From: a virus
Lineage: Duplodnaviria > Heunggongvirae > Uroviricota > Caudoviricetes
IMG/VR virus record: IMGVR_UViG_2703718828_000002
Span: 1 to 27,795 of that record
DNA: 27,795 bases
Direction: 5' to 3' (one strand)
Both the position numbers and the translations under genes were made by a program. Positions 1 through 27,795 of the stretch are shown here, in pieces. The notes beneath the pieces are model-generated. The model did no database searches and was not told where the DNA came from. It was given only the letters and a program-made list of their open reading frames with translations. The first letter of the stretch is position 1; each line of letters starts with the position of its first letter.

Positions 1-120
1 ATAAGTTGGAGTCATTACCGCATAAATCAACTAATTGAAATTACTAGAAATTATTTAGAAGCAGTAATCAATGGTTTTGATGACTATTTAAATAGAACAT
101 TGTACAGGACCGTCGCTTAG
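1..120 (+). CDS. C-terminal 39 codons of an ORF entering from upstream of the window; unknown product; convergent neighbour of the first cytosine methyltransferase
   Basis: Frame is open from base 1 to TAG at 118-120 (ending ...NYLEAVINGFDDYLNRTLYRTVA*); AT-rich like the adjacent MTase; a hairpin plus T-tract follows 16 nt later. Absent from the ORF track only because it is under 60 aa in-window. Confidence 0.3.
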   Translation: MSWSHYRINQLIEITRNYLEAVINGFDDYLNRTLYRTVA

Positions 121-135
121 AAAATATACGATCCC

Positions 136-161
136 ATGGCGTGCAATTGCACGCCATTTTT
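136..161 (+). terminator. Rho-independent terminator between convergent genes
   Basis: Perfect 22-nt palindrome ATGGCGTGCAATTGCACGCCAT (136-157) followed by T-run 157-161; lies between the stop of the partial ORF (120) and the stop of the minus-strand MTase (160-162). Confidence 0.5.
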
Positions 162-1191
162 AATTTGAAAGGTGCTTGAGAATACTTTGCCCAATGATCT
201 CGCCTAACCTTACCGGCACTGCATTTCCTATCATTCTTGCTGTTGATGCAATGTCCAAACTAGATTCTTTATCGAAAAATAAATAATCTTTCGGAAAACT
301 TTGCAGTATCGCAGCTTCTCTTAAGGAGATTGCCCTGTTTTGTTCTGGATGACCAAAGCGTCCATTACCAAAACCATAGCATTGTGTGGTTATTGTTGGA
401 CTTGGTTCATTCCATGACATCCTGCCATAAACACTTTTATAAAATTTTCCAGACTCTTTTAAGTGACAAGGTGCTCTCAAGTGTATCGGCCAATCATGCC
501 AATCGCCTCCGGGCTTTGAAGCTTTAATACGCTCCATGTTCAAAGGGCTAAGAGTAGAACATTTATGAAGTGGATCGCGCTTGTCACATTCTCCAGCATT
601 TAATGATGGAAGGCCAAATATTGCATCCTTAACAGTTACGTAATTTTTTTTGTTATGAGTCGGATCAATTATAGAGATAGGACCTAATTTGGATGCTAAT
701 AATACTAAACGTTTACGAGTTTGCGGCATTCCATAATCTGGGCAAAAAACGATCTTATAATAAACATTATATCCATGGCCTTCAAGGTTGTTTATGAAAT
801 CTTTAAATATGTCTTGTGTCATCAAGCCTGGTACATTCTCCATCGTGACGATAGAGGGTTGCGTTTCATCAATTAACCGCGAAAAAGAATATAATAATGC
901 CCATTTGTCATCTTTTTTCTTGTTTTTAGTTCTTCCATATGTTGAAAACGGCTGACAAGGAGCGCATCCAGCTAAAATCGTTACATCTGAATCTTTAAAA
1001 TGACTGAGGATCTGTTCACCCTTCAAAACGGTTATGTCTTGATTGATAAAAACTGCATTATTATTAAATTCAAACGCAAAACGGCAGGTTTCTTCAATAT
1101 CATAACCTGCTACAACATCAATGCCTGATTGCTTTAACCCATGGGTTAGCCCCCCGGCTCCGCAAAATAAATCTACTGCTTTGATTTTCAA
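160..1191 (-). CDS. DNA cytosine-5 methyltransferase (Dcm-like m5C MTase), copy 1
   Basis: 343-aa translation carries m5C-MTase motifs: DLFCGAGG (motif I), GCAPCQPFS (catalytic PCQ, motif IV), ENV (motif VI), QTRKR (motif VIII), GNAVPV (motif X). Start codon is TTG (rc of 1189-1191). AT-rich relative to the integrase next to it. Confidence 0.9.
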   Translation of the reverse strand: MKIKAVDLFCGAGGLTHGLKQSGIDVVAGYDIEETCRFAFEFNNNAVFINQDITVLKGEQILSHFKDSDVTILAGCAPCQPFSTYGRTKNKKKDDKWALLYSFSRLIDETQPSIVTMENVPGLMTQDIFKDFINNLEGHGYNVYYKIVFCPDYGMPQTRKRLVLLASKLGPISIIDPTHNKKNYVTVKDAIFGLPSLNAGECDKRDPLHKCSTLSPLNMERIKASKPGGDWHDWPIHLRAPCHLKESGKFYKSVYGRMSWNEPSPTITTQCYGFGNGRFGHPEQNRAISLREAAILQSFPKDYLFFDKESSLDIASTARMIGNAVPVRLGEIIGQSILKHLSN

Positions 1192-1223
1192 AATAATTCT
1201 CTATCTATTTTCAATTTATGCCT

Positions 1224-1260
1224 ATTATAACAGCTTTCATAAGCAACATCGATGATTAGT
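1224..1260 (-). promoter_or_regulatory. Candidate extended -10 promoter for MTase copy 1
   Basis: Minus strand reads TGtTATAAT (rc of 1224-1232), a perfect -10 hexamer with TG extension; the -35 region is poor. Sits in the 72-nt gap between the integrase stop and the MTase start. Confidence 0.3.
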
Positions 1261-1263
1261 TAT

Positions 1264-2457
1264 TCACATCATTTCTTTGACTTTGCTTCCCCACCATTTC
1301 ATAACTACAGCACGTTGTTCAAGGTATGTGCTACGGTTGTAGGCTCTACGTACCTCATTTTTGTCTGAATGAGCTAAGCAAGCCTCAATAACATCTGCGT
1401 TAAAGCAAGCTTCATTCATCGCGGTACTTGCTATAGAACGTAAACCATGCGCAACGAGCTTTCCATTATACCCAATACGTTTCAGTGCAGCATTCGCCGT
1501 TTGGCTATTCATCGGTTGCTTAGGATCATTCCTACTAGGGAATACGTGTACACGATGGGCACTGATAGGTTTCATTACTTCAAGTACCTCAAGTGCTTGA
1601 GGTGACAAAGGAACAATGTGCTCGCGTTTTGCCTTCATCCGCTCTGCTGGAATTGTCCATAGCTTAGCCTCAAAATCTATCTCTGACCATTGAGTACCGG
1701 AAGCTTCTGAGGGCCGTACGATAGTCAGTAGTTGCCATTCAATCAGGCAGCGAGTCGGGACTGATAGGTTTGACATAACCAATGATCGCATTAACTTTGG
1801 CAGTTCTTCTGGCCGCAATGTCGGCATGTTTTGCTTTTTAGGTTTCTCAAATGCCATACCAACACCTGATGCTGGGTTGCCATCAATCAAGCCGGTGTTA
1901 ACCGCATAAATCATTATCTCGTTGATGCGCTGCACCAGTCGACGTACAGTCTCAAGCGCCCCACGAGCTTTGATTGGCTCAAGAGCTTCAACCAGTGTAC
2001 GGGCTTTGATTTGCTGAACGGGGATCTCACCGATGGCAGGGAATACATCTTTCTCCAGTGAGCGCCAAATGTCTTTTGCGTAATCAGGAGTAACGCTTTT
2101 GCTTTTGAGCTGGAACCAGTTAGCGGCTACTGTTGAAAAAATACTGTCCAGTGCGATTTGCTGCTGTTCCTCTGCAACTTCAGCTTGAATTTGTGGGTCG
2201 ATTCCGTTGGCTAATAAAGCAAGGTAATTCGCTCTTAACCCTCGGGCATCAGCAAGCGAAAGGGCGGGGAAAGCACCTAGCCCCATCATTGTCCGTTGTT
2301 TTGTCGCCGGACGTTGATAACGAAAGCGCCAGAGCTTTTTTCCACTGGTTTTCACTATCAGGAAAAGGCCATTGCCATCATGCAGCGTTAGATCCTTCTC
2401 TAACGCTTTAGCGCGAAGAACTTCGGTATTGGTCAGGGGGCGTGTTGTCCGTGCCAC
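1264..2457 (-). CDS. int: P4/CP4-57-type tyrosine integrase (ssrA-targeting IntA-like)
   Basis: 397-aa translation beginning MARTTRPLTNTEVLRAK...LWRFRYQRP resembles P4-family integrases as recalled; GTG start (rc of 2455-2457) preceded by AAGGAG 8 nt upstream; the ssrA 3-prime core lies about 185 nt upstream on the same strand. Confidence 0.85.
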   Translation of the reverse strand: MARTTRPLTNTEVLRAKALEKDLTLHDGNGLFLIVKTSGKKLWRFRYQRPATKQRTMMGLGAFPALSLADARGLRANYLALLANGIDPQIQAEVAEEQQQIALDSIFSTVAANWFQLKSKSVTPDYAKDIWRSLEKDVFPAIGEIPVQQIKARTLVEALEPIKARGALETVRRLVQRINEIMIYAVNTGLIDGNPASGVGMAFEKPKKQNMPTLRPEELPKLMRSLVMSNLSVPTRCLIEWQLLTIVRPSEASGTQWSEIDFEAKLWTIPAERMKAKREHIVPLSPQALEVLEVMKPISAHRVHVFPSRNDPKQPMNSQTANAALKRIGYNGKLVAHGLRSIASTAMNEACFNADVIEACLAHSDKNEVRRAYNRSTYLEQRAVVMKWWGSKVKEMM

Positions 2458-2480
2458 TATGGCCGCTCCTTCATGAATTG

Positions 2481-2526
2481 GTATACGCTTTTAGGTATAC
2501 ATCCTACCGTATACCTAAACGTATAC
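2481..2526. repeat. Four phased GTATAC-containing repeats upstream of the P4-type integrase
   Basis: GTATAC at 2481-2486, 2495-2500, 2509-2514 and 2521-2526 (spacing 14, 14, 12 nt), each in a GG/CG-TATAC-C context, 24-70 nt upstream of the int start. Confidence 0.4.
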
Positions 2527-2574
2527 CAATAATCACCGGATTTAGCCAGATATTCTCGGACAAGGACAGACACA

Positions 2575-2591
2575 AAAAAGCCCGTAGGGCT
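2575..2591 (-). terminator. Rho-independent terminator downstream of the ssrA 3-prime fragment
   Basis: Minus strand reads GCCCTACGGGC followed by TTTTTT (rc of 2575-2591); about 50 nt downstream of the CCA end of the ssrA fragment. Confidence 0.45.
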
Positions 2592-2641
2592 TGTGCCGTG
2601 CGGGCTTTCTGTACTTCACCGGACGTATCCGGATCATCATT

Positions 2642-2686
2642 TGGTGGAGCTGGCGGGAGTTGAACCCGCGTCCGAAATTCCTACAT
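2642..2686 (-). other. ssrA: Attachment-site core: terminal 45 nt of the tmRNA (ssrA) gene, not an intact gene
   Basis: Plus strand TGGTGGAGCTGGCGGGAGTTGAACCCGCGTCCGAAATTCCTACAT is the reverse complement of the recalled enterobacterial tmRNA 3-prime end (...AUGUAGGAAUUUCGGACGCGGGUUCAACUCCCGCCAGCUCCACCA). The match stops at 2686 and the flanking sequence is unrelated AT-rich DNA. Confidence 0.8.
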
Positions 2687-2818
2687 ACCATTTTTACTAT
2701 AACAAAAACATGAACTTATGTTTAAAATCAGTATGTTAGTATTATTTTGTGTTTGTCTGTTTTACGCATTTTTAATGCTCTGCCGCCAAAATGCCGCCAC
2801 TGGTTTTGCTTGGGAGAC

Positions 2819-4339
2819 TTATTCAGGCTTTAATTTATTGATAATAGAATCTACCATTTTAATGCCTGCCTCATTGACTATGACTGAATTGACTACTCTA
2901 TCAAAATAGTCTTCTATATGGTGGGAAAATAGGAAAGCAGCACTTGATGGTTTTTTGTTCTTTTCAACTGCAGATTGCAAGACTTCATGAGGCGGAATTT
3001 TAAACCTTTTGCATGATGCAATGAGATATTCAAACTCTTCAAATGATAGACAAAAAATATTCTCTGTAGGGATATGATAGTTATGTTTAAACTTGTCATA
3101 TATCTTATTCATCTCATCTTTAGCATAAGTATTAGCTAGGATACTACCATTGCCTAAGAAAAGGTTTTTATATGTAATGCAAATGATATATGAGTTAGCC
3201 CTGAATGGAGCTATTATTCGCTCATTAGAGTATATTTCTCGATTAACTTCGTGAGATTGTTCGATTGCTTTTAATACCGATTTCTTTATTTTTCCTGCAA
3301 TATCCTCAGGGCGTAATGTTACCATGCCTTTTTGGTGTATCTCAACGCCTTTAGCATCAATGAAAATATTTGCCTCAGTATGTGGAATGAAATAATCAAC
3401 TACTTTATTATCTTTAGGTAGTCGTTCTTTAAGGTATTTTTCGTTATGAAAATCAATTTCGCTTTCTTTTAGTATTAATTCCAGTGCATTTTCAAATACA
3501 TTTCCAAAGCTATCCATGAACTTCTCGGCATCAGTTCTTCTTAAAAGATCATATATGAACGTCTGTATGCTTGTTGAAGTCAGTTGTGTGTGTATCTGAA
3601 AATACTCTGAACCTTTTTTTATTAATGGTTTTTCAAGGAAAGGTGATGATGAGTAGTATTCAAGCAAAGGTTTATCATAGGTTTTTGATTTGCAAAATGT
3701 AGATAGTTCATTGTAATTTATTGATATTGCATCAAGAAATTTCTCAATGGTATTTCTAGGAATGATGTCAAATAATATAGTAAATGTATCTACATTCATT
3801 TTTCTCACGGGATGCTCTTCTGTTATGTGAGTTATTAATATGTAAGATAGCTTAAGAAAGTCTTCTATAGATACATTCGTGATAGTAAAAAAACTTGTCT
3901 TTATTTTATGGTTTTTTTCAAGTTCTGAAAATAGAAAGACTTGTCTGCTAATTGTGTTTAGAGCGTCAATTTTCTGGTAGATTCCTTGTTGGTATAGATT
4001 ATTTCTAATGAAGAAATGCATGCCATTCTTCCTCTCAAGACCGATAGGAATAATGTTCAAGGTTTCATAAGTTTTTTGGAAGAGTTTTATTGCTTGATTT
4101 TTATCGAGGATTTTGAATTTTTTATTCTTGCCAGTTACTGACGCAGACCACTTTAGACATAAATTAACAATCCAAGGCATGTGTCGTAACATGTGGATAT
4201 TATCTTCAAATTTTTGTAAGTTATATTGCATACAGAATTCGATAAATAAATCAGGGGAATAACCTTGGATTTCTGAACGAATAGCATCCATTCTTAACTT
4301 TGCAACCGCATCAGATTGAATATCTAATTTTTGAATCAC
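2819..4339 (-). CDS. Hypothetical 506-aa protein; AT-rich cargo gene between the att core and the prophage integrase
   Basis: Long uninterrupted ORF with markedly lower GC than int; GTG start (rc of 4337-4339) with GGAG 9 nt upstream overlapping the int stop; no family recognised by eye. A weak D...DxK pattern (VVDYFIPHTEANIFIDAKG) is the only motif-like element noted. Confidence 0.65.
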   Translation of the reverse strand: MIQKLDIQSDAVAKLRMDAIRSEIQGYSPDLFIEFCMQYNLQKFEDNIHMLRHMPWIVNLCLKWSASVTGKNKKFKILDKNQAIKLFQKTYETLNIIPIGLERKNGMHFFIRNNLYQQGIYQKIDALNTISRQVFLFSELEKNHKIKTSFFTITNVSIEDFLKLSYILITHITEEHPVRKMNVDTFTILFDIIPRNTIEKFLDAISINYNELSTFCKSKTYDKPLLEYYSSSPFLEKPLIKKGSEYFQIHTQLTSTSIQTFIYDLLRRTDAEKFMDSFGNVFENALELILKESEIDFHNEKYLKERLPKDNKVVDYFIPHTEANIFIDAKGVEIHQKGMVTLRPEDIAGKIKKSVLKAIEQSHEVNREIYSNERIIAPFRANSYIICITYKNLFLGNGSILANTYAKDEMNKIYDKFKHNYHIPTENIFCLSFEEFEYLIASCKRFKIPPHEVLQSAVEKNKKPSSAAFLFSHHIEDYFDRVVNSVIVNEAGIKMVDSIINKLKPE

Positions 4340-4351
4340 AATAGGTCTCCA

Positions 4352-5365
4352 CTACAAATTATAAAGAGGATTTTTAGTCACCGCGTCTTCAAGGTGATCG
4401 GGCGAAAAGTGGGCGTAAATCATGGTCATTTTTATATCGGCATGACCCAAAATATCACGCAGTACCAGTATGTTTCCGCCGTTCATCATAAAGTGACTGG
4501 CGAATGTATGGCGAAGCACGTGGGTGCATTGGCCCTCCGGTAGGTCAATACCGGCCCGCTTTACTGCCCGCTCAAAGGCTTTTCTGCATGGCGTGAATAA
4601 CTTTCCTCTGTTTTTGGGGAGTTCATCATACAGATCCTGAGATATCGGCACAGTACGGTTTTTCTTGCCTTTTGTTTTTGTATAAGTAATTCGGTATTTC
4701 GATATTTGATGGCCCTGCAGATTTTCGGCTTCACTCCACCGTGCGCCAGTAGCCAGGCATATTTTTGCAATCATTAGTAAGCTAGGGCTTTGAGATTCAG
4801 CACATGCCGCCAACAGGCGCTTGATTTCGTCCGTGGAAAGAAAAGCCAGCTCACCTTCGGCAATTTTGAAGGTCGGAAGTCCTGCCAGCGGGTTTGGTGC
4901 TGACCAGTGTCCTAGTTTTTTTAATGTACCGAACACAGATGATAGATTGCGCTGTTCAAGGTTTACCGTGCGGGGCTTAACGGGCGACATCAGCGTGCCA
5001 TCTTCATTTCGCACTTCACCTTTTAGCCGTGCTTCGCGGTATTTCGTAAAGTCACCGGCAGTCAGCTCTGAAGCGATGGGATCGCCCAGACCATTACAGA
5101 TAATTCCAAGTTTCGCCATGAGTCGCTTGGGGTCTGCGAGTGTTTGACCATACAGGGAATACCACAGCTCAATTAATTCTGATAGGTGTCGCCGATCTTC
5201 CTTTTCTCCCAGCCAAGGTTTCTTGTTTACCTCGTCCATGGTGAAATTCTCAAACGCAATGGCTTCGCCTTTCGTCGCAAATTGTTTGCGTACGCGTTTG
5301 CCATCTCGCCCGTTTGGGTAGCATTCACATAACCACTTTCCGTTCGGCTGTTTTCTGATGGTCAT
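4352..5365 (-). CDS. int: P2/186-family tyrosine integrase
   Basis: 337-aa translation with C-terminal tyrosine-recombinase signature region (...HVLRHTFASHFMMNGGNILVLRDILGHADIKMTMIYAHF) consistent with R..HxxR..Y catalytic residues; ATG at rc 5363-5365 one nt after the repressor stop. Confidence 0.9.
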   Translation of the reverse strand: MTIRKQPNGKWLCECYPNGRDGKRVRKQFATKGEAIAFENFTMDEVNKKPWLGEKEDRRHLSELIELWYSLYGQTLADPKRLMAKLGIICNGLGDPIASELTAGDFTKYREARLKGEVRNEDGTLMSPVKPRTVNLEQRNLSSVFGTLKKLGHWSAPNPLAGLPTFKIAEGELAFLSTDEIKRLLAACAESQSPSLLMIAKICLATGARWSEAENLQGHQISKYRITYTKTKGKKNRTVPISQDLYDELPKNRGKLFTPCRKAFERAVKRAGIDLPEGQCTHVLRHTFASHFMMNGGNILVLRDILGHADIKMTMIYAHFSPDHLEDAVTKNPLYNL

Positions 5366-5366
5366 A

Positions 5367-5999
5367 TCAAAGGCTCTTAATGATTTTCAGTGCGCGGCCT
5401 ATTACCTCAATGTCATCCAGTTCGCACTCAAACGATGAATCATCCTGATGCACTACTAATCTGTTTCCCGGGAGTCGTGTCAATTTTACAATGCTTTTTA
5501 TCCCGTCGATGTCCACTAACCACGTACCATTTACTGGTGGTGTTTGGTTGCGATCTATTAAATAAGAATCACCAGAAGTAGTCACCAGCAGCAGGTTGCT
5601 TGAGTCTGAGGGGAGTATGCTGCTATCAATGATTGCTTTTCCAGCATCGATCAGCAAACCTCCGTTGAGAGTTGCCTTGTCAATTTCAGGAGATACAAGC
5701 TCCGAAAGAGGTTTAACTTTGCTAGAGTTCACGGAATTGATATTTTTTTTAGGGTCAATGTTTGAACCTGGATCGCCCTGTCCGGTAGTTAGCCACAGTA
5801 AAGAAACTCCTGTTTCCAAAGCGCACTGAATCACCCATTCTGCAGGAAAACTATCTCTTAAGTATCTGTTTGCCATAGTGCTTTTTGATGCGCCCAAGTG
5901 ATCGCAAAGTTGCTGTCTGGACTTGAAATCATAGGCTGCCATTAGCCTATGGATAGCCTCTCTTCCCCCTGTATTCTCGCCAGCTTTTACTTGTATCAT
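5367..5999 (-). CDS. cI: CI-type immunity repressor (phage 186 CI-like)
   Basis: 210-aa protein on the int strand, divergent from the apl/cII operon; motifs CALETG..LLWL.TGQG and LWLVDIDG...LTRLPG...FECELDDI match the 186 CI layout as recalled. Confidence 0.75.
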   Translation of the reverse strand: MIQVKAGENTGGREAIHRLMAAYDFKSRQQLCDHLGASKSTMANRYLRDSFPAEWVIQCALETGVSLLWLTTGQGDPGSNIDPKKNINSVNSSKVKPLSELVSPEIDKATLNGGLLIDAGKAIIDSSILPSDSSNLLLVTTSGDSYLIDRNQTPPVNGTWLVDIDGIKSIVKLTRLPGNRLVVHQDDSSFECELDDIEVIGRALKIIKSL

Positions 6000-6004
6000 T
6001 TTTT

Positions 6005-6065
6005 AATCCTGTTGACGTATCAAATATTGGATCGTAGTATCTTGGTGTATCAAATATTGAATCAA
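6005..6065 (+). promoter_or_regulatory. Immunity switch region: candidate rightward promoter with duplicated operator-like 13-mers
   Basis: TTGACG (6012-6017), 17-nt spacer, TAGTAT (6035-6040); the 13-mer GTATCAAATATTG occurs twice (6017-6029 and 6047-6059) overlapping the promoter; lies between divergent cI and apl. Confidence 0.4.
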
Positions 6066-6118
6066 ATAAAACAAGATAAAACGACGTAAACCAAACCTTA
6101 ATCGAGAGATACTGCACT

Positions 6119-6367
6119 ATGAGCAACGACATTTCAATTCGTGTACCAAAAGTGATGGCGACACCAGCTGAGTTCGCGGAATGGGAAGGCCGCTCTCGCG
6201 GTTCGGTATATCAAATGATTCATAATGGTAAACTCGCTAAATTCTTGGAAAGAAAAGAAAAACCGAAAGACAGAGTATGTATACGTTACCTTGAGTACAA
6301 AAAGGAACAAGTCAGGAAAAACATGGGCCAATCCAATTTCAACTTTAATGTCATCGTTGGTGACTAA
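6119..6367 (+). CDS. apl: Apl/Cox-like small DNA-binding regulator/excisionase
   Basis: 82-aa first gene of the rightward early operon, divergent from cI. Assignment is by position and size in the 186-type layout. Confidence 0.55.
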   Translation: MSNDISIRVPKVMATPAEFAEWEGRSRGSVYQMIHNGKLAKFLERKEKPKDRVCIRYLEYKKEQVRKNMGQSNFNFNVIVGD

Positions 6368-6399
6368 GTTCAATTATGAGAACTTTCTAAGGGGGCAGC

Positions 6400-6909
6400 A
6401 TGTTTGATTACAAGATTTCCAAACATCCGCATTTTGATGAAGCCTGTAGAGCTTTTGCACTACGTCACAATATGGCAAAGCTGGCAGAACGTGCAGGAAT
6501 GAATGTTCAGACACTGCGAAACAAACTCAATCCAGAGCAACCGCATCAGCTCACCGCACCAGAAATCTGGTTGCTTACCGATCTGACTGAAGATTCAACG
6601 TTGGTAGACGGTTTTCTGGCACAGATTCATTGTCTGCCATGTGTTCCGATTAATGAGGTGGCAAAAGAGAAACTGCCGCATTACGTCATGAGTGCAACTG
6701 CAGAGATCGGGCGTGTTGCTGCAGGTGCGGTATCTGGCGATGTAAAAACCAGTGCAGGTCGTCGTGATGCTATCAGCAGCATTAACTCTGTAACACGACT
6801 GATGGCGCTGGCGGCTGTTTCATTGCAGGCCCGTTTACAGGCTAATCCTGCGATGGCAAGTGCAGTTGATACTGTAACTGGCCTCGGTGCGTCATTCGGT
6901 TTGCTGTGA
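6400..6909 (+). CDS. cII: CII-like lysogeny establishment regulator (186 CII-type)
   Basis: 169-aa protein following apl; N-terminal region ...ACRAFALRHNMAKLAERAGMNVQTLRNKLNP has helix-turn-helix character; size and position match 186 CII as recalled. Confidence 0.65.
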   Translation: MFDYKISKHPHFDEACRAFALRHNMAKLAERAGMNVQTLRNKLNPEQPHQLTAPEIWLLTDLTEDSTLVDGFLAQIHCLPCVPINEVAKEKLPHYVMSATAEIGRVAAGAVSGDVKTSAGRRDAISSINSVTRLMALAAVSLQARLQANPAMASAVDTVTGLGASFGLL

Positions 6910-6916
6910 GGTGCTT

Positions 6917-7117
6917 ATGCTGACGAAAGAACCATCATTTGCATCGCTGCTGGTAAAACAAAGCCCGGCAATGCACTACGGTCACGGCTGGATCATGGGG
7001 GAGGATGGTAAACGCTGGCATCCGTGCCGTTCACAAGATGAATTGCTGGCAGAACTATCTACGAAAAAACGGGGGAACAAATGGCTATTGAAGGCGCTGC
7101 GGCGACTGTTCCATTAA
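6917..7117 (+). CDS. Hypothetical early protein (186 fil position)
   Basis: ATG at 6917 preceded by GAGG (6908-6911) right after the cII stop; the track start at 6887 lacks an RBS. Function not recognisable from sequence. Confidence 0.4.
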   Translation: MLTKEPSFASLLVKQSPAMHYGHGWIMGEDGKRWHPCRSQDELLAELSTKKRGNKWLLKALRRLFH

Positions 7118-7422
7118 GCCCCGGTGAACGCCTGAATGGACTTAACCATATTGCGGAGTTAAGGGCGAAAGTATTTGGCCTGAATATTGAGTCAGAGCTT
7201 GAGCGGTTTATTAAAGATATGCGTGATCCACGGGATATCAATAACGAACAAAATAAACGGGCACTGGCTGCTATATTCTTTATGGCAAAAATTCCAGCTG
7301 AACGTCATAGCATCAGCATTAATGAGCTGACCACTGACGAAAAGCGGGAGTTGATTAAAGCAATGAATCATTTTCGTGCAGTGGTGAGCTTATTTCCCAG
7401 ACGGCTAACCATGCCGAATTAA
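7081..7422 (+). CDS. Hypothetical early protein
   Basis: 113-aa ORF with GGGGGAA RBS upstream of ATG 7081; overlaps the previous gene end; no motif recognised. Confidence 0.5.
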   Translation: MAIEGAAATVPLSPGERLNGLNHIAELRAKVFGLNIESELERFIKDMRDPRDINNEQNKRALAAIFFMAKIPAERHSISINELTTDEKRELIKAMNHFRAVVSLFPRRLTMPN

Positions 7423-7489
7423 CCAACTAATGAAATTAATGGCGTAAACCCGCCGGGTATCCCTTTATCTAAATTCAGGAGAATTGATT

Positions 7490-7723
7490 ATGCGTAATAT
7501 TGAAACCCTCACGACTAAAACCGGACCGGATGATGCAGGGCTTAATATTTTACTGACAGAGGCTCGTCTGGAAGAACGCCGGGCAAGGGCTGAAGCAATG
7601 GCAGCTCGCCTTGATAGCCTGGCGTGTCATATCACATCCCGCCAGCTAAACCACGTCGAAGCAGCAGAACTACTGCGTGTAACTGCTGAAGCAATCCAGA
7701 ACGAAGCGCAGGAGATCCACTAA
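7490..7723 (+). CDS. Hypothetical early protein
   Basis: ATG at 7490 with AGGAG 8 nt upstream; the track start at 7484 is TTG; its stop overlaps the next start (TAATG). Confidence 0.5.
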   Translation: MRNIETLTTKTGPDDAGLNILLTEARLEERRARAEAMAARLDSLACHITSRQLNHVEAAELLRVTAEAIQNEAQEIH

Positions 7724-7950
7724 TGGCTGATGCAATGGATCTTGTACAGCAGCGCGTTGAAGAAGAACGCCAGCGCCATATCCGTGCTGCCCGTGCCAAA
7801 ACGCCGGGCGTGTCCCGCGTGCTTTGCATTGAGTGTGAAGCGCCAATTCCGCCAGCACGCCGCCGCGCCATTCCAGGTGTGCAGCTTTGCATTACCTGTC
7901 AGGAAATCGCAGAACTGAAAGGCAAACATTACAACGGAGGTGCTGTATGA
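7723..7950 (+). CDS. DksA/TraR-type C4 zinc-finger protein
   Basis: 75 aa with CIECE...17 residues...CITCQ (Cys-x2-Cys...Cys-x2-Cys) at the C-terminus. Confidence 0.7.
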   Translation: MADAMDLVQQRVEEERQRHIRAARAKTPGVSRVLCIECEAPIPPARRRAIPGVQLCITCQEIAELKGKHYNGGAV

Positions 7951-8804
7951 GCACCATCCTGAAATGGGCGGGAAATAAAACCGCCATTATGTCCGAACTG
8001 AAAAAACACCTTCCTGCTGGCCCGCGACTGGTTGAACCTTTCGCGGGTTCCTGTGCTGTGATGATGGAGACGGATTACCCCAGCTATCTGGTTGCGGATA
8101 TTAATCCTGATTTAATCAACCTCTATAAAAAGGTTGCCGCTGATTGTGAATCGTTTATATCTCGCGCCAGAGTTTTATTTGAGATCGCAAACAGGGAGGT
8201 GGCTTATTACAACATAAGGCAGGAGTTTAATTACTCCACTGAAATTACTGATTTCATGAAAGCGGTATATTTCCTGTATCTCAATCGTCACGGTTACCGT
8301 GGTTTATGTCGCTATAACAAGAGCGGGCATTTCAACATTCCCTACGGTAATTATAAAAATCCGTATTTCCCTGAAAAAGAAATTCGCGCATTTGCAGAAA
8401 AAGCCCAGCGGGCAACGTTTATCTGCGCCAGCTTTGATGAAACGCTGGCGATGTTGAAGGCGGGGGATGTGGTGTATTGCGATCCGCCGTATGACGGCAC
8501 GTTTTCCGGTTATCACACTGACGGCTTCACTGAAGATGACCAGTATCACCTGGCATCCGTTCTTGAACATCGGTCATCAGAAGGACATCCGGTCATTGTT
8601 TCTAACAGTGACACATCCCTGATCCGTTCGCTGTATCGCAATTTTACTCACCACTACATCAAGGCAAAACGCAACATCGGTGTGGCAGCTGGCGAGGGTA
8701 AATCAGCAACAGAAATCATTGCTGTTTCCGGGCCGCGCTGCTGGGTGGGATTTGATTATTCGCGTGGCATGGACAGTTCTGCCGTGTACGGAGTACGTGC
8801 ATGA
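7947..8804 (+). CDS. dam: DNA adenine methyltransferase (Dam-like, N6-adenine)
   Basis: N-terminal LKWAGNK AdoMet-binding motif and catalytic DPPY (VYCDPPYDG). ATG 7947 with GGAGG 6 nt upstream, overlapping the previous stop (ATGA); the track start at 7887 has no RBS. Confidence 0.9.
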
Positions 8805-11215
8805 GTCATGCCGATATGAACAACTGCTGCGGCTTTAACGAGGCTACCGCAGCATTCTCATGGAACAGCCCGAAAAAGGCCATTAACCCTTATCTGGACC
8901 CGGCGGAAGTTGCGCCGGTTTCTGCGCTTTCAAACCTGATCACTCTGTACGCTGCCGATAACGAGCAGGAACAACTGCGCCGTGAGGCACTGAGTGATCA
9001 GGTCTGGGAGCGTTATTTCTTTAATGAATCCCGTGATCCTGTCCAGCGCGAAATGGAGCAGGATAAGCTAATTAGCCGGGCAAAGCTGGCGCATGAGCAG
9101 CAGCGTTTTAATCCAGACATGGTCATTCTGGCGGATGTCAACGCCCAGCCTTCCCATATCAGCAAGCCGCTGATGCAACGTATTAAATACTTCAGCAACC
9201 TGGGCAGGCCAAAGGCTTATTCCCGCTATTTGCGTGAGACGATTAAGCCATGCTTGGAACGACTGGAGCATGTACGCGACAGCCAGCTATCTGCATCTTT
9301 TCGTTTTATGGCAAGCCATGAAGGGCTGGACGGTCTGCTGATCCTGCCTGAAATGAGTCAGGATCAGGTGAAACGCCTGTCCACCCTTGTCGCTGCGCAT
9401 ATGAGCATGTGTCTTGATGCCGCTTGTGGTGATTTGTACGCCTCCGATGATGTTAAGCCGGAAGAAATCCGCAAGACATGGGAAAAGGTGGCAGCAGAAA
9501 CCCTGCGACTGGATGTCATACCGCCTGCGTTTGAGCAACTCCGCCGGAAAAGAAACCGCCGCAAACCTGTGCCCTATGAACTCATTCCGGGTTCGCTGGC
9601 GCGTATGCTGTGCGCCGACTGGTGGTATCGGAAATTATGGAAGATGCGTTGCGAATGGCGGGAAGAGCAGTTGCGTGCTGTCTGTCTGGTCAGCAAAAAA
9701 GCATCTCCCTATGTCAGCTATGAAGCCGTGATGCATAAACGTGAGCAGCGCCGTAAGTCGCTGGAGTTTTTCCGTTCTCATGAACTGGTGAACGAAGACG
9801 GCGACACGCTGGACATGGAGGATGTGGTAAACGCCAGCAGCAGCAACCCTGCGCATCGCCGCAATGAGATGATGGCCTGTGTTAAAGGCCTGGAGCTTAT
9901 CGCGGAAATGCGCGGTGACTGCGCCGTTTTCTACACCATCACCTGTCCGTCACGTTTCCATTCCACGCTAAATAACGGCAGGCCCAACCCGACCTGGACA
10001 AATGCGACGGTAAGACAAAGCAGTGATTATCTGGTTGGCATGTTTGCTGCATTTCGTAAGGCGATGCACAAAGCCGGATTGCGCTGGTATGGCGTGCGGG
10101 TGGCTGAGCCGCATCATGACGGTACAGTTCACTGGCACCTGTTGTGTTTTATGCGCAAAAAAGATCGCCGCGCCATTACTGCTTTGTTGCGTAAGTTTGC
10201 CATTCGTGAAGACCGCGAGGAGCTGGGGAATAACACGGGACCACGCTTTAAGTCTGAGTTGATTAACCCGCGCAAAGGAACGCCGACAAGCTACATCGCG
10301 AAATATATCAGTAAGAACATTGACGGGCGTGGTCTGGCTGGCGAGATCAGCAAGGAAACGGGTAAATCCCTGCGTGATAACGCTGAATACGTGAATGCCT
10401 GGGCGTCTCTGCATCGTGTTCAGCAATTCCGCTTCTTTGGCATTCCGGGGCGTCAGGCTTACCGTGAACTGCGATTGCTGGCTGGTCAGGCGGCAAGGCA
10501 ACAGGGTGACAAAAAAGCAGGTGCGCCGGTACTGGATAACCCGCGCCTTGATGCCATCCTGGCTGCTGCTGATGCTGGTTGTTTTGCCACCTACATCATG
10601 AAGCAGGGCGGCGTACTGGTTCCCCGCAAATATCACCTCATCAGAACCGCTTATGAAATCAACGAAGAGCCAACCGCCTATGGCGATCACGGTATTCGTA
10701 TTTATGGCATCTGGTCACCCATTGCAGAGGGCAAGATCTGCACTCATGCAGTGAAGTGGAAAATGGTTCGTAAGGCCGTTGACGTTCAGGAGGCGGCAGC
10801 CGACCAGGGCGCTTGCGCCCCTTGGACTCGTGGCAATAACTGTCCCCTTGCTGAAAATTTGTACCAACAAGGGAAAGACAAATCAGCTGATGGGGATACC
10901 AGAACGGATATTACCCGTATGGATGACAAGGAGTTGCACGATTACCTGCACAGTATGAACAAAAAAGAACGCCGGGAACTGGCTGCAAGATTACGCCTGG
11001 TGAAACCGAAACGGCGTAGAGACTACAAACAGCGAATTACAGACCATCAACGACAGCAGCTCGTCTATGAACTGAAGTCCAGAGGATTTGATGGCAGCGA
11101 GAAAGAGGTCGATTTACTCCTTCGCGGCGGCAGCATTCCGTCAGGAGCAGGCCTGCGTGTCTTCTATCGGAACCAGCGTTTGCAGGAAGATGATAAGTGG
11201 CGGAACCTGTATTAA
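8801..11215 (+). CDS. A: Replication initiation protein A (rolling-circle nickase, P2 gpA family)
   Basis: 804 aa with HUH-type motif [10 protein letters not shown] and paired tyrosines YIAKYISK; ATGA overlap with the dam stop; size and position match P2/186 gene A. Confidence 0.9.
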
Positions 11216-11307
11216 TTACGCGGGTTAACAATTCGTGCTCTTAATAATACCAGGCATATCAGGCTGATGAACGTAAAAAAACGTTTTACATCAGTAAGAT
11301 TATTGTA

Positions 11308-11327
11308 TACTGTAAATATAAACAGTG
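11308..11327 (+). promoter_or_regulatory. LexA (SOS) box
   Basis: TACTGTAAATATAAACAGTG contains a perfect CTGT-N8-ACAG with AT-rich spacer (core 11310-11325), about 40 nt upstream of the small ORF at 11369. Confidence 0.6.
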
Positions 11328-11368
11328 GTTATGCATACAGTATTGCGTGTGGTGTCATAGGAGGAAAG

Positions 11369-11557
11369 ATGCAGGACTATTTTTTGGAGTCTTTGAAGCT
11401 CCAGCGCATTGATTTTTTTCTTAAGCTTGTAGCGGCCAGTGAGTGTAGTGATGAAGAGAAGGGGCTGGCTCTGCAGTGGGTTTCTGAATTGACTGATGAA
11501 CTCATGGCAAAAATCAGAACCCACGAATACAACCGCTCAATGGATGTCATCAGTTGA
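11369..11557 (+). CDS. Small hypothetical protein, first gene of the LexA-boxed module
   Basis: ATG 11369 with AGGAGGA RBS (11359-11365); 62 aa; its TGA stop (11555-11557) is embedded in the RBS of the next gene. Confidence 0.5.
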   Translation: MQDYFLESLKLQRIDFFLKLVAASECSDEEKGLALQWVSELTDELMAKIRTHEYNRSMDVIS

Positions 11558-11567
11558 GGTGACTTTT

Positions 11568-11801
11568 ATGCGCATTGAAATAATGATCGATAAAGAGCAG
11601 AAGATTAGCCAGTCTACCCTGGACTCTCTTGAATCCGAGCTTTACCGCAATCTGAGCCCCCTGTATCCCAAAGCGGTAATTCGTATCCGTAAAGGTAGCG
11701 CCAATGGTGTTGAACTGAGCGGGTTAAAACTGGATGAAGACAAAAAGCGAGTGATAGAAATCATGCAGCAGGTCTGGGAGGACGATAGTTGGTTACATTA
11801 G
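11568..11801 (+). CDS. DinI-family protein (SOS-inducible, possible Tum-like antirepressor component)
   Basis: 77 aa MRIEIMIDKEQ...IRIRKGSANGVELSGLKLDEDKKRVIEIMQQVWEDDSWLH aligns by eye with E. coli DinI (MRIEVTIAK...ISEILQETWESADDWF); RBS GAGGTGA 11556-11562. Confidence 0.7.
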   Translation: MRIEIMIDKEQKISQSTLDSLESELYRNLSPLYPKAVIRIRKGSANGVELSGLKLDEDKKRVIEIMQQVWEDDSWLH

Positions 11802-11842
11802 CGAACAGAATTTAGCCAAGCGATAAGTCATTCATCCAAGGG

Positions 11843-11865
11843 GGCGGCGTTTGCCGCACTTTTAT
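11843..11865 (+). terminator. Candidate terminator after the DinI-like gene
   Basis: GGCGGCG-TTT-GCCGC hairpin followed by ACTTTTAT; marks the boundary between GC-rich phage DNA and the AT-rich cargo block. Confidence 0.35.
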
Positions 11866-11998
11866 GGATGTTAGAACTAGTATTTTAGATCTTTATTTTA
11901 TTTAACATTTTGATTGTTATGCATTTTATTTGTTTTTGTTACTTTTGTCTGTAAAAATTTTGTAGGGTAAAATCATCATCGAAGTCGAGTTAAAATGA

Positions 11999-12007
11999 TG
12001 CTACAAT
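11999..12007 (+). promoter_or_regulatory. Candidate extended -10 promoter for MTase copy 2
   Basis: TGcTACAAT at 11999-12007, about 27 nt upstream of the TTG start; RBS AGGGAGGA at 12021-12028. Confidence 0.3.
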
Positions 12008-12034
12008 CCTTCAAGTATAGAGGGAGGACTTATT

Positions 12035-13075
12035 TTGATTAAAGTTGTTGATCTTTTTTGCGGAGCAGGTGGCTTAACTCATGGTTTGCAACGAGCAGGG
12101 TTGAATGTGGTTGCAGGCTATGATATTGATGCTACATGTCGGTATGCTTATGAAAAAAATAACAATGCTTTATTTGTGCAAAAAAGCGTCACTGAACTTG
12201 ATGAAGGGGAAATAAGTAAGCATTTTAAGGATGCATCAATTAAAGTTTTAGCTGGATGCGCTCCATGCCAGCCATTTTCTAGTTATACAAATACTGATAA
12301 ATCAGTAAAAAAAATAAAAGACCATCGATGGTCTTTATTGTATAGCTTTGCTAAGCAAATTCAATTATGTGCTCCAGATATAGTCACAATGGAGAATGTT
12401 CCAAGAGTTATTAACCACAAAGTTTTTAAAGATTTTGTGAAGACTTTAAAGTCTGAAGGGTATTTCGTTTGGTATGATACTGTATTTTGTCCTGATTATG
12501 GAATGGCCCAAAGCCGATCTAGATTAGTGTTATTAGCGTCCAAGTTTGGCGAGATAAAACTAATCCCGCCAACACATGATAAAAATAACTATAACACTGT
12601 ACGTAGCGTTATTGGTGGATTGCCTCCTATTGATGCTGGATCGAGTGATGAGAAAGACAGACTTCATTATGCTGCATCTTTATCACCATTAAATATGGAG
12701 CGAATAAAACATTCTAAGCCAGGTGGAACATGGAAAGATTGGCCTGAGTACTTACGGGCGTCATGCCACACCAAAGAATCAGGATCTTCTTACACTGCAG
12801 TTTATGGAAGAATGAGCTGGGATAAACTTGGCTCTACAATTACAACACAATGTATAGGTTTTGGTAATGGTCGATTTGGTCATCCAGAACAAAATAGAGC
12901 TATTAGCCTAAGAGAGGCAGCTTTGCTTCAATCTTTTCCTCTAACTTATGAATTTTGGCCAGCTGAAGTAAAAGTTGAACTCAGGAATGTTGCACGACTG
13001 ATTGGTAATGCTGTGCCGGTGAGGCTCGGTGAAGTTGTTGGGCAAAGTATTATTGAACACCTTAAAAGAAAATAA
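12035..13075 (+). CDS. DNA cytosine-5 methyltransferase (Dcm-like m5C MTase), copy 2, paralogous to copy 1
   Basis: 346 aa with DLFCGAGG, GCAPCQPFS, ENV, QSRSR and GNAVPV motifs; collinear by eye with the 160..1191 protein along its whole length; TTG start with strong SD; AT-rich. Confidence 0.9.
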   Translation: MIKVVDLFCGAGGLTHGLQRAGLNVVAGYDIDATCRYAYEKNNNALFVQKSVTELDEGEISKHFKDASIKVLAGCAPCQPFSSYTNTDKSVKKIKDHRWSLLYSFAKQIQLCAPDIVTMENVPRVINHKVFKDFVKTLKSEGYFVWYDTVFCPDYGMAQSRSRLVLLASKFGEIKLIPPTHDKNNYNTVRSVIGGLPPIDAGSSDEKDRLHYAASLSPLNMERIKHSKPGGTWKDWPEYLRASCHTKESGSSYTAVYGRMSWDKLGSTITTQCIGFGNGRFGHPEQNRAISLREAALLQSFPLTYEFWPAEVKVELRNVARLIGNAVPVRLGEVVGQSIIEHLKRK

Positions 13076-13099
13076 AAAGGGCGAATCGCCCTTTTTTTT
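13074..13099. terminator. Bidirectional terminator shared by the convergent MTase and GHKL genes
   Basis: A-run, GGGCG-AAT-CGCCC hairpin, T8 run; overlaps both stop codons (13073-13075 and 13098-13100). Confidence 0.5.
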
Positions 13100-15056
13100 A
13101 GATACCATCAACAATTTTCATTATTCGTGCAGCATCATCTTTTTTGCTCTGATACTCAGAGTATGCTTGTTTGGATTGTATTATAAGATCGCTATATGTT
13201 AATACCTTTGCATTTATAGATTGTAGCTGTGAGCGAATATAATTATCTCCACTTCCGTCATAACCTTTGCCGACAAGAAAAACTACATCTATCGGTGGTA
13301 TTTTTCCGGCAGGGCAACTATTTGGGTTGTTTCTAAACCACTGCTCTGTGGCAACAACATATTTCCTTCCTTGACCTACTAATGCCAAAATATCAGGATA
13401 TACATTTGGTCTTTTCATTTCAATGATGACGTGTTTACCTGAAACGGTTTTGAAGGCTATATCAATTCTTGCACCACTTTCAGCGTCAGGGTTAACCTCT
13501 TTCAATTCCTTAGTCAGGGTTTGTTCCATAACTGTAGAACCAGTAACCCTCTCCCATGATGGGTCTAACAGCCATAAGTGGTCATAAAGATATTTTTGTA
13601 CAGCCTTCTCTAACTCATTGTCATCGGTGATTTTTTGAAATTTCTCAATAACTTTCAATCGCTGTGATGTAATCTCATAAAAAAGGCTTGCCTCAATATC
13701 ATTTACAGAAGCAAAAACCTCCCTAAAATGTTCTGAGTTTAAATCGCTAATTTTATCTAAAGCCTCAAGGTTATCTTTTATTCTTAATCTTTCAAAAGCA
13801 AGAACTGTATTTTTTAATACGGTTTTTTTTGCAATTTTCTGGTTTTCTTCATCTCCAGAAAATCTAAATGTGTTAATTTTGCCTAGTAATTTTTCGGCGC
13901 TGTTTCTTTCATGTTTTGACATGGAATCAAGCCAATCACTTACAGCAGGTGAAGTTTTTTTAACCTCGCTAAGACCTTTTGCTCTTCGCCATTCATCCCA
14001 TTCTTTATCTATTTTTTGTAATGTCCGTTCTAAGAAACCCTTAATCACAGGATAGCGTGGATCATTCTGCTGTAATTTCTGTCGGGATGAGGTTGCCATG
14101 TCAGGTTTTTCATTTTCATCTAAAAAATCTGCGACAAGTTCCCCTACTAAATAATTTGTAAAAACCTTTGCGCTTCCGAATTCAAGCAATATATCTTCTT
14201 CAAATACCCGCCCATTTGATATTACGGTTATCGTGTTGTTAGATATTTCAGGGTCTTTTTTAAGTTGAGATGGTTTCTCAACACTTCCTACATAACCAGT
14301 AATGAAATAATCTACGCCTTCAAAAGATAATTTGTTATCTAGAAGGCTTTTTTTAGAAAGATTTTTGCAAGATTTTACTCTTGCGGGATCTGAACTACCA
14401 AACTCCCATAAAAATTCAAGATCTGAAAGGAAGTCTCTATCTTCAGTAGTTATCTCAGTGTCATTGATTTTAACTATAAAATCATGACCAGGACCAATTA
14501 TGCTAAACCGTCTGGCAAGTCTTTTTCTTAGATAGGTCTGAGTTCTATCAATGGATTTTTTTAAATCCATAAGAACTATTGTCGTCCCTATACTAAAGTC
14601 TTTCGGAACATTAATAATATTTGCAACATATTGTTTACTGCTTTTTATACAGCGTTGCAATTCATCAACGTCAACTTCAAATCCCTGAGGCGTTTGGCCA
14701 ATTTTGTGAGAAAATACTTGGATTTTGTTAGCTAATGAAAACATTGCTAATTTACCAATGCCTTTTCTACCCATGACTTGTCGTTGTAATCCATCACTTT
14801 TATACCTTCCACTTTCTCTTCTGGCATATCCAACTTTTAGGAATTTATTAATGATGTCATCTTTTGACATTCCATGTCCATCATCTTTAATTATTACCTT
14901 TTCATTTTCAACATCTAGAGTGATGTCTACATTTTTAGCATCCGCATCCCAAGCATTTGAGATTATTTCAGTTAGAACAGCTGGTGTGTTAGAGTAAAGA
15001 CTCATACCTAAATGATTCAATACATTCAGGTCTATTTTAATTTCGAAATCGGACAT
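13098..15056 (-). CDS. GHKL-superfamily ATPase (MORC/MutL/Hsp90-like Bergerat fold) with C-terminal PD-(D/E)xK-like motif; candidate effector partner of MTase copy 2
   Basis: 652 aa. N-terminus carries N-box EIISNAWDADA, G1 box DDGHGM and G2 box GRKGIGKLAMFS; C-terminus carries RIDIAF...12 residues...IIEMKRP (D...ExK). ATG at rc 15054-15056 with AAGGA RBS; AT-rich. Confidence 0.8.
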   Translation of the reverse strand: MSDFEIKIDLNVLNHLGMSLYSNTPAVLTEIISNAWDADAKNVDITLDVENEKVIIKDDGHGMSKDDIINKFLKVGYARRESGRYKSDGLQRQVMGRKGIGKLAMFSLANKIQVFSHKIGQTPQGFEVDVDELQRCIKSSKQYVANIINVPKDFSIGTTIVLMDLKKSIDRTQTYLRKRLARRFSIIGPGHDFIVKINDTEITTEDRDFLSDLEFLWEFGSSDPARVKSCKNLSKKSLLDNKLSFEGVDYFITGYVGSVEKPSQLKKDPEISNNTITVISNGRVFEEDILLEFGSAKVFTNYLVGELVADFLDENEKPDMATSSRQKLQQNDPRYPVIKGFLERTLQKIDKEWDEWRRAKGLSEVKKTSPAVSDWLDSMSKHERNSAEKLLGKINTFRFSGDEENQKIAKKTVLKNTVLAFERLRIKDNLEALDKISDLNSEHFREVFASVNDIEASLFYEITSQRLKVIEKFQKITDDNELEKAVQKYLYDHLWLLDPSWERVTGSTVMEQTLTKELKEVNPDAESGARIDIAFKTVSGKHVIIEMKRPNVYPDILALVGQGRKYVVATEQWFRNNPNSCPAGKIPPIDVVFLVGKGYDGSGDNYIRSQLQSINAKVLTYSDLIIQSKQAYSEYQSKKDDAARIMKIVDGI

Positions 15057-15121
15057 ATCCTTTCCTTGCTGAAGCTTGTAGGCAGAGCTTAAGCCTACTC
15101 ATGTGAACAAAATCCCTCGAA

Positions 15122-15150
15122 ACTAAACATTGATTTTGACTAAATGTCAA
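15122..15150 (-). promoter_or_regulatory. Candidate promoter for the GHKL gene overlapping a 15-nt palindrome
   Basis: Minus strand TTGACA (rc 15145-15150), 17-nt spacer, TTTAGT (rc 15122-15127); TTGACTAAATGTCAA (15136-15150) is a perfect 5-5 inverted repeat that includes the -35. Confidence 0.35.
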
Positions 15151-15296
15151 ATGTAGATGTTGCCTTGTGTAATGCATATCTATGCTGCATGAATACGCAT
15201 GATCTCTTAAGGATCGCTTTTGTTGAAGCACGCCAGAATTGGCGGGCTTTTGCTTATGTCATGCATGTGCATGAAAACTACTACATGAAGCGGGCA

Positions 15297-15315
15297 GGCG
15301 TGGCGGGGATACGAG
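15297..15315. other. Candidate cos site (cohesive-end sequence of P2/186 type)
   Basis: GGCGTGGCGGGGATACGAG matches the first 13 nt of the 19-nt cohesive end recalled for P2/186 (GGCG[A/T]GGCGGGGAAAGCA...); located just beyond the portal gene end, as cos is in P2. Confidence 0.45.
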
Positions 15316-15403
15316 CGCGCGCAGCGGGGTAAAATGGCCAAAATCCGGCGCAGCCTCTGGCCCGCTGGCGGCCTCATTTTGCGTAGGGGGGATAAATGTC
15401 AGG

Positions 15404-15441
15404 ACAAAAAGAAACGCCCCGCAGAATGCTGCTGGGGCGTT
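15404..15441 (-). terminator. Rho-independent terminator after the portal gene
   Basis: Minus strand AACGCCCCAGCAG-CATT-CTGCGGGGCGTT followed by TCTTTTTGT; about 36 nt downstream of the Q stop. Confidence 0.5.
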
Positions 15442-15476
15442 GTGAGAATTGGTCAGTTATTGATGTTGTGAGTATG

Positions 15477-16526
15477 TCAGCCTCGTTTGCTCTTAAGTCC
15501 TAAGTCATAGGCTTCAAAACGGATCACCTCTTCACCCAGCCAGTTGTTAAGCTCCTGCAGTCGCTTTTGCAGTGGCATCAGTTCATTGCGGACGAAAACA
15601 CGGCTCGCCTTTTCCACATCACCGAAGCCACCAGTGTTGTTGGGAATGATACCCATCATTTGCGGCGGCACACGATGCGCCGCCATCATGTCGTCCCGGC
15701 TTACGTTCTTGATGTTCAGAAACTCATCCTTCGCCGCGACTTCTGATAACGGGATAATCTGAAGTCCGTCCTTTTTGCCGTTAGGAGAGTACATAAACAG
15801 ATTGCGGAAGTTACCTGGTCCTTTGGCGCTTTTCATTGCATTGCGGAGGTTGTTCACATCCTCCTGGTTTTGTGCGGCGTCGGTCATGTACATGATGAAG
15901 CCTGCATGACTGCCGTTGATGTAATACTTCCGGCGGAACAGCGTGGCGGACTCGTTGAGCAGGGCTGACGGAATGGCAGAAAGATAACCGGGCAGGCCGT
16001 AGATCTCCTGGTTGATGTCCGGTTCCATCAGATGAAAAATGCTGCCTTTCGCGAACTGATACGGCTGGGTTGTCATACCGTATTGCACAAACCAGTAGGT
16101 ATCCAGGTCTAACCCGCGTCGGGTGTATTTTGCCAGAGCAGGCTCTAGGGCGATAACTTCACCGAAGCGGTTCGTGCGTTTCTCCAGGTAGGCGTTACCA
16201 AATACCAGATAGTCCTGCACAAAACGTGAAAAAGCCTGCTGGCTGAGCAGCGGGTGAGGGATGTAGGTGCTGGTCAGAATGTTGCATTTCACCGCAATCG
16301 GTGAGCTGTGATGCACGGCGGCGCGGAAGGTTCGCGCCAGTCCGTCGAAACTCACAGGCGGCTCATACCAGCGATCCATCTGTACGCATTCCACATAGTC
16401 CAGCAGTTCACGGCGGTCCAGAACAGGAACGGGATCGCCGAAGCTGAATGCTTCGGCTGTAGTTTGACTTTTAAGCTGGATCTGTTTCGTCGCCGCAGCG
16501 CGGTTCTTCTTACTCTTTCCCATCAA
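15477..16526 (-). CDS. Q: Portal protein (P2 gpQ)
   Basis: 349 aa; extended collinearity with P2 Q as recalled (...AFSFGDPVPVLDRRELLDYVEC...WYEPPVSF...AVHHSSPI...). ATGA overlap with the terminase gene. Confidence 0.9.
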   Translation of the reverse strand: MMGKSKKNRAAATKQIQLKSQTTAEAFSFGDPVPVLDRRELLDYVECVQMDRWYEPPVSFDGLARTFRAAVHHSSPIAVKCNILTSTYIPHPLLSQQAFSRFVQDYLVFGNAYLEKRTNRFGEVIALEPALAKYTRRGLDLDTYWFVQYGMTTQPYQFAKGSIFHLMEPDINQEIYGLPGYLSAIPSALLNESATLFRRKYYINGSHAGFIMYMTDAAQNQEDVNNLRNAMKSAKGPGNFRNLFMYSPNGKKDGLQIIPLSEVAAKDEFLNIKNVSRDDMMAAHRVPPQMMGIIPNNTGGFGDVEKASRVFVRNELMPLQKRLQELNNWLGEEVIRFEAYDLGLKSKRG

Positions 16527-18289
16527 AAAATCTCCACAATATTGCTGGTATTGGCGGATTCGCCCTGCAGCGGTTCGTTAAACAGTGCGTGCATCGTTGC
16601 CCAGGCCAGATCCGCATGGCTGGCTTCTTCGCTGCGGCTGGCTTCATAGGTCGGGCGGTTGCCACTGGCGGTGGTGGAGCGACGGATTGCCATAAAGGAC
16701 TGCGCTATGTCGGTGTGTCCGGCGTCAAACTCCAGACGGCGGTGGCTGATAATGTCGTAGGCCTTGAGTACCAGGGCGTTTTTAACGTTGGGGTTGTAGA
16801 CAAACTCCCGGACGGCAGGAAAGAATGCTTTCACGTTCTCGTAAACCCCGTGGCCGACGCCAGTTGAGTCGATGCCGATGTATGTCACGTTGTACTGTTC
16901 GGTCAGTTTTTTGATGGCGTCAGCCTGGGCGCGGAAGTCCATCCCGCGCCACTGGTGACGCTCAAGAATGCGAAACTTACCGCCTGGCACGGCTGGCGGT
17001 GCCACCACCACGCATCCGGCGCTGTCGCCGTTCTGCGTACCTTTTGCCGGGTCATAACCGATCCACACTTCGCGCCAGCCAAACGGGCGCAGGGCCAGTG
17101 CATGAAAGTCGGTCCAGACTTCCCAGCTGTCCACCATGCACGCCTGCAATTCGCTGAGCGGGAACACAGATGCGAGATCGTCAACGAACTCGCACATCAG
17201 CAGGTTCTGGTATTCGTCCGGGCTGTACTCCATGCGCAACTGGTCGAGGTCGAACAGGTTACAGCCGCCGCGTACCGCATCTTCCACGGTGACTATCTGG
17301 CGGTATTGCCCGTCTGCGCACAGCAGGCCGGGGGCCAGATTGCTGTGGGACAGGTCGATGTCCACCTTATCGGCTTTGTTGCGCCCACGGTTGAACAGCG
17401 CACCGGACCAGAACGGATAAGCACTGTGTGTCAGGCTGGATGGCGTGGAAAAATAGGTCTGTCGCCATTTCTTGTGAATAGCCATACCGGAAGCCACTTT
17501 GCGCAGCTCCTGGAATTTCGGTATCCAGAAATATTCATCCAGATACAGGTTGCCGTGGTAACTCTGGGCCGTGCGGGCATTGGTGCCGAGGAAATACAGT
17601 GTGGCCCCGTTGGGAAGCACCATCGGATCGCCTTTCAGCTCCACCTCCACTTCTTTGGCGAAGTCGATGATGTACTGCTTAAAGACGTGGGCCTGTGCTT
17701 TACTGGCGGAAAGGAAAATCTGGTTACGTCCGGTAAGCAGGGCGTCAATCAGGGCTTCACGGGCAAAGTAAAAGGTCGCGCCGATCTGGCGTGACTTCAG
17801 CAGGTTACGGATGCGATTGGTTTTTCCGGCTTCCCACCAGTGGCGCTGGTAGTTGAACATGGAGGAATGGAAGATTTCTTCCAGCTTCTCAATCTGTTCA
17901 TCGGTGAAGACATTCTTTTCCGGCTGACGGCGCGGGCCTTTGTTGCGGTTGGCGACGTTAGGGTTTAAGTCGGCTTCGTTGCCGCCATTGTTAAACTTGC
18001 CGATCCGCGCGTGGCGCTCAGACTGGCGCGCCAGCAGGTCAATCTCTTTGAAATCTTTCCCTTCTTTGTGCTCCTTCATGATGAGCTGGCAGTAGCGTGC
18101 GGCGGTGGTGAGCTGCATCTGATCCAGCGGCCCATAGTCACCCCACTTGTCGCGTTTTTTCCAGCTGTGAACGGTTGCAACTTTCTCGCCCAGCATTTCA
18201 GCAATGCGGGCTACGCGGTATCCCTGAAAGTACAGCAGCATGGCCTGCCGACGGGGATCGAGATCTGCGGGTGTCAGTGTGGTGTTCAT
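16523..18289 (-). CDS. P: Terminase large (ATPase) subunit (P2 gpP)
   Basis: 588 aa; N-terminus ...RRQAMLLYFQGYRVARIAEMLG... and C-terminus ...YEASRSEEASHADLAWATMHAL... match P2 P as recalled. Confidence 0.9.
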   Translation of the reverse strand: MNTTLTPADLDPRRQAMLLYFQGYRVARIAEMLGEKVATVHSWKKRDKWGDYGPLDQMQLTTAARYCQLIMKEHKEGKDFKEIDLLARQSERHARIGKFNNGGNEADLNPNVANRNKGPRRQPEKNVFTDEQIEKLEEIFHSSMFNYQRHWWEAGKTNRIRNLLKSRQIGATFYFAREALIDALLTGRNQIFLSASKAQAHVFKQYIIDFAKEVEVELKGDPMVLPNGATLYFLGTNARTAQSYHGNLYLDEYFWIPKFQELRKVASGMAIHKKWRQTYFSTPSSLTHSAYPFWSGALFNRGRNKADKVDIDLSHSNLAPGLLCADGQYRQIVTVEDAVRGGCNLFDLDQLRMEYSPDEYQNLLMCEFVDDLASVFPLSELQACMVDSWEVWTDFHALALRPFGWREVWIGYDPAKGTQNGDSAGCVVVAPPAVPGGKFRILERHQWRGMDFRAQADAIKKLTEQYNVTYIGIDSTGVGHGVYENVKAFFPAVREFVYNPNVKNALVLKAYDIISHRRLEFDAGHTDIAQSFMAIRRSTTASGNRPTYEASRSEEASHADLAWATMHALFNEPLQGESANTSNIVEIF

Positions 18290-18335
18290 GGCACAAACCT
18301 ACAGCCTTGAATGAAGGCTTTCCCCGCCTGCGGTT

Positions 18336-18353
18336 TGTGTGGTTGTCGGTACA
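18336..18353 (+). promoter_or_regulatory. Candidate late-promoter activator site (TGT-N12-ACA) for the O operon
   Basis: TGTGTGGTTGTCGGTACA in the P-O divergent intergenic region, about 80 nt upstream of the O start; P2-type late promoters carry a TGT-N12-ACA element near -55. Confidence 0.4.
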
Positions 18354-18431
18354 AATACCGCGCATTGTTTCACTGCCCCCATCACCGCAACCATAAGGCT
18401 CCAGTAAGTTTTTTCTAACGGAGCACGGCTC

Positions 18432-19265
18432 ATGACAGTGAAAGCAAAGCGTTTTCGCATCGGGGTGGAAGGTGCCACCACCGACGGACGCGAAATCCAG
18501 CGTGAATGGCTGGAACAGATGGCAGCCAGCTACAACCCGGCGGTGTATACCGCGCTGATTAACCTTGAGCACATCAAGTCTTATCTGCCGGACAGCACCT
18601 TTAACCGCTACGGCAAGGTGACGGCGCTGTTTGCTGAAGAAATCACGGAAGGTCCGCTGGCGGGCAAGATGGCGCTGTATGCCGACGTTGAGCCAACGGA
18701 ATCCCTGGTGGAGCTGGTGAAAAAAGGCCAGAAATTATTCACCTCTATGGAAGTCAGCCCGAAGTTTGCTGATACGGGCAAAGCCTACCTGGTTGGCCTG
18801 GCCGCCACTGATGATCCAGCCAGTCTGGGTACGGAAATGCTGACATTCAGCGCCAGTGCAGCCCATAACCCGCTGGCAAACCGCAAGCAGAATCCCGCCA
18901 ATCTTTTTACCGCTGCAGAGGAAACGGTGATCGAACTGGAAGAAATCCAGGATGACAAACCGTCCCTGTTTTCCCGCGTCACGGCGCTGTTCACCAAAAA
19001 AGAGCAGTCCGATGACGCCCGGTTCTCTGATGTGCATAAGGCCGTGGAGCTGGTCGCCACTGAGCAGCAAAACCTGAGCGCGCGAACCGAAAAATCTCTG
19101 TCTGAGCAGGAAGAACGCCTGTCTGAACTGGAGTCTGCTCTGCAGAAGCAGCAAACCGCCTTTAATGAACTGGTGAATAAGCTGAGTCATGAAGACAGCC
19201 GCCAGGACTACCGCCAGCGTGCAACAGGCGGTAACGCCCCCGCTGACACTCTGACCAATTGCTGA
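18432..19265 (+). CDS. O: Capsid scaffolding protein (P2 gpO)
   Basis: 277 aa; position divergent from Q-P and preceding N; GGAG RBS; N-terminus matches P2 O as recalled. Confidence 0.85.
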   Translation: MTVKAKRFRIGVEGATTDGREIQREWLEQMAASYNPAVYTALINLEHIKSYLPDSTFNRYGKVTALFAEEITEGPLAGKMALYADVEPTESLVELVKKGQKLFTSMEVSPKFADTGKAYLVGLAATDDPASLGTEMLTFSASAAHNPLANRKQNPANLFTAAEETVIELEEIQDDKPSLFSRVTALFTKKEQSDDARFSDVHKAVELVATEQQNLSARTEKSLSEQEERLSELESALQKQQTAFNELVNKLSHEDSRQDYRQRATGGNAPADTLTNC

Positions 19266-19281
19266 TGGAGCACAAAACCCG

Positions 19282-20340
19282 ATGAAGAAGAATACCCGCT
19301 TTGCTTTTAACGCTTACCTGCAGCAGCTGGCGCGTCTGAACGGTGTGGCAGTTGAAGAACTGTCCAGCAAGTTCACTGTAGAGCCGTCTGTACAGCAGAC
19401 GCTGGAAGACCAGATCCAGCAGTCCGCCGCTTTCCTGACGCTGATTAACGTCACGCCAGTGACTGAGCAGTCTGGTCAGTTGCTGGGGCTGGGTGTTGGC
19501 AGCACCATTGCCGGAACCACTGACACCACCGCGAAAGAGCGTGAGCCTGTCGATCCGACGCTGATGGTTGATGTGGAATATAAATGCGAGCAGACCAACT
19601 TTGACACGGTGCTGACCTACGCGAAGCTGGACCTGTGGGCGAAGTTTCAGGATTTCCAGGTGCGCATCCGTGACGCCATCGTGAAACGTCAGGCACTGGA
19701 CCGCATCATGATCGGCTTTAACGGCGTGAAGCGTGCGAAAACCTCCAACCGTAGTGAAAACCCGCTGCTGCAGGATGTAAACAAAGGCTGGCTGCAGAAA
19801 ATCCGTGAGGATGCACCGGATCACGTCATGGGCAGCACCACCACGGGCGGTGAAACCACTCCGGGCGCGGTGAAAGTCGGGAAAGGTGGCGAATATGCCA
19901 ACCTGGACGCCGTAGTGATGGATGCCGTCAATGAGCTTATCGATGTGGTCTACCAGGACGATGACGATCTGGTGGTGATTTGCGGTCGTGAACTGCTGTC
20001 TGACAAGTATTTCCCGCTGGTCAACAAAGAGCAGGAAAACAGTGAAAAACTGGCTGCCGATATGATCATCAGTCAGAAACGCATGGGTGGCCTGCAGGCC
20101 GTGCGTGCGCCGTTCTTCCCGCCGAATGCGCTGCTGATCACCCGTCTGGATAACCTGTCCATCTACTGGCAGGAAGACACCCGCCGCCGTTCAGTTATCG
20201 ACAACCCGAAACGTGACCGGATTGAAAATTTTGAATCCGTTAACGAAGCCTATGTGGTTGAGGACTACCGCTGCGCCGCACTGGTGGAAAACATCCAGAT
20301 TGGCGATTTCAGCGCCGCTGCAGTAGAAGCCGGAGCGTAA
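19282..20340 (+). CDS. N: Major capsid protein (P2 gpN)
   Basis: 352 aa; ...TRFAFNAYLQQLARLNGV...KFTVEPSVQQTL... and ...GFNGVKRA.TSNRS.NPLLQDV... track the P2 N sequence as recalled. Confidence 0.9.
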   Translation: MKKNTRFAFNAYLQQLARLNGVAVEELSSKFTVEPSVQQTLEDQIQQSAAFLTLINVTPVTEQSGQLLGLGVGSTIAGTTDTTAKEREPVDPTLMVDVEYKCEQTNFDTVLTYAKLDLWAKFQDFQVRIRDAIVKRQALDRIMIGFNGVKRAKTSNRSENPLLQDVNKGWLQKIREDAPDHVMGSTTTGGETTPGAVKVGKGGEYANLDAVVMDAVNELIDVVYQDDDDLVVICGRELLSDKYFPLVNKEQENSEKLAADMIISQKRMGGLQAVRAPFFPPNALLITRLDNLSIYWQEDTRRRSVIDNPKRDRIENFESVNEAYVVEDYRCAALVENIQIGDFSAAAVEAGA

Positions 20341-20343
20341 CCC

Positions 20344-20994
20344 ATGAGCCTGAGTCCCGCACGGCAGCATCGCCTGCGCGTTCAGGCTGAACAGGCCGCC
20401 CGCGAGGGCGGCAGCGTTCGCCACGCGTCGGGCTATGACCTGATGCTGCTGCAACTGGCGGAAGACCGCCGCCGTCTCAAGGGCGTTCAGTCCACGGTGA
20501 AAAAAGCGGAAATCAAGGTGGAGCTGTTGCCGAAATATGCCGCCTGGGCGGAGGGCGTCCTTGCTGCCGGAGGCGCTCAACAGGATGACGTGCTGATGTA
20601 CGTGATGCTGTGGCGCATTGATGCCGGAGATTATGCCGGGGCGCTGGAGATCGGGCGTCATGCCCTGCGTCATGGCTGGGTGATGCCGCTGGGTAACCGC
20701 AACGTGCAGACCGTGCTGGCAGAGGAAATGGCAGACGCGGCGCAGAGCGCAATGCTTGCCGCCACCGGCTTTGATGCCGATCTGTTGCTGCAGACGCTGG
20801 AGCTGACAGACGGTCTGGATATGCCGGACCAGTCACGGGCGCGTCTGCATAAAGCGATTGGCGCTGTCCTGAGTGAAAGCAACCCGGCTTCCGCCCTTAA
20901 TCATCTCAACCATGCGTTACAGCTCGATCCCCGCTGTGGCGTGAAAAAAGACAAACAGCAGCTGGAGCGCAGACTGCGCAATGACAGCCGCTGA
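20344..20994 (+). CDS. M: Terminase small (endonuclease) subunit (P2 gpM)
   Basis: 216 aa; ...LMYVMLWRIDAGDYAGALEIGRHALRHG... matches the conserved gpM core; directly follows N. Confidence 0.85.
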   Translation: MSLSPARQHRLRVQAEQAAREGGSVRHASGYDLMLLQLAEDRRRLKGVQSTVKKAEIKVELLPKYAAWAEGVLAAGGAQQDDVLMYVMLWRIDAGDYAGALEIGRHALRHGWVMPLGNRNVQTVLAEEMADAAQSAMLAATGFDADLLLQTLELTDGLDMPDQSRARLHKAIGAVLSESNPASALNHLNHALQLDPRCGVKKDKQQLERRLRNDSR

Positions 20995-21089
20995 CAGAAC
21001 GTGCCCCCGCGCACGGGCGGCACGGGGTGGCGAAAGGCACTGCCACATCAAAACCCCGTCCACCGCCCTCTATTTCAGGAGAAAGCAGC

Positions 21090-21554
21090 ATGAAGTTTGT
21101 TGCGCCAGAACAGGCACCGGAACAGGCGGAAATCATCAGGAATACGCCGTTCTGGCCTGATGTGGACCTGTCGGAGTTTCGCAGCGTGATGCGCACTGAC
21201 GGCACGGTGACGCAGCCGCGTTTAAAGCAGGTTGCGCTGTCGGCAATTTCGGAGGTCAACGCAGAGCTGTATGAGTTTCGCAGACGCCAGCAGATGCTGG
21301 GGTATGCCTCGCTGGCAGAGGTTCCGGCGGAACAGCTGGACGGCAAAAGTGAGCGCATTCAGCACTATTTCAACGCGGTTTACTGCTGGGCACGCGCCAT
21401 GCTCAACGAACGTTACCAGGACTATGACGCCACGGCGTCCGGTGTGAAGCGGGGCGAGGAACTGGCGGAAGCAAGCGGTGATTTGTGGCGTGACGCACGC
21501 TGGGCCATCAGCCGGGTGCAGGATGCGCCGCACTGCACAGTGGAGCTTATCTGA
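21090..21554 (+). CDS. L: Head completion/stabilisation protein (P2 gpL)
   Basis: ATG 21090 with AGGAGA RBS; the track start at 21027 is an upstream extension without RBS; ...NAELYEFRRRQQ... and ...LWRDARWAISRVQ... match gpL. Confidence 0.85.
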   Translation: MKFVAPEQAPEQAEIIRNTPFWPDVDLSEFRSVMRTDGTVTQPRLKQVALSAISEVNAELYEFRRRQQMLGYASLAEVPAEQLDGKSERIQHYFNAVYCWARAMLNERYQDYDATASGVKRGEELAEASGDLWRDARWAISRVQDAPHCTVELI

Positions 21555-21757
21555 TGAAAGTGCGTGCGCATCAGTATGACACGGTGGACGCGCTTTGCTG
21601 GCGTCATTACGGGCGCACGCAGGGTGTCACGGAGCAGGTACTGAAGGCAAATCCGGGGCTTGCCGAATACGGCCCCTTTTTACCTCACGGGCTGCAGGTG
21701 GAGCTGCCGGACATTCCGACCACCACCACCGTGCAGACCGTCCAGCTATGGGACTGA
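21554..21757 (+). CDS. X: Tail protein X (P2 gpX)
   Basis: 67 aa; ...DTVDALCWRHYGRTQGV.E.VL.ANPGLAE.G..LPHG..VELPD... collinear with P2 X; TGATG overlap with L. Confidence 0.8.
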   Translation: MKVRAHQYDTVDALCWRHYGRTQGVTEQVLKANPGLAEYGPFLPHGLQVELPDIPTTTTVQTVQLWD

Positions 21758-21760
21758 ATT

Positions 21761-21976
21761 ATGACGCTTGAGCGAATCAGCGCCTTTATCACGTATTGCA
21801 TCGCCGTCGTGCTGGCCTGGCTGGGCGATTTGTCCATCAAGGATGCCTCAACGCTGGGCGGCCTGATGATTGGTGTGCTGATGCTGGCTATCAACTGGTA
21901 CTACAAACACAAAGCCTACCAGCTTCTGCGCGACGGGCAGATCTCGCGGGAGGACTATGAATCCATCAATCGTTAA
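21761..21976 (+). CDS. Putative holin
   Basis: 71 aa with a central hydrophobic segment and charged C-terminus, immediately upstream of and overlapping the endolysin gene. Confidence 0.55.
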   Translation: MTLERISAFITYCIAVVLAWLGDLSIKDASTLGGLMIGVLMLAINWYYKHKAYQLLRDGQISREDYESINR

Positions 21977-22469
21977 ACGCTGCCTTGTCGGGACCGTGCT
22001 GGCTATTGCTGCCACGCTGCCGGGTTTTCAGCAGCTTCACACCTCCGTGGAGGGGCTGAAACTGATTGCCGATTACGAAGGCTGTCGTCTGCAGCCGTAT
22101 CAGTGCAGCGCGGGTGTCTGGACCGACGGCATTGGTAATACATCGGGCGTCATTCCCGGCAAAACCATTACGGAGCGACAGGCAGCGGAAGGGCTGATCT
22201 CCAACGTGCTGCGTGTGGAGCGGGCGCTGGAAAGGTGTGTGAAGCAACAGCCGCCGCAGAAGGTGTATGACGCGGTGGTGTCGTTTGCCTTCAACGTGGG
22301 AACGGGCAATGCCTGCAGTTCCACGCTGGTGAAATTACTCAACCAGCGGCGCTGGGCGGATGCGTGCCGACAGTTGCCGCGCTGGGTTTATGTGAAAGGT
22401 GTTTTTAATCAGGGGCTGGATAACCGCCGTGCGCGGGAGATGGCCTGGTGCTTACAGGGAGCAAACTGA
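21957..22469 (+). CDS. Endolysin, T4-lysozyme-like (GH24) with N-terminal signal-anchor-release segment
   Basis: 170 aa; Gly/Ala-rich weakly hydrophobic N-terminus (CLVGTVLAIAATLPG), then EGLKLIADYEGCRLQPYQCSAGVWTDGIGNT carrying the E...D...T catalytic pattern. Confidence 0.85.
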   Translation: MNPSIVKRCLVGTVLAIAATLPGFQQLHTSVEGLKLIADYEGCRLQPYQCSAGVWTDGIGNTSGVIPGKTITERQAAEGLISNVLRVERALERCVKQQPPQKVYDAVVSFAFNVGTGNACSSTLVKLLNQRRWADACRQLPRWVYVKGVFNQGLDNRRAREMAWCLQGAN

Positions 22470-22470
22470 A

Positions 22471-22848
22471 ATGAAAAAGAAATTAATCAGCGGGCTGTTT
22501 CTGATGTTATGGATGGGGCTGTTGATCGCAACAATGATGTATCCACAGGGGATTTTTCCGGTACTGGCAGCATCTGGTGTCTGGGTAGCCTGTCTGCTGA
22601 CATGGGCAGTAATTCCGGTAGCACTGGCTGCGTTAATTAAGAACGGTCCGCTCTGGCAGGAGTTGAGGGCATCTTTGCTGAAGAGCATTACCCGAAAAGA
22701 AAACGTATTTATCAGCTGGGTGATGCGATTGCTGATTGTCGTCAGTCTCGCCTGGACGGGGTGGGCCATTACCCTGGTCTTTTATCTGCTGACCGTTATT
22801 GCCTTCTGGATCACCCGTAATCAGATGGCGCAACAGGTAGCAGCATGA
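22471..22848 (+). CDS. Lysis-cassette membrane protein (LysA-like position)
   Basis: ATG 22471 with AGGGA RBS; about 125 aa with several hydrophobic helices; ATGA overlap with the next gene. Confidence 0.5.
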   Translation: MKKKLISGLFLMLWMGLLIATMMYPQGIFPVLAASGVWVACLLTWAVIPVALAALIKNGPLWQELRASLLKSITRKENVFISWVMRLLIVVSLAWTGWAITLVFYLLTVIAFWITRNQMAQQVAA

Positions 22849-23273
22849 ACCGGTTGCTGCTGGTTGTGCTGACGTTATTACTGGCGGCGCTGGGCTGGCA
22901 GACGTGGCGGCTGGCTGATGCCAGCCAGACCATCAGCACGCAGGCAGACGAGCTGCAGAGCAAAAGCCAGGCACTGGCAAAGAGCAATAGCCAGCTTATC
23001 AGCCTGTCCATTCTGACTGAAACCAATAACCGGGAGCAGGCGCGGCTCTATGCCGAAGCAGAACAGACCATTGCACTGCTGAGACAACGACAACACCGGA
23101 TCGAGGAACTGAAACGTGAGAACGAGGATTTACGCCGCTGGGCTGATACTCCTTTGCCTGCTGACATTATCCGGCTGCGGAAACGTCCGGCACTCACCGG
23201 AGGTATGGCTTACCGTCAGTGGTTGTCCGCGAGTGACGCCGTGTCGGCTGGATCAGGCAGCGCCGCGCATTAA
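22845..23273 (+). CDS. lysB: Rz-like inner-membrane spanin (P2 LysB)
   Basis: 142 aa; N-terminal TM segment, coiled-coil middle, and ...ENEDLRRWADTPLPADIIRLRKRPALTGG resembling P2 LysB as recalled. Confidence 0.75.
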   Translation: MNRLLLVVLTLLLAALGWQTWRLADASQTISTQADELQSKSQALAKSNSQLISLSILTETNNREQARLYAEAEQTIALLRQRQHRIEELKRENEDLRRWADTPLPADIIRLRKRPALTGGMAYRQWLSASDAVSAGSGSAAH

Positions 23274-23403
23274 CGGTGATCTGAACGCGTTGCTGGATGA
23301 AACGGAAGCAGCCTGGGCGGCCTGTGCAGACAAAGTGGACATGATTATTGCGTGTCAGGAGCGAAACAGTGAACAAACCACAATCCCTGCGCCACGCCCT
23401 TAA
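23116..23403 (+). CDS. lysC: Rz1-like outer-membrane lipoprotein spanin (P2 LysC), out of frame within the 3-prime part of lysB
   Basis: 95 aa; signal peptide with lipobox LTLSGC; starts inside lysB in a different frame. Confidence 0.6.
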   Translation: MRTRIYAAGLILLCLLTLSGCGNVRHSPEVWLTVSGCPRVTPCRLDQAAPRINGDLNALLDETEAAWAACADKVDMIIACQERNSEQTTIPAPRP

Positions 23404-23800
23404 TAAAGCAGTGCCTTATGTCCGTAATAACCCGGACAAACTGCATCTGTTTGTGGATAACGGTTCGCTGGTTGCCACGGGGGCCAGCTCCATGTCATGG
23501 GAGTACCGCTACACCCTGAACGTGGTGATTGAGGATTTCAGCGGCGACCAGAATCTGCTGATGGCCCCGGTTTTGCTGTGGCTTCGGGATAACCAGCCCG
23601 ATGCCATCAATAACCCGGCGTTACGGGAAAAGCTATTCACCTTTGAGGTGGATATTTTGCGCAACGATGTCTGTGATATCAGCCTTAACCTGCAACTGAC
23701 GGAACGTGTGCTGGTCAGTACTGACGGCAGTGTGTCGAGCGTTGAAGCTGTAGCAGAACCCGATGAACCTGAAGAAATGTGGACGGTGAAACGTGGCTGA
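23348..23800 (+). CDS. R: Tail completion protein (P2 gpR)
   Basis: ...LHLFVDNGSLVATGAS.S.EYRYTLNVVIEDFSGD..LLMAPVLLWLRDNQPD... collinear with P2 R; true start may be the GTG at 23369. Confidence 0.8.
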   Translation: MRVRSETVNKPQSLRHALNKAVPYVRNNPDKLHLFVDNGSLVATGASSMSWEYRYTLNVVIEDFSGDQNLLMAPVLLWLRDNQPDAINNPALREKLFTFEVDILRNDVCDISLNLQLTERVLVSTDGSVSSVEAVAEPDEPEEMWTVKRG

Positions 23801-24239
23801 ACTGCAGAAGGTGGACGACTGGCTGAGTGCCTTGCTGGCGAATCTGGAACCAGCCACGAGAAGCCGCATGATGCGCCAGCTGGCGCAGGAACTGCGCCGG
23901 ACACAGCAGCAGAATATCAGGATGCAGCGCAATCCAGATGGCAGCAGTTATGAACCGCGCAGGGTAACAGCACGCAGCAAGAAGGGGCGCATCAAACGTC
24001 AGATGTTTGCAAAGCTGCGCACCACAAAATACCTGAAAACTGCCGCCAGCGCCGACTCTGCCAGCGTACAGTTTGAAGGCAAGGTGCAGCGCATTGCCCG
24101 CGTTCACCATTACGGCCTGCGTGATCGCGTCAGTCGCAAAGGACCTGAGGTCCGTTACGCAGAGCGTCGCCTTCTGGGTGTAAATGATGATGTTGAGGCA
24201 ATGACCCGCGACATGATTCTGCAATGGCTGGCGGGGTGA
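23793..24239 (+). CDS. S: Tail completion protein (P2 gpS)
   Basis: ...RQLAQELRRTQQQNIRMQRNPDGSSYEPR...GRIKRQMFAKLRTTKYLK...IARVHHYGLRDRVSRKGPEVRYAERRLLG... matches P2 S. Confidence 0.85.
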   Translation: MAELQKVDDWLSALLANLEPATRSRMMRQLAQELRRTQQQNIRMQRNPDGSSYEPRRVTARSKKGRIKRQMFAKLRTTKYLKTAASADSASVQFEGKVQRIARVHHYGLRDRVSRKGPEVRYAERRLLGVNDDVEAMTRDMILQWLAG

Positions 24240-24243
24240 TTTT

Positions 24244-24261
24244 TGTATCAGCACTGATACA
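24244..24261 (+). promoter_or_regulatory. Candidate late-promoter activator site (TGT-N12-ACA) for the V operon
   Basis: TGTATCAGCACTGATACA is a perfect 8-8 inverted repeat in TGT-N12-ACA format, 47 nt upstream of the V start. Confidence 0.5.
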
Positions 24262-24307
24262 AGTTGCAGCACTGCCGCCTTTCTTCCTCTGATGGCAACC
24301 TTTCCCT

Positions 24308-24886
24308 ATGAACGCACAATTAACCGAAATCATGCGCCTTATCACCAACCTGATCCGCACTGGTGTAGTCACCGAAGTGGACAGGACAAACTGGCTGTGT
24401 CGGGTGAAAACGGGCGACCTTGAAACTAACTGGATTAACTGGCTGACGCTGCGCGCGGGTAATGCCCGCACATGGTGGAAACCATCAGAAGGTGAGCAGG
24501 TGGTGCTGCTGAGTCTGGGCGGCAATCTGGAGACTGCCTTTGCGCTGCCCGCTGTCTATTCGAATCAGTTCGCACCACCGTCGACGTCGGCGGACGCCTG
24601 CGTGACAGAACATCCTGACGGTGGCTGGTTTGAATACGAACCCGCCACCGGGCGCTGGTATGTCAGGGGCATCAAATCAATGGTCATTGAGGCCGCTGAC
24701 AACATCACCATGAAAACCAGTGAGTTTGTACTGGAGGCTGACCGCACGCGCATTAACAGCGAAGTGGTGATCAATGGTGGCGTTACCCAGGGCGGCGGAG
24801 CGATGAGTTCTAACGGGATCGTGGTTGATGCGCATCAGCATACTGGCGTCCTGAAAGGCGGCGATACAACCGGAGGCCCGGTATGA
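24308..24886 (+). CDS. V: Baseplate spike protein (P2 gpV)
   Basis: 192 aa; ...LIRTGVVTEVD...WLTLRAGNARTWWKPSEGEQVVLL..GG.LETAF.LP..YS... collinear with P2 V. Confidence 0.9.
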   Translation: MNAQLTEIMRLITNLIRTGVVTEVDRTNWLCRVKTGDLETNWINWLTLRAGNARTWWKPSEGEQVVLLSLGGNLETAFALPAVYSNQFAPPSTSADACVTEHPDGGWFEYEPATGRWYVRGIKSMVIEAADNITMKTSEFVLEADRTRINSEVVINGGVTQGGGAMSSNGIVVDAHQHTGVLKGGDTTGGPV

Positions 24887-25242
24887 CGCTGTATATCGGC
24901 ATGAGTCAGAGCAACGGAAAAGCTATTACAGACACGGACCATCTGCGCCAGTCGGTGCGGGACATTTTGCTGACGCCACAGGGTAGCCGCATTGCCCGTC
25001 GGGAATATGGTTCCCTGCTGTCGGCGCTGATAGACCAGCCACAAAATCCGGCATTGCGCCTGCAGGTCATGTCGGCAGTGTATGTGGCGCTGAGTCGCTG
25101 GGAGCCACGGCTGACGCTGGATTCCATCACCATCAACAGCAACTTTGACGGTTCTATGGTGGTGGAGCTGACCGGGCGGCGGAATAACGGTGTACCTGTG
25201 TCCCTTTCCGTATCAACAGGAGCAGAGAATGGCAGTGATTGA
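24883..25242 (+). CDS. W: Baseplate wedge protein (P2 gpW, gp25-like)
   Basis: 119 aa; ATGA overlap with V; size and position match P2 W. Confidence 0.85.
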   Translation: MTLYIGMSQSNGKAITDTDHLRQSVRDILLTPQGSRIARREYGSLLSALIDQPQNPALRLQVMSAVYVALSRWEPRLTLDSITINSNFDGSMVVELTGRRNNGVPVSLSVSTGAENGSD

Positions 25243-26137
25243 CCCTTCGCAGTTGCCTGCACCGCAGATTGTGGATGTGCCGGACTTTGAGACGCTGCTT
25301 GCCGAACGCAAGGCAGAATTTGTGGCGCTTCATCCGAAAGATGAGCGGGAAGCAGTGATCCGCACGCTGGAACTGGAATCTGAACCCGCCACTAAATTGT
25401 TGCAGGAGAACGCTTACCGTGAGTTGCTTCTGCGCCAGCGCATTAACGAAGCCGCGCAGGCGGTGATGGTGGCTTACGCGATGGGCGGCGATCTTGACCA
25501 GCTCGCTGCCAACTACAACGTGACACGCCTGACGGTGACGCCTGCTGATAATGATGCTGTGCCGCCCGTTGCAGCTGTGATGGAAAGCGATGAAGCGTTG
25601 CGCCTGCGTGTGCCTGCAGCCTTTGAAGGGCTTTCTGTTGCGGGGCCAACTGCAGCTTATGAATTTCATGCCCGAAGCGCCGACGGTCGGGTGGCGGATG
25701 CCAGTGCAACCAGCCCGGCACCTGCAGAGGTGGTGCTGACTGTCCTTAGCCGCGAAGGCGATGGAACTGCAGAAAAAGACTTGCTGGACGTGGTGGAAAA
25801 AGCTCTGAACAGTGAGAACGTCCGCCCGGTGGCTGACCGTCTTACGGTTCGCAGCGCAGAAATCATCCCGTATCGCGTGGAAGCCACCATTTTTCTCTAT
25901 CCGGGACCGGAAGCAGAGCCGGTAATGGCAGCGGCAAAAGCCAGTCTGCAGAAGTACATTGCCAGCCAGACGAGGCTTGGTCGGGATATTCGCCGTAGCG
26001 CCATCTTTGCTGCTCTGCATGTTGAGGGTGTTCAACGTGTGGAACTGGCTTCTCCGCTGGCGGATGTGGTCCTGAACAAAACACAGGCGGCATCATGTAC
26101 GCAGTGGAGCGTAACCAACGGAGGAACGGATGAATAG
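25229..26137 (+). CDS. J: Baseplate assembly protein (P2 gpJ)
   Basis: ATG 25229 with AGGAGCAGAGA RBS; the track start at 25190 is an upstream extension; MAVIDPSQLPAP...ESEP..KLLQENAYRELL.RQR.NEAA.AVM.A.A.G.DLD... matches P2 J. Confidence 0.9.
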   Translation: MAVIDPSQLPAPQIVDVPDFETLLAERKAEFVALHPKDEREAVIRTLELESEPATKLLQENAYRELLLRQRINEAAQAVMVAYAMGGDLDQLAANYNVTRLTVTPADNDAVPPVAAVMESDEALRLRVPAAFEGLSVAGPTAAYEFHARSADGRVADASATSPAPAEVVLTVLSREGDGTAEKDLLDVVEKALNSENVRPVADRLTVRSAEIIPYRVEATIFLYPGPEAEPVMAAAKASLQKYIASQTRLGRDIRRSAIFAALHVEGVQRVELASPLADVVLNKTQAASCTQWSVTNGGTDE

Positions 26138-26735
26138 TCTGCTGCCACCGGGTTCAACTTCACTGGAGCGCCGACTGGCGCAAACCTGTAGCGGGATTTC
26201 TGATCTGCAGGTGCCGCTGCGTGACTTGTGGAATCCGGCTACCTGTCCGGTCAGCTTCCTGCCTTATCTCGCCTGGGCGTTCTCTGTGGATCGCTGGGAC
26301 GAGGGTTGGACAGAAAGCGTCAAACGCCAGGTAGTGAAGGATGCTTTTTATATTCATCAGCATAAAGGAACCACCAGTGCCGTGCGGCGGGTGGTGGAAC
26401 CGTTCGGATTCCTGATCCGCATTATTGAGTGGTGGCAGACCGGAGAAACACCGGGCACGTTTCGCCTGGATATCGGCGTGCAGGACCAGGGCATCACTGA
26501 AGATACCTATCTGGAACTTGAGCGACTGATAAGCGATGCCAAACCATGTAGCCGCCACATGATCGGCATGTCCATCAATCTGCAGACCAGCGGCCCGCAT
26601 TGGGTGGGAGCCGCCAGCTATCTTGGCGAAGAAATCACGATCTATCCGTATATCAACGAAACGATTATTTCCGGTGGCACCGCGCATGAAGGCGGGGCGG
26701 TCCATGTTATTGACACAATGAGAGTGAATCCATGA
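26130..26735 (+). CDS. I: Baseplate protein (P2 gpI)
   Basis: ...LWNPATCP...LP.LAWAFSVDRWDE.W.E..KR.V..DA..IH.HKGT..A.RRVVEP.G.LI...EWW......PGTFRLDIGV... matches P2 I. Confidence 0.9.
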   Translation: MNSLLPPGSTSLERRLAQTCSGISDLQVPLRDLWNPATCPVSFLPYLAWAFSVDRWDEGWTESVKRQVVKDAFYIHQHKGTTSAVRRVVEPFGFLIRIIEWWQTGETPGTFRLDIGVQDQGITEDTYLELERLISDAKPCSRHMIGMSINLQTSGPHWVGAASYLGEEITIYPYINETIISGGTAHEGGAVHVIDTMRVNP

Positions 26736-27795
26736 GCACAAAATTTTATACCCTGCTGACGGATATTGGCGCGGCGAAACTTGCCAGCGCCGCCGCGCTC
26801 GGTGTGCCGCTAAAAATTACCCATATGGCGGTGGGCGATGGCGGTGGAGTATTGCCAACGCCGGACGCAAAGCAGACGGCACTGGTAAATGAGAAACGCC
26901 GGGCTGCGCTGAATATGCTTTATATCGACCCGCAGAACAGCAGCCAGATTATTGCCGAACAGGTGATCCCTGAAAACGAGGGCGGTTGGTGGATACGTGA
27001 AGTGGGCCTGTTTGATGAGTCCGGGGCATTGATTGCCGTGGGCAACTGCCCGGAAAGCTATAAGCCGCAACTGGCTGAAGGTAGCGGGCGCACTCAGACC
27101 GTGCGCATGGTGCTGATTACCAGCAGTACGGACAATATCACCCTGAAAATCGACCCTGCTGTAGTGCTGGCAACCCGCAAGTATGTGGATGACAAGGCAC
27201 TGGAGCTGAAGGTGTACGCGGATGATCAGATGGCAAAACATCTTGCCGCACCGGACCCGCATTCACAGTACGCGCCAAAAGCCAACCCGACATTTACCGG
27301 AACCCCCAAAGCGCCAACGCCAGCGGCGGGGAATAATACCACGCAGGTTGCGACCACTGCGTTTGTACAGGCGGCACTGACGGCCCTTATTAATGGTGCG
27401 CCAGCCACGCTGGACACGCTGAAAGAAATAGCCGCAGCCATTAACAATGATCCGAATTTCAGTACCACCATTAACAATGCGCTGGCACTGAAAGCGCCGT
27501 TGTCGAGTCCGGCACTCACCGGAACGCCAACAGCACCTACTGCGGCACAGTCGGTCAACAATACACAGATTGCCACTACAGCTTTTGTGAAATCAGCGAT
27601 TGCGGCAATGGTGGGTTCTGCACCTGCTGCACTGGATACACTGAACGAACTGGCGGCGGCGCTGGGGAATGACCCGAACTTTGCCACGACAATGTTGAAT
27701 GCGCTGTCAGGCAAACAACCGCTGGACAATACGCTGACTAATTTGAGTGGAAAGGATGTTGCTGGTCTTCTCGCATACCTTGGTTTGGGAGAAGC
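26732..27795 (+). CDS. H: Tail fibre protein (P2 gpH), N-terminal part only; continues past the window end
   Basis: ATG 26732 in ATGA overlap with the I stop; reading frame open to the window edge; the conserved N-terminal domain (MS.KF.T..T..GAAKLA.A.A.G....I..MAVGDGGG.LP.PDA.QT.L..E..R.ALN...) matches P2 H. Confidence 0.9.
   Translation, partial: MSTKFYTLLTDIGAAKLASAAALGVPLKITHMAVGDGGGVLPTPDAKQTALVNEKRRAALNMLYIDPQNSSQIIAEQVIPENEGGWWIREVGLFDESGALIAVGNCPESYKPQLAEGSGRTQTVRMVLITSSTDNITLKIDPAVVLATRKYVDDKALELKVYADDQMAKHLAAPDPHSQYAPKANPTFTGTPKAPTPAAGNNTTQVATTAFVQAALTALINGAPATLDTLKEIAAAINNDPNFSTTINNALALKAPLSSPALTGTPTAPTAAQSVNNTQIATTAFVKSAIAAMVGSAPAALDTLNELAAALGNDPNFATTMLNALSGKQPLDNTLTNLSGKDVAGLLAYLGLGE
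27330..27740 (+). repeat. Tandem duplicated ~60-codon module inside the tail fibre gene
   Basis: Protein repeats NTTQVATTAFV...LDTLKEIAAAINNDPNFSTTINNAL and NNTQIATTAFV...LDTLNELAAALGNDPNFATTMLNAL; the corresponding nucleotide segments (from about 27332 and 27557) are recognisably similar. Confidence 0.5.

Follow-up and report, generated by a model that had tools for sequence, protein, structure and literature searches.

The gene for a protein with a GHKL ATPase domain lies in a 27,795-nucleotide stretch of viral DNA, which we refer to below as the window. Just upstream of this gene an inverted repeat overlaps a putative −35 element, and the initial annotation had proposed that a dimeric regulator binds there and occludes the promoter, by analogy with the controller-protein operators of restriction-modification systems. 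Is the repeat an operator, and if it is not, what is the stretch in which it is found? Our answer is that the flagged stretch is most likely a commonplace promoter, belonging to a restriction-modification cassette of a familiar kind that occupies a familiar phage hotspot. The features on which the argument draws are collected in Table 1.

Table 1. Features of the window that bear on the endonuclease promoter, and the promoter spacer in six variants of the cassette
Feature	Coordinates	Strand	Description
Replication gene A (Phage_GPA)	8801–11215		
Methyltransferase promoter (predicted)	11977–12007	+	CATCGAAG (−35 region, TCGAAG), 17 nt, extended −10 TGCTACAAT
C5 cytosine DNA methyltransferase gene	12035–13075	+	Convergent with the endonuclease gene; Pfam DNA_methylase, PADLOC MTase_II, TIGR00675
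Bidirectional intrinsic terminator (predicted)	13074–13096	.	Between the convergent genes; 10-bp stem, T-runs on both strands; −13.2 and −12.7 kcal/mol
BbrUII/HgiDII-family (paraMORC3) Type II restriction endonuclease gene	13098–15056	−	NF050001, PADLOC, Pfam, D532...E546-x-K548
Ribosome-binding region (predicted)	15061–15071	−	CAGCAAGGAAA; GCAAGGAAA invariant in six relatives; ending 4 nt before the ATG at 15056
−10 block (predicted)	15122–15129	−	TGTTTAGT; hexamer TTTAGT; invariant in 6/6 relatives, at a fixed 17 nt from TTGACA
Interrupted inverted repeat	15135–15151	.	TTTGAC-N5-GTCAAA; left arm (minus strand), −35 region; right arm, variable spacer
−35 block (predicted)	15145–15152	−	ATTTGACA; hexamer TTGACA at 15150–15145; invariant in 6/6 sequence-distinct relatives; in the top-scoring intergenic promoter-like site
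Junction of cargo and conserved cos-proximal backbone	15168–15175	.	Homology to about 1200 E. coli genomes begins only there
Intrinsic terminator past portal gene Q (predicted)	15404–15441	−	−20 kcal/mol, z = −4.0, then UUUCUUUUU (U-run); conserved phage backbone
Portal gene Q	15477–16526		
Spacer TTGACA–TTTAGT, variant A (window)			TTTAGTCAAAATCAATG
Spacer TTGACA–TTTAGT, variant B (Serratia, L082)			TCCATTTTAAATGGATG
Spacer TTGACA–TTTAGT, variant C (Cronobacter, L089)			TTCGTTCAAAATCAATG
Spacer TTGACA–TTTAGT, variant G (L187)			ATTATGCTAAATCAATG
Spacer TTGACA–TTTAGT, variant H (L189)			TCTGCCTCATTTCAATG
Spacer TTGACA–TTTAGT, variant J (L190)			ATCACCCAAAACAACTG

A Restriction-Modification Cassette in a Prophage Hotspot

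The window represents a 186-type prophage of the P2 family. It encodes a CI repressor (Phage_CI_repr and Phage_CI_C), CII (CP76), and an integrase, together with a Dam-like methyltransferase, the replication protein GpA, the portal protein Q, and a terminase. A low-GC cassette sits between a DinI-like gene (11496–11801) and cos/portal Q. The stretch from 11700 to 15600 is 100% identical to two E. coli chromosomes, and among the 1211 E. coli genomes that share the flanks of the prophage only two share its cargo. At the junction with the backbone, the block TCATGCAGCATAG.CATGC is seen in relatives. The methyltransferase and endonuclease genes of the cassette are thus cargo in the GpA–GpQ (tin/old-type) hotspot of a 186-like P2-family prophage, a defense hotspot of P2-like phages that has been described previously (Rousset et al. 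2022, PMC9122126; PMC13586616). As in the tin/old hotspot of P2, the cargo lies beside cos and is replaced between otherwise homologous prophages, but unlike typical tin/old cargo it is a classical restriction-modification pair rather than an abortive-infection gene such as old (PMC9122126; PMC13586616). At the equivalent position in Escherichia phage PhiR44_1 there is a pair, 78% identical, whose annotations read "ParaMORC3" and "Dcm."

Several other features of the prophage were observed. The gene for the Dam-like enzyme, which is of the D12 N6-adenine type, belongs to the phage early operon (7887–8804, plus strand), so that the prophage carries two DNA methyltransferases. The cohesive-end sequence of cos is likely to be GGCGTGGCGGGGATACGAG at 15297–15315, which we take to be of the 186 type, and the conserved backbone has a terminator-like hairpin on the plus strand at 15231–15244. 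Serratia and Pantoea-type relatives have extra cargo across cos, between the portal and endonuclease genes (L082:1928–2272; L088:1792–2546; L192:35–795), consisting of HicB or of a DUF1493 and DUF8209 pair; because such relatives hold cargo on the other side of cos, both of its flanks evidently accept insertions.

The product of the minus-strand gene had been designated a GHKL effector. The GHKL domain is indeed present at its N-terminus (Pfam HATPase_c_3 at residues 26–133), but the protein is better labeled a restriction endonuclease of the BbrUII/HgiDII family. Residues 4–651 match the NCBIfam equivalog NF050001 with 752 bits (cut-off 550), PADLOC recognizes the protein as REase_II (9e-91), and the RecB-like nuclease motif at its C-terminus, D532...E546-x-K548, does not vary among 15 homologues, the most distant of which are 45% identical. 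The family is the paraMORC3 family of Iyer et al., for which a RecB-like E-D-ExK nuclease motif has been described (PMC2292703), and R.HgiDII has been reported to consist of an N-terminal GHKL domain and an unassigned C-terminal domain (PMC2441816). The likeness to HgiDII and BbrUII therefore extends from the full-length equivalog match to the N-terminal GHKL domain, the C-terminal D...ExK motif, and the adjacent gene for a DNA methyltransferase (PMC2441816, PMC2292703).

The partner of the endonuclease is a C5 methyltransferase, in which the Pfam DNA_methylase domain takes up residues 2–340 of 346, and the two genes were paired in all of the close relatives examined. M.HgiDII is a C5 methyltransferase as well. 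Unlike the partner here, M.BbrUII has been reported to be an N6-adenine methyltransferase (PMC5829577). The comparison with restriction-modification systems that was made in the initial annotation proves to be apt, the GHKL gene being that of a BbrUII/HgiDII-family endonuclease paired with a C5 methyltransferase. The characterized family members HgiDII and BbrUII recognize GTCGAC. This sequence occurs in the window only at 1938 and 24580, that is, twice as compared to about 6.4 occurrences expected from base composition; the scarcity, which is not significant alone, is a weak hint of avoidance fitting SalI-type specificity. Upstream of distant HgiDII-family genes (L002–L081), some ORFs look by eye like Vsr very-short-patch repair endonucleases (...HGCFWHGH...), which would fit a pairing with C5 methyltransferases.

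The Probable Promoter of the Endonuclease Gene

On the minus strand, TTGACA (15150–15145) is followed after exactly 17 nucleotides by TTTAGT (15127–15122), confirming the pair of hexamers that had been proposed for the effector strand. TTGACA matches the σ70 consensus at all six positions. TTTAGT matches it at four of six and lacks an A at position 2, which is why a consensus promoter scan left the site unlisted; an A at −11 is normally essential in the −10 hexamer. Two other registers can be read, namely, TGn-TTAGTT at 18 nucleotides and TAGTTT (a TAnnnT pattern) at 19 nucleotides, and so the true register is ambiguous, the −10 element appearing weak in every one of the three. Because of its poor −10 element, the promoter, despite a consensus −35, is probably weak overall. 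In a scan of both strands of the window with a position-weight matrix of approximate base frequencies, the site scored 12.3 bits and ranked ninth among all positions; other sites in the intergenic region upstream of the endonuclease gene scored 6.0 bits or less.

The surroundings of the gene also bear on its expression. The predicted terminator past portal gene Q should insulate the endonuclease gene, such that late transcripts should not reach it. Given this terminator, and given that the cargo begins at about 15168, the endonuclease gene would need a promoter of its own within about 110 bp.

To compare upstream DNA, we collected close relatives of the endonuclease together with their upstream sequences, among which there were six sequence-distinct variants whose endonucleases are about 90–91% identical in protein sequence to that of the window. 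The close relatives all lie in the same hotspot of related prophages, as was seen wherever a contig reached the flanking genes, and hence their contexts are not independent. Five variants whose coding sequences could be aligned in register are 77–82% identical in nucleotide sequence, with a pairwise identity of 47–58% at third codon positions, only 16.6% of which are invariant across the five. Judging from this low identity and low invariance, neutral sites among the relatives are close to saturated. Within the approximately 110 nucleotides that separate the start codon from the backbone junction, only ATTTGACA, TGTTTAGT, and GCAAGGAAA are invariant in the six relatives; the region upstream of the −35 hexamer, the first 13 nucleotides of the spacer, and the leader are scrambled. 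In all six variants exactly 17 nucleotides separate the two promoter blocks, and the sequence of this spacer is different in each (Table 1). In the right arm of the repeat, the number of positions (out of six) that match the left arm in register is 6, 5, 4, 3, 3, and 1 in the six variants, with only one base of the arm being invariant. Since the spacer differs in every variant while both promoter blocks stay, the right arm is unconstrained, and the pattern of blocks is that of a classical promoter footprint. Clades at 78–83% identity have a different but equivalent pair of hexamers, TTG[AC]TT-17-TATCTT, located about as far from the start codon.

A BLAST search with 15050–15172 returned only the two identical E. 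coli genomes and no phage, and at BLAST distances the segment was not found with other cargo. A scan of viral contigs for the promoter pattern (TTGACAT-N13-ATGTTTAGTTT) retrieved only two known prophages and one unrelated match, and a scan of genome contigs with the family alignment retrieved only relatives of 44% identity or less, which are too distant for a comparison of non-coding DNA.

The promoter of the GHKL gene that had been placed here is thus upheld by the invariant hexamer blocks and their spacing, the scrambled flanks, the best σ70-like score in the intergenic region, and the terminator past the portal gene: the interval 15122–15150 is very probably the core promoter of the endonuclease gene. 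We envision that 15122–15152 (minus strand) would serve as a constitutive promoter of the σ70 type, with RNA polymerase using the consensus −35 element TTGACA and a weak −10 element within TGTTTAGTTT. Transcription would then start near 15114–17 and generate a leader of about 60 nucleotides without significant predicted structure; when the leader RNAs of the six variants were folded, none had significant structure (z = −0.9 to +1.4). A hairpin with 6-bp arms, GTAGGC-N9-GCCTAC, is found in the predicted leader (15078–15098, minus strand). This hairpin is not a conserved one, the leader as a whole has no significant fold, and two HindIII-like motifs, AAGCTT/GCTTAAGC, lie close by.

The Inverted Repeat and Its Alternative Readings

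What, then, is the repeat? The sequence TTGACTAAATGTCAA is located at 15136–15150 on the plus strand, and on rechecking, both its letters and its coordinates proved to be right. It had been described as a perfect 15-nucleotide palindrome, but its center, TAAAT, is not self-complementary, and it is therefore an interrupted inverted repeat, whose 5-bp arms extend to 6 bp (TTTGAC-N5-GTCAAA, 15135–15151). Repeats of this kind are not unusual in the window: there are 34 5-5-5 inverted repeats as compared to 28.9 ± 5.7 in shuffled sequences, and 14 6-5-6 inverted repeats as compared to 7.8 ± 3.1, with four of the latter in the AT-rich cassette. Likewise, when the local 63-nucleotide region was shuffled, 15.8% of the shuffles contained an inverted repeat whose arms were 6 or longer and whose spacer was no longer than 9. 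Because its frequency is at the level of chance and its register is not conserved in the relatives, we consider the repeat most likely to be a chance feature that is specific to its own lineage and not a conserved site for the binding of a regulator. Complementarity in register among the five relatives has a mean of 3.2 of 6, which is apparently above that of random pairing; the excess is probably due to a mid-spacer rich in A that lies opposite the conserved TTT. The repeat would exist only because the variable spacer of this lineage happens to hold GTCAAA opposite the −35 region. All told, it is likely that the flagged stretch is the core promoter of the restriction-endonuclease gene and that the palindrome it carries is there by chance.

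How does this compare with a regulatory role for the repeat? In one reading, the repeat is the operator of a dimeric regulator whose gene is located outside the cassette and which, by occluding the −35 element and the spacer, would repress or delay expression of the endonuclease. Such an operator would be well placed, as the repeat overlaps the −35 hexamer and the first half of the spacer, where binding would be repressive. Moreover, the Serratia relative has a different perfect 21-nucleotide palindrome in the same spacer, and the Cronobacter relative keeps five of the six positions in register. Against such an operator are the chance-level frequency of the repeat, the unconstrained right arm in the six relatives, and the absence of similar sites elsewhere in the window, in which there are 10 matches with three or fewer mismatches as compared to 15.8 expected. 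A further argument against it is that the cassette contains no gene for a regulator, as had been remarked before and is borne out by the absence of any ORF with a helix-turn-helix within the cassette. The interval 15057–15476 holds only spurious ORFs of 22–64 amino acids, none with a significant Pfam match, and there is no ORF of 20 amino acids or more between the DinI-like gene and the methyltransferase gene. Nor is the repeat like the operators of the prophage's own repressor. In the immunity region (6012–6063), two 22-nucleotide direct repeats, each with a near-palindrome ATCNAATATTNGAT, are spaced 30 bp apart; the two copies, ATCAAATATTGGAT at 6019 and ATCAAATATTGAAT at 6049, are at and just downstream of a promoter, TTGACG-17-TAGTAT, and are presumably 186-type CI operators at pR. 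No match to ATCNAATATTNGAT within three mismatches was found in 15050–15180, and control of the endonuclease promoter by CI was rejected, the CI operators having no counterpart there. Inspection by eye revealed no TGT-N12-ACA dyad of the Ogr activator type, no cox-box, and no convincing FNR, CRP, or IHF site. The more specific proposal of a controller-protein operator of the PvuII or BamHI type can be judged against the C-box consensus, GACT-N3-AGTC-N4-GACT-N3-AGTC (PMC2175313). It is the case that GACTAAATGTC at 15138–15148 matches GACT-N3-AGTC at seven of eight positions and that half-box 2A of PvuII, too, overlaps a −35 hexamer (PMC2175313), but single boxes with one mismatch occur seven times in the window (6.07 expected), a double box is absent from the window even when three mismatches are allowed, and no C gene is located upstream of the endonuclease gene. 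Also, a profile for Xre-type helix-turn-helix proteins (home-made from four seeds and of low sensitivity) gave nothing below E = 1 upstream of the endonuclease gene in 80 distant loci of the family. With its single box at chance level, no double box, and no C gene, a C-box operator is effectively refuted. For the operator at large, the loss of the right arm in the relatives, the chance frequency, the lack of a controller or helix-turn-helix ORF and of a double C-box, and the dissimilarity to CI operators lead us to set aside the proposal of the initial annotation, to which we assign only a small probability.

Other readings dispense with a dedicated regulator. A switch of the CfrBI type, in which the promoter contains the recognition site of the system itself and expression is tuned by methylation of that site, is suggested by the presence in the arms of GAC and GTC, the two halves of GTCGAC. 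These half-sites are, however, in the wrong order and 5 nucleotides apart, and because GTCGAC is absent from the cassette, including the promoter, we consider such a switch highly improbable. Scarcely better is the prospect that the repeat acts as a nucleic-acid hairpin (a terminator, an attenuator, or a cruciform) and not as a site for a protein. As single-stranded DNA it folds with −5.2 kcal/mol (z = −2.5) and has an additional outer stem, AACAT/ATGTT, and the change from the window to the Serratia sequence includes one compensatory pair in an overlapping dyad; yet the stem is weak and AT-rich, is not followed by a T-run, is not conserved in the other variants, and is upstream of the inferred start of transcription, the leaders lack significant structure (z between −0.9 and +1.4), and a proper terminator is already present upstream, past the portal gene. 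A hairpin is thus very unlikely. Finally, it could be asked whether the two conserved 8-nucleotide blocks are a promoter at all or some other signal, such as a cassette-boundary or recombination motif, as might be supposed from the lack of an A at −11 and from their position only about 20–45 bp inside the cargo junction. That the blocks comprise a −35 hexamer with six of six matches and a T-rich −10 preceded by TG at the optimal distance of 17 nucleotides, that another clade has, at roughly this position, a hexamer pair of different sequence, and that the stretch separating the blocks from the junction varies argue instead for a promoter, and we regard a non-promoter signal as unlikely.

The palindrome of the Serratia relative deserves separate mention. 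This perfect 21-nucleotide palindrome, ACATCCATTTTAAATGGATGT (L082:2912–2932, and also in L083 and L084), exactly fills the spacer of the endonuclease promoter and has a P value of about 0.002 (0.2% of shuffles). It may be the result of a templated quasi-palindrome mutation, which is speculation, or it may be a lineage-specific operator. Conceivably, the variable spacer is a hot spot for lineage-specific dyad operators, each evolved separately (TTTGAC-N5-GTCAAA in E. coli, ACATCCATTTTAAATGGATGT in Serratia) and bound by a dimeric factor that is possibly the GHKL endonuclease or the methyltransferase itself. Because the Serratia palindrome and the repeat of the window share the spacer, we leave a slim probability for functional dyads of this kind; if real, they would represent controller-free autoregulation of a paraMORC3 restriction system.

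Proposed Promoter Asymmetry and Comparison with Known Systems

Meanwhile, an ordinary promoter for the endonuclease, bearing a chance repeat, raises the issue of how methylation would precede restriction. The methyltransferase gene has a predicted promoter of its own, in which C.TCGA.G, 17 nucleotides, and TG.TACAAT are unchanged in all 10 variants compared, every clade being represented; judged by sequence, its conservation is much deeper than that of the endonuclease promoter. In the clades at 78–83% identity, the −35 region of the methyltransferase promoter is mostly an 8-bp palindrome, CATCGATG (four of five variants), which could be a mere −35 element or a regulatory site. The methyltransferase gene is directly downstream of the phage early operon. 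We infer that the order of events is secured without a controller protein, by promoter asymmetry in combination with gene position. The methyltransferase would be transcribed from a promoter with an extended −10 element, TGnTACAAT, and the endonuclease from one with a consensus −35 element and a defective −10 element, the relative strengths being predicted from sequence, and the location of the methyltransferase gene past the early operon could add a temporal order.

This arrangement resembles that of Type II restriction-modification systems that do without a controller protein and use constitutive promoters of unequal strength, in that the two genes have separate promoters, that of the methyltransferase being apparently strong and conserved and that of the endonuclease looking weaker, and in that there is no C gene. 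It departs from such controller-free systems in the position of the methyltransferase gene directly past a phage early operon. In systems of the SsoII, EcoRII, and MspI type, an N-terminal helix-turn-helix of the methyltransferase mediates autoregulation. Like these, the cassette is a Type II system that lacks a C protein and has a methyltransferase of the C5 class, but this enzyme has no N-terminal extension (the Pfam domain begins at residue 2), and the genes of the cassette are convergent with promoters 3 kb apart. Finally, the dyad over a −35 element upstream of the endonuclease gene, with one box matching at seven of eight positions, recalls the C-protein/C-box control of PvuII, BamHI, and Esp1396I (PMC2175313), from which the cassette differs in lacking a C gene, a second box, and a conserved GT spacer, and in that the dyad is not conserved among relatives.

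In sum, a speculative operator is removed from the annotation of this prophage, and what had been a GHKL effector becomes an HgiDII-family enzyme of a classical two-gene restriction-modification cassette in the P2/186 defense hotspot. Both promoters, that of the endonuclease and that of the methyltransferase, have left a clean phylogenetic footprint, and these two footprints could guide the cloning of hotspot cassettes with their native promoters. They also suggest that the control of establishment in this family relies on promoter asymmetry rather than on a controller protein.

Follow-up and report, generated by a model that had tools for sequence, protein, structure and literature searches.

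Does the 19-nt sequence lying between the cargo genes and the portal gene of a P2-like prophage mark the place at which the phage terminase opens the genome? The question arose from a 27,795-nt stretch of viral DNA (IMG/VR record IMGVR_UViG_2703718828_000002, referred to in its full length as the window), in which the original prediction had put a candidate cos site between the cargo block and the portal gene, some 160 nt beyond the end of the latter. A direct read of the sequence at 15297-15315 (+ strand) gave GGCGTGGCGGGGATACGAG, and the gap separating it from the stop codon of the portal gene was 161 nt, the portal open reading frame including its stop beginning at 15477 on the minus strand. 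The site and the prophage genes that bear on it are as follows.

8801-11215, + strand: gpA replication protein
15297-15315, + strand: 19-nt cohesive-end sequence, the equivalent of lambda cosN, placed by register with the annotated cos of P2, 186 and PSP3
15406-15441, - strand: Rho-independent terminator of the portal/terminase operon (hairpin plus U-run, -20 kcal/mol, z = -4.7)
15477-16526, - strand: portal protein, gpQ homologue (Pfam Phage_portal, 5.8e-19; 62% identical to P2 gpQ)
16523-18289, - strand: large terminase (TerL), gpP homologue (Pfam Terminase_6N, Terminase_6C and Terminase_5; 63% identical to P2 gpP)
20344-20994, + strand: small terminase (TerS), gpM homologue (Pfam Phage_term_smal, 2.2e-40; 49% identical to P2 gpM)

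The gene order is that of canonical P2, running from gpA through a type II restriction-modification (R-M) cargo, cos, portal and TerL to the gpO scaffold, the gpN capsid protein and TerS, and a cognate P2-type terminase (gpP plus gpM) is encoded on the same element. As in P2 and 186, cos lies on the strand opposite to the portal gene with a terminator between the two; this terminator, which 0 of 200 shuffles equalled in folding, is the analogue of P2 tQ (160-181) and 186 tW (164-187) and sits in the same relative place. Cos and portal gene are 161 nt apart in the window, against 167 in P2 and 176 in 186. The identities of the portal protein (62%), TerL (63%) and TerS (49%) to their P2 counterparts indicate a lineage of Peduoviridae distinct from P2 and 186, the closest named phages being SEN8, Fels-2 and Cartapus, which are classified in Felsduovirus and Elveevirus. 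The best complete relative, the prophage of E. coli PEC1011, is 96.5% identical to the window across the prophage and 100% identical over the 420-bp intergenic region.

According to the original prediction, the first 13 nt match the 19-nt cohesive end of P2/186 and the last six diverge. The deposited records bear this out, the 13 nt agreeing in full with 186 and with one mismatch with P2. The 186 cos (U32222, 1-19, annotated 'cos') reads GGCGTGGCGGGGAAAGCAT and that of P2 (AF063097, 1-19, annotated 'cosL') reads GGCGAGGCGGGGAAAGCAC; the first 13 nt agree with 186 at 13/13 positions and with P2 at 12/13, and four of the last six differ from 186 (positions 14, 16, 17 and 19). Over the full 19-mer, identity amounts to 15/19 with 186, 14/19 with P2 and 16/19 with phiCTX, the differences from 186 (four) and from P2 and P4 (five) falling mostly in the last six nucleotides. 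The sequence at 15297-15315 has the form GGCG(A/T)GGCGGGG followed by seven more bases, as do P2-family cos sites. A two-fold symmetry about the 19-mer was set aside as weak (8/20 positions).

A resemblance of this length might have arisen as a chance G+C-rich match, or belong to a regulatory element of a cargo gene unrelated to packaging. In favor of coincidence, the 13-mer with two mismatches is expected 0.85 times per window by chance; a search allowing two mismatches therefore has no power, and it was replaced by an exact test and by analysis of the flanks. The exact pattern GGCGWGGCGGGGA occurred once in the window and in 0 of 100 dinucleotide-preserving shuffles. In 596 Gb of species-representative genomes, the exact 19-mer was found 54 times, 50 of these matches being accompanied by the conserved cos flanks or core. 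The other four, in unrelated genomes and devoid of flank homology, are attributable to chance, an estimated four or so such matches being expected when both strands are searched for a 19-mer.

Where a phage record starts at a cos end that is annotated or known, its right and left ends were joined and the product was aligned with the window, no gaps being introduced. Throughout the stretch between roughly -65 and +26, counted from the top-strand nick, the window held its register against the joined ends of P2, 186, PSP3, P4, phiCTX and SEN8. The conserved core reads TGCAT.AAAAC.....C...AAG.GGGC. to the left of the 19-mer, GGCG.GGCGGGGA.A..A. within it and.GCGCGC. to its right, the matching flanks thus being TGCAT.AAAAC...AAG.GGGC on one side and GCGCGC on the other. 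It coincides with the 55-bp cos core of P2-family phages and P4 that is credited to Ziermann & Calendar 1990 in later papers (PMC9594776, PMC2231350, PMC5694545).

15268-15322, + strand: equivalent of the 55-bp cos core (-29 to +26 from the top-strand nick), defined by ungapped identity

Identity of this core to the window was 53/55 for the HS phage described below, 52/55 for SEN8, 43/55 for PSP3, 42/55 for both P2 and 186, 41/55 for P4 and 38/55 for phiCTX. By way of scale, P2 and 186 agree with each other at 48/55 positions, and the window accordingly shares the core conserved among P2, 186 and P4 at 41-43/55 when set against P2, 186, PSP3 and P4. The comparison with the cos of sequenced P2-like phages that the original prediction had proposed thus came out ungapped, at 38-43/55 over P2, 186, PSP3, P4 and phiCTX. 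From this register, the nicks would fall at 15296/15297 on the top strand and at 15315/15316 on the bottom strand, leaving 5'-protruding ends of 19 nt.

The window has in common with P2, 186, PSP3 and P4 the offsets of the motifs flanking the nicks, GCAT boxes at -124, -111, -101 and -29 and the portal terminator. Since both the terminase (TerL 63% and TerS 49% identical to those of P2) and cos have diverged, cross-packaging between the lineage of the window and these phages is not assured. PhiCTX (NC_003278) shares with the window the ACGA at positions 15-18 of the 19-mer, which is missing in P2 and 186, as well as the GCGCGC right flank; it differs in the boxes of its left arm, which read GCAG instead of GCAT, in carrying the ctx cargo between cos and the portal gene, and in its overhang, which is annotated as 21 nt, AGGCGTGGCGGGGGGACGACT, one base longer on each side of the aligned 19-mer. 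Overhang length is therefore not invariant in the family.

Much of what can be expected of the site follows from an E. coli phage in which its exact counterpart has been mapped. Zund et al. 2021 (Microbiome 9:77, PMC8008629, Suppl. Table 4) list 5'-GGCGTGGCGGGGATACGAG-3' as the cos of the mitomycin-induced E. coli HS phage 1, at NC_009800.1 926016-926034, giving as source 'StartSite analysis/phageTerm'. Inspection of the HS locus placed the 19-mer at exactly 926016-926034, with gpA on one side and the portal gene on the other. The HS proteins are 99.8% (TerL), 99.5% (TerS), 98.4% (gpA) and 94.7% (portal) identical to those of the window. With a terminase this similar and a site that is identical, cutting at 15297-15315 is the expected outcome here. 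The two phages differ at 23/150 positions of the cos region and in their cargo, HS carrying hypothetical genes on both sides of cos and the window an R-M pair on the left side alone. For Fels-2, the same study (PMC8008629) mapped att and not cos; its cos assignments concern Fels-1 and the HS phage.

The exact 19-mer is also given, by annotation only, as the cos of the Salmonella phage SEN8 (PMC5427200), in whose record (KT630647.2) the first base aligns with 15297 and the last with 15296. In the Escherichia phage Cartapus (OV696611), it is annotated as 'putative cos site, homologous to the cos of P2'. Both assignments were made by homology and are putative, and in both phages cos and portal gene are separated by a further gene that the window lacks. 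An identical cos was thus published in 2017 and again in 2021, and the feature is already known.

The 21-nt overhang annotated for phiCTX raises the alternative that 15297-15315 does lie in a cos site, and that the stagger is other than 19 nt, for instance 21, the ends then falling 1 nt outside the 19-mer on each side. For the HS phage, whose terminase is nearly identical, the published cos is precisely the 19-mer, and the cohesive ends of P2, 186 and PSP3 are all annotated as 19 nt, as is proposed here; a different stagger is accordingly very improbable.

The setting of the 19-mer was further delineated in IMG/VR, where more than 120 contigs contain it exactly. In 120/120 loci examined (L005-L124), gpA lay to the left on the plus strand (-486 to -3800) and the portal gene to the right on the minus strand (+148 to +3535) whenever the neighbor in question fell within the retrieved DNA. 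Across the 112 unique loci, identity per column was 0.8-1.0 inside the interval given below and about 0.25, that is, random, outside of it, with abrupt edges.

15173-15322, + strand: full cos island (-124 to +26), defined by column identity across 112 unique 19-mer loci

The island is asymmetric, extending 124 bp toward the right end of the genome and 7 bp past the 19-mer. Homology to other prophages begins at 15168-15173, and in blastn against the HS phage, 15174-15323 stood out as an isolated block with unrelated cargo on both sides. Identity so sharply bounded indicates that the functional cos unit is an asymmetric module of about 150 bp, which refines the original prediction in that the functional site is not just the 19-mer. 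The 110 bp next to the start codon of the GHKL gene (15057-15167) showed no conservation in the 112 unique loci and presumably belong to the cargo; no sigma-70-like promoter was found in 15000-15520. In relatives, namely the IMG/VR loci and HS (L192), cargo occupies the space between gpA and cos as well as that between cos and portal (up to 3.5 kb in the latter), so that the 150-bp island is bordered by an insertion zone on either side. The cargo of the window is confined to the gpA side.

These observations dispose of the notion of a fortuitous or cargo-related match. The flanks are homologous and keep their register for some 150 bp, gpA and portal are constant companions of the site, and the 110 bp proximal to the cargo are unconserved; together with the 0/100 shuffles, they leave this reading with a negligible probability, and we consider it refuted. 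The preferred reading, then, is that 15297-15315 serves as cos in a P2-like (Peduoviridae) E. coli prophage that appears to be intact, and we hold this reading to be very probable. Its support is manifest in the sequence, in the register with characterised cos sites, in the fixed place of the site within a variable region and in the published mapping of read starts to an identical 19-mer in HS; the in-register alignment with P2, 186, PSP3, P4 and phiCTX and the HS mapping uphold the proposed location between cargo and portal. The activity of the prophage in the window is a matter that we infer.

The left arm of the island contains a series of short repeated boxes and a palindrome.

15173-15177, 15186-15190 and 15196-15200, + strand: distal (T/C)GCAT boxes, reading TGCAT, TGCAT and CGCAT, at offsets -124, -111 and -101
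15262-15266 and 15268-15272, + strand: proximal TGCAT boxes, the first (-35) variable in relatives, the second (-29) nearly invariant
15231-15244, + strand: palindrome CGCCAGAATTGGCG followed by GGCTTTTGC (T-run), the only terminator-like match in the scan

GCAT or ATGC was observed 8 times in the left arm of the window, against 1.05 expected. GCAT recurs at -123, -110, -100 and -28 in HS, SEN8, 186, PSP3 and P4, and the boxes are present in Chitinimonas elements too; in P2, the first GCAT is shifted by one base, to -122, the other offsets being as in the window. Among 128 unique left arms, GCAT was found in 107-113 at each distal offset and in 126 at -28, and offset -34 reads GCAG or GCAC in most relatives. 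At two or three of the box offsets, GCAG takes the place of GCAT in phiCTX, and TGCGTT does so in a Pasteurella prophage (L159). Given this concerted change of the boxes between lineages, the left arm is proposed as a cosB-like array bound by gpM. In lambda, the staggered nicks are made at cosN, next to which cosB forms an asymmetric arm bearing several binding sites for the small terminase; lambda cos is a functional analogue only, having an overhang of 12 nt, no sequence similarity and a terminase of another family. We put forward tentatively, and with somewhat more doubt than confidence, that the 124-bp left arm may consist of phased recognition boxes for the small terminase gpM, (T/C)GCAT at -124, -111, -101 and -29, a suggestion drawn from the pattern of conservation. 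If it is correct, the box array rather than the 19-mer would set the specificity of packaging and the range of satellites that a helper can serve, and the 55-bp core usually quoted would understate the functional site. The putative array may already have been described in the older P2/phiCTX literature.

The hairpin formed by the palindrome at 15231-15244 had a folding energy of -13.3 kcal/mol (z = -2.4). The palindrome is present at the same offset in 186, PSP3, SEN8 and HS and is imperfect in P4. Proteins may bind to it, or it may act as a terminator and protect cos against rightward transcription.

According to PMC2231350, the P2-type terminase prefers closed circular monomers as its substrate and cleaves the 55-bp cos to give 19-nt ends. 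For the prophage in the window, we propose that after excision and replication gpM (20344-20994) and gpP (16523-18289) would recognise the module of about 150 bp at 15173-15322, and that the terminase would nick the two strands 19 bp apart, cutting the top one just 5' of G15297 and the bottom one opposite 15315/15316. Separation of the strands would yield a linear genome with complementary, 5'-protruding ends of 19 nt. The left end would begin 5'-GGCGTGGCGGGGATACGAG and lead into the portal gene; the right end would close with the R-M cargo and then the left arm of cos (124 bp). Upon injection, the ends would anneal and ligation would re-form the circle.

A site that is cos by descent may nonetheless sit in a cryptic or defective prophage, as a fossil never cut in this strain. 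The 27.8-kb window holds only part of the prophage and ends within the tail genes, and leftward of 4368 it bears no relation to the closest complete relative, both of which are compatible with a defective element. Against this, none of the packaging genes is truncated and their domains are complete, the prophage of the related PEC1011 possesses int, CI/CII and gpA together with the entire head, tail and lysis complement, and the cos core is identical at 53/55 positions to that of an experimentally inducible phage, HS. We therefore judge a fossil site improbable, if less so than a stagger other than 19 nt. With 15297-15315 read as the cos of an intact prophage, the ends of the packaged genome are fixed, the genome running from 15297 rightwards and round to 15315, and 15173-15322 is defined as the fragment for cosmid or transduction work. 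The result aids the annotation of this element and leaves general understanding unchanged.

The same reading places the cargo at one end of the packaged molecule.

12035-15056, strand not assigned: cargo block at the right end of the packaged genome (methyltransferase plus GHKL restriction enzyme)
12035-13075, + strand: C5 cytosine methyltransferase (Pfam DNA_methylase, 4.7e-57; PADLOC MTase_II, 2.8e-87)
13098-15056, - strand: GHKL-type restriction enzyme (Pfam HATPase_c_3, 2.1e-23; PADLOC REase_II PDLC03419, 9.4e-91, full length)

The full-length match of the GHKL protein to the REase_II model identifies the methyltransferase-GHKL block as a type II R-M system, a second refinement of the original prediction. 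Lying between gpA and cos, the block is found at the right end of the linear molecule that is packaged, as had been anticipated. P2 carries old/tin in this same place, a region known as a cos-proximal defence hotspot (Rousset et al. 2022, PMC9122126), to which the type II R-M cargo of the window can now be assigned. In keeping with a hotspot of variable, defence-rich content between gpA and gpQ adjoining cos, the gpA-cos and cos-portal distances varied widely over the 120 loci. A Kluyvera prophage (L189) has a similar cargo on the left side of its cos, with a methyltransferase 56% and a GHKL protein 38% identical to those of the window. The window encodes a second C5 cytosine methyltransferase (160-1191, - strand), 62% identical to that of the cargo (12035-13075), which sits to the left of the integrase gene (4352-5365) in DNA devoid of homology to PEC1011; PADLOC returned no match for the neighboring open reading frames at 1264-2457 and 2819-4339 (both - strand).

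The 19-mer with its core is distributed over many genera of Enterobacterales, Pasteurella testudinis and Chitinimonas, the latter a betaproteobacterium with several copies per genome. In P. testudinis, it is found in a P2-like prophage (L159) with a portal protein and a TerL 61% and 56% identical to those of the window, which has kept the exact 19-mer while its left arm has diverged. Its retention in so divergent a prophage indicates that the ATACGAG variant is old and widespread and not a local E. coli allele. Chitinimonas sp. BJB300 has several copies of the 19-mer with core and GCAT boxes (L139, L140, L144, L145 and L169), only one of which (L145) stands beside portal and terminase genes. 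Further loci with the exact 19-mer, core and GCAT boxes are L148, L172, L183 (C. taiwanensis), L142 (Pantoea) and L151 (Rosenbergiella).

Some of these genomic copies of cos have no portal, terminase or gpA gene within reach and adjoin either cargo of the P4 hotspot type or an integrase of P4 type. Such orphan copies, of which L183 and L142 are examples, may be satellites that use the packaging signal of a helper, judging from the genes beside them; those next to P4-type cargo or integrase in Pantoea and Chitinimonas were counted as support for the reading in which the box array confers specificity. In the 120 IMG/VR loci, no P4-like satellite bearing the 19-mer was detected on the basis of psu, sid or delta. 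To the right of cos in L183 are genes for an AAA_21/AAA_15 ATPase, a DUF4062 protein and a P4-type integrase (51% identity). In L142, a sce7725/sce7726 pair lies by cos, and P4 cII is annotated by NCBI as a sce7726 family protein.

Follow-up and report, generated by a model that had tools for sequence, protein, structure and literature searches.

A perfect TGT-N12-ACA dyad directly upstream of gene V as the probable activator-binding site of a P2-type late promoter

What role does a perfect palindrome play in the short gap between genes S and V of a P2-like prophage? The locus lies within the window, here meaning the whole 27,795-nt stretch of DNA that was analyzed (IMG/VR record IMGVR_UViG_2703718828_000002). 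P2-type late promoters are activated by Ogr/B zinc-finger proteins, which bind a TGT-N12-ACA element near -55, and the initial annotation had proposed an element of this type for the S-V gap. In a passage of PMC3931495, the four P2 late promoters are described as carrying TGT-N12-ACA and as being Ogr-dependent, and an excerpt of PMC8628076 presents P4 delta as an ogr homolog, both proteins activating late genes and delta acting on the P2 late promoters via the same sites. The P2 late promoters are also cited, in an excerpt of PMC4633059, as among the few leaderless cases in E. coli, and a passage in PMC11434276 states that ogr mutations suppress rpoA109 L290H.

The window contains a P2/186-like (Peduoviridae) prophage with the gene order int-CI-...-A-...-Q P / O N M L X Y K lysA lysB R S / V W J I H. 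The genes int (4352-5365) and CI (5367-5999) are followed by CII, a TraR-like ORF, and A (8801-11215); Q and P are encoded on the minus strand, and only the start of H falls within the window. Prophages that match the late region at 95-98.6% identity occur in about 1000-1500 complete E. coli genomes, and many Klebsiella phages match it at this level too.

Other parts of the window are occupied by cargo or by a neighboring element. Directly downstream of the prophage integrase lies cargo of the int-att hotspot, a 506-aa ORF (2819-4339, minus strand) with a match to GapS1, an antiphage family (NCBIfam NF047931, 428 bits), and none in Pfam or PADLOC. Between the DinI/Tum-like gene and the portal gene Q, a C5 cytosine methyltransferase gene (12035-13075, plus strand) converges with the gene for a restriction enzyme of the BbrUII/HgiDII family that has a GHKL ATPase domain (13098-15056, minus strand; NF050001, 752 bits), and the pair (12035-15056) is type II restriction-modification cargo. 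To the left of the prophage (160-2457, minus strand), a P4-type integrase (1264-2457, Arm-DNA-bind_3 and Phage_int_M) and a second methyltransferase, which is Dcm-like (160-1191), suggest a neighboring island or a satellite in tandem. A P4-like remnant comprising psu, primase, and AAA+HNH genes is found at ssrA in E. coli 2824.

The palindrome and the two genes that flank it are arranged as follows.

23793..24239, plus strand: gene S, tail completion, last gene of the O operon (Pfam Phage_tail_S, 5.4e-42)
24243..24262, no strand: predicted activator-binding dyad of PV (sequence, position match to P2/186, and positional conservation)
24308..24886, plus strand: gene V, baseplate spike, first gene of the V-W-J-I-H... 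late operon (Pfam Phage_base_V, 1.2e-17, and the Apex motif; annotated relatives agree)

Read from the window sequence, positions 24244-24261 spell TGTATCAGCACTGATACA, an 18-bp element with the core TGT-N12-ACA, in which TGT and ACA stand 12 bp apart, as in the P2 family, where dyad symmetry is partial or full; here it is full. Its 8-nt arms, TGTATCAG and CTGATACA, are separated by the 2-nt spacer CA, and the perfect 8-8 inverted repeat claimed in the initial annotation is thus confirmed. The repeat finder extends it by one pair on the outside, to a perfect 9-2-9 palindrome, TTGTATCAG-CA-CTGATACAA, at 24243-24262. The full dyad begins 4 nt past the S stop (the S ORF stops at 24239) and ends 46 nt short of the V ATG (24308), with its center (24252.5) at -55.5 from the A of this ATG. 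The earlier placement of the 18-mer in the S-V gap, 47 nt upstream of V, also holds when read as a distance between bases: the A of the ATG follows its last base at a distance of 47 nt, 46 nt lying between the two.

The pattern itself is not enriched. The bare TGT-N12-ACA motif has 7 matches in the whole window against 7.33 expected, and its count in the relative L001 (E. coli SA53-3) is likewise at chance. The longer form TTGT-N12-ACAA occurs exactly twice in the window (18335 and 24243) against 0.61 expected, a count of at least two being reached in 11% of shuffles, and when one mismatch is allowed the count falls below expectation. The two copies occupy the S-V gap and the divergent P/O gap, the two spots in the window that match P2 late promoters. 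With counts at or below expectation, enrichment was dropped as an argument for the site: a pattern count by itself is weak evidence, and significance comes from position and conservation. A further TGT-N12-ACA, TGTGGTGTTCATGGCACA at 18278-18295, overlaps the P start codon and is absent from more distant relatives, which points to a probable chance match. Perfect inverted repeats with arms of at least 9 nt and spacers of at most 4 nt are found at four distinct places in the window, with a nested count of 8 against 0.67 expected. Besides the dyad, they lie at 136-160 near the left end of the window, at 12317-12336 inside the methyltransferase gene, and near 13075, the last being between convergent genes and having the look of a terminator.

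Position and conservation were assessed in two sets of relatives: 80 IMG/VR loci with 97-100% identical gpV, from a scan of viral contigs with gpV, and 80 prophages across Enterobacterales, from a scan of genome contigs with the N-terminus of H. The 153 pooled loci fall into 53 upstream classes, which differ from one another in over 20 of the 70 nt that precede V. Even the 80 loci with near-identical gpV have at least 12 unrelated versions of the DNA upstream of V, a mosaic that presumably reflects different cargo between S and V, like orf30 of P2; almost all of them keep TGT-N12-ACA at -64 ± 2. Across the 53 classes, the motif stands at exactly -64 in 20 and within -63 to -67 in 29, and TGT alone is at -64 or -65 in 38. 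At offsets outside -63 to -67, TGT-N12-ACA is never present in more than one class. Since about 53 x 4^-6 = 0.013 classes would be expected per offset, the observed agreement is more than 1000-fold above chance. Most of the approximately 24 classes (of 53) that have no perfect match near -64 belong to the P2/186-type group or have doubtful V starts. The S-V junction is also a hotspot for cargo insertion (loci L005-L084), and the insertions always spare the module that runs from TGT-N12-ACA to the ATG.

The 20 classes with the site at -64 yield the consensus T(17/20)-TGT-R-T/C-C-A ... T-G-A-C/T-ACA-A(19/20). The window site matches it perfectly, and the window palindrome is an idealized version of this -64 consensus. 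Both the site-to-ATG and the -10-to-ATG spacings are kept across relatives. Together with the site positions in P2 and 186, the constancy of the site-to-ATG spacing supports the proposal in the initial annotation that the dyad is a P2-type late-promoter activator element, and the sequence comparison makes this assignment probable.

Downstream of the dyad, the remaining promoter elements are recognizable to different degrees.

24272..24277, plus strand: putative weak -35-like hexamer CTGCCG, read from the sequence, 18 nt upstream of the -10-like hexamer
24293..24301, plus strand: extended -10-like element TGGCAACCT, with TG at -15/-14 and the hexamer CAACCT at -12 to -7 from the V ATG
24308, plus strand: predicted start point of V-operon transcription, at the A of the V ATG, by analogy with P2

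The core promoter is poor, with no consensus -35 and a recognizable -10, as is characteristic of P2-family late promoters. A (C/T)TGCCG-like motif recurs at the -35-like place in many S-adjacent relatives and is not universal among the mosaic variants. The -10-like hexamer is more constant: A-11 and T-7 occur in every one of the 20 classes whose site is at -64 (20/20), followed by C-12 (15/20), G-14 (15/20), and T-15 (13/20). A scan of 23700-24700 for consensus sigma-70 promoters found none, as expected because the promoter would be activator-dependent. The conservation of the hexamer at -12 to -7 puts the predicted start on the A of the V ATG or directly beside it, and no Shine-Dalgarno sequence is present in the ctttccctATG that leads into V. 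By analogy with P2, transcription most likely starts from this A and yields a leaderless V mRNA.

A comparable arrangement is found in the divergent gap between P and O.

18335..18354, no strand: second predicted activator site, TTGTGTGGTTGTCGGTACAA, the TTGT-N12-ACAA copy in the divergent P/O gap
18296..18301, minus strand: putative -10-like hexamer TAGGTT of PP, at -12 to -7 from the P ATG

Measured from the center of this site at 18344.5, the distance to the P start codon (18289, minus strand) is 55.5 nt and that to the O start codon (18432) is 87.5 nt; as in P2, the site is presumably common to PP and PO. Its geometry is kept in relatives, with the 55.5-nt distance to P in 13 of 22 classes. 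The PP hexamer has invariant T-12, A-11, and T-7 in 13 sequence classes, and it is positionally homologous to the TAGCCT of P2, which stands 6 nt before the mapped PP start; the gpP N-termini align. From this comparison, the P mRNA is predicted to be leaderless in the window's clade, unlike in P2 and 186, where it has a 23-nt leader. The F operon lies beyond the window, and in the relative L001 a site, TTGTGTGAATAACGACACAA, is found upstream of FI at 26748-26767. At all three late-operon sites (V, the P/O gap, and FI of L001), a CAAC... -10-like motif lies at an offset of 52 nt from the TGT. An activator-type element is therefore present before each late operon, that is, before P/O and V in the window and before F in L001.

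The window contains one candidate zinc-finger gene, and the closest relatives show where the activator gene would be expected.

7723..7950, plus strand, window: TraR/DksA-type zinc-finger ORF (Pfam zf-dskA_traR, 3.1e-11)
13,162 nt from the V start, E. coli SA53-3 (L001): ogr/Delta-like gene right after gene D (Pfam Ogr_Delta, 5e-22)
13,202 nt from the V start, Escherichia sp. MOD1-EC7003 (L085): ogr/Delta-like gene right after gene D
12,996 nt from the V start, E. coli 2824 (L165): ogr/Delta-like gene right after gene D

The claim that the window lacks an ogr/B-type gene is borne out by tblastn, which found no homolog in the window at E <= 1e-3 with three queries (the Ogr-like protein of L001, P2 Ogr, and 186 B). 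The accompanying reading of the ORF at 7723-7950 as DksA/TraR-like rather than Ogr-like also stands, as it matches zf-dskA_traR and has no Ogr_Delta match, and on these grounds the ORF was ruled out as the late activator. Every relative whose gpV is at least 84% identical and whose right flank spans the full 10 kb has an Ogr-like gene. Because this gene lies 13.0-13.2 kb downstream of the V start in L001, L085, and L165, and the window ends 3.5 kb past the V start, the ogr gene of the window's prophage is predicted by analogy to lie about 9.5-10 kb beyond the right end. Among the relatives L001-L165, Ogr-like proteins of the form AHTRSS...RY(N/C)QC accompany a perfect TGT-N12-ACA upstream of V, whereas with P2/186-like proteins of the form AHAR(T/S)SRY...RYHQC the TGT is followed by a degenerate right half (CCA, CAA, or AAA). 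This covariation of activator type and right half-site suggests distinct specificity classes.

Taken together, the dyad is best read, with a probability of about 0.9, as the upstream activator-binding site of PV, an Ogr/B/Delta-dependent late promoter of this P2/186-like prophage. After induction and replication, a Cys4 zinc-finger activator of about 72 aa from the Ogr/B/Delta group, encoded after gene D and beyond the right end of the window, would bind TGT-N12-ACA, centered about 55.5 bp upstream of the start point. Judging from what is known of P2, 186, and P4, the bound activator would recruit sigma-70 RNA polymerase via the alpha C-terminal domain to a promoter that otherwise offers only the weak -35-like CTGCCG and the extended -10-like TGGCAACCT. 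Transcription of the V-W-J-I-H baseplate and tail-fiber operon would then proceed from the A of the V ATG and give a leaderless V mRNA, as in P2. Activator binding, the alpha-subunit contact, and the start point are assigned here by analogy with those phages. A broader proposal goes further, namely that leaderless mRNAs for both V and P-Q (terminase-portal), with sites fixed at exactly 55.5 bp from the start codons, are shared clade-wide, together with two activator/half-site specificity classes; it is put forward tentatively, the sequence comparisons leaving it somewhat short of an even chance.

A perfect palindrome could also act at the RNA level, as a hairpin on read-through transcripts of the O operon, serving as an intrinsic terminator or as a stabilizing or processing stem between S and V. 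The dyad RNA alone can form a 9-bp hairpin, the minimum-free-energy fold encloses this hairpin in a GGCGGG/CUGCCGCC stem and continues into a U-rich stretch, a weak terminator-like match (24216-24237 plus GATTTTTGTA) overlaps the 3' end of S, and P2 has a putative terminator after S. Against this, no U tract follows the dyad directly, the fold has a z-score of only -1.69 (14 of 200 shuffles fold at least as well), and the consensus fold of 8 relatives has 0 pairs and an energy of 0. Among 37 distinct sites, complementarity at the inner positions is 0.14-0.49, compared with 0.24-0.45 expected from column composition, so there is no covariation; only TGT/ACA and the flanking T/A are fixed. Fixed outer TGT/ACA combined with inner pairs that do not covary indicates a protein site rather than a stem. 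An Rfam search returned no real match, only a spurious snoRNA match (E = 0.15). A Rho-independent terminator was rejected on the missing U tract, the z-score, and the lack of both consensus structure and covariation; any RNA-level role is very improbable, and the perfect palindrome appears to be a protein site of the dimer type with unusually high symmetry, rather than a stem conserved in RNA or DNA. If it is a protein site, its ligand could be another regulator, either host CRP or a phage protein (CI, Apl/Cox-like, or TraR/DksA-like). The TGT...ACA ends superficially resemble CRP half-sites, and the window encodes CI, CII, and the TraR-like zinc-finger protein. A CRP site is TGTGA-N6-TCACA, which amounts to TGT-N10-ACA, whereas the spacing is N12 in the window and fixed at N12 across lineages; a CRP-type site was rejected on this 12-bp spacing, common to the window and all related sites. 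The element stands before exactly the late operons (P/O, V, and F) and is absent from the early region, its place corresponds to the Ogr/B-binding sites annotated for P2 and 186, and its right half-site changes in step with the sequence of the Ogr-type protein, all of which leave an operator for another regulator with only a slight chance.

The site might instead be used mainly by a Delta-type activator from a neighboring P4-like satellite, a reading that overlaps the Ogr/B/Delta-dependent PV site and is compatible with it. The P4-type integrase (Arm-DNA-bind_3, 1264-2457) adjoins the left end of the prophage, the P4-like remnant of E. coli 2824 adjoins the same kind of prophage, and an excerpt of PMC8628076 describes activation of P2 late promoters by P4 delta via the same sites. 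The window, however, holds no delta, psu, or sid (Ogr/Delta homologs searched by tblastn), the relatives L001, L085, and L165 carry their own ogr, and the action of Delta would add to that of Ogr rather than replace it. Predominant use by a satellite is accordingly as unlikely as the two readings above. That the palindrome is a functionless product of chance finds some encouragement in the unremarkable motif counts (TGT-N12-ACA at expectation, and two TTGT-N12-ACAA copies in 11% of shuffles). It is the least probable reading of all, against a position-specific conservation that exceeds chance more than 1000-fold over unrelated upstream sequences.

Read as the PV activator site, the dyad is a fresh instance of a long-known element of P2-like phages, ordinary in kind, and it changes no concept. 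The prophage would keep the canonical P2-type late-gene switch, which aids annotation of its operons (predicted PP/PO at 18335-18354 and PV at 24243-24262). The comparison also provides a cleaner consensus for this activator clade: TTGTRTCA-N4-TGAYACAA, 34 nt, the -10 hexamer, 6 nt, and the ATG. The site is maintained even with unrelated cargo DNA inserted between S and V, and it could be used to mark where late operons begin in P2-like prophages, in tailocins, and in engineered P2/P4 delivery systems. If the two specificity classes are real, they could limit cross-activation between co-resident P2-like phages and satellites.

P2 offers the closest annotated comparison. Its record (NC_001895) lists activator sites at 3057-3087 (common to pO and pP), 10239-10266 (pV), and 17555-17583 (pF), and transcription starts at 3016, 3127, 10308, and 17626-17628, of which 10308 coincides with the first base of the V CDS. 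In an alignment anchored at the TGT, the offset to the V ATG is 64 in the window, 65 in P2, and 65 in 186, with unrelated sequence between TGT and ATG. The annotated P2 pV site (10239-10266) is centered on the aligned 18-mer, and the window element occupies the same operon position. The PV of P2 thus shares with the window a site at the same junction directly upstream of V, with its center at about -55.5, a -10-like hexamer (CAATCT in P2, CAACCT in the window), and a leaderless start, which is predicted in the window. It differs in the site itself, TGTCTGGTAGTTCTACAA, an imperfect palindrome with ACA at N11 and CAA at N12. In P2, orf30 and a terminator are inserted between S and V, whereas S of the window ends 4 nt before the site; moreover, gpV is only about 41% identical, and the sequence from the site to the -10 is unrelated. 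At the P/O gap, the shared P2 site lies 55.5 nt from both mapped starts (3016 and 3127), compared with 55.5 nt to the P ATG and 87.5 nt to the O ATG in the window.

Phage 186 resembles the window in its early region, the window's being 186-like (CI with Phage_CI_repr/CI_C domains, CII, Fil, and a DinI/Tum-like gene), and in its short gap between S(O) and V(orf32), with TGT at -65 and GGCATTCT at the -10 position. Its record (NC_001317) annotates B-protein sites at 3798-3817 and 14091-14110, and none before orf32. Its right half-sites are CCA or CGG instead of ACA, and its B protein shares only about 50% identity with the Ogr-like proteins encoded by the closest relatives of the window. A perfect TGT-N12-ACA is absent at the PV of P2 and of 186 themselves, which makes the textbook consensus a loose one.

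P4 promoters contain an additional promoter-proximal activator site, and no second conserved promoter-proximal site of this kind was seen at the window PV. The proteins P4 delta, PSP3 Pag, and phiR73 delta belong to the same Ogr_Delta zinc-finger family and, according to passages of PMC3931495 and PMC8628076, share the same 18-bp consensus and cross-activate P2-type late promoters. Unlike the activator predicted for the window's prophage, they are satellite-encoded or other-phage proteins.
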